Below, piece after piece: positions 1 through 64,000 of a DNA stretch of 64,000 bases. How positions within the stretch are numbered: the first letter of the stretch is position 1; the number at the start of each line of letters is the position of its first letter. A model generated the notes under the pieces. That model searched no databases and had not been told where the DNA came from. It saw only the letters and a program-made list of their open reading frames with translations. The position numbers and the translations under genes were made by a program. Source of the stretch: Squalus acanthias. Taxonomy: Eukaryota. The stretch covers positions 372,001 to 436,000 of the forward strand of contig JASTWF010000110.1 in the NCBI GenBank assembly GCA_030390025.1, given 5' to 3'.

Positions 1-2406
1 TCCTGGACCAATATGTCAAGGAACCAAGTAGAGATCAGGCCATCTTAGACTGGGTATTATGTAATGAGAAAGGATTAATTAGCAATCTTGTTGTGCGAGG
101 CCCCTTGGGTCAGAGCGATCATAATATGATAGAATTCTTCATTAAGATGGAGAGTGAAGTAGTTGACTCAGAGACTAGGGTCCTGAATGTAAATAAAGGA
201 AACTACGATGGTTTGAGGCGTGAGTTGGGTAGGATTGATTGGGGAATGTCACTCAAAGGGTTGACGGTGGATATGCAATGGCAAACATTCAAAGATCGCA
301 TGAATGAACTACAGAATTTGTTCATCCCCGTTGGGCATAAAAATAAAACAAAAAAGGTGACTCAACCGTACCAACAAAGGTAATTAGAGATAGCATAAGA
401 TCCAAGGAGAAGACATATAAATTGGCCAGAAAAAGCAGAAAACCTGAGGATTGGGAGCAGTATAGGATTCAGCAAAGAAGGACAAAGGGATTAATTAAGA
501 GGGGGAAAATAGAGTATGAGAGTAAGCTTGCAGGGAACATAAAAACTGACTGTAAAAGCTTTTATATAGATATGTGAAGAGAAAAAGATTGGTGAAGTCA
601 AGCGTAGGTCCCTTGCAGTCAGAATCAGGGGAATTTATGATGGGGAACAAAGAAATGGCTTTCCAATTAAATACATACTTTGGTTCTGTCTTCACAAAGG
701 AGGACACAAATAACCTCCCAGAGATGTCGGGGAACATAGGGTCTAATGAGAGGGAGGAACTGAAAGAAATCAGTATTTGTGGGAAATAGTGTTAGGGAAA
801 TTGATGGGATTGAAGGCTGATAAATCCCCAGGGCCTGATAATCTACATCTTAGGGTATTTAAGGAAGTGGCCCTAGAAATAGTAGATGCATTGCTGGTCA
901 TCTTCCAAAATTCTATAGACTCTGGAACAGTACCCATGGATTGGAGGGTAGCTAATGTTACCCCACTATTCAAAAAAGGTGGTAGAGAGAAAACGGGGAA
1001 TTATAGACCGGTAAGCCTGACACCGGTAGTGGGGAAAATGCTAGAGTCCATTATAAAAGATGTAATAGCAGAGCACTTGGAAAACAGTGACAGGATCGGA
1101 CAAAGTCAACATGGATTTACAAAAGGTAAATCGTGCTTGACTAATCTACTGGAATTTTTTGAGGATGTAACTGGTAAAATAGATAAGGGAGAACCAGTGG
1201 ATGTGGTATATTTGGACTTTCAGAAGGCTTTCGATAAGGTCCCGCATAATAGATTAGCATGTAAAGTTAAGGCACATGGGATTGGGGGCAAGGTATTGAC
1301 TTGGATAGAGAACTGGTTGGCAGACAGAAAGCAAAGAGTTGGAATAAACGGGTCTTTTTCCTAGTGGCAGGCAGTGACTAGTGGGGTACCGCAGGGATCG
1401 GTCCTTGGACCCCAGCTATTCACAATATATATTAATGATCTAGACGAGGGAATTAGATGTAATATCTCCAAGTTTGCAGATGACACACAGCTGGGTGGGA
1501 GTGTGTGCCGTGAGGAGGATGCCGAGAAACTCCAGTATGATTTGGACAGGTTGGGTGATTGGGCAGAAGCATGGCAGATGCAATATAATGTGGATAAATG
1601 CGAGGTTATCCACTTTGGTGTCAAAAACAGGAAGGCAGATTATTATCTGAATGGCAATAGATTGGGAGAAGGGGAAGTGCAATGAGACCTGGGTGTCCTT
1701 GTGTACCAGTCGCTGAAGGTAAGCATGCAGGTGCAGCAGGCGGTTAAGAAGGCAAATGGTATGTTGGCCTTCGTAGTGAAAGGGTTCGAGTACAGGAACA
1801 AGGATATCTTACTGCAGTTGTACAGGGCCTTGGTGAGACCACATCTTGAGTATTGTGTGCAGTTTTGGTCGCCTTATCTGAGGAAGGATGTTCTTGCCAT
1901 GGAGGGAATGCAGCGAAGATTCACCAGGCTGATACCTGGGATGGCAGGAATGACGTACGAGGAGAGATTGGGTCGATTGGGCTTATACTCGCTGGAGTTT
2001 AGAAGAATGAGAGGGGCTCTCATTGAAACTTATAAAATTCTAACAGGACTAGACAGACTAGATGCAGGAAGGATGTTCCCGATGGCCGGGGAATCCAGAA
2101 CCAGGGGTCACAGTCTAAGGATAAGGGGTAAGCCATTTAGGACTGAGATGAGGAGGAATTTCTTCACCCAGAGAGTGGTGAACCTATGGAATTCTCTACC
2201 ACAGAAGGCAGTAGAGGCCAATTCATTAAATATATTCAAGAAGGAGTTAGATATATTTCTTAAGGCTAAAGTGATCAAGGGATATGGAGAGAAGGCAGGG
2301 ACAGGGTACTGAATTTGGATGATCAGCCATGATCTCATTGAATGGCGGAGCAGGCTCGAGGGGCTGAATGGCCTACTCCTGCTCCTATCTTCTATGTTTC
2401 TATGTA
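1..2406 (+). mobile_element. CR1 LINE, ORF2 (end of endonuclease, RT) and 3' UTR, disrupted; runs off the left edge
   Basis: RT motifs [40 protein letters not shown]; stops/frameshifts split ORF2; ends in ttctatgt-type microsatellite tail. Confidence 0.95.
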
Positions 2407-3073
2407 TGCGGAGAGTATCGGACCTCCGCGTTGGGATTGACAGGTGGCCGTTGTATTCACAGATGCAACAACCATCTCAATTCTGTTAAAGAAAGAAGTT
2501 TGATTGGGTCTTGTATTCAAGGCCTCATCAAACTACAGAGAATGTCACTGTTTGACAGCTTCACAGAGCTGTCAACCGATGACAATTCATTTGACAGATG
2601 AAACGTCGTACGTTGACGTGCTCTGCAACCGGCTTTCCCTTGATTGGCCTGCTAAGCCCGCTGGGCGGGCATAACAAGGTCAATCAAGGGAAAATAGCGT
2701 GGGTTGGCCATAAATCGATGGAGGCAGGACATCGACCCGACAAGCAGCAGCACCGCCTCCAACACTCCCCCAGTCACAAAATCATCCCCTATGTGTCTGA
2801 GCCTGGACAGTGAGTGCTGGTGGGCTGTTTGACCATGAGGGCCTCACACCTACACCCGATCCTGCCCTGACTCCACGTCCACACATGCGCTGGCCGTCAG
2901 CAGTGACTGGACTGCAATCAGTGGTACGCACCCTGGTTCAATAGTCACCCTCCCTAATCCGTTAGACAAGCAGACTCATTTTTTGTGGCCCAACATTTTA
3001 GCAGGTTATTTAAACAGACCAGGGAGTCCACCTGAGATTTCCCTAATCTGTAAGGCTCCGTGCCACACCACAT

Positions 3074-3543
3074 TGTCAGCTGTGGCTCAGTGGGTAGCAC
3101 TCTTTCCTCTGAATTAGAAGGTCCTCTATTCTTAGTCCCACTCCAGAGACCTGAGCAAATAACCCAGGCGGATGCTTCAGTGCAGTGCTGAGGGAGAGCT
3201 GCACTGCTGGAGGTGCCGTCTTTCAGATGAGACGTTAAACCCAGGTCCCGTCTGCTGTCTCAGGTGGGTGTAAAATATCCTGCGGCACTATTTCGATGAA
3301 GAGCAGAGGAGTTCTCCCTGGTGTTCTGGCCAATATTTATCCCTCAACCAAAATCAATGAAACAGATGATCTGGTCATTGATTTTATTGCTGTTTGTGGG
3401 ATCTTGCTGTGTGTGAATTGGCTGCTGCGTTTCCTACATTACAACATTGACTGCAGTTCAAAAGTACTTCATTGGTTGTGAAACGCTTTGGGACGTCCTG
3501 AGGTCGTGAAAGGCGATATATAAATGCACGTCCTTCTTTCTTT
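3074..3543 (+). mobile_element. tRNA-headed Deu-domain SINE (SacSINE1-like)
   Basis: A-box tggctcagtggg, body gctgcactg...ggtgccgtctttcagatgagacgttaaac, tail gaaaggcg.tatataaatgca; many copies in the window. Confidence 0.8.
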
Positions 3544-3847
3544 GACACGGTGAATATCAATGAGAAATGGGGGGAGAGAGTCTCTCTTTATAAATCAGAT
3601 TGAGGTTAATGCAAAGAAGGTAATTTAAAAAACCCAGAAGCGGAGGTGAAGTCTATAATTCATCCTTTATTTGCCTTCAGAAAGATAACCGGTCTCACGT
3701 CTTCAGGGACGGAGAAACAAGCAGGTCGACGAGGTGAATGAAGGATGGCAAATAACTGTTAACTCCTTCAGTGCTGGCTCAACTGAACTCTGCCTCATTC
3801 AGCATGTTTACCCCTGTGAAATAGTGCGTTGTTAATAGACTGGGAAC

Positions 3848-3915
3848 TGGGTGGTGTAGTGCGTTAGTGCACTGGCCTTTCACCTTCTCGGGACCTGGGT
3901 TTGAATCCATCCCAG
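3848..3915 (+). mobile_element. Isolated tRNA-derived SINE head (LF-SINE-like)
   Basis: ggtggtgtagtgcgttag...gcctttcaccttctcgggacctgggtttgaatcc: A/B-box-like, no complete cloverleaf. Confidence 0.35.
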
Positions 3916-3951
3916 TGAAGGCAGGAGCCGGGCATGTCCAGTGTTGGCTTT

Positions 3952-5268
3952 ATATAGGATATTGTCATATATCCCTTTTACCATCAAGTGGAGGTATTAT
4001 AGGATATTGTCATATATCCCTTTTACCATCAAGTGGAGGTATTATAGGATATTGTCATATATCCCTTTTACCATCAAGGGGAGGTATTATAGGATATTGT
4101 CAGATATCCCTTTTACCATCAAGTGGAGGTATTATACGATATTGTCATATATCCCTTTTACCATCAAGTGGAGGTATTATACGATATTGTCATATATCCC
4201 TTTTACCGGATGTGGAGGTATTATACGATATTGTCATATATCCCTTTTCCCTGATGTGGAGGTATTATAGGATATTGTCATATATCCCTTTTACCTGATG
4301 TGGAGGTATTATAGGATATTGTCATATATCCCTTTTACCATCAAGTGGAGGTATTACAGGATATTGTCATATATCCCTTTTACCTGATGTGGAGGTATTA
4401 TAGGATATTGTCATATATCCCTTTTACCATCAAGTGGAGGTATTATAGGATATTGTCATATATCCCTTTTACCATCAAGTGGAGGTATTATAGGATATTG
4501 TCATATATCCCTTTTACCATCAAGTGGAGGTATTATAGGATATTGTCATATATCCCTTTTATCTGATGTGGAGGTATTATAGGATATTGTCATATATCCC
4601 TTTTACCTGATGTGGAGATATTATAGGATCTTGTCATATATCCCTTTTACCATCAAGTGGAGGTATTATAGGATATTGTCATATATCCCTTTTACCTGAT
4701 GTGGAGGTATTATAGGATATTGTCATATATCCCTTTTACCATCAAGTGGAGGTATTATAGGATATTGTCATATATCCCTTTTACCTGATGTGGAGATATT
4801 ATAGGATCTTGTCATATATCCCTTTTACCATCAAGTGGAGGTATTATAGGATATTGTCATATATCCCTTTTACCATCAAGTGGAGGTATTATAGGATATT
4901 GTCATATATCCCTTTTACCTGATGTGGAGATATTATAGGATCTTGTCATATATCCCTTTTACCATCAAGTGGAGGTATTATAGGATATTGTCATATATCC
5001 CTTTTACCTGATGTGGAGGTATTATAGGATTTTGTCATATATCCCTTTTACCATCAAGTGGAGGTTTTATAGGATATTGTCATATATCCCTTTTTCCTGA
5101 TGTGGAGGTATTATAGGATATTGTCATATATCCCTTTTACCATCAAGTGAAGCTTTTATAGGATATTTTCATATATCCCTTTTACCATCAAGTGAAGGTA
5201 TTATAGGATATTGTCATATATCCCTTTTACCTGATGTGGAGGTATTATAGGATATTGTCATATATCCT
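3952..5268. repeat. 45/44-bp minisatellite, about 29-30 copies
   Basis: Unit tataggatattgtcatatatcccttttacc(atcaagt or tgatgt)ggaggtat. Confidence 0.97.
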
Positions 5269-5342
5269 TTCCAAGTTCGAGGACTAGATCACTCTGAAAC
5301 ATCTGGTTAACACTCTTTATTAAATCAAGTCAATGATATAAC

Positions 5343-5800
5343 GGGCCAAATCTTGCTGGAGTGGGGCATCTCGCGACGTGCGCCGTTCGTTAGACTTTTT
5401 CCTGCACCCTATAGCTCGAATATAATTTGTGTCGTAAGGTGTTGGAAGTGTGAGCTGATAACGGCGCAGCGAGGGCAACTGGGCATCTGGGACCTCAGTG
5501 AACGACAGGAGCAACAGTCTATCTCCTAAAGCAATGAGATTTAAGGATTGAGAAAGAAACAGAGGAAGGATGGAGAAGGAGGGTGAATTAGAGTCAAATC
5601 AGGTACAGAAAGAGAAATAGAGAGGGAAAGAAAGATTGCGTTAAGAGAGAAAGGAAAAGTAATGTGAAAAATTTTACATTTTAAAAAATCGCTAAGAATA
5701 ATTTACTACATGCAGGAATGATACTGAACAGTTTAAATTGTTCCCTTTCTGGGCCAGAGGGGTTGTGTGGCATTGCATTAACAATTATCACGTTGTTAAA
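5343..5800. mobile_element. Partial non-autonomous DNA transposon (family X, GGGCC terminus)
   Basis: Begins gggccaaatcttgctg; reverse-complement similar to 48550-48990 and similar to 20990-21300. Confidence 0.6.
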
Positions 5801-6719
5801 AACAAAAGGCAGCTGGTTGAGAATCACAGCGGATGGGGGAAACTCCCCGCCACGCAGCCACTGGATTCTGGTCTCTGCCACTTGACTGAAGTGGAAGTTA
5901 AAGAAACTGTCATTGAAATGATTTGAGCTGGTTAAATCTCAATTTGAGGTCAGGAATAAAAATATAGAGTTGCTGCAATCGGGCAGGTGTGTCCCGAGTC
6001 AGCGTGTTTGTTCACTGACACCGTGCACCAGGGACACGGCTCCTGCCCGTGAACACCGCTCTCCCAGCCGCCCCCTGGAGAAGGAACAGAGGCCCTTCAC
6101 TGGGTTCACTGGGAGGTCAGATTCCCCCCCCAACCCCAACCCTAAATTATTGTCGAGCTGCAACCACTGGTCACAGAGCCTTGGGAACTAGGCCCGATAT
6201 CTAAAGCAGGATAACTGGGGCAATAAAAGTAACTCACAGAATGTTGTGTTTCACCAACAGATTGCTGAAGTTTCCAGAGTATTGGGCCGAGACTATCGGA
6301 TGTGTCGGGAAAACTAAACGTAGCAACACTCCCTTCAGCTTGGCTCACTTGAGTGAACCGATGGAAGCTGCACCTTCTCCATCTTTATCTCTATCTCCAG
6401 CCACAGCTCCATGTGATGAGGCGAGAACATCTATCATTAAATAAAGACTTGTGTGAGATCGCTTCATTCATTAATAAGTCCCAGCTACAGTTAGAGGTTC
6501 AGGTAACTCACAGTGTGGGACAGTAACTGGAGGGCAGATGGTGAGGGGGAATCTACCTGTTCACAGGAGCCCGACTGAATGAGACTGAAGATCTCAGGGA
6601 ATGAGTTGAGCTTCATTCACTTTAGATCAGTGAGCGATTCAAATCCAGCCCCGATTAAACACAATCAGCAAAACAGTCACAAGGAGCCAAGGGGACCTCA
6701 GAAATAGAATTACATTTAT

Positions 6720-7400
6720 CCGCACCATCACTAAGAGCGCCTATTACTACCTCCGGAACATCGCTCGACTCTGTCCCTGCCACAGCTCATCTGCTGCTGA
6801 AACCCTCATCCATGCCCTTATTACCTCTAGACTTGACTATTCCTGGTCAGCCTCCCACGTTCTACCCTCTGTAAATTTGAGGTCATCCAAAATTCGGCTG
6901 CCCGTGACCTAACTCGCACCAAGACCCGTTCACCCATCACCCCTGTGCTCGCTGACCTACTTTGGCTCCCAGTTAAGGACGCCTCAATTTTAAAATTCTC
7001 ATCCTTGTATTCAAATCCCTCCATGGCCTCGCCCCTCCCTATCTCTGTAATCTCCTTCAGCCCCACAATCCCTCAAGATATCTGCGCTGCTCTAATTCTG
7101 CCCTCTTGAGGATCCCTGATTATAATCGCTCAACCTTTGGTGGCCGTGCCTTCTGTTGTCTAGGCCCAAAGCTCTGGAATTCCCTGCCTAAACCTCTCCA
7201 CCTCTCTACCTCTCTTTCCTCCTTTAAGACACTCCTTAAAACCTACCTCTTTGACCAAGCATTTGGTCACCTGCCCTAATTTATCCTTGTGTGGATCGGT
7301 GTCAAATTTTTTGTCTTTTCACACTCCTGTGAAGCCCCATGGGACGTTTTACTACATTGAAGGTGCTATATAAATACAAGTTGTTGTTGCTGTTGTTGTT
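6720..7400 (+). mobile_element. LINE2 3' fragment
   Basis: gctgaaaccctcatccatgcc...ctagacttgactatt...ctctggaattccctgcct...ctatataaatacaagttgttgttg tail. Confidence 0.85.
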
Positions 7401-7700
7401 GAGTGCTGCACTGTCGGAGGTGCCGTCTTTCGGATGAGATGTTAAACCGAGGCCCCGTCTGCTCTCTCCGGTGGATGTGAAAGATCCCATGGCAACATTT
7501 CGAAGAAGAGCAGGGAAGTTATCCCTGGTGTCCTGGCCAATATTAATCCCTCAATCAACATAACAAAAACAGATTATCTGGTCCTTATCACATTGTGGGT
7601 GCAAAATTGACTACATTTCAAAATACTTCATTGGCTGTAAAGCGCTTTGGGACATCCGGTGGTTGTGAAAGGTGTTATATAAATGCAATGCTTTATTTAT
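7401..7700 (+). mobile_element. Deu-domain SINE, 5' truncated
   Basis: Matches body and tail of 3074-3543. Confidence 0.8.
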
Positions 7701-7934
7701 CATTGGCGGCCGTGCCTTTAGCTGTCTCGGCCCCAGGCTCTGGAATTCCCTGCCTAAACCTCTCCGCCTCTCAAACTCTCTTTCCTCCTTTAAGACGCTC
7801 CTTAAAACCTACCTCTTTGATCAAGCATTTGGTCACCTGTCCTAATATCTCCTTATGTGGCTCGTAGCCAAATTTTGTTTTATGACACTCCTGTAAAGTG
7901 CCTTTGGACACTGTATAAATACAAGTTGTTGTTG
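7700..7934 (+). mobile_element. LINE2 3' end fragment
   Basis: Second copy of the 7135-7390 sequence ending tataaatacaagttgttgttg. Confidence 0.8.
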
Positions 7935-8379
7935 ATATACTAGAAGTACGGGAAATAAAATAACTGATGAAAATAAAATTGTTGGTGAATTTAAAGAGAT
8001 TTATTTCCCTGCACATAGTGAGCTCCAGGCCGCCCCGATACCATGGTAACGGGACATCGAGCAGGACTGAATGAAATGGAGGAAGAGTTTCTCATGTGAT
8101 GCAGAGCTTGGGTTTGCAGCGAAAGTGCCCAGAACAAAGTGGCAAAATTATTTCAAAATAAAGATTATCAGATTGTTAGCAAAGAAATGTAAAAATCTCA
8201 CATTTAAAATAATAAATTTAGCCTTTAGGTTAATATTGTTTCTTCAAAAACAGCTCGAGTGGGTGTGTTTGAGGTATCAGTAAAATAACTGGCAGAGTGT
8301 GGAGACCGACAGAGGCCTGGGCCCGGGTCCATCTCCATCTCTCGCCATCTCCATCTCTCTCTATCTCCAGCCTCAGCCA

Positions 8380-10520
8380 TGTCTCACCTCCTGACTCCCC
8401 AAAGCCTTTCCACCATCGACAAGGCACAAGTCAGGACTGTGATGGAATATTCTCATTTTCCGGTTGGCAACCAGTAACTAGTGGGGTGCCACAGGGATCA
8501 GTGCTGGGGCCTCAACTATTTACAATCTATATTAATGACTTGGATAAAGGGACCAAGTGCACTGTAGCCAAATTTGCTGATGATACAACATAGGTGGGTT
8601 AGCAGGTTGTGAGAAGGACTACAAAATGCTGCGGTACAAAGGGATCTGGGGGTCCTAGTACATGAAACACAAAAAGTTAGCATGCAGGTACAGCAAGTAA
8701 TTAGGAAGGCTAATGGATGTTGGCCTTTATTGCAAGGGGTATGGAGTATAAAAGTAGGGAAGTTTTGATGAAACTTTACAGGGCGCTGATGAGACCACAC
8801 CTGGAGTACTGCGTACAGTTTTGGTCTCCATATTTAAGGAAGGATATACTTGCATTGGAGGCAGTGCAGAGAAGGTTCACTAGGTTGATTCCTGGGATGA
8901 AGGGGTTGACGTATGACGAAAGGTTGAGCGGGTTGGGCCTATACTCATGGCAGTTTAGAAGAATGAGAGGAGATCTTATTGAAACATATAGGGGGAAAAA
9001 TTGAGTCGTGCCCTCTTTGGGGCGCTAACTTCACCGGGGCGCTAACTTCACCGGGGCGCTACTCCCGGAAAAATTAGCACCCCTGTGGCTGAAATTGAGT
9101 CGTAACGCCCCAAGAGGGAAGCAGGGCGCTACTGGAAGCCTTCCTCCCCTTCTTATAGGGGAGGGGCCTTGCGCAGCGAGACCCGGGGCCGAGCTGGGCC
9201 ACAGACGATCCGAGTGCCGGCAAAAGAACCCGGCACTCAAGAGAAGTGCCGGGCTCATGGAGCGCAGCCGGCACTCCGCGGGGGAGCGGGTCAGGAGGCC
9301 GGGGACGGTAGCAGAGGCAGAAGCTGGCAGGCGGCCAGCAACAAAAATGGCCGCCTGGCCCCTTGCCTTTAAATAGCGCCGCCCCGGCCTCAGGTAGGCC
9401 TCCCTGACCCCGTCGAACATAGCGTCCGGCGGTATGTCAGGGGGCGCTACCGAAGATCACGGCCGGGGCGCTGCACATGGCGATGACATCATCGCCGGCA
9501 GCGCAGCGCCATGGGGCGCTAACGGTTACCGCCGCCGCTAACCTCCCTCTGAATTTCGCAGGAGGCATTGGCGGCACCGTGCCCGGGTGCTAGTTGCTTT
9601 GCGTCGCGTTAGCGCCCTCTTAGGGCCCTAATGGGAGGCGCAAAGCAACCAAATTTTTCCCCCATAAGATTCTGAGGGGGAGTGACGGGGTGGATGCTGA
9701 GAGGATGGTTCCCCTAGTGGGGGTATCTAGAACTTGGGGGCATAGTTTCAGAATAAGGTGCCGCCCATTTAGGACCGAGATGAGGAGGAATTTCTTCTCT
9801 CAGAGGGTCGTGAATCTTTGGAATTCTCTACCCCAGAGAGCTGTGGAGGCGGAGTCATTGAATATATTCAAGACAGAGATTGACAAACATTTGAACTACA
9901 AGGGGGTCAAGGGGTACGGGGAGAGAGCGGGAAAGTGGTGTTGAGGCCAAGATTGGATCAGCCATGATCTTATTGAATGGCGGAGCAGGCTCGAGGGGCC
10001 GATTGGCCTACTCCTGCTCCTGTTTCTTATGTTCTCTCCATTTGCCTGGATGAGTGCAGCTCCAACAACATTCAAGAAGCTCAACACCAGCCAGGACAAA
10101 GCAGCCTGCTTGATTGGCACCCCATCCACCACCTTATACAATCACTCCCTCCAACACCGGCGCACCGTAGCTGCAGTGTGTACCATCTACAAGATGCACT
10201 GCAGCAACTTGCCAAGGCTTCTTCGACAGCACCTCCCAAACCCGCGACCTCTTCCACCTAGAAGGACAAGGGCAGCCGGCACATGGGAACACCACCACCT
10301 ACAAGATCCCCTCCAAGTCACACACCATCCTGACTTGGAAGTATATCGCCATTCCTTTATCATGGCTGGGTCAAATTCCTGAAACTCCCTCCCTAACAGC
10401 ACTGTGGGAGCACCTTCACCACACGGACTGCAGCGGTTCAAGAAGGCGGCTCACCAAGAACAGTTAGGGATGGGCAATAAATGCTGGCCTTGCCAGTGAT
10501 GCCCACATCCCAGGAAAGAA
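8380..10520 (+). mobile_element. Older CR1-like LINE 3' part (8380-8453 and 10030-10520) interrupted by a younger CR1 (8453-10030)
   Basis: aaggcacaagtcaggactgtgatggaatattctc resumes as tctccatttgcctggatgagtgcagc after a CR1 with [22 protein letters not shown] motifs and a 3' UTR. Confidence 0.75.
8991..9663. mobile_element. GC-rich Harbinger-type MITE (family B)
   Basis: TIRs gggggaaaaatt / aatttttccccc; TSD ATA; removing it restores CR1 gaaacatataagattctg. Confidence 0.85.
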
Positions 10521-10633
10521 TTTTTTAAAAAGTCCAATACACACTGACACAGACACACACACACAGAAAACACACACATACAGATACCCACACTGACACA
10601 CGCCAACACACACACAGAAAACACACACATACA

Positions 10634-11326
10634 GGCCCAAAAATTAGTCGCGCGACGCGAGAGTACGCACTGTGTACTCTCGCGTATTCTGTCACCAATT
10701 GCCGGTTTTCTGCATGCACTGCGCATGCGCTGAAAACCGGCACTTGGTTTTTGGAAAAGGGGGCGGTTCCTCGGTGCACCGCGTGCGCGCACGCTGTGCA
10801 CTTAGTGCTTTGGACGCGCAGGTAAGGACGGAAGATTTTAGAAATGAAAAAAGGAGGAGTAAGACCCACTTTTAACAAGGTAAGTAGTGAATTAAGTATT
10901 ATTTTGAATTTTTTTTAACAGGTATATCTTTTTTAGAGACTTTAAAGACAGGTAAGTTTATTTTTATAACTTTTTAAAAGAAATTTAATTTTTTATTTAA
11001 AATAGTTAATTTATTTAACTATACTTATTTTATTAATGTGATGGTTTTTTTAAAAAATTTAATTGAGGTTTAGCTGTTATTTTGGGGGTGTGTAAGATTC
11101 ATAGCTTTCACAGCACTTATGTAAAACTTATGAATGGAAGATGGTGTGCTGCCATTGGCTCTAACTGAGTCACGTGATCCCACAGCTCGCACGAATTCAC
11201 TACGCCGGTGGGATACGCAAGCACTGCCCAGTTCGTGCGAGCTGGATCTGAAAAAGCCAACGCGGAGTGAGAGATCGCGGGGAAGCCTTACCCCCGCGTC
11301 AACACTCAGTCTTTAATTTCTGGGCC
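10634..11326 (+). mobile_element. Harbinger-type MITE (family A)
   Basis: TIRs ggcccaaaaatta / taatttctgggcc; TSD ACA within a CA microsatellite; homologous to 40759-41440 and 63002-63763. Confidence 0.85.
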
Positions 11327-11619
11327 ACACACACAGATACAGGTATACGCGTACACACAGGGACACACTGGGAGGGTAAGGAGTACTGGTTCACTGAATT
11401 ACTAGGCATCACTAGACCTGGGGGAATGTGCCAGGTGGTGACCTCGGCAATTGCAAATAAGATGCAAAGTATCTCCTCAGCATATATGCCGATTGCTAAG
11501 TGCTCCAACCTCTCCCAGATAATAGGCAAATTTTTGAGTCTAACTATCAACTGACAGTAGACTAAAGACAGTAGAACCACACAGAAAAAACAATTCCATT
11601 ACAACACAGGAGGTTAAGT

Positions 11620-12516
11620 GGGAATCTTATAAGATAAAACAGGATTCATTATTTCCACTGGTCTGTGACTCAATAACTAGAGGACTTACATTTAAACACA
11701 ACATCAAAACAACAAAGTGGGGAGAATTTTTTAATACAGAGGGTTGTTAGAACATGCAGTCCCCTGTCAGAAACAGTGGTGGAAGGACCAGGAGTAGGCC
11801 ATTCAGCTCCTCGAGCGCATTCTGCCATTCAATGAGATCGTGGCTTAAAAGGGAAGTGGATAAATATTTGAAGAAGAAACATTTGAAAGGGTGCGGGGAG
11901 AGGTCAGGGGAGTGGGACTGATTGAATCGTTCTCTCAGTGAGCTGGCACAGGTGCGATGGGCCGAATGGGCTTTATATCGAGAGGACTAGAATACAAGGG
12001 GGTAGAAGTTATGCTGCAGCTATACAAAGCTGTAAGCCCACAGCTGGAGTACTGAGAGCAGTTCTGGACACCACACCTTAACAAGGCTATATTGGCCTTG
12101 GAGGGAGCACAGCGTAGATTTACCAGAATGAGGACTCCAAGGGTTAAATTACGAGGCGAGATTACACAAACTAGGGGAACTGATGGGTAGATAGAGAGAA
12201 ACTATCTCCGCTGGTTGGGGAGTCTAGGAATAGGGGGCGAAGCCTAAAAATAAGAGCCAGATCTTTCAGGAGTGAAGGTAGGAAAGATTTCTACTGGTTA
12301 AAGGTGGCAGAATATTGGAATCTCTTCCGCAAATGGCAGTTGATGCTGGGTCAATTGTTAATTTTAAATCTAAGATTGATAGATTTTTGTTAACCAAAGG
12401 TATTAAGGGATATGGAGCAAAGGCGGGTATATGGAGTTAAGGCACAGATCAGCCAGGATCTCATTGAATGGCAGAACAGGCTCGAGGGGCTGAATGGTCT
12501 AATTATGTTCCTATGT
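11620..12516 (+). mobile_element. Degraded CR1 3' fragments (at least two)
   Basis: cacagctggagtact...cagttctgg, CR1 3' UTR gatctcattgaatggc...ctcgaggggctgaatgg. Confidence 0.75.
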
Positions 12517-12627
12517 AAAACTCTGTCAATCTACATCTGTGATGCGGAGATGCCAGTGTTGGACTGGGGTGGACAAAAGTGAGAAGTCGCACAACACCAG
12601 GTTATAGTCCAACAGCTTTATTTGAAA

Positions 12628-12664
12628 TCACAAGCTTTCGGAGCGCTGCTCCTTCGTCAGGTGA
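12628..12664 (-). ncRNA. Minimal hammerhead ribozyme motif, second arm
   Basis: Minus strand tcac-CTGACGA-a-ggagc(agc)gctcc-GAAA-gc-TT-gtga. Confidence 0.65.
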
Positions 12665-12858
12665 AGTGAAGAAATACATATGGGCACAGCATAAATAATA
12701 AATCTTCCTGACTGACCTGGTTGGACACCATCCACACCTTTGATTGCCGTGATTGTCTCTCTGCCGAGGTGTGATAAAGGGCAGTTAGAAAGATTAACTG
12801 TAGTCATCTGGCAGTGTTCTCTGACTATATATGCTGTGCCCATATGCATCTCTTCACT

Positions 12859-12896
12859 TCACCTGACGAAGGAGCAGCCGCTCCGAAAGCTCGTGA
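12859..12896 (+). ncRNA. Minimal type I hammerhead ribozyme motif (Penelope-associated)
   Basis: tcac-CTGACGA-a-ggagc(agcc)gctcc-GAAA-gc-TC-gtga: stem I tcac/gtga, stem II ggagc/gctcc, palindromic AGCT stem III. Confidence 0.65.
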
Positions 12897-13037
12897 TTTC
12901 AAATAAAGCTGTTGGACTATAACCTGGTGTTGTGCGACTTCTCACTTTGATCTACATCTGAAATAAGGTGCAGCCAGGAACTCTCAAACATGGAAAGATC
13001 AATATTGTTGAAAGAGCTGCTGGGTTAACAGGGTTAG

Positions 13038-13385
13038 GGTGGTGTAGAGGCCATGTTACTTGACTAGTAATCCAGAGAATGCAAGTTCAAATCCCACCAT
13101 GGCAGTTCAAGAATGTAAATTCAGTTTAAAAAAATCTCGAAGTGAAAAGCTGACATCAGTAAAAGTGACCATTGTTGTAAAATCCCATCTGGTTCACTAA
13201 TGTCCTTTAGGGAAGGAAACCTGTTGTCCTTACCTGGTCTGGCATATATGTGACTCCTGTCCCACACCAATGTGGTTGACTCTTAACTGCGCTCTGAAGT
13301 GGCCAAGCAAGTCATTCAGTTGCCACCACCTTCTCAGAGCAACTAGATAAATGCCAGCCTTCGCAGCGACGCCCACTTCCTGACA
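13038..13385 (+). mobile_element. tRNA-headed SINE whose tail matches the 3' end of the LINE at 10450-10520
   Basis: Head gtggtgtag...gttcaaatcccacc; tail ccaccaccttctc...taaatgccagcctt...gacgcccac; related copies at 49490-49970 and 60435-60875 (minus). Confidence 0.7.
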
Positions 13386-13499
13386 TTGAGTTGCAAAGAA
13401 AACACCGATTGTAGCAACTGCAACAGCTAAGAGTGTAGCTTCCTGTACGGAGAGAACAGCACATCTCACTTGACAGTTGAGGATATTTAAGTTGAACCT

Positions 13500-13625
13500 T
13501 CTTCTCAACGCTAGGACTCGTGAACTGGAACTTGCTCCTGACTGAACTTCCCACACGACAATTCCTGAACTTTGGCATCTCGTCTGCAGCAGAAGTTTTC
13601 CAAAATACCGAGCAGGAGACACTAT
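13500..13625 (+). mobile_element. Short Ty3/Gypsy RT relic
   Basis: Encodes ELELAPD and LNFGISSAAEVFQN, resembling the Gypsy RT block ..FGISSAPEVFQ; disrupted. Confidence 0.5.
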
Positions 13626-13939
13626 TGGGGCACAGATACTTTAAGAAGTGTCGCGTTGATGCTTTGCTGTAAGGGACCACACTAGGGGACCAGAACTCCA
13701 TAGTCGGCATATCCCAGCATAAGCGTTGGGATGTGCGAATCGTGGATCTCCAGCGGTGATCCCACCAAAGGTCACGGGGTCAGAGGGAAGTCCCTTTACC
13801 TCAATGCCACTGGCAGACGCCCATGGCACGCAGCTAGGATGGCCCGCCTTGCTCTAGAAGCCTCAAACTGCAGCAGATGAGTGGGCACCTGGGCGTGGGA
13901 GGGCTCCCACTCCAGGTATTTCAGCACATAATCTGGGCT

Positions 13940-14205
13940 AACACTTCAGTGCGGTACTGAAGGAGCACTGCACTGTCGGAGGTGCTGTTTTTTGGATAAA
14001 CCGAGGCCCCGTCTGCCCTCTCAGGTGAACAGGGGCCGTTCTCCCCGGTGTCCTGGTCAATATTTCTCCCTCAACCAACAGCACTAAAACATGGGAGCTT
14101 GCTGTGTGCAAATTGGCAGCTGTGTTTCCGACATTAGAATCGTGACGGCGCTTCAAAAAAGTACTTCATTGGCTGTAAAGCGTTCTGGGATGTCCTGAGG
14201 TTGTG
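13940..14205 (+). mobile_element. Deu-domain SINE, degraded
   Basis: gcactgcactgtcggaggtgc...gtacttcattggctgtaaagcg. Confidence 0.7.
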
Positions 14206-14569
14206 AGCCCCGGGATCATTGTGGCGAATCTGCGCTGCACCCTCTCCAAGGCCTTCCTGAGGGGAGGTGCCCAAAACTGAACAGACGGGATCTGACCAAG
14301 GCTCTGCACAACCGAAGCAGAAACTTAATTGCGAGTCAACTGAGAAGTGTCGGGCCATCTGCAGCACTTACTGCAGTCTTTGTTACTACCCATACCATAA
14401 TAGTCACAGTCATTGCCTGGGCCTCTTCCCTGCTTATGTCATCCCCAAGCTCCGCCTCCTTGGAGTCAAGGCCCACCGTGCTTTCCAGCGAGTTTACTAG
14501 TTGTGAGTCTGAGACTCCCTACTGTTAAAAGCATTCTCTCCTCATTCCCTTTGCCTCACACACTGTCTA

Positions 14570-14940
14570 CTGTTGCCAACTCTGGGTGGACATATTCCTG
14601 GAGGTGTCATCACATGACATCCTGCCTCCAACTGCCCCGCCCCCACAGGCCCGCCATTGGTCGCCCATCCTCACCCCGCCTCCCAACGGCCAATCGGAAA
14701 GCGAATAGACTCTTCTTTCCCCGATTGGATGATTTTTGACTCTCGGTCGAACAGCCCATTTTCCCCACGACCGATATTTTTATAACCAATAAACAAAAGT
14801 GTCCAAAGAAAACAAAAATTAAAACACCATTTTAAGGTCCTTTTATGATTTTTCTCCAGGGTTTGCCTCGCAGCAGTGTCCTGGGGATTAATCTTTAATT
14901 CCTGGAGACTCCAGGGCCAATCCTGGAGGGTTGGCAACTC
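14570..14940. mobile_element. Non-autonomous DNA transposon with GTTGCCAAC termini (hAT-Blackjack-like)
   Basis: tgttgccaactctgg ... ggagggttggcaac inverted ends; TSD not resolved. Confidence 0.45.
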
Positions 14941-16064
14941 CAACACTGTCCACAGCCAGGAGCCGGGTTCCCAGCTCCCAGGCATCTGTGATGCCGATTT
15001 GGTGTGGGCCGCGGGGAGGTGAGTAGAGTGGGCATAATTTAAGATATAAACATTAACAGCACAGCTCTTGTGATGCTTTTCAGAGCCAGGATTCTATATT
15101 TAGACCTGGTAAGCAGCCAGTATGGGTGAGATTGGACACAAAACAGGCAGAATCGCGTCCGTCGCCTGTTTTACAGTGAATTTACAGCACAGAAACAGGC
15201 CATTCTGACTAACTGTTCGACGCCAGTGATCCCATGAGCCTCCCCCCAGGTAGCGAGTTCCACATTCTAGCCACCACACCCACCACTGACTTCAATATAA
15301 ATGAATATCGGGCGTGGTGTAAAAACGGGTGCCTGCTTTGCGTCCCCGCCCATGTCCAGTTTCACCCCCCAAGTCTGCGCTGTAACTGCAGCCCCAGCGA
15401 ATACTGATCCACCCCATGATACTCCCTTCCAGTAGTGTTGCTTTGAGTGGCAGGATGCTGCTCTCCCCCGTACTATGGGGGGAGGGGAGTGGGGGGCGGT
15501 CAGTTACGTTGAGATTGCGTGTGGCTCGGGTGTGACTGGAATTGTTGGGGTAACACTTTGTGCAGCCTGTGTGTTGGGCAGATCCGTGTTCTTGTGTCTC
15601 CACATCTGTGCGGTGCTCGGAGGAGGGAGCGATATTTAAATGATGATTAAACTGTGCGCTTGTTTCTTCAATAAAGATTCTAACAGAACTCCCTTAAACA
15701 GTCCGGTGCAGAAGTCGATGCCTCCGACACTGGAGTTGAACCATAGCGTCCTTTCTTTGTCTGACCTGCTTGCTGCTACTTAACAGGAAGATTATTATTC
15801 CAGTTTTGTGCAACAATTAAGCTGTTGGCTGAACGCCCGCTGTAACAAATCCTGTAACTTCCCTTCATTTAACATTTACATGAAGCTGCTAATATCAGCC
15901 AGAAGTGGAGCTAATGTCGAACTGATTCTCAGAGATTCACAGTGGGTCATTGTTCCCCACCAAGAACTTTCTAAATGACTTCTTTTAAATGTGTTCTCTC
16001 CTGCTCTTTGTCTCCCTGGGCCGTGAACCATCCCTGGGGCAGATTTACATCGAATTCACATCAC

Positions 16065-16975
16065 AGAAACAGGCCTTTCGGTCCAACTGGTCCGTGCCGG
16101 TGTTTATGCTCCACACGAGCCTCCTCCCATCACTACCTCATCTCACCCTTGTCAGCACATCCTTCTATTCCTATCTTCCTCATGTGCTTATCTAGCTTCC
16201 CCTTAACTGTTGCTATGCTATTAGCCTCAACCACTCCACATGATAGCAACTTCCACATTCTCACCACGCTCTGAATAAAGAAGTTTCTCCACGGTGGCAT
16301 AGTGGTTAGCACTGGTGCCTCACAGCGCCAGAGACCCGGGTTCGAATCTGACCTCGGCTGACTGTCTGTGTGGAGTTTGCACATTCTCCCCGTGTCTGCG
16401 TGGGTTTCCTCCGGGTGCTCCGGTTTCCTCCCACAGTCCAAAAATGTGCGGGTTAGGTTGATTTGGCTATGATAAATTGACCCTTAGTGTTAGGGGGGGA
16501 TTAAATATATGGGGATAGGATGGGATATGTTAGGGGAATTAAATACGTGGGGTTACGGGGGTAGGGTGGGATATGTGTACTGTGGGGATTAAAGCAGGGA
16601 CAGGGTACTGGATTTGGATGATCAGCCATGATCGTATTGAATGGTGGAGCAGGCTCGACGGGCCGAATGGCCTACTCCTGCTCCTAGATTCTATGTTTCT
16701 ATGAATTTACTGGTGACTACCTTGTATTTATGGCCCCGAGTTTTGATCTGCCCCCACAAGTGGAAACATCTTCTCTACGCCTACCTTATCAAACCCCTTC
16801 ATAATTTTAAAGACCTCTGTCAGGTCACCCCTCAGTCTTCTCTTTTCTATATAACCTGCTCAGTCGTTCCTGATGGTTATAAACTCTCAGTTCTGCTTAT
16901 CTACCTTGTAAATCTTTTTTTGCACCTTCTCTACTGTGTCCTTTTTGTGATATTGAGACCCGAACTGTGCACAGT
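16065..16975 (-). mobile_element. CR1 3' fragment interrupted by a V-SINE
   Basis: Antisense CR1 (ORF track: RNFFIQSVVRMWK...) continues on both sides of 16290-16702. Confidence 0.7.
16290..16702 (+). mobile_element. V-SINE (HE1-like) followed by a CR1-type 3' tail
   Basis: tRNA head ggtggcatagtggttagcactg...gggttcgaat; V-domain tgtgtggagtttgcacattctccccgtgtctgcgtgggtttcctccgggtgctccggtttcctcccacagtccaaa. Confidence 0.85.
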
Positions 16976-17234
16976 AACTCTGAGGCAGATGGGGTTTGAG
17001 CCAAACCCCAGCCTGCGCCAAGGCCTGTTAACCATTAGTTAGGAGGCTATTGAGAGTTGTCCCCGTCGATGCTTCCTCTGAGCTCCAGCCCAAGGACCTG
17101 AGCCAGTGATTTCATAGCTGGGGTGGCTGTTACTGGGGCAAAGCATTGCTCAGTGGCGCTGCCCACTGGTGGTCCAAAGCTCTGCAGCATCAAGACTGGG
17201 TAGATAGAATCTCTGTAAAGCTAATAAGAGCAGC

Positions 17235-17895
17235 GTTTACCAGTTAAAGGGGCAGAGTCTCTTCATCAGAGACTTTCAGATAGGCCCAGCTGCCAGTTAA
17301 AGAGGTAACGTCACCTCATCAGAGAGCTGTCAGAGAGGCCCAGCTGCCAGTTAAAGAGGTAACGTCACCTCATCAGAGAGCTGTCAGATAGGCCCAGCTA
17401 CCAGTTAAAGGGGCAGTGTCACCTCACCAGAGAGCTGTCAGATAGGCCCAGATACCAGTTAAAGGGTCACCTCAGCAGGGAGCAGTCAGACAGGCCCAGA
17501 TTTTACCAGTTAAAGGGGCAGTGTCACCTCAGCAGCGAGCTGTCAGATAGGCCCAGCTTGTACCAGTTAAAGGGGCAGTGTCACCTCAGCACCGAGCTGT
17601 CAGATAGGCCCAGCTTGTACCAGTTAAAGGGGCAGTGTGTCCTCATCAAGGACTTTCAGATAGGCCCAGCTACCAGTTAAAGGGGCAGTGTCACCTCAGC
17701 AGCGAGCTGTCAGATAGGCCCAGCTTTTACCAGTTAAAGGGGCAGTGTCACCTCAGCACCGAGCTGTCAGATAGGCCCAGCTTTTACCAGTTAAAGGGGC
17801 AGTGTCACCTCAGCAGCAAGCTGTCAGATAGGCCCAGCTTTTACCAGTTAAAGGGACACTGTCACCTCATCACGGAGCTGTCAGACAGACCCAGA
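17235..17895. repeat. 54-57-bp minisatellite, about 12 copies
   Basis: Unit accagttaaaggggcagtgtcacctcagcagcgagctgtcagataggcccagct(ttt). Confidence 0.95.
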
Positions 17896-18182
17896 TCCTT
17901 GAACAGGCCTTTCAAAGTTCAACTGCTAAACTGATTATGTACAATGGCTGATATTGCATTGGCTGTCCATTATACGCCGCTCCCAATTCTCAATTCCACT
18001 GAAGTGAATGGATGGGAAATTGGGCCGAGGTGTGTAACGGGCGGCTGATCCACTATCACCCATTTTACATTATCGCCAGGAGTTAGAATTACCCCCTGTG
18101 TATGCATTTGTACAGCGTCTTTAACGTCGGAAAACATTTAGAATGGGAAACCTGCATGTAAACATTTGCCTGTAACGCTGTA

Positions 18183-19060
18183 AGAACATAAAAACATAAG
18201 AAATAGGAGCAGGAGTAGACCATTTGGCCCCTCGAGCCTGCTCCACCATTCAATAAGATCAGGGCTGATCATCGACCTCAACTCCACTTCCCTGCCCGCT
18301 CCCCATAACCCTTCACTCCCCTGTTTTTCAAAAATCTGTCTATCTCCGTCTTGAATATATTCAATGACCCAGCCTCCACAGCTCTCTGGGGTAGAGAATT
18401 CCAAAGATTCACGACCCTCTGAGAGAAGAAATTCCTCCTCATCTCCGTCTTAAATGGGCGACACCTTATTCTGAAACTATGCTCCCTAGTTCCATGTTCC
18501 CCCACTCGGGGAAACATCCTCTCTGCATCTACCCTGTCAAGCCCCTCAGAATCTTGTATGTTTCAATAAGATCCCCTCTCATTCTTCTAAACTCCAATGA
18601 GTATAGGCCCAACCTGCCCAACCTTTCCTCATACAACAACCCCTTCAACTCAGGAATTAACCTCGTGAACCTTCTCTGAACTGCCTCCAATGCAAGTATA
18701 TCCTTCCTTAAATAAGGAGACCTGAACTGTACGCAGTACTCAAGGTGTGGCCTTACCAACGCCCTGTACAGTTGTAGCAAGACTTCCCTACTTTTATACT
18801 CCAACCCCCTTGCAATAAAAGCCAATATTCCATTTGCCTTCCTAATTACTTGCTGTACTTGCATGCTAACCTTTTGTGTTTCATGTACGAGGACACTCAG
18901 ATCCCTCTGTACCGCAGCTTTCTGTAGCCTCTCTCCATTTAAATAATATTTTGCTTTTTTATTCTTCCTACCAAAGTGGATCACCTCACATTTTCCCACA
19001 TTATACTCCATCTGCCAAATTTTTGCCCACTCACTTAACCTATCTATATCCCTTTGCAGA
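18183..19060 (-). mobile_element. CR1 3' part
   Basis: LQRDIDRLSEWA...RPHLEYCVQF...RRNFFSQRVVNLWN; tail aagaacat. Confidence 0.92.
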
Positions 19061-19199
19061 GTCTTTGGGCTGGATTTTGATACTGGGGCGGGTTGGGGTC
19101 GTGTTATCCACTTTTCGGCTATCACCCGATTCACACTATCACACAGTGTGCTTAATAATAACCAGAAATGATGTTTTAACTGCAACAGCACTTCCCCTT

Positions 19200-19491
19200 C
19201 TGTCTCTGTCTGTCTCTCTGTCTGCCACTGCCTCTCTCTCTCTGTCTGTGTGCCTGTCTGTCTGTCCCTTTCTCTCTCTGCGTCTGTCTCTCTGTCTGTC
19301 ACTATCTCTCTTTGTGTCTGTGTGCCTGTCTGTCTGTCCCTTTCTCTCTCTGAGTCTGTCTGCCTGTCTGTCTGTGTGTGTTTGTGTGAACCTGTCTCTC
19401 TCTGCGCCTGTCTGTGTGTGTGTGTGTGTGTGTCTGTCATCCCTGTCTCTCCATCTGCCTGTGTGTCTGTCCCTGTCTCTCTCTGTCTCTA

Positions 19492-19522
<31 letters not shown>

Positions 19523-20462
19523 CTGTCCTTGTCTCTCTCTGTCTCTATCTGTGTGTGTGTGTGTGTGTCTGTCCTTGTCTCTCTCTATCNNNNNNNNNNN
19601 NNNNNNNNNNNNNNNNNNNNNNNNNNNNNNNNNNNNNNNNNNNNNNNNNNNNNNNNNNNNNNNNNNNNNNNNNNNNNNNNNNNNNNNNNNNNNNNNNNNN
19701 NNNNNNNNNNNNNNNNNNNNNNNNNNNNNNNNNNNNNNNNNNNNNNNNNNNNNNNNNNNNNNNNNNNTCCCTGTCTGTGTGTGTGTGTGTGTGTGCCTGT
19801 CCCTGTCTGTGTGTGTGTGTGTGTCTGTCCCTGTCTCTCTCTGTCTCCGTGTGTCTGTGTCTGTCTGTGTGGGTGTNNNNNNNNNNNNNNNNNNNNNNNN
19901 NNNNNNNNNNNNNNNNNNNNNNNNNNNNNNNNNNNNNNNNNNNNNNNNNNNNNNNNNNNNNNNNNNNNNNNNNNNNNNNNNNNNNNNNNNNNNNNNNNNN
20001 NNNNNNNNNNNNNNNNNNNNNNNNNNNNNNNNNNNNNNNNNNNNNNNNGTCTCCGTGTGTCTGTGTGTGTGTGTGTGTGTGCCTGTCTATGTCTCTCTCT
20101 GTCTCCGTGTGTCTGTGTGTGTGTGTGTGCCTGTCCCTGTCTGTGTGTGTGTGTGTGTGTGTCCCGGTCTCTCTCTGTCCCTGTCTGTGTGGTCCCTGTC
20201 TCTGTGTGTGTGTGTGTGTGTGTGCCTGTCCCCGNNNNNNNNNNNNNNNNNNNNNNNNNNNNNNNNNNNNNNNNNNNNNNNNNNNNNNNNNNNNNNNNNN
20301 NNNNNNNNNNNNNNNNNNNNNNNNNNNNNNNNNNNNNNNNNNNNNNNNNNNNNNNNNNNNNNNNNNNNNNNNNNNNNNNNNNNNNGTCCCTGTCTGTGTG
20401 TGTGTGTGTGCCTGTCCCTGTCTCTCTATGTGTCTGACTGTCTGTCTGTCTCTGTCTCTCTC
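19200..20462. repeat. (TG)n/(TC)n low-complexity microsatellite with three N runs
   Basis: Directly visible; N runs at about 19590-19766, 19877-20047 and 20235-20385. Confidence 0.97.
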
Positions 20463-20924
20463 TGCTCACCCCCTCTCCCTCCAGGTAGAATCTTCCAGGT
20501 TTTGCCATATATTCCCAAATCCCCCCTACTATTCCCAGGAGTGGGAGGAGCCATTATTCTGCGTTCCCACAGCCCAGCCCTTCGAAATCCGAGCTAGAGG
20601 CAACTTTTGCAATTGTGAAGATTCTGCAGCTCTCCTTCAATAGTTCACAGACTCAACAGGTTTATAATCCAGGTGATCATAGTACGTGTATCTTAATCTG
20701 TTGGTTGTTTTTGGTTACAAGTTAATATTGAAAATGAATGGTTGGGAAAATTGTGTGGGAGTGTGTGGGAGTTTCCAATGACTAATCCCTGTGTATGTTT
20801 GGAAAGCTGAAATACAAAATCCCTGGTTTGTATCAAAACAGGATTAAGGCATCATACAAAGGTTTAGAGAAGCTTCAAGCTGGTGACTCAGTACTTCCCT
20901 CTGTCGCCCTTTCATTGCATTACA

Positions 20925-21578
20925 CACGGCACGGTGAGGGCAACAAGGCATCGGGGGCCTTGGTGAACGACGGGCCCAACAATGAGAGTAAAAGATTGAG
21001 AGATTAACAGAGGAAGGAAGGAGAAGGAGGGTGTATTCAATTCAAATCAGGTACACAAGGACAAATAAAGAAAGGGAAGGAAAGATTGGTTGAAGAGGGG
21101 GAAATAAAGACAGAAAGGACAAGGGAAAAAAATGAAAATTCTAAATTCGACATTTAAAAAAATCTCCAACAACGATTCAAAACCTGAAGGAATGAGAGTC
21201 CACACTTTTAATTGTTGATTTTCTGGGCCAGAGTGGTTGATTGGCAGTCATTAACAATCATTATCATTAACAATCATTAATTATCACAGTGTTATAAGGG
21301 TACTTACACTATTAATTACTAGACTTGACTTTCTGCGGCGAGTTTAATGGTTAATTAATCTGCAAACGCAGCAATTTTAATGAAGCTCACGGGGAGGGTC
21401 AGTGCGAGATGCCGTTTTCCCGAAGCTAACGGCAGAGCGTCACAAATCATCCGGTGACTTGGAGTGATTCGCAATTCACGGGGCATCTGATCTTCATCAC
21501 ATGTTGCTGGACGATGTGCACCTTAATAACAGCCTGCGTCGTTCACACGCCATTATATTTTTCAGCATATTCAGGACC
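20925..21578. mobile_element. Family X non-autonomous DNA transposon, degraded
   Basis: Similar to 5490-5800 and (reverse) 48450-48880; ends tatttttcagcatattcaggacc, resembling the reverse complement of the 47914 terminus. Confidence 0.55.
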
Positions 21579-22064
21579 ATTCCTTCCTCTGTTTGCTCCA
21601 CAGATGCCGACTGACTGCTGAGCATTTCCTGCTCTTGTTTCAGATTTCCAGCATTTTGCGTTATTTTGCTTGTTGTTTATTTCCCAATCATTTATTACCC
21701 TAACAGTGCGCGGCATTCTGTGCAAAAGTGTTTTTCACCCTGTTCTTTCCCCTTGTGACTGGGCACTTGTCCTGGTGACCTGCCCCAGGGAGCCTCGGGG
21801 GCCACACATAGACTTAGAGCCATATTCCCATTGCTTTGTACCGGTCTCAAGCTGCTGAAACAAACAAATCTTGTTCTTCTGGTTTACACTGAAGGCAGGG
21901 GTCTCTCCAAACCTCCAGGCCCACAATATTTACAGGAAAATTGGCAAATGGCAGGAGGTTGCATGGGCTTTGAGGATGGGATTAGCAGAAGGTTCCAATT
22001 GTAGGCTGGACTGAATTCCCGGAGAGCCGGGATGTAGGATGGACGGGATTACCAGGGGGTCCCG

Positions 22065-22360
22065 GGGTCTGGGATGGACGGGATTGACTGGCTGTACAGG
22101 GGGTCCCAGGGTCGGGGATTGACTGGGTGTACAGGGGGTCCCGGGGGATTGACTGGGTGTACAGGGGGTCCCGGGGGATTGACTGGGTGTACAGGGGGTC
22201 CTGGGGGATTGACTGGGTGTACAGGGGGTCCTGGGGGATTGACTGGGTGTACAGGGGGTCCTGGGGGATTGACTGGGTGTACAGGGGGTCCTGGGTGATT
22301 GACTGGGTGTACAGGGGGTCCTGGGGTCGGGGATTGACTGGGTATACAGGGGGTCCCGGG
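22065..22360. repeat. 30-bp G-rich minisatellite, about 9 copies
   Basis: Unit gggattgactgggtgtacagggggtcctgg. Confidence 0.95.
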
Positions 22361-22704
22361 ATCTTGGACAGACTGTTGTACAGGGTGTCCCAGGCTGTAG
22401 AATGAGCTGCATGTACAGGGGGCTGTAGAATTGACCGGATATCCCCGCTCCACAACAATGCAATAAAATGACATCAATACCCAAACAAGTCTCTTTTTTA
22501 AAAACATAGCGAAATAGTGCACAACACTCCAGATTAAATTATATTACCTTTTTAAGAAATTTTACTGCTGACTCTGTGTTGTTTACGTATGTAGCAAGCT
22601 TCTTTCAACATCATTCTGAGTCTCACATAGGTGAGGTGTGAGAGCCGGGAGGGAGCAGAGGGGAAGATATCCTCGTGGAGTCGGCCCTGCTGTCTTATTA
22701 GAAT

Positions 22705-22975
22705 TACATTACATGGAATGTACAGCACAGAAACAGGCCATTTGGCCCAAATGCTTCACGCCACTGTTGATGCTCCACACGAGCCTCCTCCCACCCTCCC
22801 TCATCAAACCCCATCAACATAACCTTCTGTTCCCTTCTCCCTCATGTGTTTACCTAACTTCCCCGTAAATGAATCTATACTCTTCGCCTCAACCACTCCC
22901 TGTGGTAGTCAGTTCCACATTCTCACCCCTCTCTGGGTAAAGAAGTTGCTCCTGAATTCCTCATTGGATTTTTTA
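22705..22975 (-). mobile_element. CR1 3' end fragment
   Basis: cacagaaacaggccatt...ctccacacgagcctcctccc...ttccacattctcacc, same family as 16065-16285. Confidence 0.75.
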
Positions 22976-23399
22976 TATTATGATATCAATTATATTATTA
23001 GATACAATAACGGGCCAATTCAGACACGAGGCAGAATATAGAGAAAGGATTGACTCTGTCAAATAACCATCGTCAGGTACAATATTAACACAGTTAATGC
23101 TGGCGATCACTACTTTATATCTCCACAAGAATGGAGGAAGGGGAAAAGGTGATTTACTCCGTCTCCATCGTGCGGAGCTCCACCTCTTGCTCCAGGACCC
23201 AGTGGGGTGGGAGGGTTAAATTCCTCTCATGTTGGATCAGCCGCCCCGGCTCCTGCAGTCAACGGAAAGGAAAATCGTGCGGGGTGACTAACGGGCGGCA
23301 GATCCGATATCGCCCGCTTTACACTGTGGCCAAAAGTTCAAATTAGCCCTATCGATACTGAATACTACTGAAATTTGTTACAATTCCCAACAGAAAATA

Positions 23400-23539
23400 T
23401 CAATGAATGAATGAATGAAAGGGCCCCGCCCTCTGTGGCTGCAGTGACTGTAAACTTTTGTACACAGAATGCAGCTGTTGATTTAAACCATCACATAACC
23501 AGAAGCGCCTCGCATCACCTTCAGCCCAGCCACTGAGAG
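23400..23539 (-). CDS. Possible alternative terminal exon carrying SVYKSL
   Basis: Acceptor ctcgctgttcctcag; phase 1 compatible with a donor at 25071 (AATG/gtgagc); reads ALSGWAEGDARRFWLCDGLNQQLHSVYKSLQSLQPQRAGPFHSFIH*. Could be chance. Confidence 0.25.
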
Positions 23540-23648
23540 CTGAGGAACAGCGAGTGACAGAACCCCCGCTCCCCCCGTCCATTCAACTGCGAGCGATTCT
23601 GGAACCCGCTAAATCTGCCATTCTGGAGCGCTCCAAGGGCCTGGGGGA

Positions 23649-23824
23649 GGGGGGATCTCGACTTTGCGCAAATAGTGTGAAACAGGCGATAGCGAACCGA
23701 CAGCCCGTTTTGCATCTTCCCCCATTTTTATTTCCATTGAAGTCAATGGGGAGAGACGCAAAATGGGCTGCCGACTCGCTATCGCCCGTGAGACACCATC
23801 GCGCAAAGCGAAGATCTACCCCCC
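23649..23824. mobile_element. About 180-bp palindromic MITE with central CCATTGAAGTCAATGG
   Basis: Arms cgactttgcgc...ggcgatagcga / tcgctatcgcc...gcgcaaagcg; relatives at 17935-18096, 26687-26873, 28745-28912, 49250-49430. Confidence 0.7.
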
Positions 23825-24119
23825 AACTTTCTGAAGGACTTCAGGAACTCGCAGCCAAAGGGATCCCGACACCGGGGCTACAGTCCGAGGAGCCGACCAA
23901 TGGGGCTTGCCGGCTGCCTCGGGGTCCCTGATCGTGCTCAGTGCCACCTCGTACGTCAGTGTGTCCCATGGAGGGTAGTGGTCCTTTCACTGGATCCACT
24001 CAGGACTCCGTCAACGTGCACAAGTTCCACGGCCTCGAACGCTGCCCGTTGTAATCGGGCCAATTGTCACATTTCTCCCACCCCAAAACCCATCGTCTAT
24101 CTCGTCCTGCCGAACCAGG

Positions 24120-24399
24120 GGGCTGGATTTTGTCTTGGGGTCAGGTTGGGGTCGTGTTACCCGCATTTCGTGTTCCCCCCAAACTCCAGAGTAATGATGC
24201 AATTTTAACTTAATTGGGCAATTGAGTTCCAGCATGTGGGAACCCATGAACCAATTAATGGCTTCAGTCTGAAAGTCGCCTCTGATGATGTCATCATTGC
24301 AGGTCAGAGAGACTGTCTGGTCTCAGAGATTACTTGACTTTTGCTGTGAATGGACCTGCCTGACTTTTGCTGTGAGTGGGCCTGGATGCAAAATGAGCA

Positions 24400-24438
<39 letters not shown>

Positions 24439-24903
24439 TCCATCCAGGTCCTCTCACAGCAAGGCCAGGCAGTCTCTGAAGACATTCAAAGCAGCAGCAT
24501 CAGAGGCGACTTTCAGACCTAATACTACTACTACCTTCATCACAATACTACTACCACCTTCATCACATCTCCATTGTAATAGTGGACCTGCAGCTGATAG
24601 TTAGCTATCCACTTGTGCTCCCGCCAGGTTTCACTGGCGTATTTCACATCAGGCGTACTTCACGTCGGAAAAGGGTTAAACTAGCTAAAACGTTTCAAAA
24701 TGGCATTACAGAGCCAATTTAGGGCTTGTTAAGGGCTTTAATGGCCTCTCCTGCCTCTTGGAGGCGGGAACCCCACGACCGATTTTGTCAAAATTGCGTG
24801 GAGGCGTGTTGGAGTCGGGATGGGGTCGGGACCCCCGACCCCACAATTTTAACCCCCCACACACCTCCAAACCCGACTCCATGGGTCATTGAAAATCCAG
24901 CCC
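24120..24903. mobile_element. Harbinger-type MITE in the receptor 3' UTR
   Basis: TIRs gggctggatttt / aaaatccagccc; TSD AGG (24117-24119, 24904-24906); a truncated relative starts at about 19067. Confidence 0.8.
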
Positions 24904-24934
24904 AGGAAGTCGATCCAATTCCCTGTTGAAAGAG

Positions 24935-25093
24935 TCAGCTCAGGCGCTTCCCCCTCTCCCCCTTCTGTACAAAAGCATAGACGCTCTCTAGAGGGCCCTC
25001 TCTCGTGTCGGGTGCTGGTGCTGGTGGGTTTCTGGACTCAGGCCACTGTAGAAGGGATTACATGAGCTCACCATTCGTTGTCGACTCCCGACC
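24935..25093 (-). CDS. Exon 5: terminal cytoplasmic exon with two ITIM-like positions, interrupted by in-frame TAA at 25060-25058
   Basis: Acceptor ccttttctgttctgtgcag, phase 0; reads GRESTTNGELM*SLLQWPESRNPPAPAPDTREGPLESVYAFVQKGERGKRLS* (final TGA 24937-24935). Confidence 0.75.
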
Positions 25094-25304
25094 CTGCACA
25101 GAACAGAAAAGGGCAGCTTAGAAAATGTGAAAGTAAAAAGGCCGAGAAAACTGTTGAAAAGGCACAACAGGGCAGTCAGCGTCTAAAGCGGGAAAGATAG
25201 GTTACTGCTTCAGTTAACGTTTCATCTTTCAGAACCTCGGATGTGGAAAGTTTTCCGACAAACGGGTGCAAAATGGCTCAGCTTTTGTCTGTCTGTGCCT
25301 GTGA

Positions 25305-25872
25305 GAAACATTCGGAACAGGAGGAGGCCAGTCAGCCCCTCGAGCCTGCTCCACAAATTTAGTTAGATCATGGCTGATCTGCACCTCAACTCCAATTCGG
25401 TCGATACCCTTACCCAACAATAATCTATCGATCTCCGTCTTGAAAGCTCCAATCGTCCCCCAGCAACCACAGCCTTTTGGGGGAGAGAGTTCCAGAATTC
25501 TACTACCCTGTGTGTGAAACAGTGCTCCCTGATTTAATTCCTCAACGGCCTGCCTCTAATTTTAAGATTATGTCCCCTCGTTCTTGATTCTCCCCACCAG
25601 AGGAAGTAGTTTCTCTATATCTTCCCTACCGAATCCATTTATCATTTTAAAGACTTCAATCAGATCTACCCCAGAGAGCTGTGGAGGCGGAGTCATTGAA
25701 TGTAGTCAAGGCAGAGATAGACATATATTTGAGCTACAGGGGAGTCGAGGGTTATGGACAGCAGGCGGGAAAGTGGCGCTGAGGCCAAGATCAGATCAGC
25801 CATGATCTTATTGAATGGCGGGGCAGGCTCAAGGGGCCAAATGGCCTAATCCTGCTCCTGTTTCTTATGTTC
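25305..25872. mobile_element. Two CR1 3' fragments back to back (minus 25305-25660, plus 25665-25872)
   Basis: CR1 3' UTR motifs on opposite strands. Confidence 0.75.
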
Positions 25873-26139
25873 AGCCCTCAATCTTCTATACGTGAAGGAG
25901 AGTTGGATGTCCGGATTTTCCGTTGCAGCGTTCCTGGTACCACCAAGAGTGCATTTTGGAAAATTCTGCAACCTCCGACCTGTGATTTTCCAACCAACAA
26001 TTGCAATGGCCAGAAAACCATAGGCTGATAGCGCAGAATTCCCGGGGAGTGTCCCAGGAGTGCTGAAGTAGAGCATCTGGTCCAGATAGGCTACAGAAAC
26101 CAAGTTAAAGACCTGCGCACCATCAAGAACCATTGAGGT

Positions 26140-26580
26140 TTACAGCACAGGAGGAGGCCATTCAGCCCCTCATGCCTGTGCTGGCTCTTTTGAAAGAGCG
26201 GTCCAATTAGTTCCACTCCCCCGCTTTTCCCCCATAGCCCTGCAAATCTTTCCTTTTCAAGTATATATCCAATTCCCTTTTGAAAGTCACTATTTAATAT
26301 TGCTTCCAGTGCCCTTTCAGGCAGGGCATTCCAGTGCAAAACAACTTGCTGCATACAAAGAATTTCTGCTCATCTCCCCTCTGGTTCTTTTGCCAATTAT
26401 CTTAAATCTGTGTCCTCTGGTTGCCGCCCCTCCCACCAGTGTAAACAGTTTCTCCTTACTTATGCTATGGAAACCCCATATAATTTTGAACGCCTCCATT
26501 AAATCTCCCCTTAACCTTCTCTGCTCCAAGGACAACAATCCCAGCTTCTCTAGTCTGTCCACATAACTGAAGTCCCTCAT
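26140..26580 (-). mobile_element. CR1 3' fragment
   Basis: SYVDRLEKLGLLSLEQRRLRGDL...TRGHRFK. Confidence 0.85.
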
Positions 26581-26982
26581 CCACAATTCTCCAGGCGTTA
26601 TCCCGGTACTGGTAACTGGAAAAAAAAAAGGCATTTGGGATTGGTTTATTTCATCTGGACCGTCTCATAGTAAGTCAGACATGTGTGGGCGGAATTTTAA
26701 CCAAAGTTGCCGAGCGGGACTCACACGAGATCGGGTGGAACATCAGTTTTACACCCCGCCCAATATTACTCTCCACTGACTTCAACAGGGAGCAAAATCG
26801 AGTGGGGTATAAAACCAACATTGCTCCCAGTCCCGTCAGCTTCCCGATGGGCGGGTTAGGTTAAAATTGCCCCTTAGGAGAATCGGGCCCCCGCGGGGAG
26901 GAAGGGTCACATTTGCCGAAATTGATATTGTTTATTTTTTTGACAAGGCATCTCGACTCCGGCTAACCCACTCCCTTCTTAC

Positions 26983-27062
26983 CTCAGCCAAGTCCTGCCT
27001 CGTTCCTTCCATTGGCGGAACAGACGCTTCCATGGCAACTGAATCGTGTCGTGGGCGACAAC
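26983..27062 (-). CDS. Exon 4: first cytoplasmic exon
   Basis: Acceptor gttttaattcag, 80 nt, phase 1-0, donor GAG/gtaaga; reads GCRPRHDSVAMEASVPPMEGTRQDLAE in frame with exon 3. Confidence 0.75.
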
Positions 27063-27639
27063 CTGAATTAAAACATGCAGACAGGAAGAGAATTTCTTGC
27101 ATCACGTGTGAATGATGAAACTTCAAAGCTATTTAAAGCGTGATAAAGACACTACTGTATAAGGAGACGGCAGAAACAGACAACAGCACGACCCCGCTAA
27201 TACTTTTTAATTGGTCACCGCAAGCTCCAATTTTGTATTCGGTAATTGGACTTATGTTAATTTCTTTCAGCTAAGGAGAGTATCACCTGAGAAACTGACC
27301 AGTTATCAATTACAGACACCAAAGCCCCAATCCCTGGCTTTACATGGACAGTTAAAAGTTAAAAATTTGTCCGATATAAAGAAGTGAGACAAAGTCCAGC
27401 CAGACTGCAAGAACTTCCATGAGGTCCAATAAAGAATTTGGTGCAAACTCTGTTAAACATTTTCTAAGATCCGTTGTGCATACATTGTTTGAAGACATAC
27501 CACAATTGGAGAGAATTCAGATATCCCATAATTATAGCTTAATGTTCCCTGCCAACTATCTTTGCTGGTGTAATTCTTCTGCAGCAATTTTTCAGTAGCA
27601 GTGCCACACACTTTGTAAATGTGCAAACCCATCGTGCCT

Positions 27640-27845
27640 AGTAGTGTAAATCAATAGTTCACATCCCGTAGTTGTGCAAATCAATGGTTCATGTCCAGTC
27701 GTGGTGTACATCAACAGTTTGCACCCAGTAGTGGTGCAAATAAATAGTTCATATCTAGTCATCGTGCAAATCAATGGTTTGTGTGGAGTAGTCATGTAAT
27801 CCAATGGTTCATGTCCAGTAGTCATGTAAATCAATGGTTCATGTC
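27640..27845. repeat. Degenerate 30-bp tandem repeat, about 7 copies
   Basis: Consensus gtagtcatgtaaatcaatggttcatgtcca. Confidence 0.8.
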
Positions 27846-28134
27846 TATTCTGTTTTGTTTAGTTTAGAATGGTTAAGGTCTCCCTTCAACTAACAGATAG
27901 AGGACTATCTTACCAATGCCCTAAGTGTTCATTCCCCTAATATCCAAAACCGTAATTTCAAGGCTTCTCTCTCATTTCTTTAAGACTCACTCCCCCTACC
28001 TACAAGCCCAAGATACAACGCATCGGTCTATCATTGAATGCCAGCTCACACTGAAGTGTATTAGCTGGTGGCCACTGGTGAAATGAGGCAGATCACTAAC
28101 TGCACCGGTAGTTAAACCACCACAGCATCTGTTC

Positions 28135-28440
28135 AACAACAACAACTTGTATTCATATAGCGTCTTTAATGCAGTAAAACATCCCCAGGGGCTTCACAGG
28201 AGTGTTATAAAACAAAATTTGACACCGAGTCACATAAGGAGATATTAGGACAGATGACCAAAAGCTTGGTCAAAGAGGTGGGTTTTAAGGAGCGCCTGCA
28301 AGGAGGAGAGAGAGGTAGAGAGGCGGAGAGGTTTAGGGAGGGAATTCCAGAGTTTAGGGCCTAGGCAGCTGAAGGCACGGCCACCAATGGTTGAGCGATT
28401 AAAATCGGGGATGCTCAAGAGGGCAGAATTCGAGGAGCGT
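28135..28440 (-). mobile_element. LINE2 3' end
   Basis: caacaacaacaacttgtattcatatagcg... antisense of the L2 tail at 7090-7390. Confidence 0.85.
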
Positions 28441-29013
28441 GCAGTTGGTCCATGCGTTCATCGTTCAACATCAGTCCACTCTCAGACCATCATCCCGACC
28501 CTTCCTCCTTTCCTTATAGGTGTCGAGCTGGAAAGGGAGCCCTCTATCCCACCTAGTGACACTCAGGGAGCCAATGGGGAGAAGGGCATCCCGAGGAGCC
28601 GCATATCAGATGATCATCTGAGGTTGGAGTGAAGGACAGGAGGAGGATGGGGGCAGTGCAGGAGCTGAATGTCCCTCACTCCCCACCCCACGGGCTGAGT
28701 AAATGCTCCAGAATGGCAGTCGGCTCATTCGGTGACCTGACCTGTGACTTTAACTGTGGGCGATAGTGTAAAATCGGCAGTACTGAATTAGCTGCCCATT
28801 ATATGCCCTGACGATCTTCCTTTCCATTGAACTCAACAGAAGTGAAAATCGAACGGGAGGCCAATTTGATATCGTCCATTATAGACCATCACCCAAAGTT
28901 AAAATTAGCCCCATTTGACTAACTGGAGCCACGATTGGCACTTTCCGCCCCTCCGCAGTTTGCCAATAATCATTCACTGTGGTAAGTTCTACTCACCAAG
29001 AGCAGCCACTTAC

Positions 29014-29205
29014 CTCTGTGTGTTTTGGTCGCCAATAGGCACAAGCAGATGGCGAGGACAATGAGGAGGCACACAGCAGCAGGGACACCAATAGACATGG
29101 CAGCTGAAGGCACGGCCACCAATGGTTGAGCGATTAAAATCGGGGAGGGTGTTGTGTTGTTCTGTGTTGACCCTGAAACACTTGGGGCAGTAGGATTCTC
29201 GCTGT
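29014..29205 (-). CDS. Exon 3: Ser/Thr/Pro stalk plus transmembrane helix
   Basis: Acceptor gttttgttacag, 192 nt, phase 1-1, donor G/gtaagt. Reads DSENPTAPSVSGSTQNNTTPSPILIAQPLVAVPSAAMSIGVPAAVCLLIVLAICLCLLATKTHR: hydrophobic span followed by basic residues. Confidence 0.85.
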
Positions 29206-29413
29206 CTGTAACAAAACACTTGGATTATTCTAATAACTGGAGCCAAAACTGGAAATGACTAACAGTAGGCCTATTGGCAATGACATCATTTATAGTTAGA
29301 CCCTATTAACGTTGGAAAATTGGAGTTCATTCGGTTAAGTAAACACGGTGGGATGAAATTGGACATGGGCAGTGCGCAAAATGGGCAGTATCTCATCAGT
29401 AGCCCGTTATATC

Positions 29414-32400
29414 GTGCTGAGGACATCGTGGATAGCATGTTTAGGGAGTTGGTCACACCGCAGATAAAGGCTGCACAGGCAGGAAGGGAATGGGTGACCA
29501 CCAGGCAGAGTAGTAGGCACAGGCAGGTAGTGCAGGGGTCCCCTGTGGCCATCCCCCTCTCAAACAGATATACCGCTTTGGATATTGTTGGGGGAGATGG
29601 CTTATCGGGGGAAGGCAGTAGTAGCCAACTTCCTGGCACCGTGGGTGGTACTGCTGCACAGTATGGGAGGAAAAAGTGTGGGAGAGCTACAGTGATAGGG
29701 GATTCTATTGTAAGGAGAATAGATAGGCATTTCTGCAGCTGCAAACGAGACTCCAGGATGGTATGTTGCCTCCCTGGTGCAAGGGTCAAGGATGTCTTGG
29801 AGTGGCTGCAGGGCATTCTGGAGCTGTCGTGGTGCATATAGGTACCAACGATATAGGTAAAAAATGGGATGAGGTCCTAAAAGCTGAATATAGGGAGTTA
29901 GGTGGTAAATTAAAAGTAGGATCTCAAAGGTAGTAATCTCAGGATTGCTACCAGTGCCACATGCTAGTCAGAGTAGAAATAGAAGGATATTTCAGATGAA
30001 TACGTGGTGAGAGGAATGGTGCAAGGGGGAGGGATTCAAATTCCTGGGACATTGGAACAGGTTCTGGGGGAGGTGGGACCAGTACAAACTGGACGGTTTG
30101 CACCTGGGCAGGACCGGGACCAATGTCCTCGGGGGAGTGTTTGCTAGTGCTGTTGGGGAGGATTTAAACTAAAATGGCAGGGGGTTGGGAACCTGTGCAG
30201 GGAAACAGAGGAAAGGGAAGCAAGGATAGAAGCAAAAGACAGGAAGGAGAAAAGCAAAAGTGGAAGGCAGAGAAATTAAGGATGTAAATCAAACAGGGCC
30301 ACAGTAAATAATAATTCTAAAAAGACTAAGAGTGTTAAAAAAACAAGCCTGAAGGCTTTGTCTCTTAATGCAAGGAACATTTGTAATAAGGTGGATGAAT
30401 TAGCTGCGCAAATAGATGTAAACGGATATGATATAATTGGGATTACGGAGACATGGCTCCAGGGTGACCAAGGCTGGGAATTCAACATCCAGGGGTATTC
30501 AATATTCAGGAAGGACAGACAAAAAGGAAAAGGAGGTGGGGTAGCATTGCTGGTTAAAGAGGAGATTAACACAATAGTAAGGAAGGATATTAGCTCTGAT
30601 GATGTGGAATCTGTATGGGTAGAGCTGAGAAATACCAAGGGGCAGAAAATGTTAGTGGTAGTTATATACAGACCGCCAAACAGTAATGCTGAAGTTGGGG
30701 ATGGCATTAAACGGGCAATTAGAGACGCGTGCAATAAGGGCACAGCAGTTATCATGGGTGACTTTAATCTACATATAGGTTGGGCTAACCAAATTAGTAA
30801 CAATACTGTGGAGGAGGAATTCCTTGAGTGTATACGGGATAGTTTCCTGGACCAATATTTCAGGGAACCAACTAGAGATCAGGCCATCTTAGACTGGGTA
30901 TTATGTAATGAGAAAGGATTGATTAGCAATCTTGTTGTGCGAGTGTTTGCTAGTGCTGTTGGGGAGGGTTTAAACTAAAATGGCAGGGGGTTGGGAACCT
31001 GTGCAGGGAAAAAGAGGAAAGGGAAGCAAGGATAGAAGCAAAAGACAGGAAGGAGAAAAGCAAAAGTGGAAGGCAGAGAAATCAAGGATGTAAATCAAAC
31101 AGGGCCACAGTAAATAATAATTCTAAAAAGACTAAGGGGTAAAAATTCACTTGGTTGCGCCTCCCGTTAGCGCCTTAAGAGGGCGCTAATGGGGCGCAAA
31201 GCCGCTAACGCCCGGGCGCAGCGATGTTTGCGCCGCTCGAGAACTTAACTTGAGATTGTGCGGCGGCGCTAAAACTTACCGCTGCGACCACCTGCGCGCG
31301 CAGATTGTGACGTCATTCCATGGTGCAACGCCCTTGTGGCGCCCCGTAGCGGAAATTGAGTGGCGCCCCCTGCCTTACCGCCTGGCGCATCCAACGACCA
31401 GAAGACTGGAACGCTATCAATCGCTGTGGGGCTGGGGGGGGCGCTATTTAAAGGGGGCCTCTTCCTGTCTTTTATTGTTGGTGGCATTTTTGAACTACGC
31501 ATTCTGAGAGAGAGAGGGAGAGACTTCTGGAGAGATTCAACGTTGTGTGAAGGAGTTTTGGGTACTGAGCAGCACTTTGCAGGTTCATTTTGATTTGCCA
31601 TTCCTTGTATCGATTTAGCAGAGACTGTGGGAGCTGCACTCTGAGCTCTTTGCCTGGTACTCTCCATTGTTCTTTCCAGCACATTTGATGTGCAAGTCTC
31701 TCCAGGCCGAGATTCAAGGCAGCAATGAACAGGATGTGGATGGAAAGCAAGATTAACCATCCCCTTTAAGAACTGGCCCGTGCCATTGTGTGTGTGTTCC
31801 ATTGCTGACTGACATTACATGAGCTTCGCCAGCGCTCCGAGTTAGCGCCTCACTGCTCAGCCTTTGCGCCTTAAGAGAGGTGTGCAGCGCCTGCTTTAGC
31901 GCTCCACTCACCTCCCGGGGCGGTAAAAGTGAAGTTTCCTGTCAGTGCCGATAATTAGCGCCAGGCGCTAATATTTGCGTCCGGACGATATTTGCGCCCC
32001 AAATGGGGCGCGACCTAATTTCTACCCCTTTGTCTCTTAATGCAAGGAGCATTTGTAATAAGGTGGATGAATTAGCTGTGCAAATAGATGTAAACGGATA
32101 TGATATAATTGGGAATACGGAGACATGGCTCCAGGGTGACCAAGGCTGGGAATTCAACATCCAGGGGTATTCAATATTCAGGAAGGACAGACAAAAAGGA
32201 AAAGGAGGTGGGGTAGCATTGCTGGTTAAAGAGGAGATTAACACAATAGTAAGGAAGGATATTAGCTCTGATGATGTGGAATCTGTATGGGTAGAGCTCA
32301 GAAATACCAAGGGGCAGAAAACATTAGTGGGAGTTATATACAGACCCCCAAACAGTAATGCTGAAGTTGGGGATGGCATTAAATGGGAAATTAGAGACGC

Positions 32401-34900
32401 GTGCAATAAGGGCACAGCAGTTATCATGGGTGACTTTAATCTACATATAGGTTGGGCTAACCAAATTAGTAACAATACTGTGGAGGAGGAATTCCTAGAG
32501 TGTATACGGGATGGTTTCCTGGACCAATATGTCGAGGAACCAACTAGAGATCAGGCCATCTTAGACTGCGTATTATGTAATGACAAAGGATTAATTAGCA
32601 ATCTTGTTGTGCGAGGCCCCTTGGGGAGGAGCGATCATAATATGATAGAATTCTTCATTAAGATGGAGAGTGAAGTAGTTGACTCAGGGACTAGGGTCCT
32701 GAATTTAATTTAAGGAAACTACGATAGTATGAGGCGCGAGTTGGCTAGATTGGATTGGGGAACGTTTCTTAAAGGGTTGACGGTGGACAGCCAATGGCAA
32801 ACATTTAAAGATCGCATTGATGAACTGCAGAACTTGTTCATCCCTGTCTGGCATAAAAATAAAACAAAAAAGGTGGCGCAACCGTGGCTAACAAGGGAAA
32901 TTAGGGATAGCATAAGATCCAAGGAGAGGACATATAAATTGGCCAGAAAAAGCAGCAAACCTGAGGATTGGGAGCAGCTTAGGATTCAGCAAAGGAGGAG
33001 AAAGGGATTAATTAAGAGGGGGAAAATAGAGGATGAGAGTAAGCTTGCAGGGAACATAAAAACTGACTGTAAAACCTTCTATAGATATGTGAAGAGAAAA
33101 AGATTGGTGAAGTCAAGCATAGGTCCCTTGCAGTCAGAATCAGGGGAATTTATAATGGGGAACAAAGAAATGGAGGACCAATTAAATACATACTTTGGTT
33201 CTGTCTTCACAAAGGAGGACACAAATAACCTCCCAGAGATGTCGGGGAACATAGGGTCTAATGAGAGGGAGGAACTGAATGCAATCAGTATTTGTAGGGA
33301 AATGGTGTTAGGGAAATTGACGGGATTGAAGGCCGATAAATGCCCAGGGCCTGATAATCTACATCCTAGGGTACTTAAGGAAGTGGCCCTAGAAATAGTA
33401 GATGCATTACTGGTCATCTTCCAAAATTCTATAGACTCTGGCACAGTTCCTATGGATTGGAGGGTAGCTAATGTAACCCCACTATTTAAAAAAGGTGGTA
33501 GAGAGAAAACGGGGAATTATAGACCGACATCGGTAGTGGGGAAAATGCTAGAATCCATTATAAAAGATGTAATAACAGAGCACTTGGAAAACAGTGACAG
33601 GATCGAACAAAGTCGACATGGATTTACAAAAGGTAAATCGTGCTTGACTGATCTACTGGAATTTTTTGAGGATGTAACTGGTAGAATAGATAAGGGAGAA
33701 CCAGTGGATGTGGTGTATTTGGACTTTCAGAAGGCTTTTGATAAGGTTCCGCATAAGAGATTAGCATGCAAAGTTAAAGCACATGGGATTGGGGGTAAGA
33801 TACTGACTTGGATAGAGAACTGGTTGGCAGGCAGGAAGCAAAGTGTTGGAATAAACGGGTCTTTTTCCGAGTGGCAGGCAGTGACTAGTGGGGTACCACA
33901 GGGATTGGTGCTAGGACCCCAGCTATTCACAATATATATTAATGATCTGGACGAGGGTACTAGATGTAATATCTCCAAGTTTGCAGACGACACAAAGCTG
34001 GGTGGGCGTGTGTGCTGGGAGGAGGATGCAGAGAAACTCCAGTATGATTTGGACAGGTTGGGTGATTGGGCAGATGCATGGCAGATGCAGTATAATGTGG
34101 ATAAATGCGAGGTTATCCACTTTGGTGGCAAAAACAGGAAGGCAGATTATTATCTGAACGGCAATAGATTGGGAGAAGGGGAAGTGCAACGAGCCTGGGT
34201 GTCCTTGTGCACCAGTCGCTGAAGGTAAGCATGCAGGTGCAGCAGGCGGTTAAGAAGGCAAATGGTATGTTGGCCTTCATAGCGAGAGGATTCGAGTACA
34301 GGAGCAAGGATGTCTTGCTGCAGTTGTACAAGGTCTTGGTGAGACCACACCTTGAGTATTGTGTGCAGTTTTGGTCGCCTTATCTGAGGAAGGATGTTCT
34401 TGCCATGGAGGGAGTGCAGCGAAGATTCACCAGACTGATACCTGGGATGGCATGAATGACGTATGAGGAGAGATTGGGTCGATTGGGCTTATATTCGCTG
34501 GAGTTTAGAAGAATGAGAGGGGATCTCATTGAAACTTATAAAATTCTAACAGGACTAGACAGACTAGATGCAGGAAGGATGTTCCCGATGGCGGGGGAGT
34601 CCAGAACCAGGGGTCACAGTCTAAGGATAAGGGGTAAGCCATTTAGGACTGAGATGAGGAGGAATTTCTTCACCCAGAGAGTGGTGAACCTGTGGAATTC
34701 TCTACCACAGAAGGCAGTTGAGGCCAATTCATTAAATATATTCAAGAAGGAGTTTGATATATTTCTTAAGGCTAAAGGGATCAAGGGATATGGGGAGAAA
34801 GCAGGAACAGGGTACTGAATTTGGATGATCAGCCATGATCTCATTAAATGGCAGAGCAGGCTCGAGGGGCTGAATGGCCTACTCCTGCTCCTATCTTCTG
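29414..34900 (+). mobile_element. Near full-length CR1 (ORF1 SGNH esterase, ORF2 APE endonuclease + RT) with internal duplication and MITE
   Basis: ORF1 VIGDSIVR...VCCLPGARVKD; endonuclease LNARS, GITETWL, MGDFN, SDH; RT 32729-34222; same young family as 1-2406 and 62056-64000. Confidence 0.95.
31136..32028. mobile_element. GC-rich Harbinger-type MITE (family B relative)
   Basis: TIRs ggggtaaaaatt / aatttctacccc; left end is reverse-complement similar to 9590-9663; about 27 bp of host CR1 is missing at the site and no TSD is visible. Confidence 0.8.
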
Positions 34901-34934
34901 TTATATGCCCGATACTCAGTGCTGTTGACTTTAA

Positions 34935-36155
34935 TTGCACCTTCCCCAGTGCCTCTATATCCTTTTTATAATACAGAGACCAGATCTGTTCACTGTACTC
35001 CAAGTGTGGTCTAACCAAGGTTCTATACATGTTTAACATAATTTCTCTGCTTTTCCATTCTATCCCTCTCGGAATGAGCCCCAGTGCTTTGTTTGCTTTT
35101 TTATGGCCTTATTAACCTGTGTTGCTACTTTTAGTGATCTGTGTATCTGTACCCACAGATCACTCTGCTCTGCTACCCCATTTCAACACTTATTTTCCAA
35201 GCAGTATGTGGCCTCCTTATTCTTCCCACCAAAATATATTACCTCGCACTTATCTATATTGAAGTTCATTTGCCAATTACACGCCCATTCTGCAAGTTTA
35301 TTAATGTGTTCCTGTATTTTGTCGCAGTCCTCCTCTACATTAACTATACCCTCAATTTGGTGTCATCCACAAATTTTGAAATTTTACTTCTGATTCCAAA
35401 TCGTTTATGTAAATGGTGAACAACAGTGGTCCCAGCACCGATCCTTGTAGAACACCACTTCGTCTGAGCAACTACCTTAAACCCCTATTCTCTGTTTTCT
35501 GTTTTGTAACCAGCTTGCTATCCATTCTGCTACCTGTCCCCTGACTCCACTGTTCTGACTTTAATCATGAGTCTACTATGCGATACAAAACCTTGGTTAG
35601 ATCACACCTGGAGTACTGTGAGCAATTCTGTGCACCACACCTTAGGAAGGATATATTGGCCTCAGAGGGAGTGCAGCGTAGGTTTAGCAGAATGATACCC
35701 GGACTTCAAGGGTTAAGTTATGAGGATAGATTACACAAATTAGGGTTGTATTCCCTGGAATTTAGACGGTTAAGGGGTGATCTGATCGAAGTTTTCAGGA
35801 TATTAAGGGGAACAAATAGGGCAAATAGAGAGAAACTATTTCCGCTGGTTGGGGTTTCTAAGACTAGGGGGCATAGTCTAAAAATTAGAGCCAGACCTTT
35901 CAGGAGTGAAATTAGGAAACACTTCGACATACAAAGGGTGGTAGAAGTTTGGAACTCTCTTCCGCAAATGGCAATTGATGCTGGGTCAATTGTTAATTTC
36001 AAATCAGAGATTGAAAGCTTTTTGTTAACCAAAGGTATTAAGAGATATGGGCCAAAGGCGGGTATATGGAGTTAGATCACAGATCAGCCATGATCTCATT
36101 GAATGACGGAACAGGCTCGAGGGGCTGAATGGCCTCCTCCTGTTCCTATGTTCCT
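34935..36155. mobile_element. CR1 fragments: minus 34935-35578, plus 35580-36155
   Basis: RPHLEY motif on both strands; the plus copy ends in ttcctatgttcct. Confidence 0.85.
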
Positions 36156-36239
36156 AATCAAAGGCCTTTTGGAAATTTAAATAGTTAAATGAATTCTCCT
36201 GTATCCCATGAGCTAAATAATCAGACTGTGAATTCCTAC

Positions 36240-36629
36240 CTGTCCCGGAATAGACTGTTAACGTCACATTGCCTTTACTGGCTGTGTCCCCAGCACTGCA
36301 AACAGTTATCACATACACGCCGCTGTCACTGGGCTCCAGATCCCGCAGCAACAAGGATCCATTCTCTGGGTAGATGTGGACTCTCCCTCTGTGGGAAGGA
36401 GCGACCCGCTGGTAATCTGAACAGGTATAACCGGGTCTGTCAGGGTCTGGAGAGCAGTTTGATCGGGTCAGTATCACTAATGGAGTGTCTCCGGGGAATA
36501 AAGTCCACTCTATCCTTAAAGTGGAGTAGGGAGTGGGTGTGGAGTAGGAGCCAAGGAGAAGGACAGACTGGTTCACGGTCCCGTTCACTTCTCTCTGACC
36601 GACGCTCACAGTAACATTGCTTCCAGAGG
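36240..36629 (-). CDS. Exon 2: Ig V-set domain, HEPACAM/CEACAM-N/CD2-like (no B-F disulfide)
   Basis: Acceptor ttttattttgttgcag, 390 nt, phase 1-1, donor G/gtagga. Translation has V-frame hallmarks VNGTVNQSVLL, IEW, RGRVHIYPENGSLLLRDLEPSDSGVYVITV, NVTLTV; several N-glycosylation sequons. Confidence 0.92.
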
Positions 36630-36999
36630 CTGCAACAAAATAAAAAAAATAAATGAGTTTCCAATCACATTATGCAGTGTTATCCCATCAGTAAGTTAAA
36701 TTCTAAACACCCGGCTTTTCAGAAAGAGAAACAGAGAAGGTCCGAGACAGTCAGAAGGTCAGGCAGCGTCGGTGGAGAGATCGCGAGTCAGTCGCCGTTT
36801 CAGCTATTGACCCTGCCTCATGACTGAGAGATATTACAGATAGTACAGCACTTAAAAAGGAACAGCACAAAGGAAGGAGGAGAGGGGGGGGAAACACAAT
36901 AACCCACACACAGGAAAAGTAATAGAATCAGTATTGCCAACCTCACCGCCTCATAATTCAAGAGACAAACTCTTAAAAAAAATTAAAATCTGACTTGGG

Positions 37000-37570
37000 T
37001 GTCTGCCTCAACCGTCCTTTCATGCAGTGAGTTCCAGACCCCACCACCCTCTGGGTGAAAAAAGTTCTCCCCAACTCCCCTCTAATCCTTCTACCAATTA
37101 CTTTAAATCTGTGCCCCTTGGTTATTGACCTCTCTGCTAAGGGAAATAGGTCCTTCCTATCCACTCTATCTAGGCCCCTCATAATTTTATACACCTCACT
37201 TAAGTCTCCCCTCGGCCTCCTCTGTTCCAAAGAAAACAACCCCAGCCTATCCAATCTTTCCTCATAGCTAAAATTCTCCAGTCCTGGCATCTTTCTTGTA
37301 AATCTCCTCTGCACCCTCTCTAGTGCAATCGCATCTTTCCTGTAATGTGGTGACCAGAACTGCACGCAGTATTCTAGCTGCGGCCTAACTAATGTTTTAT
37401 ACAGTTCAAGCATAACCTCCCTGCGCTTATATTCTATGCCTCGGCTAATAAAGGAAAGTATCCTGTATGTCTTCTTAACCACCTTATCTAACTGTCCTGC
37501 TACCTTCAGGGATCTGTGGACATGCACTCCAAGGTCAATCTCTCCCGCTACACGTCTCAGTATCCTGCCA
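37000..37570 (-). mobile_element. CR1 ORF2 3' fragment
   Basis: RPQLEYCVQFWSPHYRKD...RGDL. Confidence 0.9.
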
Positions 37571-37594
37571 TTGTATACATAATTTTTAAAAGGA

Positions 37595-37863
37595 GGTCCG
37601 CTGATGCAATGTTTTCTGGCAGTTTTAAATTCCATTCACACGGTCATTGCTATTAAACAACAGAAAACCAACCATTGTGTTATACTGTATCATGGCATCC
37701 CTAAGTTGTTTTGGAAATAAGTGATTAGATATTACATTTTAAGCATTTAGGTTGGGATGCGGGGTGGAGGTTTTGGTTGCGATGCGCATTAAGGAACTTT
37801 CTGGCCGATTAATAACGGTGTGGATCGTTTGCACGCCGTTATTTTTTTGGTAGGTTCTGGCCC
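37595..37863. mobile_element. Family X terminal fragment
   Basis: Reverse complement of 47914-48190; ends ttctggccc. Confidence 0.65.
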
Positions 37864-37899
37864 GTTATCCTTTGACTGTTATTGCACATTTTGCTACAT

Positions 37900-38555
37900 C
37901 TAGCCCAAAGCCCCTTTATTTCTCGAATAGAGATCTAATGGAGAGTGCTCCAGATCTCCACGACCCTTTGTGTGGGAAAAGTGCTTCCTGATTTCCCTCC
38001 TGAGTGGCCAAGCTCCAATTTAAAGCTTGTGCCCCCTTGTTCTGGATTTCCCCACCAGAGGAAATTGTTCCTCTCTATCTAATCCCTTTTTTCATTTTAA
38101 AGACCCCAATTAGATCACCTCTCACGTGTAAACTCAAGGGAATACAAATAAAGTTTATGCAACTTTTATGATGACTTTTTGTACCTGTGTCCTAGACTTT
38201 CGTGATTTGTGTACCTGGATACACAAAGCTCTTTTCTTAAGGTAGGGTGTCATTAGAATCATAGAATCATAGAATGGTTACAGCACAGAAGGAGGCCATT
38301 CAGCCCGTTGAGCCCGTGCCGGCTCTCTGCAAGAGCACTTTAGCTAGTCCCAATCCCCCGCCCTTTTCCCATAGCCCTGCAATTTTTTTCACTTCAGCTA
38401 CTTAACCAATTCCCTTTTGAAAGCCATGATTTCCGGCAGTGCATTGCAGATCCTAACCACTCGCTGAGTATAATAGTTTTTCCTCATGTCACCTTTGGTT
38501 CTTTTGCCAATCACTTTAAATCTGTGTCCTCTGGTTCTCAACCCTTCCGCCATTT
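37900..38555 (-). mobile_element. Degraded CR1 3' fragments (two)
   Basis: tagaatcatagaatcatagaat tail and antisense CR1 3' ORF2 sequence. Confidence 0.7.
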
Positions 38556-40621
38556 AACTCAGAAAAGAAAAATCTTGCATTTATATCGGTCCTTTCACAC
38601 CCAAATCCCATTAGTTTGAAATCACAAAATACCTGCAATTTCATCATAGAATAATGAAGTGAGAATTTACATTAATACGTGCCTTTATCTCCTCGGCGTG
38701 TCCCCAAACATTTTCTCTACAGAACAATGACTGCACAGAACAAAGAGAAAGACTGCAGGGAGGACAGCCACAATGCAGACCAAGGCACCACAAGGCTCAG
38801 AAGGCTGTCCAAGGCTGGGGTGGGGGGGGGGCGCAATAGAAATGTGGTAGTAACAGGGGACTCTATAATTAGGGGGATAGATAACATCCTCTGCAGCCAT
38901 GAACGAGAATCCCGAAGGGTGTGTTGCCTACCTGGTGCTAGGGTAAGGGATATCTCACGGCGGCTGAAGAGGAACTTGGAAAGGGAGGGGGTAAATCCAG
39001 TTGTCGTGGTCCATGTTGGAACAAACGATATAAGTAGGAACAGGGAGGATGTCCTGCTGAAAGAGTATCAGGAGCTAGGATCTAAATTAAAGAGCAGGAC
39101 CTCGAGGGTAATAATATTACCTGAGCCACGTGCAAATTGGTATACAAGCAGACAGATCAGGAAAATTAACACGTGGCTAAAGGGCTGGTGTGGGAAAGAG
39201 GGGTTATTTTTCATGGGACACTGGCACCAGTTCTGGGAGAGGAAGGAGCTGTACCGATAGGGTCCACCTGAACCGGGATAGGACCCGTGTCCTAGCGGAA
39301 AGGGTAAATAGAGAGATGGAAAAGGTTTAAGCTGCTAAGATGGGGGGAGGGATCTATAAGAAATGTAACCAGCCTAAATATAAACAAAACAAGAAAAGAG
39401 AGCATAGGAAAGAATAAAGTAAGGGAGAACATTGATGGCAAGGGAATAGATAGAGTTCTTAAACAGGAGTCTAAAAAGGTGGTTAAACATAAAGTGAGAG
39501 GAAATCCTATTAAAAATGAGTTAAACTGTTTGTACAGCAATGCACACAGTGTCCGTAATAATACAGGGGAGCTGGAGGCAATCATGCATTGCGAGGAACC
39601 AGACATAGTAGGGATTACTGAGACATGGCTACAGAAAAATCAGGACTGGGAATTAAACATTGCAGGGTATAACATATTTAGAAAAGATAGAGAGGGAAAA
39701 GGGGAAGGTGGAGTAGCTGTACTTACTAGAGATAACATGATGGCAGTAGAAAAAAGGGATGCAGAGTTCAGTAAGACAAAAATAGAATCCATATGGATAG
39801 AGATAAAAGATAATAAAGGATCAATCACACTAATAGGTGTAGTCTACAGACCACCTAATAGTGGAAGGGAGGTGGAGGAAGAAATATGCAGATAAATTAG
39901 GGAAATTAATAAAAAACATAGAATAATAATCATGGGGGATTTCAACTACCCCGATATTAATTCGACAGAAGAGGTAGGTAAAGAGGATAAGGGAATGGAG
40001 TTCCTACAATGTCTACAGGACTCCTTGCTAACCCAATATGTAAAAAGCCCAACAAGGGAGGATTCGCTATTGGTTCTAGTAATGGGGAATGAACCAGAGC
40101 AGATAAGAGAAGTAAAAGTAGGGGAACATATAGGCAATAGTGACCGTAATATAATACGCTTTAAGATGATAATTGAGAAGGACATAAGTATGACAAAACC
40201 AGGGTAATAGATTGGAGAAAAGCTGATTTTGAGGGGCTGAGAATAGAACTTCGGGAAAAAATGGGCAACAATATTAGCAAACAACAATGTAGAACAGCAA
40301 TGGGAAACATTTAAAGCGGTGTTCAACAGAGTGCAGGAAAAATATATTCGGCTAAAAGGAAAAAACAAACTAAACAATAATGAGACTCCATGGATGAATA
40401 AAGCCATAATTGAACAATTGAGAGTAAGGAAAGAGGCATAGATTAAGTACATAGACAGCAGGGGAGTGCAAGATAAGTGAGAATACAAAAAGATTAGGAG
40501 AGAAGTAAAGAAAAAAACAATTTGGGAGGCAAAGAGGAATTATGAAATTAAATTATCAAGGAACATAAAACAAAATAGTAAAATATTTTATCGGCACATC
40601 AATAAAAAAAGGAAGGTTGGG

Positions 40622-40712
40622 ATGGGAATAGGGCCATTAAGGGATAGGAATAGGGCCATTAAGGGATAGGAATAGGGTCATTAAGGGATAGGAATAGGGC
40701 CATTAAGGAATA
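40622..40712. repeat. 22-bp tandem repeat x4 inside CR1
   Basis: ggaatagggccattaagggata. Confidence 0.9.
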
Positions 40713-40758
40713 GATAGGATAATAGCACAGGTAACGATAGAGAGATGTCAGAAATATT

Positions 40759-41440
40759 GGGCCAGAAATTCGGCTGTTGTCGGGTGAGTACGCGCCGTGT
40801 ACTCACCCGTAAGGCCACCTGAAGTGCCGGTTTCCTGCATGCACTGCGCATGTATGGGAAACCGGAACTTCCGTTCCCCTGAAGGGAGGGGTTCAGAAGT
40901 CGAATGCGTGCACGGGAGAGGCTGCGCGCACGCAGCGAACTTCAGGTTTTTTTTCAGGTTTCTCCGGGAAGGTAAGTATGAAGAAGCTGCGCTTTTAAAA
41001 AGGAGGTGCAAGGCCTGTTTTTAACAAGGTAAGTGGTTAATTAATTACAATTTAAACATTTTTTCAACAGGTTTATCTTTTTTAGATACTTTAAAGAAAG
41101 GTAAGTTTATTTTTAGCAGCGTTAAAAAGTATAATTCATTTTTGTTTAAAATAGTTAATTTATTTAACTTATAGTTATTTAAAAAATGTGATTAAAAAAT
41201 TTTTTTATTTGAAGTTTAAGAAAATGCCCTGCTAGGATTGGCTCTCCATGGCCCACGTGATCCCAGGGGACACTTCGAACTAACTGCGCCCCTGGGATAC
41301 ACAAGCTCTGTACACCGGCAGCTGCAGTAGGCCCAGGACCCAAAGTCCTCGTGGGCCCAAAGCACAACTGCAGGCGCGGTAGGCAAGTACACGGGCAATG
41401 CTTGCACCCGCAGGAAGCCGGAAAGCCGAATTTCTGGCCC
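40759..41440 (+). mobile_element. Harbinger-type MITE (family A)
   Basis: TIRs gggccagaaattcggc / gccgaatttctggccc; flanks ATT/ATA. Confidence 0.88.
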
Positions 41441-43239
41441 ATAATAATTATTTTGATTCAGTATTTACCAGGGAGATAGAACAGGTGGATATGACATTGG
41501 ATGATGAGATTAGTAATGAGATAAGTGCATTTAAAATAAAAAAGGGGCTATATTAAATAAACTAATCAAACTTAAAAGAGGATATAACCCCTGGTCCGGA
41601 AGGACTGCATCCACGCATTTTAAAAGAATCTAGGGAAGAGATAGCAGAGGCATTACTACAGATATTTAATAATTCATTAGAAAAAGGTGCAGTGGCATTG
41701 GACTGGCGGATAGCTAACGTAATACTGATATTTAAGAAGGGCGATAGAACATGTCCAGGGAATTATAGACCAGTCAGCTTAATATCGGTGGTAGGAAAAA
41801 TAATGGAATCCCTACTAAAGGAGAAAATAGAAGAACATCTAGAAACCAAAAATATAATAAACAATAGTCAGCATGGATTTCAACAGGGAAAGTCTTGCTT
41901 GACCAACCTTATTGAATTTTTTGAAGAGGTAACAGAGAGAGTAGACAATGGTAATGCAGTAGATGTAATTTATCTAGATTTTCAAAAGGCCTTCGATAAG
42001 GTACCCCATAATAGACTGATGAACAATGTCAGAGAATGAGGAGTCAGGGCACATGTAGCAGAATGGATTGCTCGCTGGCATCACGACAGAAAGCATAGAG
42101 TAGGAGTAAAAGGTAGCTATATGCAGTGGCAGAAGGTGGGTAGTGGTGTTCCACAAGGATCAGTGCTGGGACCACTGCTGTTCACAATTAACATTCACGA
42201 TTTAAACTTTGGAATCAAAAACACAATTTCTAAATTTGCGGATGACACCAAATTGGCGGGGGGGGGGGGATAGTCAATACTGAGGAGGACTGCAACAAAT
42301 TACAGGAGGACATTAATAAACTTGCAGAATGGGCATAAATTGGCAAATGAATTTCAACACAGATAAATGTGAGGTATTACATTTTGGTAGGAAGAATAGG
42401 GAGGTCACCTATCACTTGCAGGGTGCGAGTGTATGTGGGGTAGAGGAACAAAGAGATCTCGGAGTACAAATACACAAATCACTAAAAGTAGCGACACAGG
42501 TTAGCAAGGCCATAAAAAAGCAAACCAAGCACTAGGGTTTATTTCCAGAGGTATAGAATTGAAAAGTAGGGAAGTTATGCTAAACCTGTATCAAACCTTG
42601 ATTAGACCACACTTGGAGTACTGCGTACAGTTTGGTCGTCATATTATAAAAAGGATATAGAGGCACTGGAGAGGCTGCAGGGAAGTTTTACAAGGATGAT
42701 ACCAGAAATGCGAGGGTATACATATCAGGAAAGGATGAGCAGGCTGGGTCTCTTTTCTCTTGAAAAAAGGCGGAGGGGTGACCTAATAGAGGTCTTTAAA
42801 ATTATGAAAGGTTTTGATAGAGTGGATACAGAGAGAATGTTTCTACTTGTGGGGAAGAGAATAACTAAATGCCATCAATATAAGATATTCACCAAGAAAT
42901 CCAATAAGGAATTCAGAAGAAACTTCTTTACCCAAAGAGTGACGAGAATGTGGAACTCGCTACTTCAGGGAGTGGTTGAACAAATAGTATAGATGCATTT
43001 AAGGGGAGGCTGGACAAACATATGCGGGAGAAGGGAATAGAGGGTTATGCTGATAGATTTAGATGAGGAAAGACGGGAGGAGGCTCGTGTGGAGCATAAA
43101 TGCCAGCATGGACTGGTTGGGCCGAATGGCCTGTTTCTGTGCCGTATATCCTATGTAATCCTATGTAATCCTATGTACACTTCAAAAATAGTAACTGCAG
43201 CAAACACCACAACCAATTTGGCCACAAACTGCAAACTAA

Positions 43240-43752
43240 AAAAAGACTTGCATTTATACAGCGCTTTTCACAACCTCAGGATGTCCAAAGCACTTTACAG
43301 CCAATGAAGTAATTTTTGAAGTGTAGGCACTGTTGTAATCTAGGAAAGGCAGCAGCAATTTCGCACACAGCAAGCTCCCACAAACAGTAATGTGATAATG
43401 GCCAGATAATCTGTTTTTAGTGAAGTTGGTTGAGGGATAACATTGGCCAGGACACCGGGGAGAACTCCCCTGCTCTTCTTCAAAATTGTGCCGTGGGATC
43501 TCTTACATCCACCAGAGAGAGCAGACGGTTTAACGTTTCATCCAAAAGACGGCACCTCTGACAATGCAGCGCTCCCTCAGCACTGCACTGGAGTGTCAGC
43601 CTGGATTTTGTGCTCAAGTCTCTGGAGTGGGATTGTGAACCTTCTGACTCGGAAGCGAGTCATAGAGTCATACGGCACAGAAGGAGGTCAATCAGCCCAT
43701 CGAGTCTGTGCCGGATTCGATGGTGCTACCAACTGAGCCACGGCTGACACCT
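43240..43752 (-). mobile_element. Deu-domain SINE, full length
   Basis: Reverse complement of 45762-46236; ends aactgagccacggctgacac. Confidence 0.82.
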
Positions 43753-43885
43753 GAAATGAGATAAGTGACCATCTAGCCTGTTCTGGAGGCTTTGGTTGAA
43801 GGATGAATTCTGGCTAGTTCACTGGAGAATGCTCGGCCTTATCTTTGAGTAGTTCCTCGGGATCTTTTAACTTCACTTGAAGAGG

Positions 43886-44228
43886 TAGAGGAAGACTCCA
43901 CAGTATAGAAGAAGACCCCACAGTGTGGAGGACGACCCCACAGTGTGGAGGAAGACCCCACAGTGTGGAGGAAGACCCCACAGTGTGGAGGAAGACCCCA
44001 CAGTGTGGAGGAAGACCCCACAGTGTAGAGGAAGACCCCACAGTGTAGAGGAAGACCCCACAGTGTAGAGGAAAACTCCACAGTGTAGTGGAAGACCCCA
44101 CAGTGTAGAGGAAGACCCCACAGTGTAGAGGAAGTCCCCACAGTGTAGAGGAAAACTCCACAGTGTAGTGGAAGACCCCACAGTGTAGAGGAAGCCGCCA
44201 CAGTGTAGAGGAAGACTCCACAGTGTAG
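43886..44228. repeat. 20-bp minisatellite, about 17 copies, inside a degraded Deu-SINE (43760-44305, minus)
   Basis: Unit gaagaccccacagtgt(a/g)gag; flanks continue as SINE (gggatctttta... / cagtgtagcactccctcagtactg). Confidence 0.93.
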
Positions 44229-44703
44229 CACTCCCTCAGTACTGAATTATCAGCCCAGATGATGTGCTCAAATCCTGGGTGAACCCACAATCTTCTGACT
44301 CAAAAATACCTGTTCCAACTGATGCAAGTTAACACAGTTATACATTTTAACACAGCACAGCCCAGAACATCTGACACATTAGTAATGAAATAACAATTGA
44401 ATAAAGACTTGTGAGAGATCAATGAATTGATTACTCAGTCCCAGCTACAGTTAGAGGTTCAGGTAACTCACAGTGTGGGACAGTAACTGGAGGGCAGATG
44501 GTGAGCGGGAATCTACCTGTTCACAGGAGCCCGACTGAATGAGACTGAAGATCTCCGGGAATGAGCTGAGCTTCATTCACTTTAGATCAGTGAGTGATTG
44601 AACCCCAGCCCCGATTAAACACAGTCAGCAGAAGTCACACAGAGTCAGGGGGAACTCAGAAATAGAATTACATTTATACTGGAAGTGAAAGAAAACAACT
44701 TAC

Positions 44704-44776
44704 CGGAGAGGGAGATAAAATAACTGATGAGAGGGAAAATGTTGGCGAATTGAAACAGATTTATTTCCCTGCCCAT
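44704..44776 (-). CDS. Exon 1 (signal peptide) of a single-V-domain Ig-superfamily receptor
   Basis: ATG at 44776; 73 nt = MGREINLFQFANIFPLISYFISLS + 1 nt, followed by perfect donor gtaagt (44703-44698). Phase 1 joins in frame to the V exon (...ISLS-A-SGSNVT...). Confidence 0.7.
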
Positions 44777-45761
44777 AGTGAGCTCCGGGTCACCCTCCGC
44801 CCCGATATCACAGTAACGGGACACCGATTGAGACGAAGGAACAGTTTCTCGTGTGATGCAGGGTCTGTGTTCACAGCAGGAAGTGACCAGAACAAAGTCA
44901 CTGCATCCTGACAGACATGTAAGATTAAACGAAATAGCATCAGTTCAGCGGGAGCCCCGGCCAGTAAACACACATTGCGCCCGGTGGATGTGACACATAC
45001 AACAACAACTTGCAACCATATAGCGCCTTCAACAGAGTGAGACGCCGCAAGGCGCTTGAGTGACACAATTGCTCATTGAGAAGGGGTTCTGGGCGCAGCC
45101 TGGTGTTTGTGCAGGTTCAGCCCCCTCTCTCAACCTCAGCTCCGGCTCAGGCCCTGTTCGTGTTACCCTGTAAACGAGGTGCTCTTCCTTGCTCCCTCCC
45201 ACGGCCACCGGCTCAGGACTCATCCTCGCAGCCTCTTGTGGTATCTAGACTCGTGTGGCGGTGCAATTGTTACGCTGCAGACTTGTGCAGAGCAAGCCCT
45301 CGGGAAAAAAAGCTGCATTTTGTCTGCCCGTATGACTTCAAATATTTTGTGACTAATTTCCGGCTGCCACTTGCTGCATGCAGCAAAGTGACTCCAGTTT
45401 CCAGACAGGACAGCTGATAGGGAAAGGACGGGGTAAGTAATGAAAGATTTGCCACCGCTAATGCAGTTGGATGTAGTGCCATGGGATCCTTTACGACCAC
45501 CTGAGAGGGCAGATTGCCTCCGCATAACGTCTCATCCCGAAAGACAGCACCTCCGACAGTGCAGCGCTCCCTCAGTACCGCACTGAATTGCAGCCTCGCT
45601 AAGGGGCCAAGTTTCTGCTTGTTTCAGGCTAGTAATGTCAGCTCAGTCTGGGCGGAATTGGCAGAATCGGCACAAAAGAGCAGGGAATTTTAAACGTAAG
45701 TGAGTCGCGCTCAAAAGCACTCGCGCTCGAGTTTTCTGCGATCTTTTACGCTGATTTCTAG

Positions 45762-46236
45762 TGTCAGCTGTTGCTCAGTTTGTAGTGCACTCGCCTCTGA
45801 GTCAGAAGGTTGTGGGTTCAAGTCCCACTCCAGAGACTTGAGCACAAAAAGCAAGCTAGTCTGCCACTCCCAGTGCAGTGCTGAGGGAGCGCTGCACTGT
45901 CTGAGGTGCCGTCTTTCGGATGAGACGTTAAGCCGAGACCCCGTCTGCTCTCCCAGGTGGACGTAAAAGATCCCATGGCACTATTTCGAAGACGAGCAGG
46001 GGAGTTATCCCCGGTGTTCTGGTCAATATTTCTCCCTCAATCAATATAACAAAAACAAATTATCTGGTTATTTTCACATTGCTGTTAGTGGGAGCTTGCT
46101 GTGCGCAAATTGGCTGCTGCGTTTCCCACATGACAACAGTGACTCCACTCCAAAAAGTACTTCATTGGCTGTAAAGAGCTTTGAGACGTCCAGTGGTCGT
46201 GAAAGGCGCTATATAAATGCAAGTCTTTCTTTCTTT
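45762..46236 (+). mobile_element. Deu-domain SINE, full length
   Basis: Same structure as 3074-3543 with better B-box gggttcaagtccc. Confidence 0.85.
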
Positions 46237-46440
46237 CAATTTAAGATTCCATTTGCCCTGACCAGACCCAGCCCATAAACTGGCCGTGACCTCCCGCCCC
46301 CCCACCCGACCCCAGATCAACATTGTGAGATTCTGTCGCTTGCGCTGGTTCGGGAAGGCTCTTCAAATTGTGTTCATTTTCTTCGTTGCACAGGCTATAG
46401 TAGGCAAGTTTGAAAAGTTTTTTTCATATCCAAAAATATT

Positions 46441-47118
46441 GGACCTGAGTTTGTGGTCGGAGGCTTCCTGCAGGCAGATGCCTCCGACCAGCAATATTTC
46501 TATGAACTTGGCTTCTGCCTCGGGACCCACGGAGATTCGCGCTCCTGGGCCTCTCCGGGTACCCGTGGGAAGAGGTCCACATATCCCAGGGATACAGGCG
46601 GTTCACAAGTGCCCCTGGGATCATGTGGGCCGGCCCAACCAATAAAAGAAGTATGAATGAGAATACCCGAAAAAATACCTCAAGTAAATTTAAAAAATCA
46701 CATATTTAAAATTAATTAAAATGGTATTTAATTAAATAAATGTACATGTTTTAAAGGGGCTAACAACAAACTTACCTTATTTCACAGGTTTTTAAAGGCA
46801 TAAATTATTGAAAACATTTTATTTTTCTGTTTTTTAAAACTCTTACGCTGGTAAAAACAGGCCTTACGCTGATGCTTTTACCAGGCGTAAGAATTTCATG
46901 GGCATTCGCTGGGCAGAAGCTGGGCAAATAGCCCAACTCTCCGCCCGCAGAGGCCCTTCTTCCCGGGGATGTGGAGGATTGGTCAGGAAGATTCTTGAAA
47001 GATCGCAAGTTACGGGTTTTAGCGCATGCACTTTGTGTGCCTAAACCCGGAACTTGCGAGGCCCGTACGGGCGCGTCCGCGCCTCGTACACACCCAGAGG
47101 GGGCGGAAAATCCAGGCC
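46441..47118 (-). mobile_element. Harbinger-type MITE related to family A, about 1.7 kb upstream of the receptor ATG
   Basis: Ends ggacctgagttt / aaaatccaggcc; TSD ATT; shares cccctgggatca.gtgggcc...ccaat and the AT-rich core with 63002-63763. Confidence 0.72.
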
Positions 47119-47913
47119 ATTTAATATTCTAGGAAACTGACTACTGTGTACCAATGAAACTATTAAATAGTTCAGTGTAGTTTTTTTTCATGGTATTTTC
47201 AGTGATTTTAAATCAGGTTACTCACACGTGAAGGACTTATTAAAAATGCTTATTTTTTGATGATAAACCCATTTCCAGCCGTATTAATAAAACTGCACCA
47301 GGTTACCATTCTTAAATACATCGAGGAATACCTTTTAACAGAAAGAGAAAAAAGAAACAATTACATTCTATTGTGCTGCACCATTGAACATTTTATGTTT
47401 GTGAATATGCAAATGATATTAGCCGAAAGTTGAACTGGAATCTAACCAGCGCAATTGCTCCTGAAAATGAAACTCTACCCCATAGTTTCCAAGTCCCTGG
47501 AGCGGGACTTGAACCCACAACCTTCTGACTCAGGAGAGAGTGCTACCCACTGAGCCAAGGTTGACTGTGCACAAACTACATTACAACAGTGACTACACTT
47601 CAAAAATCCTTCATTCATTGGAAAGCACTTTGGAACGTCCTGAGGTCATGAAAGGCAAGTTCTTTCTTTTAGTGCGGGACCCGATCTCTGGCCATTTCCC
47701 AGGTTTGTTTTGTGCGTTTAGTAAGATGTGTCACCATATGAAAGGCACCGATCTCTCGGGGTAAAATAGCCACGACGGTAGTTTGGAAACACAAGTGGTT
47801 GTGTCACTGGGCAAAACAATTCAACTTTCAGAGAATAAAAGGTGTTTTTGATGTAATAGATCAGTAGATGGGGGTAGATGCAGCAAAACGTGCAGTAAAA
47901 GTCAAAGGATAAT

Positions 47914-48995
47914 GGGCCAGAACTTGCTGAAAAAATAATGGTGTATAAATAAAACACACCGTTATTAACGGGCTAATCGGCCAGCAAGTTCCTTAATCAG
48001 CTTCGCAACCAAAACCTCCACCCTACATCCCAGCCTAAATGCTTAATGTGTAAGATCTGATCACTTATTTTCAAAACCATTTAGCGCTGTCATGGTACAG
48101 TATAACACAGCGGCTGGTTTTCTGCTCTTTAATAGCAATGACTGTGTGAACGGAATTTAAAACTGCCAGAAAACATTCCGTCAGTGGAAGTCCTCCTCTT
48201 TAAAATTATGAAGGGATTCAATAGGGTGGACATGGAGAAAATGTTCCCACTTGTGGGTAGCTCCAAAATCTATAAGACAGCCACTAACAGATCAAATAAA
48301 GAACTTAGCGGTCATTTCTTTACACAGAGAGTGACAAGATTGTGGAACTCGCTGTCACATGGAGAGGTTGAAGCAGACAGCATTGACACATTTAAAAGGA
48401 GGTTTGATGCTCATACTAACAGCATCTCGCCCTTAGCCTCCCCGTTATTTTTAAGAACTTGCTGGATTTGCGCATTAAATGCTCGTTAAACTGGCCACTC
48501 AAAGTTAAGTCTAGTAATCAATAGTGTAAGTATGCTTTCAGCGACATGATAATTGTTAATGATTGTCAATCAACCTCTCTGGCCCAGAAATTGAACAATT
48601 TAAACGGTGAAGTCTCATTCTGTTAAGTAGTGAATTGTTGGAGATATTAAAATTGTCAAATTTTCAATTTTCAATTGTTTTCTCACTTTACCTTTCTGTC
48701 TCTTTTTTCTCTCTCTTTTATTCCAATCTTTCCCTCGCTTTATTTCTCTTTCTGTACCGGATTTGACTTTAATTCACCCTCCTTCTCCGTCATTCCTCTG
48801 TTTCTTTCTCAATCCTTAAGTCTCATTGCTTAAGGAGATAGACTGTTGGTCCCATCGTTCTCTCAGGTCCCAGGTGTCTCTTTGCCCTCGCTGCGCCCTT
48901 ATCAGCTCGCACTTCCAGCAAGTTACACCACAAAAACATTTTGAGCTGAAGGGTGTAGGAAAAAGTCTAACTAACAGCGCACACCAAGAGATGCA
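47914..48995. mobile_element. Family X non-autonomous DNA transposon with a CR1 fragment (48195-48412) inside
   Basis: Starts gggccagaacttgctgaaaaaataatgg; the same family X/CR1 junction recurs at 54255-54420. Confidence 0.7.
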
Positions 48996-49013
48996 CATTA
49001 TTTGATATTTAAC

Positions 49014-49112
49014 ACTTGCCAGGGAGGGATGTAAATAACTGCTGAAAGGGGAAATGTTGGTGAATTTAAAGGGGAGGTTTATTTCTCTAATGTAGCTCAG
49101 TAACTCAGACAT
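49014..49112 (-). pseudogene. Third, degenerate copy of the leader exon
   Basis: Aligns with 44698-44780 (REINLPFKFTNISPFSSYL versus REINLFQFANIFPLISYF); donor changed to gcaagt, phase shifted, homologous ATG lost. Confidence 0.6.
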
Positions 49113-49489
49113 TACAGTAAAGGAAAATGAGAAGACCAGAAAGGGGACAGTTTACATTACATTCAATATTTGAATTTCTGCACTGACAGAGTAACCGAGT
49201 GCAGTGCAAAAAGGGTCAATATTTTAGCTAAATCCATTACATCAAACGTGGTCATTTCAGCTTTGAGCGATGGTGTAAAATGGGCCATATCGATTTAGCC
49301 GACCATTATACACCCACATAATTTTCCATTCCATTAAAGTTAATAGAAGGGAAAATCAGGCGGGTGTATAACAGGTGGTCAACTCGATACTGCCCACCTT
49401 ACACCATCGCCCAAAGCGAAAATGACCCCCAAACACTTCTAAAGATTTTCCGAGGCATTAATTCTGATGAGTTCCTATTTTTTTTTATT

Positions 49490-50980
49490 TCATTGTCGGG
49501 ATGTGGGTGTCACTGACAAGGCCGACAATTATTTCCCATCTCTACGCCACTTCAGAGAGTATTTAAGAGTTAACCATTTGGGACTGGAGTCGCATACAGG
49601 CCAGACCATGTAAGGACGGCAGGTTTCCTTCCCCACCTCACGGGTTATTTTATCTTTTGATTCTTGTGCACTTTCTCCCCCTTCCCTTGTTCTGTTCCTT
49701 TTTAAATGCTGTAATATCTCTCAGTTCTGAGGCAGGGTCCTTTTTACTCATTCTTGGGATGCCTTGTTGTCCTAAATGGTGGTGGTTTGTAGTTTGATAT
49801 GACTGAACAACCCATGGTGGTGTGGGACTGGAGTTACGTATAAGCCAGACTGAGTGAAGGGAATTAATGAACCAGTTGGGTTTTTCCTGACAGTCCAGTT
49901 GATCTAATGCACTATTACTTAATTCAAATCCTCAAACCGCTATAGTGGGATTTGAACTTCTGTTCTCTGGATTAAAGAAGGAAAGATTTGCATTTAGATA
50001 GCACCTTACACGACATCAGGACATCCCAAAGCGCTTTACAGCCAAATGAAGTACTTTTGAAGCTGTTGTAATGTAGGAAACCCAGCAGCCAATTTACGCA
50101 CAGCAAGATGCCACAAGCATCAACGTGATAATGACCTGTTAATCTGTTTTAGTGATGTTGGTTGCGGGATTAATACCAGGCCACCGGGGAGAACTGCCCT
50201 GCTCTTTTTTTTTGGAAATAGTGCCAACTGGGCCATCTCATCTGAAAGACGACAGCTCTGCACTGGGAGTGTCAGCCTAGAATTTCAGCTCGAGTCCATG
50301 GAGTGGGTCTTGAACCCACAACCTTCTGACCCGGAGGATGAGAGTGCGATCCACTGAGCCACGGCTGACACCTCCCACTCGGCCAGTCGCAGAACCGCTA
50401 CACTACCGTACACTGGTAACTATTTAAAGCAGTTCGCTAGAGCATGTTGTTGGCGTGCAGGGTCTGAATGCTGCAGCCTGCGCTAGGAGCAGTTGCACTT
50501 GCTGCAGCGATAACCACAGCAAGGCCACAAGCTGCTTCCTGAGTACAGCCGCTTCATGCAGCCCGTCCTTTAAGTGTAAAAACCCCAATTACCCCACTGC
50601 TCTTGGACCTCACACAGAGCCTCTGTAAAACCCTGAGGAAGGGTACTGGATTTAATGGGCCTCTACCAACATATTTCCACAGCCCTCTTTTGGACCCCGT
50701 CTGCCCTCTCAGGTGGATGTAAAAGATCCCATGGCACTGTTTGGAAAAGAAGAGCTGGCGAGTTCTCCCAGCCAACATTTATCCCTCAACTAATGTCACC
50801 AAAAGCAGTTTAATTAGTCATTTGTCTCATCTCTATTTGTGGGAGCTTGTTGTGAGGTAAATTGGCTGCCGCGCTTCCCACATTACAACATTGACTACAC
50901 TTCAAAAGCACTTAATTGGCTGTGAAGTGCTTTGGGACATCCTTAGGTCCATGAAAGGTGCAATATCCTTCGTTCTTTTC
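49490..50980. mobile_element. Cluster of degraded SINEs (tRNA-SINE minus 49490-49970; Deu-SINE minus 49980-50372; Deu-SINE plus 50695-50980)
   Basis: Recognisable by similarity to 13038-13385 and 45762-46236. Confidence 0.7.
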
Positions 50981-51335
50981 TGAGTTAAATCAACCCCGAC
51001 CTCAAGTATTGGAATACTTAATTTAATGACTAGCTGAATATTACTTTTGTTGAGGGGATTTACTATATCTTAATCTGCTACATTCTGAAAAGGAATCTTG
51101 AAATAGTAGTCTTTAAAATTTCCAGCAAATGCTGGAGCTGGCACTTCCAAATGTTACTAAATCATAAGCACCTGCTGGCAAGCATGATATTTCCCAACCA
51201 GAATCTGAAGCTGAATCACAAAGGACATCTAAGCAGTTAGACGCTCATCTCACATCCCAGCCAGAACCTTAAATAACAACAGAAAACGCTGGAAAAACTC
51301 AGCAGGCCAGGCAGCATCCGTGGAGAGAGAAAGAG

Positions 51336-51372
51336 AGTTAACGTTTCGGGTCGATGACCTTTCATCAGAACT
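51336..51372 (-). ncRNA. Minimal hammerhead ribozyme motif in the Penelope pLTR
   Basis: agtt-CTGATGA-aa-ggtc(atc)gacc-c-GAAA-cg-TT-aact: stem I agtt/aact, palindromic ACGT stem III. Confidence 0.65.
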
Positions 51373-51647
51373 GTGAAGAGCCGGAAATCAAATAGATTTA
51401 AGGCAAAGTAAAGCTGGGAAAAGGGGGAGGGGATAAAAGAACAAAGGGGGAGATGAAGAGACATTAAGAGACATTAAGAGATATGCAAGGCTAGAGGTGG
51501 TGTAAATGTGACAGATTAAGGCTGAAAGAAGTGTGAAATCCACTGGCAGAATGAAGGACAGCTGCCAGCTTCTAGGAGGAAAAAAAAGGTGGGGGGGGCA
51601 AATAAAAGGGTGGAAAAAATAAAATATAAATGTGATTGGAGCTGAGG

Positions 51648-53837
51648 TTATGATCTAAAATTGTTGAACTCGATATTGAGTCCAGAGGGCTGTAGCGTGC
51701 CTAAACGAAAGATGAGGTGCTGTTCCTCGAGCTTACGCTGAGCTTCCGTGGAACAGTGTAATAGGCCGAGGACGGTGAGGTCAGAGTGGGAGTGAAGCGG
51801 TGAATTAAAGTGACAGGCCACCGGGAGCTCGGGGTCCCCCTTACGGACTGAACGGAGGTGTTCCACAAAGCGGTCACCCAATCTGCGTTTGGTCTCCCCA
51901 ATGTAGAGGAGACCACATCGTGAGCAGCGAATACAGTATACTAAATTGCAGGAAGTACAAGTAAATCGCTGTTTCACCTGGAAGGGGTGTTTGGGGCCCT
52001 GGACAGTGGGAAGAGGGGAGGTGTAAGGGCATGTGTAGCATCTCCTGCGCGTGCACGGGAAGGTGCCGGGCGAAGGGGAAGGGGTGCTGGGGGTGGTAGA
52101 GGAGTGGACTAGGGTGTCGCGGAGGGAGCGGTCCCTGCGGAATGCTGAAAGGGGAGGTGAGGGGAAGATGTGTTTGGTGGTGGGATCACGCTGGAGGTGG
52201 CGGAAATGGCGGAGGATGATCCGTTGAATGTGGAGGCTGGTGGGGTGAAAGGTGAGGACAAGGGGAACCCTATCGTGGTTCCGGGAGGGAGGGGCAGGGG
52301 TGAGGGCAGAAGTGCGGGAGATAGAACGGACACGGTCGAGGGCCGTGTCGACCACGGTAGAGGGGAATCCTCGGTTGAGGAAAAAGGAAGACATGTCGGA
52401 AGCACTGGTATGGAAGGTGGCATCATCAGAGCAGATGCGGCGGAGACGGAGAAACTGGGAGAATGGAATAGAGTCCTTACAGGAGGCGGGGTGGGAGGAA
52501 GTGTAGTCCAGGTAGCTGTGGGAGTCAGTGGGCTTGTAGTGAATGTTAGTCAATAACCTATCCCCAGAGATGGAGATGGAGAAGTCGAGGAAGGGAAGGG
52601 AAGAGTCGGAGATGGACCATGTGAAGGTGAGGGAAGGGTGGAAATTGGAAGCATAGTGAATGAAATGTTCTAGTTCAGGGCGAGAGCAGGAGACGGCACC
52701 GATACAGTCATCAATGTACCGGAAAAAGAGGTGAGGGAGGGGACCCGAGTAGGACTGGAACAAAGAGTGTTCCACATATCCCACGAAAAGGCAGGCATAG
52801 CTAGGACCCATGCGGGTACCCATAGCAACACCTTTAATTTGGAGGAAATGGGTAGAGTCAAAGGAGAAGTTGTTCAATGTGAGAACAAGTTCAGCCAGGC
52901 GGAGGAGGGTGGTGGTGGATGGGGACTGGTTGGGCCTCTGTTCAAGGAAGAAGCGGAGCGCCCTCAGGCCATCCTGGTGGGGAATGGAGGTGTAGAGGGA
53001 TTGTACGTCCATAGTGAAGAGGAGACGGTTGGGGCCGGGAAACTGGAAACTGTTAAAATGGCGGAGGGCATCGGAAGAGTCGCGGATGTAGGTGGGAAGA
53101 GACTGGACAAGGGGAGAAAAAATAGAGTCGAGATAGGAAGAGATAAGTTCCGTGGGGCAAGAACAGGCTGAAACGATGGGTCTACCGGGGCAGTCCTGTT
53201 TGTGGATCTTGGGAAGGAGGTAGAAGCGGGCTGTGCGCGGTTGGGGAACTATGAGGTTGGCGGCCGTGGGGGGAAGATCTCCAGAGGAGATGAGGTCAGT
53301 GACGGTCTTGGACACGGTGGCTTGATGTTCAGTAGTGGGGTCATGGTCCAGGTGGAGGTAGGAGGAGGTGTCAGAGAGTTGGCGTTCAACTTCCGCTAGG
53401 TAGAGGTCGGTTCGCCAAACAACAACAGCGCCACCCTTGTCAGCAGGTTTAATGACAATGTCAGGGTTGGATCGGAGAGAATGGAGTGCTGCAAGTTCAG
53501 AGGGAGGTAGGTTGGAGTGAGTGAGGGGAGCAGAGAAATTGAGCTGGCCGATGTCACGGCGGCAGTTAGCAATGAAAAGATCTAGAGAGGGTAAGAGGCC
53601 AGAGGGAGGGGTCCAGGTGGAACGAGAATTCTGAAAGCGGGAGAAAGGGTCAGCCGTGCGGGGGGAAGACTCCTGGCCAGAGAAGTGGGCACGGAGACGG
53701 AGGCGGCGGAAAAAGAGCTCAGCATCGTGCCGAGCTCGAAATTCATTGAGATGGGGGCGTAAGGGGATGAAGGTCAGGCCTTTGCTGAGGACTGATCGTT
53801 CGGAGTCAGAGAGGGGAAGGTCAGAGGGGATAGTGAA
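51648..53837 (-). CDS. Penelope reverse transcriptase + GIY-YIG endonuclease, about 729 uninterrupted codons, native start missing
   Basis: IKPADKGGAVVV, LPKIHK, GRPIVS, MDVQSLYTSIP, GVAMG, RYIDD, linker CTRRRCYTC, LVYCIRCSRCGLLYIGET, EQHLIFRLGTLQPSGLN. Confidence 0.93.
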   Translation of the reverse strand, partial: FTIPSDLPLSDSERSVLSKGLTFIPLRPHLNEFRARHDAELFFRRLRLRAHFSGQESSPRTADPFSRFQNSRSTWTPPSGLLPSLDLFIANCRRDIGQLNFSAPLTHSNLPPSELAALHSLRSNPDIVIKPADKGGAVVVWRTDLYLAEVERQLSDTSSYLHLDHDPTTEHQATVSKTVTDLISSGDLPPTAANLIVPQPRTARFYLLPKIHKQDCPGRPIVSACSCPTELISSYLDSIFSPLVQSLPTYIRDSSDALRHFNSFQFPGPNRLLFTMDVQSLYTSIPHQDGLRALRFFLEQRPNQSPSTTTLLRLAELVLTLNNFSFDSTHFLQIKGVAMGTRMGPSYACLFVGYVEHSLFQSYSGPLPHLFFRYIDDCIGAVSCSRPELEHFIHYASNFHPSLTFTWSISDSSLPFLDFSISISGDRLLTNIHYKPTDSHSYLDYTSSHPASCKDSIPFSQFLRLRRICSDDATFHTSASDMSSFFLNRGFPSTVVDTALDRVRSISRTSALTPAPPSRNHDRVPLVLTFHPTSLHIQRIILRHFRHLQRDPTTKHIFPSPPLSAFRRDRSLRDTLVHSSTTPSTPSPSPGTFPCTRRRCYTCPYTSPLPTVQGPKHPFQVKQRFTCTSCNLVYCIRCSRCGLLYIGETKRRLGDRFVEHLRSVRKGDPELPVACHFNSPLHSHSDLTVLGLLHCSTEAQRKLEEQHLIFRLGTLQPSGLNIEFNNFRS

Positions 53838-53845
53838 ACCAGAAA

Positions 53846-54252
53846 CCAGAACCTTAACCAGTATCCCGGCCAGAACCTTAACCAGTATCCCAGCCAAAAC
53901 CTTAACCAGTATCCCAGCCAGAACCTTAACCAGTATCCCAGCCAGAACCTTAACCAGTATCCCAGCCAGAACCTTAGACCAGTATCCCTGCCAGAACCTT
54001 AACCAGTATCCCAGCCACAACCTTAACCAATATCCCAGCCAGAACCTTAACCAGTATCCCAGCCAGAACCTTAACCAGTATCCCAGCCACAACCTTAACC
54101 AATATCCCAGCCAGAACCTTAACCAGTATCCCAGCCAGAACCTTAACCAGTATCCCGGCCAGAACCTTAACCAGTATCCCGGCCAGAACCTTAACCAGTA
54201 TCCCGGCCAGAACCTTAACCAGTATCCCGACCAGAACCTTAACCAGTATTCC
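53846..54252. repeat. 24-bp minisatellite, about 17 copies
   Basis: Unit ccagaaccttaaccagtatcccag. Confidence 0.96.
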
Positions 54253-54254
54253 AG

Positions 54255-54760
54255 GCTAAATACTTAAAATGTAATATTTAATCACTTATTTTCAAAACCA
54301 TTTAGTGATGTCATGATACAGTATCACACAGGGGCTGGGTTTCTGTTATTTAAAGCAGTGACCGTGTGAACGGAATTTAAAACTGCCAGAATACATTGCG
54401 TCAGTGGTCCTCTTCTTTGAAATTATGAAGGGGTTCAATGGGGTGGAGGTGATTGAGTCCATCACAGTGGGGCATAAATATAAGATAGCCACTAACAGAT
54501 CAAAGAAAGAATTTAGAAGGAATGTCTTTATACAGCCAGTGATGAGATTGTGGAACTTGCTGTCATGTGGAGTGGTTGTAGCAGACAGCATTGATGCAGT
54601 TATGGGGAGGCTTGATGCTCACATGTGGGAGAAGGGAATAGAGGGATACGGAGGAGGAGGTAACTAGAGTGTGAGGAGGCTCGTGTGGAGTATAAACACT
54701 GGCGTGGACCGGTTGGGTCGAATGGCCTGTTTCTGTGCTGTAGATTCTATGTCATTTTAT
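54255..54760 (+). mobile_element. Family X fragment followed by a CR1 3' fragment (54410-54760)
   Basis: Parallels 48030-48410. Confidence 0.7.
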
Positions 54761-56412
54761 GAAGAAAATCCTGGAAATGTGGTCAAGCTACTTTTGCACA
54801 CTTCCCCCATTTCCAATTGAGAAAAAAGTGAAGTGAAACTGTGAACTAAACATTTTTTTGAAAAAGGTTAGCTAGAGAAATGTCAGAAAGCCGAGGCAGT
54901 TTTCTATTACAATGACGAGGGAGGAACTCGCTCAGCCCTGAACTGCGGTTAATTCTGGGATCAAGCTTTTGTTTCCGGGGTCGGTTCAATGTGAATATTG
55001 CTGCAATTGTCACATTACTGGTTCAGTGTAAGTTTACAAGGGAACACAGACTGAGTCCCCACACCACCAATTTCAAGACCGACAGGAGGTTTGCTACATT
55101 ATACTCATGGGGACTTGAATTTAAATAAACATTTTCATACATATTAGACAACACGCACAATTTTGAATGCATGAATTGTCGTTTAATCCTTGTTTCTGAT
55201 TTGAAATCCCAGAGACTGCTTCTGTCTTTCGGAAGAAATCCGAAATTAGTTCTAATGGGTCCAGATCTCTTAATCAAGCTTTAAAATAACAACAACTTAC
55301 ATTTATACAGAGGGCTCGATTTTAATAGCCCTGAGGAGGCGGGTTTGGAGGCGGGTCAGCAGCGAAAATCGGAAAAAAATGGCTTCAGGGACCCAACCCG
55401 CCTCCATCCCGCCCCCACCCGATTTTCGTGTCTGTTTAGCCGCTCCCAAATTGACCCGACTGGAACCAGTGGGACAGGTAGTTAAGGCAGTTAACAGCCT
55501 TTTAACTGCCTTGCTAATCCTATTTTGATAGTGGTCTCTCATTTTCGTTCTTCTGGCTCCTGTTTCCCATCTTGTCAGAAACAGGCCAGGTTCAAGGAGA
55601 CGAGTTTCTCGAGGACATGATTTGTATTCATTGGTGCAGCACTTTAAAAGCGCCCCTGAAACATGGCTGACATTCAAAAGCAACAACTTTGCTGTTGTAG
55701 GTTTGGGATAAGATTTTGCCCATCTACTGACCTTTGACTGTTCAAGCTGACCCCCATCTGCAGTGTGACCTGAATGGAATCATTTCAGGCCACTTCGACT
55801 GTGCGCTTGCAAGCTTGTTGCCTCAAATGAAATCTATAGCAACGGGATGGGAAACATTTATGCCCTCTCATCCTGGTCGTCATAACCGGAGGAGCAGCAG
55901 TCGCGTGGCTCAGCACAGATCTTCCTCGGAAGAGGAGGAGGAGGACGAGGAAGAAGAGGAAGAAGAGGAGGAGGACGAGGACGAGGAGGCGCACCTTGCG
56001 TGCCCTGTTGTGACCAATGCAGCATCCCTCCAGTTCACTGCTGCCCGTCAAGTAAGGTATGCACACTGCCATGCCACATTCGCATAAGCTTACTCTTCAA
56101 CCATAGGTGGCTACCATATGGCTCTCTAATTGTAGGCGACTTTTCTCAAATGCCATACATCATCTCTGCTATACCCTGTTATTTCCTATCACTTTTACCA
56201 TCAGAATTACAAATACAAGTCACCCTGAGCCCTCAATGCGCATTTGCCATTTCCCAGAAGATATAGGCCACACAATCAACTGTTTGCCATCATTTTCCTT
56301 TACGACATGACAAAAGGATCAAAAAACAAGTACAGTCAGAAAAATAACGACAAAACACCCACGTGAGTCCCCTTGTGACAATATGTGCTTAATCTTTCTC
56401 TTACATGTGCTT

Positions 56413-58583
56413 CTACTGTGGTGCTCTTTTTCTGGATGGTCCCAGAGGCACAGCGTCTGCATGCAGCTCAGCAGAGCTAGGAGAGTCCTGCGACCTCTGC
56501 CGAGGAATCTCCACTGCTGTCGCTGTCTCCACCATCTGCTGATGCTCACTTGTGCATTGTGATAGATCAGGTGGCAACACTGCTCTAACTTGCGAGGGCC
56601 CCACCGAGGTGATCGTTGCTGCGCTGGTGCTGGGTGCGCTGAGTCCTGATGGCGCTGCTCCTTCAGAGGCTTCAGGTTTGTCTGAGGAGTCGTCTGGCTC
56701 TTCGTCCTGGATCGTGGGGAGGGGGGTGCTCAATGGTCCTGTGGGAGAGTGAAGGCATGATTTAGATATCTGATATTGATGTAGCAGACACATCCTTTTG
56801 TGCAGATGATACAAAGCGATTCTCTGTGAACATCCTATGCCATTGCAGTCAATCACTAAATGTCAATGAGAGTGATGAAACTCTATTATGTCACCAGCTT
56901 CGTCTAGTGTGCCCATCTATCTCTCCATCGCCCACTTCCAGATCCTCGCCACCTCCAACAATTTTGTGTGCAGCCTCCTCAGCACTTGTCAAGGTTGCTA
57001 GGGTTGGTGTACCTCCTCCAGTCAGTGCTCTCTCCCTCTTATTATGGGCTAACTTTTCCTGCAAGGAGGGACACAAGCGGTGTTTCAGCCACAGTGTAAG
57101 ATCTTAAATGATCCCTCAGAGTTCTTGGACAAGACACAAATATGCAGCAGCCAGTATGTTTGAGCAATAGATCAAGATTTATTAAGCTTACAGCGTAATA
57201 TACTTAACAATAGGCGATAGTTTTAATGAGTTGCTCACAGCCCTTGGCCTCTGGAACCTCTTGGACACAGGGGACGCCATCTTCAATCTGTACCTTTGCC
57301 TTCGCAGTAGTTCTGTGTGAAGTTATTCTTTTAGTAGCGGGTTTTAACACTTTTCCTATCAACAGTTCATTTGGCCAGTGTCCATATATGGTCTTTAACA
57401 AAACCACCTTTTTTCATAGGTTCTAATGTTCAAAATACCATCTGTCACTCAGACTAAGGGTAGCATCTTGAAACGCCTGGCTCAGTAAATTTTCCAATAA
57501 CTCTACTCTGTTTCATTGTCATCTGGTTGATGCGTTTCTTCACTTTATTGGAACTTTTCTTATCTCTCTTATTCTATCTTCCCTGATACAAGCAGTATAC
57601 GGCCTAATACCAAGGAGCCAATGTCAGAGCTGTCTCCCTTATCTTGACAGTGTTCAGTCTATCTCACTTTGATCTACCAAGTGGACACTTTAACTCCCAA
57701 GATCTCTTTCATTTTACATCTTTTATACTAATTGTCTTTCAAATAGCTTTGCAATTAGTTTTGTTAAGTGAACTCTAATTCCTACTTAACATTATAATAT
57801 GTTATTGGTACTGTAATATGTTATTTAACAATTTAACCTTCACTCACAGCCTGTGGCTGTTTGTTATCTGAGTTTAGTCAAAGCTGCTTTTTAACTGTTT
57901 TGTGTCTACATTCGAACAGTCTTTAGCATTTCCGTACTCACAGAGAATCATGGGTAAGATTAGTTGGTCAATGGCTACACTTGAATTGATACATAGATGA
58001 TTCCCATCTTCTAAGAATCTCTAATACCAGTCTTTCGTACAACAGTGATGGAGTGAGTGTGAAGAATCCCTACCATAGAAGCTTTGAGGGAGATGAAGAT
58101 GGGGTAAGGTGCCAAGAGGAAGTGTTGTTAGTTGTTGTCACTGCATAACAGTGAGAGCGAGTCTGAGGGGTGCATAGGCAGGATGCTGAAGTGATTCAGT
58201 ACAGAGACAGAGATGGATAGGTAAGGGTGCAAGGGAAGTAAGGGTAAGGTGGTACATGGAGGAGAAGGCTTACAACGCAGAGTACTGTTGATAAGATGAG
58301 AAGAGAAGGGAAGCAGATTGAAGGCAAGTCTGATGGAATACTCACTTTTGATGTTCGCACAAGATCATGAAACCGTTTCCTGCACTGGATCCAGGTGCGT
58401 GAACACTGACCTTGCGCTGACCTCCTCAGCAATGCGCAGCCAGGCTGCCTCGGTCTGCTGAGGGGGCTTCCTCCTGCCATCCGGAGGGAAGAGAATCTCC
58501 CTGCGCCCTCTGACAGCATCCACAAGAACATGGAGGGACTCATCATTGAAGCGTGGAGCTGCCTTGCCTCTGGAAGAACTCAT
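56413..58583 (-). pseudogene. Harbinger Myb/SANT-like DNA-binding protein gene, frameshifted (exons about 58583-58346, 57058-56895, 56738-56413)
   Basis: MSSSRGKAAPRFNDESLHVLVDAV...AWLRIAEEVS [frameshift near 58400] RTWIQCRKRFHDL/gtgagt; next exon EKLAHNKRERALTGGG..LTSAEE. Confidence 0.82.
57095..58041 (-). mobile_element. Solo LTR (947 bp) in intron 1 of the Myb/SANT gene
   Basis: tgta...taca termini, 4-bp TSD acag (57091-57094, 58042-58045), minus-strand AATAAA about 85 bp from the end. Confidence 0.62.
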
Positions 58584-58854
58584 TGTCGTTGTCACAAATT
58601 CACAGACCATCCGGATCCAGAAGACAAAGGCTGAGGTTGAATGGGAGCTTTAAGAGCAGCTGCTATGATGACGTCATCTGAGGCAGCGAGCTGACCCGAT
58701 CGCACTCATTGGACCGGCCAGCGCGCCCCAATGAAGTCAACAAGCTGATTTAATTAAAATCGGACATCCACAGCTGATCCTGCCAGAAGCGGCTCCGGAA
58801 CCCGCCCACCACGCAACCCGACTCCAACCCGCCTCGGGAATTAAAATCGTGGCC

Positions 58855-60210
58855 AGAGCGTTTTACATAATAAAACATTCACAGGAACATTATCGGACAA
58901 AATTTGACACCCAGCCGCATAAGGAGATATTAGGACAGGTGATAAAGAGGTAGGTTTTAAGGAGTGTCTTAAAGGAGGAGAGAGAGGTAGAGAGGCAGAG
59001 TGGTTTAGGGAGGGAATTCCAGAGCTTTGGGCCAAGGCAGCTGAAGGCACAGCCAACACTGGCTTAGCGATTATAATCGGGGATGCTCAAGAGGCCAGAA
59101 TTGGATGAGCGCAGATATCTCGGAGGGTTGTAGGGCTGAAGGAGATTACAGAGATAGGGAGGGGCGAGGCCATGGAGGGATTTGAAAACAAGGATGAGAA
59201 TTTTAAAATTGAGTCATTGCTTAACCGGGAGCCAATGTAGATCAGCGAGCACAGGGGTGATGGGTGAACGGGACTTGGTGCGAGTTAGGACACGGGCAGC
59301 TGAGTTTTGGACGACCTCAAGTTTACGAGCATAGAATGTGGGAGGCCAGCCAGGAGTGCATTGAAATAGTCAAGTCCAGAGATAACAAAGAACATAAGAA
59401 CATAAGAAATAGGAGCAGGAGTAGGCTATTCAGCCTTTCGAGCCTGCTCTGCCATTCAATGAGATCATGGCTGATCTTCTGCCTCAACTCCATTCACCGG
59501 CCCTATCACCATATCCCTTGATGCCCTTACTAGTCAGAAATCTATCGACTTCTGTTTTGAATATACCCAATGACTGAGCCTCCACAGTCCTATGGGGTAG
59601 AGAATTCCAAAGGTTCACCACCCTCTGTGTGAAGAAATTTCTTCTCATCTCAGTCTTGAATGGCCTACCCTTTATCCTGAGGCTGTGGCCCCTGGTTCTA
59701 GATGCCCCAGCTAAGGGAAACATTCTCCCAGCATCCACCCTATCAAGCCCTGTAATAATTTTGTATGCTTCAATGAGATCCCCTCTCATTCTTCTGAATT
59801 CAAGAGAATACAGGCCTAGTTTACTCAATCTCTTCTCATACGACAGTCCCGCCATCCCAGGAATCAATCTCGTGAACCTTCGTTGCACTCCCTCTATGGC
59901 AAGTATATCCTTCCTTAGGTAAGGAGACCAAAATTGTACACAGTACTCCAGGCATGGAGGAGGGCTTCAGCAGCAGATGAACTGAGGCAGGGTTGGAGTT
60001 GGGTGTTGCTATGGAGGTGGAAATAGGCGGTCTTAGTGATGGCGCGGATATGTGGTCAGAAGCTCATTTCGGGGTCAAATATGACCCCAAGGTTGGAAAC
60101 AGTCTGGTTCAGCCTCAGACAGTTGCCAGGGAGAGGGATGGAATCAGTGGCTAGGGAACAGAGTTTGTGGCGGGGACCAAAGACAATGACTTCGGCCTTC
60201 CCCATATTTC
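58855..60210 (-). mobile_element. LINE2 (tail at 55288-55311) interrupted by a CR1 (59388-59955, minus)
   Basis: Antisense of 6720-7390; sequence resumes gcatggag.agggcttcagcagcagatga after the CR1. Confidence 0.82.
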
Positions 60211-60434
60211 GTTGAAGGCACGGCCGCCAATGGTGGAGTGATTAAAATCGAGAAATGGTCATTGCAGGGAACTGGGTTGTTAACATTCATTGTTACTGTT
60301 TATCCGTCTTGCAGTTTCCTGTTCTCGAGAGCTAGATTAACATCCCTGGCCCTTACTTCAGTGGTTAAGCGGACAGGAAGCCATATAAGAAGAAAATAGG
60401 CTTGATTGTTGGCAGGCCTTGACTAATTTATTCA

Positions 60435-60875
60435 TTTACAGGATGTGGGCATCCAGCATTTATTGCCCATCCCTAATTGCCCTTGAGAAGGTGGTGGTGA
60501 GCTGCCTTCTTGAACCGCTGCAGTCCTTCTGGTGAAGTTACTCTGACAGTGCTGACTTTGTCGCAGACGTTTGGTACAACTGAATGGCTTGCTCAGCCAT
60601 TTCAGAGGGCAGTTAAGAGTCACACATAGGCCAGGCTGGGTAAGGGTGGCAGGTTTCCTTCCCTAAAGCACATTAGTGAACCAGATGGGTTTTCACAACA
60701 ATTCAGTAGTTTCATGGTCACAATTACTGATACTAGCTTAATTAATTCCAGGCTTTTTTTTTAATTAACTGAGGTTAAATCCCCCGTGGTGGGATTTGAA
60801 CTCATGTTTCCTGGATTAATACTTCAGGTCTCTGGATTACTAGTCCAGTAACATTACCACTATGCTACCATACCA
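60435..60875 (-). mobile_element. tRNA-headed SINE (family of 13038-13385)
   Basis: ggatgtgggc...atttattgcccatccc...gggatttgaactc...ctggattactagtccagtaacatta. Confidence 0.75.
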
Positions 60876-60942
60876 CCCCTGAGGCAGATTCAGCAAGTTA
60901 ACCAAAGAAATTGTATAGAATGGACTCACCCAGCGGGACCCA

Positions 60943-62055
60943 GCACAAGATAAGAGCTCACGGGGTTGGGGGTAATATATTAGCATGGATAGAGGATTGG
61001 CTAACTAACAGAAAACAGGGAGTCGGGATAAATGGGTCATTTTCAGGTTGGCCAGCTGTACCTAGTGGGGTGCTGCATGGCTCAGTGCTGGGGCCTCAAC
61101 TATTTACAATCGATATTAATGACTTGGATGAAGGGACCGAGTGTCATGCAGTCAAATTTGCTGATGATACAAAGATAGGTGGGAAAGCAAATTGTGTGGA
61201 GGATGCAAAGAATCTCCAAAGGGATATAGATAGGCTAAGTGAGTGGGCAAAAATCTGGCAGATGGAGAATAATGTGGGAAAATGTGAGGTTATCCACTTT
61301 GTTAGGAAAAATAAATAAGCAAATTATTATTTAAATGGGGACAGATTACAAAATGCTGAGGTACAGAGGCATCTGGGGGTCCTTTTACATGAATCACAAA
61401 TAGTTAGCTTGCAGGTACAGCAAGTAATTAGGAAGGCAAATGGAATGTTGGCCTTTATTGCAAAGGGAATGGAGTATAAAAGTAGGGAAGTCCTGTTACA
61501 ACTGTACAGGGCGTTGGTGAGACCACACCTGGAGTACTGCGTACAGTTTTGGTCTCCTTATTTAAGGAAGGATATACTTGCATTGGAGGCAGTTCAGAGA
61601 AGGTTCACGCGGTTGATTCCGGAGATGAAGGGGTTGTCTTATGAAGAAAGGTTGAGCAGGTTGGGCCTATACTCACTAGAGTTTAGAAGAATGAGAGGTG
61701 ATCTTATTGAAATATATAAGATTCTGAAGGGGCTTGACAGGGTAGATGCAGAGAGGATGTTTCCCCTCGTGGGGGAATCTAGAACTAGGGGGCATAATTT
61801 CAGAATAAGGGGGCACCCATTTAAAACGGAGATGAGGAGGAATTTCTTCTCTCAGAGGGTCGTGAATCTTTGGAATTCTCTTCCCCAGAGAGCTGTGGAG
61901 GCTGGGTCATTGAATATATTTAAGGTGGAGATAGACAGATTTTTGAATGATAAGGGAGTCAAGGGTTATGGGGAGCGGGCAGGGAAGTGGAGTTGAGGCC
62001 AAGATCAGATCAGCCATGATCTTATTGAATGTCGGAGCAGACTCGAGGGGCCAAA
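60943..62055 (+). mobile_element. CR1 3' part
   Basis: KFADDTKIGG, RPHLEYCVQFWSP, RRNFFSQRVV. Confidence 0.92.
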
Positions 62056-64000
62056 TAGAAACATAGAAACGTAGAAGATAGGAGCAGGAGTAGGCCATTC
62101 GGCCCCTCGAGCGTGCTCCACCAATAAATGAGATCATGGCTGATCATCCAAACTCAGTACCCTGTCCCTGCTTTCTCCCCATATCCCTTGATCCCTTTAG
62201 CCTTAAGAAATATATCTAACTCCTTCTTGAATATATTTAATGAATTGGCCTCAACTGCCTTCTGTGGTAGAGAATTCCACAGGTTCACCACTCTCTGAGT
62301 GAAGAAATTCCTCCTCATCTCAGTCCTAAATGGCTTACCCCTTATCCTTAGACTGTGACCCCTGGTTCTGGACTCCCCTGCCATCGGGAACATCCTTCCT
62401 GCATCTAGTCTGTCTAGTCCTGTTAGAATTTTATATGTTTCAATGAGATCCCCTCTCATTCTTCTAAACTCTAGCGAATATAAGCCTAATCGACCCAATC
62501 TCTCTTCATACGTCATTCCTGCCATCCCAGGTATCAGTCTGGTGAATCTTCGCTGCACTCCCTCCATGGCAAGAACATCCTCAGATAAGGTGACCAAAAC
62601 TGCACACAATACTCAAGGTGTGGTCTCACCAAGGCCCTGTACAACTGCAGCAATACATCCTTGCTCCTGTACTTGAATCCTCTTGCTATGAAGGCCAACA
62701 TACCATTTGCCTTCTTAACCGCCTGCTGCACCTGCATGCTTACCTTTAGCGACTGGTGCACAAGGACACGCAGGTCTCGTTGCACTTCCCATTTTCCCAA
62801 TCTATTGCCGTTCAGATAATAATCTGCCTTCCCGTATTTGCCCCCAAAGTGGATAACCTTGCATTTATCCACATTATACTGCATCTGCCATGCATCTGCC
62901 CAATCACCCAACCTGTCCAAATCATACTGGAGTTTCTCTGCTTCCTCCTCACAGCACACACGCCCACCCAGCTTTGTGTCATCTGCAAACTTGGAGATAT
63001 TGGCCCAGAAATTTGACTCGGAGGCTTGCCGCGGGGGTAAGGATCTTGCGCAAAATCACACTCCGCGCCAGCCATTGTGTTTCGGGCCCACAGGAACTTC
63101 GGGTCCTGGGCCTCTCCCTGGTGCTGGCACGCAGTGTGTGCGTGTCCCAGAGGCGCAGTTAGTGCGATGCGACTCCTGGGATCACGTGGGCCATGGAGAG
63201 CCAATGGCAGCGGATCATCTTTCATTCATAGATTTGACATGAGAACTGTCAAATCTATGAATACAAATTGCCCCCAAAAGAACAGCTAAACCTCAAATAA
63301 ATTTTTAAAAAAACCATCACATTAATAAAATAACTATAGTTAAATAAATAAACCACTTTAAACAAAAATTTAAATTTTTGAAAAAATGAAAATTCTTTTT
63401 AAAAGTTATAAAAATAAACTTACCTTTCTTTAAAGTCTCTAAAAAGATAAACCTGTTGAAAATTTTTTAAAATTATACTTAATTAACTACTTACCTTGTT
63501 AAAAGGGGGTCTTACGCCTCCTTTTTTATGTGTAAATTCTTCCATACTTACCCTCGCGTTGAAACCTGAAAAAAAACCTAAGTGTGCTGCGTGCGCACAA
63601 CCTGTAGTGCGCACGTGGTTCACCTAGGAACCGCCCCCTTCGCCATACCGGAAGTGACGGTTTCCCGCGCATGCACAGTGCATGCAGGAAACCGGCACTT
63701 CGGGATCTAATACGGGTGAGTACACACTGCGTACTCTCCCGTATTAGGCCGAATTTTTGGGCCATTACATCTAGTTCCCTCGTCTAGATCATTAATATAT
63801 ATTGTGAATAACTGGGGTCATAGCACCGATCCCTGCGGTACCCCACTAGTCACTGCCTGCCACTCGGAAAAAGACCAGTTTATTCCAACTCTTTGCTTCC
63901 TGTTTGCCAACCAGTTTTCTATCCAAATCAGTACCTTACACCCAATCCCATGTGCTTTAATTTTGCACGCTAATCTCTTATGCGGGACCTTATCGAAAGC
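62056..64000 (-). mobile_element. CR1 of the young family, tail-to-tail with the preceding copy; runs off the right edge
   Basis: Reverse complement of about 1228-2403. Confidence 0.95.
63002..63763 (-). mobile_element. Harbinger-type MITE (family A)
   Basis: TIRs ggcccagaaatt / aatttttgggcc; TSD ATT; removal restores CR1 ttggagatattacatc. Confidence 0.9.

What the first reader, a model, noticed from the sequence alone, without database searches (positions are those of the whole stretch)
24935..44776. Hidden five-exon gene for a single-V-domain, ITIM-type receptor (HEPACAM/CEACAM-like)
Seen: five GT-AG exons with compatible phases (1,1,1,0) scattered among TEs give leader, V domain, stalk/TM and a tail with tyrosine-motif positions. 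Intron 2 is almost entirely CR1, so no C2-domain exon appears to be present. Known: HEPACAM and inhibitory CEACAM1 normally carry extra C2 domains, whereas single-V plus ITIM layouts typify inhibitory immune receptors such as PD-1, CD300 and PILR. Inference: a lineage-specific chondrichthyan inhibitory receptor family member built on a HEPACAM-like V domain.
Basis: partly seen in the sequence, partly recalled or inferred. Interest (0 to 1): 0.75.

Follow-up and report, generated by a model that had tools for sequence, protein, structure and literature searches.

The report
Switch-less copy of shark paired receptor
This is a real five-exon shark cell-surface receptor gene, but a stop codon removes its off-switch; it is a recent duplicate in an unnamed cluster that pairs one intact, likely braking, receptor with five short, likely activating, look-alikes, and related receptors occur in rays, amphibians, turtles, birds and platypus.

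Summary
The five exons are real (minus strand, GT-AG, phases 1,1,1,0) and match single-V orthologues across sharks and rays. But in this copy the first ITIM tyrosine codon is TAA (25060-25058), so the frame ends at 256 aa, before both tyrosine motifs. It is one arm of a 95-97% identical inverted duplication; the other arm (copy B, about 280 kb away) keeps both motifs. Between them lie nine short leader-V(-TM) units, five intact, with 80-90% identical V domains, an arginine at the top of the membrane helix and a tail of a few residues: the layout of FcR-gamma-coupled activating receptors. V domains of long- and short-tailed forms group by species in 9 of 9 other species pairs, and near-identity is confined to the V exon: a paired-receptor signature. 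Relatives occur in chimaera, gar, lungfish, amphibians, turtles, alligator, birds and platypus, so only the subfamily is elasmobranch-specific. It is not HEPACAM, PD-1 or CD300. I found no paper on the family; the scan had not noted this sequence before, though it noted other paired families in this genome. Expression, ligand and signalling are untested.

The parts
44704..44776 (-). Exon 1, leader (ATG at 44776), phase-1 donor
   Evidence: 98% identical region in copy B; orthologue hits
36240..36629 (-). Exon 2, single Ig V domain without the B-F disulfide; conserved extra Cys pair (V residues 58 and 69) on the C' and C'' strands
   Evidence: Pfam V-set E 2.6e-08; alignment of 60; model pLDDT 91; V-fold matches Z 14-17
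29413..34900 (+). About 5.5-kb CR1-rich insertion in intron 2, absent from copy B
   Evidence: break in the A/B alignment; RT frames
29014..29205 (-). Exon 3, stalk and uncharged transmembrane helix
   Evidence: hydropathy 3.0 over 19 residues
29099..29146 (-). 48-nt LINE-derived patch replacing 24 nt of the stalk, in frame; specific to this copy
   Evidence: 48 of 48 identical to 28411-28364, 47 of 48 to the matching element of copy B; alignment
28364..28411 (-). Part of a LINE 3' fragment in intron 3, likely the template of the patch in exon 3
   Evidence: the label L2-like is recalled, not from a call
26983..27062 (-). Exon 4, membrane-proximal tail; identical to copy B
25058..25093 (-). 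Exon 5, coding part, ending in the premature TAA (25060-25058) at the first ITIM tyrosine
24935..25057 (-). Former tail, now behind the stop: second motif SVYAFV (24985-24968), a 2-nt deletion that removed the old stop, next TGA at 24937-24935

Best explanation
The window gene is a recent duplicate of the long-tailed member of a shark paired-receptor cluster that carries a stop codon at its first ITIM tyrosine, so it would make a surface receptor that likely still binds but cannot signal. Shown: exon structure, the stop, the intact twin (copy B) and five intact short genes with near-identical V domains, a membrane arginine and a tail of a few residues. Inferred from known paired receptors: copy B recruits SHP-1/SHP-2 through its two tyrosine motifs and brakes leukocytes; the short forms pair through the arginine with the aspartates of the FcR-gamma dimer and activate; gene conversion limited to the V exon keeps both types tuned to the same ligand, probably one that pathogens exploit. 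Because the stop lies in the last exon the message should escape nonsense-mediated decay, and the 256-aa product (43-residue tail, no tyrosine) would act as a signal-null decoy or dampener, or simply be a duplicate in early decay.
For: Stop and lost motifs. Intact splice sites and 979 of 1000 upstream bases shared with B. Copy B and inverted duplication. Short genes, 5 of 9 units intact. Same short arginine form in catshark, two bamboo sharks and skate, three of them on the same chromosome record as a long form. V domains group by species in 9 of 9 other species pairs, 7 with starred support; V identity 89-98% within versus 62-73% between species. DNA identity of short gene 502 to A/B is 94-96% over about 450 nt (V exon plus about 30 nt each side), 88% at the leader and 72-75% in intron patches, as described for Xenopus ceacam pairs (PMC5112662, passages). 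An FcR-gamma membrane exon with its aspartate is in this genome. Arginine at the top of the helix couples CD89, NKp30 and NKp46 to FcR-gamma/zeta (PMC13107469, passages).
Against: The stop rests on the assembly alone. This copy carries odd private changes (48-nt patch, unpaired Cys at V residue 110, LG for PV at V residues 25-26) that fit decay. Its open frame up to the stop is not more than chance: from A/B intron divergence I estimate about 1.3 disabling hits expected, none seen, P about 0.3. Diversifying selection is not shown: mean pN 0.061 versus pS 0.048, bootstrap 21% for pN<=pS; variable sites on the C-C'-C''-F-G side 27 of 42, p 0.14. The short forms lack the NxxR motif of LRC activating receptors (PMC6557307, passages). 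Only 1 of 7 bird short forms has the arginine inside the hydrophobic stretch. The second motif ends in Ala in most shark orthologues, off the ITIM/ITSM consensus.
Confidence: 0.6

Rival explanations
1. The window copy is already a dead pseudogene (silent, or its protein misfolds); the cluster works through copy B and the five short genes.
For: Three private lesions in exons 3 and 5 and unusual V substitutions; 4 of 9 short units beside it are broken, so turnover is fast; the open frame is not significant (P about 0.3, my arithmetic).
Against: Start, all eight splice ends and 98% of the upstream kilobase are intact; exon 4 is identical to B and the patch kept the frame.
Confidence: 0.25
2. One reading: the TAA is an assembly error or a rare allele, and the gene is a second working ITIM receptor.
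For: The rest of exon 5 still reads in frame through the second motif; the base was not checked against reads.
Against: A second lesion behind the stop (2-nt deletion removing the old stop) and a Thr-to-Met change just before it; a substitution, not a homopolymer slip.
Confidence: 0.1
3. The family is a HEPACAM/VSTM5-like adhesion family with no immune switching role.
For: Some relatives carry automatic HEPACAM-like names; VSTM5 and HEPACAM clusters are the nearest predicted structures in the Atlas, TM by query only 0.36-0.45.
Against: No C2 domain; conserved ITIM-type motif in the long forms and arginine-TM short forms; species-wise V homogenisation; rapid gene birth and death.
Confidence: 0.05

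Closest known systems
Paired CEACAM receptors (human CEACAM1/CEACAM3; Xenopus ceacam pairs, PMC5112662, passages read)
   Same: N-terminal V domain without the B-F disulfide, with the Arg-Asp pair; gene conversion limited to the V exon; genes in both orientations; profile match to CEACAM N domains E 1e-8.
   Different: No C2 domains; activation predicted through a membrane arginine rather than an own ITAM; extra C'-C'' cysteine pair; chicken has a homologue (LOC771657) although fowl lack intact CEACAM genes (PMC13278318, passages).
FcR-gamma-coupled paired receptors: LILRA/LILRB, PIR-A/B, CD89, NKp46, chicken CHIR (PMC13107469, PMC6557307, passages; PIR and CHIR recalled)
   Same: Arginine at the top of the membrane helix and a very short tail in one form, ITIM tail in the other.
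   Different: Those have C2-type domains (recalled) and an NxxR motif; here one V domain and LLLR.
Single-V inhibitory or paired receptors PD-1, TIGIT, CD300, PILR (features recalled)
   Same: One V domain, stalk, TM, two tyrosine motifs; V fold (TIGIT, PILR among matches).
   Different: They have the canonical B-F disulfide, absent here in all 60 aligned rows; sequence identity 17-23%.
HEPACAM, HEPACAM2, VSTM5, CD2/SLAM (features recalled)
   Same: Disulfide-less N-terminal V domain; nearest Atlas structures; CD48 match E 1.5e-5.
   Different: HEPACAM and SLAM have a C2 domain; VSTM5 has no ITIM and no short arginine partner.
Uncharacterised RefSeq genes of the same family, e.g. Scyliorhinus canicula LOC119975690/LOC119976513, Hemiscyllium LOC132832807/LOC132832679, chicken LOC771657, platypus LOC114812814
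   Same: Predicted proteins already exist in databases.
   Different: Annotated as uncharacterised; no paper found that names them or describes the pairing.

Membership tests
Inhibitory ITIM receptor (window copy) | ITIM (I/L/V/S)xYxx(L/V) in the translated tail | tested here: not met
   Frame stops at the tyrosine codon; 43-residue tail has no Tyr
Inhibitory ITIM receptor (copy B) | ITIM in the translated tail, uncharged TM | tested here: met
   LTYSML and SVYAFV, 285-aa open frame
Paired immune receptors | Clustered genes with near-identical ectodomains and opposite tail types | tested here: met
Paired immune receptors | Ectodomains homogenised within species | tested here: met
   9 of 9 species pairs are sisters, 7 starred; identity confined to the V exon
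Paired immune receptors | Opposite signalling on leukocytes and a shared ligand | not testable with these tools
   needs cells and ligand
Paired immune receptors | Diversifying selection on the binding face | tested here: inconclusive
   pN/pS about 1.3, bootstrap 21%; site clustering p 0.14
FcR-gamma-coupled activating receptors (short genes) | Arginine near the N-terminal end of the TM helix and short motif-free tail | tested here: met
   5 of 5 intact short genes
LRC activating receptors (LILRA, CD89) | NxxR motif in the TM | tested here: not met
   LLLR or PLLR versus PMC6557307 passage
HEPACAM orthologue | V plus C2 ectodomain (recalled) | tested here: not met
   no C2 exon in either intron 2; only V-set in orthologues
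HEPACAM orthologue | Groups with true HEPACAM in a tree; conserved neighbours | not tested
   no verified HEPACAM sequence came from a tool
CEACAM | N domain without B-F disulfide, Arg-Asp pair | tested here: met
   R82 nearly invariant, D101 invariant, no B or F Cys; feature from PMC4079198 passage
CEACAM | Locus beside LIPE/BCL3/ATP1A3 | tested here: inconclusive
   LIPE is on another unplaced contig, C3472; neighbours seen are TRIM, CALHM and V+C2 genes (25 frames scanned)
CEACAM1 | C2 (A/B) domains | tested here: not met
PD-1, TIGIT, CD300, PILR | Canonical B-F disulfide (recalled) | tested here: not met
   Leu at the B position, no Cys after DxGxY
CD2/SLAM | V plus C2 ectodomain (recalled) | tested here: not met

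The most novel reading that the evidence does not exclude
An undescribed paired immune-receptor family as old as jawed vertebrates: one disulfide-less V domain joined either to an ITIM/ITSM tail or to an FcR-gamma-binding arginine helix, kept from sharks to birds and platypus, homogenised by V-exon gene conversion in each lineage, and apparently missing from marsupials and placentals; the window copy would be a third, signal-null decoy type made by a single stop codon.
Probability: 0.3. Interest if true: 0.72.

Novelty: new member of a known kind. Interest (0 to 1): 0.5.

Why it matters
Paired receptors mark old host-pathogen conflicts. This cluster gives a compact, testable case in sharks with all stages side by side: an intact brake, five predicted activators, broken copies and a brake that has just lost its switch. 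The same pairing in birds points to a family that comparative immunology seems to have overlooked, and the chicken gene makes the ligand and cell type testable in a laboratory species. For annotation, it shows that the window gene should not be called an ITIM receptor.

Tried and rejected
RNA: no RNA holder listed (five runs, RNA only a guess, at most 0.08 of the words). Contigs of X1 and X2 (one study) cover parts of the V exon at 93-97% identity and stop aligning at the donor 36240, one contig of X4 runs across it; none matches this copy, the partner exon is not shown, and exons 4 and 5 had no cover in four runs: no evidence either way. Complex prediction of a short gene's TM with the FcR-gamma TM dimer: no verdict. 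Synteny probes: TMLHE/BBOX-type hits on C3512 and C6, LIPE on C3472, MHC class II alpha on C3672 and C3751: uninformative, since C141 is unplaced. Fold searches give only a generic V fold, best amphioxus VCBP3 Z 17.4, rmsd 2.4, 124 aligned, 20% identity. Idea that the central leader-V units are variable first exons spliced to the shared tail, or secreted decoys: rejected once their own TM exons were found. Idea that A and B are two alleles: rejected (same contig, inverted, 3-5% apart, private multi-kb insertions). Positive selection not shown. Literature: eight searches found no paper on this family; most subscription papers are not in the library, and no supplements were read, where gene lists might name it. 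One row (P0046) failed to parse and was ignored.
Full report
Observation. The gene lies on the minus strand. Exons are 44776-44704 (leader), 36629-36240 (V), 29205-29014 (stalk and TM), 27062-26983 and 25093 onward, all with AG/GT ends and cumulative phases 1,1,1,0. The V exon passes Pfam V-set (E 2.6e-08) and folds as a V domain (pLDDT 91; best match Z 17.4). A search with it returned 24 proteins: 17 from sharks and rays at 50-75% identity, 6 named birds and 1 unnamed at 37-42%. The shark proteins hit all five exons in order. No C2 exon was found in intron 2, which is at least 5022 of 7034 nt CR1-like. So the hidden gene is real and far beyond chance.

The lesion. In exon 5 the codon of the first motif's tyrosine, invariant in 16 of 16 aligned homologues, is TAA (25060-25058). 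The spliced frame ends at 256 aa with a 43-residue tail without tyrosine. Exon 3 has a 48-nt patch in place of 24 nt, identical to a LINE fragment about 700 nt away in intron 3, most simply a local templated repair (inference). The stop was not checked against reads.

The cluster. The window is C141:372001-436000 of the own genome. The V exon has 12 matches on C141 (11 exons, one split by a frameshift) and 2 distant ones on C26. Exons 3-5 occur only twice: here (copy A) and in copy B at C141:675598-694450, plus strand, in an inverted duplication 95-97% identical. Copy B is intact, 285 aa, with LTYSML and SVYAFV. Between the arms are nine short units. Five (at 502, 507, 511, 515, 532 kb) are intact three-exon genes of 200-209 aa: leader, V, then a stalk, a helix beginning LLRV and a tail ending RRRYRAK; four are broken, and one more TM exon stands alone. 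Their V domains are 80-90% identical to A.

Pairing is old and maintained. The same short arginine form is in the small-spotted catshark, two bamboo sharks and little skate; for the first three it lies on the same chromosome record as a long form. In a tree of 49 V domains the long and short forms are sisters in 9 of 9 other species that have both (3 sharks, 6 birds; 7 with starred support), and all own copies form one clade (99/93). V identity is 89-98% within and 62-73% between species in the 14 comparisons made; DNA identity between short gene 502 and A/B is 94-96% only over the V exon plus about 30 nt each side, against 72-75% in intron patches. That is the pattern reported for Xenopus ceacam paired receptors (PMC5112662, passages). 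The genome encodes an FcR-gamma membrane segment with its aspartate (best PDB match FcR-gamma, E 9.7e-12). An arginine at the top of the helix is how CD89, NKp30 and NKp46 join FcR-gamma or zeta (PMC13107469, passages).

Range. A profile search of 1.84 billion representatives and naming of 30 of the best 150 added chimaera, rays, gar, lungfish, caecilian, salamanders, frogs, turtle, alligator and three platypus genes; long forms carry TxYxxI/V or ITIM-type motifs and many short forms a membrane arginine. Only 1 of 7 bird short forms has the arginine inside the hydrophobic stretch, so bird coupling is less clear. The window's subfamily is an elasmobranch clade (100/100); deeper branches are weak, a neighbouring V+C2 gene family falls inside the unrooted tree on a long branch, and no true outgroup was included, so one origin for the wider family is not tested. 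No marsupial, placental or teleost name appeared among the 30 named or the 120 listed, which is no proof of absence. From contig lengths I recall the tetrapod genes to be on chicken 4, platypus 6 and Xenopus 8, regions partly matching the human X; this is recalled, not tested.

How it most likely works. Shown: layouts, stop, pairing, V-exon homogenisation. Inferred: copy B brakes leukocytes through SHP phosphatases; short forms activate through FcR-gamma; conversion keeps the binding face shared. For the window copy, promoter-side DNA (979 of 1000 nt shared with B) and splice sites are intact and the stop is in the last exon, so a binding but silent receptor is the likeliest product (0.6). A dead pseudogene (0.25) is not excluded: from the intron divergence (410 mismatches and 30 gaps in 14,234 nt, half on each branch) I estimate about 1.3 disabling hits expected before the stop, so none seen has P about 0.3. 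Selection tests were inconclusive.

Comparison. It works like paired CEACAM or LILR/PIR receptors but fails membership tests for HEPACAM, CEACAM1 and SLAM (no C2), PD-1, TIGIT, CD300 and PILR (no B-F disulfide) and LRC activators (no NxxR; PMC6557307, passage). PDB sequence matches are weak and spread over JAML, CEACAM, CD48 and SCN4B. Fowl lack intact CEACAM genes (PMC13278318, passages) yet chicken has a homologue. Earlier CEACAM surveys cite only skate ESTs (PMC4079198, PMC3628338, passages); I could not check whether those belong here. Eight literature searches found no description of the family; other papers in the listings were seen as titles and abstract starts only. The scan holds no look-alike sequence but notes other paired families in this genome.

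Verdict. Observation partly confirmed, interpretation partly supported. A new, unnamed member of a known kind, paired immune receptors; the window gene is its switch-less duplicate. Interest 0.5.

Noticed in passing
window 8140-7950, minus strand: Orphan copy of the leader exon (ATG at 8016) whose donor is replaced by a repeat; no V exon follows in the 88 kb searched downstream.
   Followed up: partly
window 49088-49014, minus strand: Degenerate leader-like stretch 4.3 kb upstream of exon 1, also present in copy B.
   Followed up: partly
L050:4831-9577 (C141 357-361 kb, +); L074/L073 and L080/L079 (C141 793-784 kb and 846-840 kb, -): Three V+C2 Ig genes flank the cluster; orthologues are labelled HEPACAM-like or CEACAM1-like and lie on the same chromosomes, and on one 112-kb contig, as the receptor orthologues in four other sharks.
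   Followed up: partly
L063-L070 (C141 192-272 kb): RING/B-box/PRY-SPRY TRIM genes and a CALHM-family gene.
   Followed up: no
L013, L014, L081-L088 (C26 26.3 Mb and 28.5 Mb): Two distant paralogues; the first has an arginine in its TM exon and downstream tail exons with tyrosines. In three other species both subfamilies share a chromosome record, so C141 may belong with C26.
   Followed up: partly
window 54263-51651, minus strand: 871-aa open reverse-transcriptase frame with a GIY-YIG-like end (Penelope-like, label recalled) headed by a 24-nt tandem repeat.
   Followed up: no
L019, L020, L034, L056: Long gag/pol/env-like frames of retroelements between the arms and downstream; observed only.
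   Followed up: no
P0025, P0029, P0122, P0125, P0127: Bird and frog relatives with two to six tandem copies of the V domain; some may be annotation fusions of neighbouring genes.
   Followed up: no

What the first reader, a model, noticed from the sequence alone, without database searches (positions are those of the whole stretch)
24968..25066. Stop codon sits exactly on the tyrosine of the first ITIM
Seen: the last exon reads ...GELM-TAA-SLLQ...ESVYAFV...; the frame stays open for 40 more codons after the TAA (25060-25058). One base change (TAA to TAT/TAC) gives LMYSLL, a canonical (I/L/V/S)xYxx(L/V) ITIM, 27 residues before a second motif, SVYAFV. Known: tandem ITIM/ITIM-like motifs at this kind of spacing recruit SHP-1/2 in CEACAM1, Siglecs and PD-1. 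Inference: a recent nonsense change removed both motifs. Because it lies in the last exon it should escape NMD and leave a membrane-bound, non-signalling (decoy) receptor. A base-call error or rare allele is also possible.
Basis: partly seen in the sequence, partly recalled or inferred. Interest (0 to 1): 0.85.

Follow-up and report, generated by a model that had tools for sequence, protein, structure and literature searches.

The report
Stop codon replaces shark receptor's ITIM tyrosine
A shark immune-receptor gene that is otherwise intact carries a stop codon exactly where all its relatives in other sharks and rays have the signalling tyrosine, so its product should sit in the membrane without inhibitory signalling; this way of losing a signalling motif is already known from other receptor families.

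Summary
On the minus strand, a five-exon gene for a single-V-domain receptor ends in an exon that reads ...NGELM-TAA-SLLQW...ESVYAFV.... In all, 25 stored shark and ray proteins of this family keep that tyrosine motif.

All other exons are open with canonical splice sites. The V domain shows no excess change, and the 40 post-stop codons are no more diverged than expected.

Contigs of a closely related organism (two samples) cover the exon. One form shows no listed change at the stop codon, so an assembly error is unlikely, although the table was cut. A second, divergent form could not be read.

No reads of the source animal and no clear RNA were available. Expression, zygosity, use of a second in-frame acceptor-like site 48 nt downstream, and the "decoy" role therefore remain untested. 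Only the first motif is a canonical ITIM across the family.

Stops that remove ITIMs are already in print for KIR3DL3 and CEACAM1-like genes. This is a new member of a known kind, of moderate to low interest. The scan's other notes on this gene are from this same window.

The parts
44704..44776 (-). Exon 1 coding part: ATG at 44776, leader MGREINLFQFANIFPLISYFISLS, donor G|GTAAGT, phase 1
   Evidence: tblastn to orthologue N-termini; junction read
36240..36629 (-). Exon 2: V-set Ig domain (129 whole codons), acceptor TTGTTGCAG|CC, donor ACAG|GTAGGA, phase 1 on both sides
   Evidence: Pfam V-set E 6e-8, 33.3 bits against cut-off 26. 65-75% identical to shark orthologues. No excess private changes. 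End branch 0.2, equal to the median
29014..29205 (-). Exon 3: stalk and transmembrane segment (…SIGVPAAVCLLIVLAICLCLLATKTHR), acceptor TTACAG|AC, donor AGAG|GTAAGT, phase 1 on both sides; no charged residue inside the hydrophobic run
29099..29146 (-). 48-bp repeat-derived piece inside exon 3, in frame (SPILIAQPLVAVPSAA), 100% identical to 28364-28411 in the next intron
   Evidence: blastn; very high word depth in this bin; orthologues lack these residues
26983..27062 (-). Exon 4: first cytoplasmic exon (CRPRHDSVAMEASVPPMEGTRQDLAE), acceptor AATTCAG|GT, donor GCTGAG|GTAAGA, ends in phase 0
25061..25093 (-). Last exon, 11 codons before the stop (GRESTTNGELM), acceptor TGTGCAG|GGT
25058..25060 (-). 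TAA at the position of the conserved first tail tyrosine
   Evidence: '*' opposite Tyr in 6 of 6 tail HSPs; no change listed here in the relative's form-2 contigs
24938..25057 (-). 40 open codons after the stop: the ancestral tail, including the second Tyr motif
24968..24985 (-). SVYAFV, second tyrosine motif (Tyr codon 24979-24977)
   Evidence: aligned with [IV]YA[FL] of the orthologues
24935..24937 (-). TGA ending the ancestral frame, four codons later than in 10 of 10 shark orthologues
25046..25057 (-). Second acceptor-like site tcccttctacag, 48 nt (16 codons, in frame) downstream of the first; if used it would skip the TAA
   Evidence: read; no RNA evidence; 0 of 21 orthologue proteins with the second motif lack the first
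24737..24742 (-). ATTAAA, nearest polyadenylation-like signal after the TGA (another AATAAA begins at 23732)
   Evidence: pattern search; function not tested

Best explanation
This is a genuine germline nonsense substitution, one base changed in a TAY tyrosine codon to give TAA. It hits the first cytoplasmic tyrosine of the inhibitory-type member of an unnamed elasmobranch family of single-V-domain receptors.

The gene is otherwise intact. It should therefore give a 256-codon precursor with a leader, a V domain, a stalk, an uncharged transmembrane helix and a cytoplasmic stub of about 38 residues without any tyrosine. Such a protein can still bind ligand but cannot be tyrosine-phosphorylated or dock SH2 phosphatases.

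I read it as a young loss of inhibitory signalling: a signalling-dead receptor at the start of pseudogenisation, or at most a neutral tail-less variant. I do not read it as a proven, selected decoy.

Shown: the stop, its position on a conserved tyrosine, the intact remainder of the gene, and the undecayed tail.
Inferred: NMD escape, surface expression, and loss of SHP-1/2 recruitment.
For: - Letters and frame.
- The stop aligns with Tyr in 6 of 6 orthologue tail HSPs. Tyr is invariant in alignment A1 (Y256).
- 25 of the 106 family hits carry the motif with Tyr. These come from 11 shark and 7 ray species by the sources' names.
- All five exons are open, with AG/GT sites and phases 1,1,1,0.
- In the V domain the window has 2 private changes at shark-invariant sites, against 0-7 in 11 other sharks, and 0 when rays are added. 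Its end branch is 0.2, equal to the median.
- The post-stop segment is 41-58% identical to 10 orthologues, with z from -1.5 to +2.1 against the expectation from V-domain identity.
- In a close relative (organism A; 1.4-5% different in unique parts), contigs from two samples cover 24932-25102. Form 2 (X1 record 2, X3 record 18, X5 record 25) has changes listed at 25056 and 25072 but none at 25058-25060.
- There is no charged residue in the TM run.
[quoted passage not shown] Terrapin CEACAM1-like genes are predicted to lose their ITIM exons (PMC13278318, passages read).
Against: - No reads from the source animal were found. The best run holds 0.40 of the sampled words, so zygosity and base-call quality in the assembled individual are unknown.
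- The table of differences was cut (115 rows hidden). One (X1, X3) or two (X5) differences of the form-2 contigs are unlisted. The second form in sample S1 (9 differences, 8 of them hidden) could carry Tyr.
- No run is on record as RNA. The possible RNA run X11 gives only depth-2 contigs, one of them colinear with the intron, so expression and splicing are unknown.
- An in-frame acceptor-like site 48 nt downstream would bypass the stop.
- The intact upstream ORF and V-domain conservation fit a selected tail-less receptor as well as a young pseudogene.
Confidence: 0.55

Rival explanations
1. Selected tail-less decoy or ligand sink. The truncation is maintained by selection, so the protein binds the family's ligand (or a pathogen that exploits the inhibitory receptor) without delivering an inhibitory signal.
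For: The ectodomain is as conserved as in species with intact tails. All upstream exons and splice sites are intact. The stop appears to be shared with a relative that differs by 1.4-1.7% in intron sequence. The family looks like a paired-receptor family, with short-tailed members that carry an Arg inside the TM (P0004, P0023, P0025, P0034; tails seen). A tail-less single-V decoy has been proposed for terrapin CEACAM1-like genes (PMC13278318).
Against: By my own rough estimate, not a call, the time implied by about 1-2% divergence is too short for a neutral 768-nt ORF to have decayed visibly, so the intact ORF does not discriminate. There is no expression data and no known ligand. No intact paralogue was seen in the window that the decoy could shadow; only leader-like exon copies were found. 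The post-stop frame shows 3 non-synonymous and 1 synonymous listed difference plus a 2-bp indel between the window and the relative, which is expected under either reading.
Confidence: 0.22
2. Assembly or base-call error, or a rare allele of the sequenced individual; the species' normal gene has Tyr and is an intact inhibitory receptor.
For: No reads of the source individual could be laid. The locus is polymorphic in the relative, with two forms of the last exon in sample S1 that share only one listed difference. The change is a single base.
Against: Independent contigs from two samples of a relative cover the codon and list no change there, while changes 2 and 12 bases away in the same contigs are listed. 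The flanking sequence is unique (word depth about 17-25) and is not a homopolymer.
Confidence: 0.1
3. Rescue at the RNA or translation level. Either the second acceptor-like site (exon start 25045) gives a tail that lacks the first motif but keeps SVYAFV, or the stop is read through.
For: The site tcccttctacag|TGG is in frame, 48 nt downstream, and has a CTCAT branch-like element 17 nt upstream of its AG. The post-stop frame is open and conserved.
Against: The upstream acceptor has the stronger pyrimidine tract and would be met first. The acceptor-like letters are simply the codons for S-L-L-Q, which are conserved as protein. 0 of 21 stored orthologue proteins with the second motif lack the first. 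The only contig of the possible RNA run over this place is continuous through the 48 nt (X11 record 10, 24993-25095). From general knowledge, not tested here, TAA followed by T is a poor read-through context.
Confidence: 0.07

Closest known systems
Orthologous uncharacterised shark genes (Scyliorhinus canicula LOC119975690, Carcharodon carcharias LOC121291131, Mustelus asterias LOC144496850, Heterodontus francisci and Heptranchias perlo entries; P0001-P0007)
   Same: Colinear leader, V exon, stalk/TM, two cytoplasmic exons. V domain 65-75% identical. Tail alignable through the stop.
   Different: All of them have Tyr where the window has TAA and end four residues after ...QK. The window also has a 48-bp repeat-derived insert in the stalk. 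No paper in the searched library names four of these loci.
Human KIR3DL3 second ITIM (PMC6360152, passages read)
   Same: An inhibitory Ig receptor in which a single-nucleotide event creates a stop in the third codon of an ITIM, removing the motif while the rest of the receptor is kept.
   Different: There the cause is an insertion, it removes only the second ITIM, and the first is conserved, so inhibitory function is retained. Here a substitution removes both tyrosines. The families are unrelated.
Terrapin single-IgV CEACAM1-like genes without ITIM/ITSM exons (PMC13278318, preprint, passages read)
   Same: Single V domain plus TM. ITIM-coding part lost by a small mutation. Proposed as a non-signalling decoy. 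Expression data also lacking.
   Different: The mechanism there is a mutated TM-exon donor with read-through into the intron. Membership of the shark family in CEACAM is not established here.
Short-tailed activating partners of paired receptors (KIR2DS/3DS type; the general concept as in PMC3533184, search listing only)
   Same: A cytoplasmic tail cut short of the ITIMs, with the ectodomain retained.
   Different: Those carry a charged TM residue for an ITAM adaptor. The window's TM has none, whereas other members of this shark family do (P0004, P0023, P0025, P0034).

Membership tests
Shark/ray single-V ITIM-tailed receptor family (LOC119975690 type) | V-set ectodomain closely similar to family members | tested here: met
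   E 2e-50 to 1e-42 and 65-73% identity to 7 shark proteins; Pfam V-set 6e-8; placed inside the shark clade with support 83/99
Shark/ray single-V ITIM-tailed receptor family (LOC119975690 type) | Same exon order, and tail homologous in the same frame | tested here: met
   tblastn HSPs for leader, V, stalk/TM, cyt-1 and last exon in order; phases 1,1,1,0.
ITIM-bearing inhibitory receptor (functional class) | At least one cytoplasmic [ILVS]xYxx[ILV] in the encoded protein | tested here: not met
   The Tyr codon is TAA. The encoded cytoplasmic pieces, exon 4 and the 11 pre-stop codons, contain no Tyr
ITIM-bearing inhibitory receptor (functional class) | Phosphotyrosine-dependent recruitment of SHP-1/SHP-2/SHIP | not testable with these tools
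   Needs biochemistry. That SHP-2 is conserved in sharks is taken from the title and abstract start of PMC12151841 only
Activating short-tail paired receptor | Charged residue within the transmembrane helix for an ITAM adaptor | tested here: not met
   The TM run IGVPAAVCLLIVLAICLCLLA has no D/E/K/R
CEACAM family | N domain of V-set type without the canonical B-F disulfide and with significant similarity to CEACAM N domains | tested here: inconclusive
   No Cys at the B and F strand positions in the window or in 16 relatives (alignment). That CEACAM N domains lack this disulfide is recalled. Profile hits to CEACAM6/8/7 are E 3.5e-6 to 3e-4, but JAML (2e-8) and LRIG1 (8e-7) score better. With the single sequence, SCN4B is best at 1.7e-5. 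The atlas gives CEACAM19-like and TIGIT-like clusters among leads
CEACAM family | Synteny with the CEACAM locus neighbours and taxon distribution as published | tested here: inconclusive
   No flanking genes were identified in the window. PMC13278318 (passages) says fowl lack intact CEACAM genes, yet this family has hits in Gallus, Numida, Phasianus and Lagopus, which argues for a separate family. The paper's supplementary tables could not be seen
NMD-insensitive premature stop | Stop located in the last exon, with no exon junction downstream | tested here: met
   The TAA is 33 nt after the last modelled junction, and the orthologue proteins end in this exon. The NMD rule itself is established knowledge. 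mRNA stability was not tested

The most novel reading that the evidence does not exclude
The locus carries an old, possibly balanced polymorphism of signalling-competent and tail-less alleles that is shared between related shark lineages. The relative's sample S1 holds two forms of the last exon whose depths add up to single-copy depth, and which share only one listed difference from the window. One form keeps the TAA; the other could not be read.
Probability: 0.08. Interest if true: 0.6.

Novelty: new member of a known kind. Interest (0 to 1): 0.33.

Why it matters
If the truncated form is expressed, it would be a natural, membrane-anchored, signalling-dead version of an inhibitory receptor in a cartilaginous fish. 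That would be a clean natural experiment for asking what the conserved tail tyrosines of this undescribed elasmobranch/sauropsid receptor family do. It would also show that inhibitory receptors lost their ITIMs by point mutation this deep in vertebrate history. In itself the event is an ordinary step of birth-and-death evolution in immune receptor families, and similar cases are in print for KIR and CEACAM genes. The family, not the stop codon, is the less explored object. It has ITIM-tailed members, members with a charged TM and short tails, and ray members with duplicated tail modules.

Tried and rejected
- **Different frame or acceptor.** This was rejected once exon 4 (27062-26983, ending in phase 0) was found by tblastn.
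- **GGTGAG as a donor.** A donor inside the last exon, paired with the downstream acceptor-like site, would give a 26-nt intron, which is too short. Rejected.
- **dN/dS before and after the stop.** I used protein-level substitutes instead. These have low power for recent events.
- **Divergence of the last exon versus intron, window against the relative.** 5 of 171 against 15 of 895, Fisher p = 0.35. Uninformative.
- **Reads.** The single search found no holder above 0.40 of 48 sampled words and none on record as RNA. Much of what was held is a high-copy repeat 3' of the gene (depth bins). The read-laying table was cut, so the second form in sample S1 stayed unread.
- **Pfam on other ORFs.** Three other ORFs (TM exon, 24014-24322, 38688-38927) gave nothing above cut-off.
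- **Earlier notes by words.** These gave two other receptor genes on other pieces of this genome, not relevant here.
- **Papers.** Four searches. 0 papers hold the four LOC identifiers searched. Those of PMC13278318 and PMC3628338 may list cartilaginous-fish CEACAM genes that bear on family assignment.
- **Recalled resemblance.** I recall that the family's tail resembles the mammalian CEACAM1 ITIM/ITSM tail, including the spacing. I did not test this, and I give no letters from memory.
- **Spliced model.** Every search and comparison was made exon by exon, and the length of 256 codons is arithmetic from the exon coordinates (73+390+192+80+33 nt).

Full report
**What is in the sequence.** Read on the minus strand, an acceptor tgtgcag is followed from 25093 by GGT CGG GAG TCG ACA ACG AAT GGT GAG CTC ATG TAA. 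The TAA occupies 25060-25058. The same frame then stays open for 40 codons (25057-24938) to a TGA at 24937-24935. It contains SVYAFV at 24985-24968, with the tyrosine 27 codons after the TAA. An open run of 40 codons is not unusual in itself: 5023 of 20000 shuffles of these 120 nt have none in frame. The case therefore rests on homology and on the gene model.

**The gene.** The window is repeat-rich vertebrate DNA, with many LINE reverse-transcriptase ORFs and three N runs at 19590-20385 that I left alone. An ORF at 36157-36669 holds a V-set Ig domain (Pfam E 6e-8, 33.3 bits, cut-off 26). A search with that exon found 9 proteins among 39 candidates. Seven are shark proteins with 65-73% identity, named by their sources as uncharacterised or 'HEPACAM-like'.

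tblastn of the nine proteins against the window, together with the junction letters, gives a five-exon gene:

| Exon | Coordinates | Content | Phase |
|---|---|---|---|
| 1 | 44776-44704 | leader | ends in phase 1 |
| 2 | 36629-36240 | V domain | 1 / 1 |
| 3 | 29205-29014 | stalk and transmembrane helix | 1 / 1 |
| 4 | 27062-26983 | first cytoplasmic exon | ends in phase 0 |
| 5 | from 25093 | last exon | starts in phase 0 |

All acceptors end in AG and all donors begin with GT. All searches were exon by exon, and the length before the stop (73+390+192+80+33 = 768 nt, 256 codons) is arithmetic.

**The stop sits on a conserved tyrosine.** The tail HSPs of six orthologue proteins run through the stop and put '*' opposite Tyr in all six (E 2.6e-10 to 0.025). 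The orthologues read ...NGELTYSMLQW...NDELTYCLIQW...NSELVYSLLHW...SELTYSFLQW and ...NGEVTYSYLHW, where the window reads ...NGELM*SLLQW.

- In the alignment of five full-length orthologues this Tyr is invariant (Y256).
- A profile search with that alignment returned 106 proteins at E ≤ 1e-5 among 8000 scored candidates. They come from sharks, rays, many birds and a turtle.
- 25 of the 106 carry the motif with Tyr in their last 110 residues. By the sources' names, these represent 11 shark and 7 ray species.
- The other 81 are bird and turtle proteins with other tyrosine tails, short-tailed paralogues, or partial entries. I did not align these to the stop.
- One manta ray module reads LMYSLLQL.

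The nonsense change is therefore derived, and it removes a residue kept across elasmobranchs.

**How canonical are the motifs?** The first motif fits [ILVS]xYxx[ILV] in 21 of 25 tails. A second tyrosine lies 22-27 residues downstream in 22 of the 25. It fits the ITIM consensus in only 1 of the 24 tails that have a downstream tyrosine, and fits the ITSM consensus in none, because the +3 position is usually A, P or S. The window's SVYAFV happens to fit. 'Tandem ITIM' is therefore right for the window's letters but overstated for the family. The second site is a conserved tyrosine motif of unproven type.

**Is the rest of the gene decaying?**
- At V-domain sites invariant in the other 11 sharks, the window has 2 private changes (others 0-7). 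With five rays added it has 0.
- In a maximum-likelihood tree its end branch is 0.2, equal to the median. It sits at the base of the shark clade.
- The 40 post-stop residues are 41-58% identical to ten shark orthologues. This matches the expectation from V-domain identity (z from -1.5 to +2.1).
- The only oddities are a four-residue C-terminal extension that none of the ten orthologues has and a 48-bp in-frame, repeat-derived insert in the stalk. The insert is 100% identical to 28364-28411 in the next intron and confirms the scan's note s1-890709.

Neither oddity disables the gene. These tests would only detect long-standing relaxation. They show that the stop is not old on the scale of shark orders.

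I laid three DNA runs (two samples) and one possible RNA run of 'organism A' on 24600-29300.

- In unique parts their contigs differ from the window by 1.4-5% (for example 15 of 895, 5 of 369, 6-9 of 173). Most differences are shared by both samples. Organism A is therefore a close relative or a divergent lineage, not the source.
- The last exon is covered (24932-25102) by two forms. Form 2 is present in both samples (X1 record 2, X3 record 18, X5 record 25).
- The listed changes of form 2 are 24980 (synonymous), 24990 (L>P), 25032 (R>I), 25056 (S>F, the codon next to the stop) and 25072 (G>S), plus a 2-bp insertion behind 24953 that shifts the frame at the very end.
- No change is listed at 25058-25060. 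Rows with the same support 2 and 12 bases away are shown, so a change at the stop in these contigs would very probably have been shown too.
- The table was cut, however (115 rows hidden), and one or two differences of these contigs are unlisted.
- Form 1 occurs in sample S1 only. Its depth (10) and that of form 2 (6.8) add up to single-copy depth, which suggests an allele. It has 9 differences, of which 8 are hidden, so its codon is unknown.
- The possible RNA run gives two depth-2 contigs over 24993-25175, one of them colinear with the intron, some depth over exon 4, and none over unique intron bins. This is a faint hint of transcription in the relative and says nothing on splicing.

I conclude that an assembly error is unlikely (about 0.1) and that the stop probably predates the split from organism A.

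**Mechanism.** The encoded protein would keep the leader, V domain, stalk and an uncharged transmembrane helix. It would end after a cytoplasmic stub of about 38 residues with no tyrosine. Without tyrosine it cannot be phosphorylated by Src-family kinases or dock SH2-domain phosphatases. That step is established knowledge of ITIM receptors, not a result here. Because the stop lies in the last exon, the mRNA should escape nonsense-mediated decay; this too is an established rule that I did not test.

The TM has no charged residue, so this is not an activating partner. Other family members do look like such partners: P0004, P0023, P0025 and P0034 have short tails and an Arg inside the hydrophobic segment. 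My best reading (0.55) is a young, signalling-dead receptor at the start of gene loss. A selected decoy (0.22) fits the same data and cannot be separated from it without population and expression data.

**A way round the stop?** The codons for S-L-L-Q after the stop form a plausible acceptor (tcccttctacag, AG at 25047-25046) exactly 48 nt downstream of the real one. Its use would skip the stop and keep SVYAFV. There is no evidence for it. None of the 21 stored orthologue proteins with the C-terminal motif lacks the first motif. The upstream acceptor has the better pyrimidine tract.

**Comparison with what is known.** The V domain matches solved structures only weakly. With the single sequence, sodium-channel β4 scores 1.7e-5 and CEACAM N domains 1e-3 to 3e-2. 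With the profile, JAML scores 2e-8, LRIG1 8e-7 and CEACAM6/8 3.5e-6 to 4e-5. The atlas offers CEACAM19-like and TIGIT-like clusters as leads.

The family lacks the canonical B-F cysteines. I recall that CEACAM N domains also lack them. However, PMC13278318 (passages read) states that fowl lack intact CEACAM genes, whereas this family has hits in several galliforms. I therefore do not file it under CEACAM.

For the event itself there are direct precedents:
- Terrapin single-V CEACAM1-like genes are predicted to lose their ITIM/ITSM exons through a donor mutation, and are discussed as a new type of decoy (PMC13278318, passages read).
- In primate CD300C, premature stops are read as pseudogenisation (PMC12447643, passages read).

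No paper in the searched library holds the four LOC identifiers of the shark orthologues.

**Verdict.** This is a new member of a known kind, with interest about 0.33.

Noticed in passing
window 29099-29146 and 28364-28411: A 48-bp piece of a high-copy repeat lies in frame inside the stalk/TM exon (SPILIAQPLVAVPSAA). It is 100% identical to a copy in the next intron, and further copies at 87-93% lie elsewhere in the window. The orthologues lack these residues. The relative's contigs across this exon carry 30 gap letters, of which only 7 are listed, so the relative may differ here.
   Followed up: partly
window 7957-8016 and 49035-49112 (minus strand): Two further copies of the leader exon (MCREINLFKFTNNFIFISYF... 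and ...REINLPFKFTNISPFSSY...) without a clear GT donor in the same place. They could be relics, alternative first exons, or the start of a tandem paralogue whose V exon would lie beyond the window's low end.
   Followed up: partly
window 24932-25102, contigs of runs X1/X3: The relative's sample S1 holds two forms of the last exon that share only one listed difference from the window. Their depths (10 and 6.8) add up to single-copy depth. Sample S2 shows one form only. This is unusually divergent for alleles.
   Followed up: partly
window 29039 and 24953: Relative to the window, organism A has a 6-bp in-frame deletion inside the transmembrane coding part and a 2-bp insertion in the (GA)n-like run near the end of the post-stop frame. 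The two lineages therefore end the ancestral frame differently, and both end later than the ten orthologues.
   Followed up: no
stored proteins P0004, P0023, P0025, P0034; P0021, P0022, P0026; P0001, P0017-P0019: The family looks like a paired-receptor family. Some members have short tails and an Arg inside the TM segment. Ray members carry two tandem copies of the whole two-tyrosine tail module. Several annotated isoforms skip the stalk/TM exon, which is in frame, and so predict soluble forms.
   Followed up: partly
window 51651-54263; also 3825-4580, 21933-22543, 43817-44299: Long tandem arrays that give repetitive open frames on several strands (for example an 871-codon frame of GYWLRFW-like units). 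They look like minisatellites, not genes.
   Followed up: no
window 24600-24913: The 3' flank of the gene is a very high-copy repeat (word depth about 600,000-980,000 in the relative's DNA runs) and is shared in part by several other organisms' runs. This is why the run search found many weak holders.
   Followed up: no

Follow-up and report, generated by a model that had tools for sequence, protein, structure and literature searches.

A LINE-Derived Patch in the Stalk Exon of a Shark Paired-Type Receptor Gene, Probably Copied From the Neighboring Intron by a Microhomology-Primed Double Template Switch

The Host Gene and Its Predicted Protein

The window analyzed here, a stretch of 64,000 nucleotides from Squalus acanthias (C141:372001–436000 of assembly G000, contig JASTWF010000110.1), contains on its minus strand a five-exon gene, gene A, in which a short patch of LINE-derived sequence lies within the third exon and is read on the same strand. 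Exon 1 (44704..44776, minus strand) encodes the leader and has an intact ATG, exon 2 (36240..36629, minus strand) encodes an IgV domain (Pfam V-set, E 2.5e-8), exon 3 (29014..29205, minus strand) encodes the stalk and the transmembrane (TM) segment, and exon 4 (26983..27062, minus strand) and exon 5 (24935..25093, minus strand) are cytoplasmic; all four GT-AG introns are intact. An inverted duplicate, gene B, is situated 284 kb from gene A, is 94–97% identical to it and carries the sole other copy of the TM exon that was found. Exon 3 comprises 192 bp in gene A versus 168 bp in gene B, with phase 1/1 and intact AG/GT sites, and exon 4 is the same in both genes. In exon 5, gene B carries the tyrosine motifs LTYSML and SVYAFV, both of which resemble the ITIM consensus, and the orthologues also carry two such motifs. 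In gene A, a premature TAA (25058..25060, minus strand) takes the place of the Tyr codon of the first ITIM-like motif (TAC in gene B); it precedes both tyrosine motifs, and the predicted protein ends in GRESTTNGELM. A 2-bp deletion follows at approximately 24950, close to where gene A would normally end, and is seemingly not shared with contigs of two independent samples. The TM segment of gene A is devoid of charged residues. As the TAA falls on the first ITIM-like tyrosine, gene A is likely a pseudogene or a non-signaling decoy, and the stop together with the uncharged TM segment leads to the prediction that its product does not signal. Since both tyrosine motifs are removed, any function of the TE-derived coding sequence in gene A is hypothetical. 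Intron 2 of gene A additionally contains a 5.5-kb LINE-derived insertion in antisense orientation (29407–34906), which is absent from gene B, is flanked by a 6-bp duplication (ATATAA) and lies ~200 bp upstream of the acceptor site of exon 3.

The Receptor Cluster and Its Surroundings

Judged by its domains and neighbors, gene A is predicted to code for a receptor with one IgV domain and belongs to a cluster of paired receptors. Between genes A and B lie nine further V exons (V exons are 80–90% identical) and nine TM exons of the activating type, eight of which encode an Arg and have a short tail, while the remaining one encodes a Cys. The idea that the nine V exons act as variable cassettes joined to shared TM exons, in a protocadherin-like manner, was rejected because the cassettes have activating-type TM exons of their own. 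These activating-type members occupy C141:496808–541201 (L023–L032 and L041–L045), outside the window and in both orientations between the inverted inhibitory-type genes, and they are laid out as leader, IgV and, about 200 bp downstream, a TM exon with Arg and the tail RRRYRAK followed by the stop. Members with V exons at 501843, 507193, 511240, 515067, and 531965 of C141 are apparently intact, stops or frameshifts disrupt those at 496808, 521756, and 540426, the V exon at 526129 has no TM exon nearby, and an orphan TM exon with the Arg-to-Cys change is found at C141:538647. A search with the V exon of gene A returned 56 longer proteins, of which the top 21 belong to sharks and rays (57–75% identity) and most others to birds, nearly all of them unnamed, and a search of PDB sequences gave merely weak generic IgV matches. 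On sequence similarity, the cluster is apparently an uncharacterized shark/ray paired-receptor family with bird relatives; the literature on shark paired receptors and on skate modular-domain receptors, in the part covered here, does not name the host family.

The two genes belong to an inverted segmental duplication, in which the window from about 15000 to 63000 matches C141:655429–752356 with 94–99% identity in blocks and the repeat insertions differ between the arms. Orphan copies of the leader exon are present on the minus strand at 7924–8016, there lacking a splice donor, and at approximately 49035–49112, and a V exon was found for neither of them. More distant IgV exons (39–40% identity) lie at C141:357026–357139 on the plus strand and at C26:26299577 and C26:28465711 (L033 and L034). 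Minisatellites occur in the window at 27639–27878 (30-bp units), 22038–22400 (~18-bp units), 3953–5270 (~45-bp units), and 53843–54254 (~24-bp units), and in the arm of gene B (C141:699000–742000) the ~18-bp array seems to have grown to a length of tens of kb.

The Patch and Its Donor

The first-pass annotation of this DNA had reported that positions 29099–29146 match 28364–28411 at 48 of 48 bases, and this match proved exact, on the same strand and in direct orientation at a distance of 735 bp. The matching 48-mer (28364..28411, minus strand) is part of a 5'-truncated LINE 3' end of about 300 bp in intron 3 (28133..28439, minus strand), which consists of the ORF2 C-terminus, the 3' UTR and a (GTT)n tail, stands in sense to the gene and is present in both gene A and gene B. 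In a longer copy (L007), one of four sequences scanned, an RVT_1 match lies upstream of the same tail (E 8e-6; 26.1 bits, under the cut-off of 29.6), and on this sequence evidence the donor is a LINE 3' end; its clade may be L2, a label adopted from the earlier annotation and judged from the ORF2 C-terminus. The frame of the donor itself reads ...IPDFNRSTIGGRAFSC...LWNSLP..., and the frame used by the patch differs from it, being bounded in the donor by a TGA one codon upstream and a TAG directly downstream.

An exact search of assembly G000 gave 60 copies of the 48-mer in 3.71 Gb and none of a control pattern, which supplies the genome-wide count that had been proposed as a check, and the family is estimated at a rough 136,000 copies genome-wide by extrapolation from a 464-kb region. 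Around the window, these 464 kb contain 20 copies that have at most 10 mismatches, namely the insert, the neighboring donor (no mismatch), the donor of gene B (one mismatch, at a CpG site) and 17 others that differ at 2–10 positions. The insert is thus identical to its own donor at 48/48 bases and to that of gene B at 47/48, and it has four states in common with the neighboring donor that are present in just 6–8 of the 17 other regional copies. That other copies in the window differ had also been noted beforehand and holds for 7113–7160 and 59036–59083 (6/48 differences each), while 60213–60250 is a partial copy (92% over 38 bp) and the copy near 7705 overlaps by 24 bp. The computed probability that at least one of the 58 other exact copies would lie within 1 kb by chance is ~3e-5. 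These copy counts, the regional mismatches and the low chance expectation indicate that the 48-mer is more than mere family consensus, and with only 60 exact copies in 3.7 Gb and 17 divergent copies in the region, the neighboring intron-3 LINE is the likely template of the patch.

The Empty Site and the Anatomy of the Scar

Gene B reveals what the site looks like without the patch: in its exon, the same TCC and GCC enclose 15 bases of other sequence. When gene B is taken as the pre-event state, which the reading of the scar assumes, 42 bp of LINE-derived sequence (29102..29143, minus strand, delimited by alignment to gene B) replaced 15 bp of the ancestral exon, a net gain of 27 bp, with a 3-bp microhomology at each end: TCC at the 5' junction (29144..29146, minus strand) and GCC at the 3' junction (29099..29101, minus strand; followed by TAG in the donor, in the frame of the patch), both of them common to the ancestral exon and to the two ends of the donor 48-mer. 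Under a uniform-base model, microhomology of at least 3 bp at both ends is expected by chance with a probability of ~0.003. Neither a TSD nor a 3' tail of the element accompanies the patch when its junctions are compared with the empty site, as had been stated before, in contrast to the 5.5-kb insertion of intron 2 with its 6-bp duplication. The description as an insertion of 48 bp, or 16 amino acids, has to be revised, since 15 bp were lost and the outer 3 bp on each side pre-existed. In the same way, the alignment to the paralogue that had been suggested yields unrelated sequence of 15 bp at the site and no plain 48-bp gap.

At the protein level, KSRDE is exchanged for PILIAQPLVAVPSA, by which 14 amino acids are new, five residues are lost and the net gain is nine. 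On the minus strand the full 48-mer reads SPILIAQPLVAVPSAA in the context ...NNTTP SPILIAQPLVAVPSAA MSIGV..., followed by the TM helix, in agreement with the earlier remark that the fragment begins on a codon boundary just before this helix. Anatomy, polarity and frame of the scar are fixed by these alignments and by the homologues described below.

Polarity and Age

For 12 of the 21 shark and ray homologues, picked for having a matching TM exon, the stalk was aligned, and in 12/12 it is no longer than that of gene B; in Heterodontus the P-to-V spacing is the same as in gene B. Because all 12 have the short stalk, the patch is, on this comparison of sequences, derived and later than the split of A and B. 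With 0/48 differences between patch and donor, the divergence is under ~6% (95% bound).

Just 5' of the patch, genes A and B differ at 12/146 sites, compared with 92/3,679 (Fisher p 5e-4). The motif ENPTAPS of gene A in this stretch matches the activating paralogues in the genome (ENPTPS) and the orthologues at positions where gene B differs, so gene A has the ancestral state at three codons near the patch when compared with outgroups. A repair-linked burst of mutations 5' of the patch was therefore rejected as a gene A-specific event, and a 14-mer search with this stretch gave no other template among the matches listed. More broadly, divergence of A and B amounts to ~8% in the window at 29147–29420, the interval that separates the patch from the 5.5-kb insertion, versus 2.5% downstream, and this segment is possibly one shielded from gene conversion.

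Independent Sequence Data

Matches were obtained in 18 sequencing runs, among which five DNA runs, all from one organism and covering two samples and two studies, hold 0.61–0.68 of the words, while gene B alone would yield 0.35; runs of other organisms have word shares of 0.04–0.10, which probably reflect repeats. Contigs from four runs were compared with the window in this repeat-rich stretch, where high-copy repeats make such contigs break or collapse, and among those listed none bridges the junctions of the patch. Two contigs from the two samples (X3 record 24 and X5 record 31) span 28410–29256 and are each 30 bp shorter than this part of the window, a shortfall in keeping with an empty site combined with a deletion of 6 bp at 29039. 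These contigs represent, at 29030–29094, a third version of exon 3 that is not in the assembly, with the 6-bp deletion and several substitutions in TM codons. In intron 3, a contig of a further run (X1 record 8) has five differences from gene A where gene B has 19, and is in this respect closer to gene A than gene B is. Exon 5 occurs in two versions in X1, one with the nine substitutions of gene B and one with six, of which five are listed and none at 25058. As a change at 25058 would rank among the best supported and none is listed, the TAA is probably retained in both samples, and the stop looks real and shared across samples. The patch may be polymorphic. These contigs hint that the stop came first and the patch later, but this order is tentative, as they lack linkage to one another, might be mosaics from a collapsed assembly and have an exon 3 that is partly B-like, so that conversion from gene B could have erased a patch. 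No RNA run was among the matches listed, and in one RNA run the unique exon sequence has no cover, which bears neither way on expression.

Origin of the Patch

We consider a real local double template switch, to which we assign a probability of roughly 80% from the sequence evidence, to be the source of the patch, and the best reading is a microhomology-primed event of the polymerase-theta or MMBIR type, a known class of mutation. A break or a stalled fork would have arisen in exon 3 in the germ line, and a 3' end in TCC would have paired with the TCC of the intronic LINE, either on the resected far end or on the sister chromatid. A polymerase would then have copied 42 nt plus the GCC, that is 45 nt of synthesis, from the LINE, before the strand came free and annealed again to the GCC that precedes the TM codons, with loss of 15 nt. 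The predicted product is a receptor with a longer, uncharged and hydrophobic juxtamembrane segment. That the donor is a LINE is probably incidental. Between end joining by polymerase theta and replication switching of the MMBIR/FoSTeS type, our judgment is about evenly divided; a patch of 42 nt with 52% GC is atypical for polymerase theta, and the scar is compatible with a fork origin. The earlier proposal had been templating during break repair or local conversion rather than retrotransposition. Its local, repair-type template stands, homology-based conversion falls because donor and exon have no more than 3 bp in common at either edge, and the dismissal of retrotransposition is borne out by the 15-bp target loss, the two 3-bp microhomologies and the missing TSD.

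The most serious objection concerns the reality of the allele. A chimera of assembly or library, or a somatic event, would leave no germline patch, and it would suit the lack of a junction-bridging contig among those listed, the exon-spanning contigs of both samples that fit the empty site and the word share, which is not near 1. However, these contigs equally lack the whole 5' half of the exon in its A-type form, which nonetheless matches outgroups at three codons, by which the gene A haplotype looks real, contigs fail at high-copy repeats in any case, and two clean in-frame microhomology junctions would be an unlikely consensus error; we regard such an artifact as improbable. Still less credence is given to RNA-templated repair, in which a reverse-transcribing polymerase would have copied the pre-mRNA of the gene with its intronic LINE. 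It accounts equally well for the local match, and donor and patch have one transcription unit and one sense in common, but germline transcription of a predicted immune receptor would be required, and DNA templates account for the scar without it.

Were the neighbor match a coincidence, a distant LINE copy or LINE mRNA could have been the source, as in class 2 TSIPs or endonuclease-independent insertion. The 58 other exact copies provide candidates, and the absence of a TSD, the microdeletion and the microhomology are class 2 features in the part of the TSIP literature considered (PMC5110952), but with the ~3e-5 expectation and the four states common to insert and neighbor this explanation is close to refuted. 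Hardly any weight remains for the reverse polarity, with gene A ancestral and a LINE piece lost from gene B: gene A does hold the ancestral state at the three nearby codons, but the short stalks in 12/12 homologues, the Heterodontus spacing and the identity of the patch with a LINE copy, which marks it as young (<~6% divergence), speak against it. Equally negligible are classical retrotransposition, of the TPRT or class 1 TSIP kind, and homology-driven gene conversion, which share with the preferred reading that the patch is LINE-derived and which the empty site rules out, given an internal fragment without 3' tail or TSD, a target deletion and flanking identity of just 3 bp.

Predicted Consequences for the Receptor

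The patch had been thought simply to lengthen the stalk, but it also strips four charged residues and extends the uncharged run through the TM segment from 25 to 57 amino acids. Predicted hydropathy in the best window of 19 residues stays the same (3.0 vs. 3.1), and the number of windows >1.6 rises from 13 to 20. A phase-1 acceptor was also said to come with the fragment, and an in-frame internal AG does exist in the patch (29104..29105, minus strand); as an acceptor it would be weak (56% pyrimidine versus 62% at the canonical site, by a crude measure), and both paralogues already have another internal in-frame AG at +33. Among simulated microhomology double switches on the locus of gene B, 9,023 of 74,164 (12%) are in frame and stop-free, which mildly favors selection for an open frame; this weak hint is offset by the fact that in-frame events are those that are noticed.

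From the TAA and the uncharged TM segment, we lean toward the view that the patch was tolerated in a relaxed or dying duplicate rather than selected. It is possible, though doubtful, that gene A is instead expressed as a non-signaling decoy whose anchoring or shedding is altered by the patch, a role compatible with any mechanism of origin. By the exon-junction-complex (EJC) rule, a stop in the last exon is predicted to escape nonsense-mediated decay. Such a decoy would be in line with this position of the stop, with the intact ATG, introns, V domain and TM segment, with the TAA apparently kept in contigs of two samples, with the in-frame patch against an expectation of 12% and with the ITIM relic cut by a stop in KIR2DS2, as reported in the portion of the source considered (PMC3533184). 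On the other side, expression of gene A is hypothetical, the V exon differs from gene B by 15 nonsynonymous and 2 synonymous changes, not distinguishable from neutral (p 0.16), 4/9 neighboring family members are broken, and a 57-residue uncharged run may impair folding. The full scenario, in which gene A survives as a decoy receptor devoid of ITIMs within a still undescribed paired-receptor cluster of the shark and, on an allele that still segregates, exchanged its charged juxtamembrane segment for a hydrophobic peptide from an alternative frame of a LINE by repair copying from its own intron, with neither transposition nor exonization, is unlikely as a whole.

The patch is a fresh instance of a known mutation class, and because such mutations are familiar and gene A has lost its predicted signaling motifs, the biological consequence is probably small. 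Its value lies in an unusually clean scar, in which donor, empty site and both microhomologies are visible. If the gene A allele is expressed, it would exemplify a third route for repeat DNA into a reading frame, besides transposition and exonization, and the family concerned is of immune type and evolves fast. More attention may be due to the surrounding paired-receptor cluster than to the patch.

Comparison With Known Systems

In TE exonization, sequence of a transposable element ends up in a reading frame other than that of the element. The patch is similar in being read in a frame other than that of the LINE, but it was copied into an existing exon with intact splice sites, and neither a new exon nor the recruitment of splice sites was needed. 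A literature search with partial coverage found no coding TE fragments gained by templated insertion, which does not thereby show novelty, and a search on the template distance of microinsertions found nothing.

Among repair products, insertions templated from direct repeats and primed by 2–3 bp have been described (PMC7165422; PMC12426944). The TINS of polymerase theta resemble the patch as deletion–insertions that lack a TSD and carry short microhomology at either junction (PMC7165422; PMC12426944; PMC7368036), and their templates lie in flanking DNA in direct orientation (PMC7165422; PMC12426944). In the passages of these sources that were covered, however, tracts are AT-rich and in each round 'rarely more than 10 bp' (PMC7165422), insertions are 'generally <25 bp' (PMC12426944), and longer cases are said to occur, so that published events mostly below 10–25 nt contrast with a single tract of 42 nt, 52% GC and a template 735 bp away. 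Templated insertions of the MMBIR/FoSTeS type share the microhomology-primed switch and return, and there the size of the patch is ordinary, as ~100 germline MMB-TIs of at least 25 bp per human genome studied are reported in the section considered (PMC8421209); they differ in that no quasi-palindrome or larger rearrangement is seen with the patch and in that the patch keeps the reading frame of a coding exon. Class 2 TSIPs, as far as the covered part of the source extends (PMC5110952), are likewise heritable patches with microdeletion and microhomology, without TSD or poly(A), and include partial LINE donors, but their donors are distant and probably RNA-derived, while that of the patch is in the next intron.

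The host locus recalls the paired Ig-like receptor clusters KIR, LILR, and PILR, which, in the part of the review considered, likewise combine near-identical V domains with ITIM-like inhibitory-type members and activating-type members with a TM Arg and a short tail (PMC3533184). It differs from them as an uncharacterized shark/ray family with bird relatives, some of which are labeled HEPACAM-like, and by a gene A that is without both ITIMs and without a charged TM residue; in its ITIM cut by a stop, gene A recalls KIR2DS2 as described there (PMC3533184).
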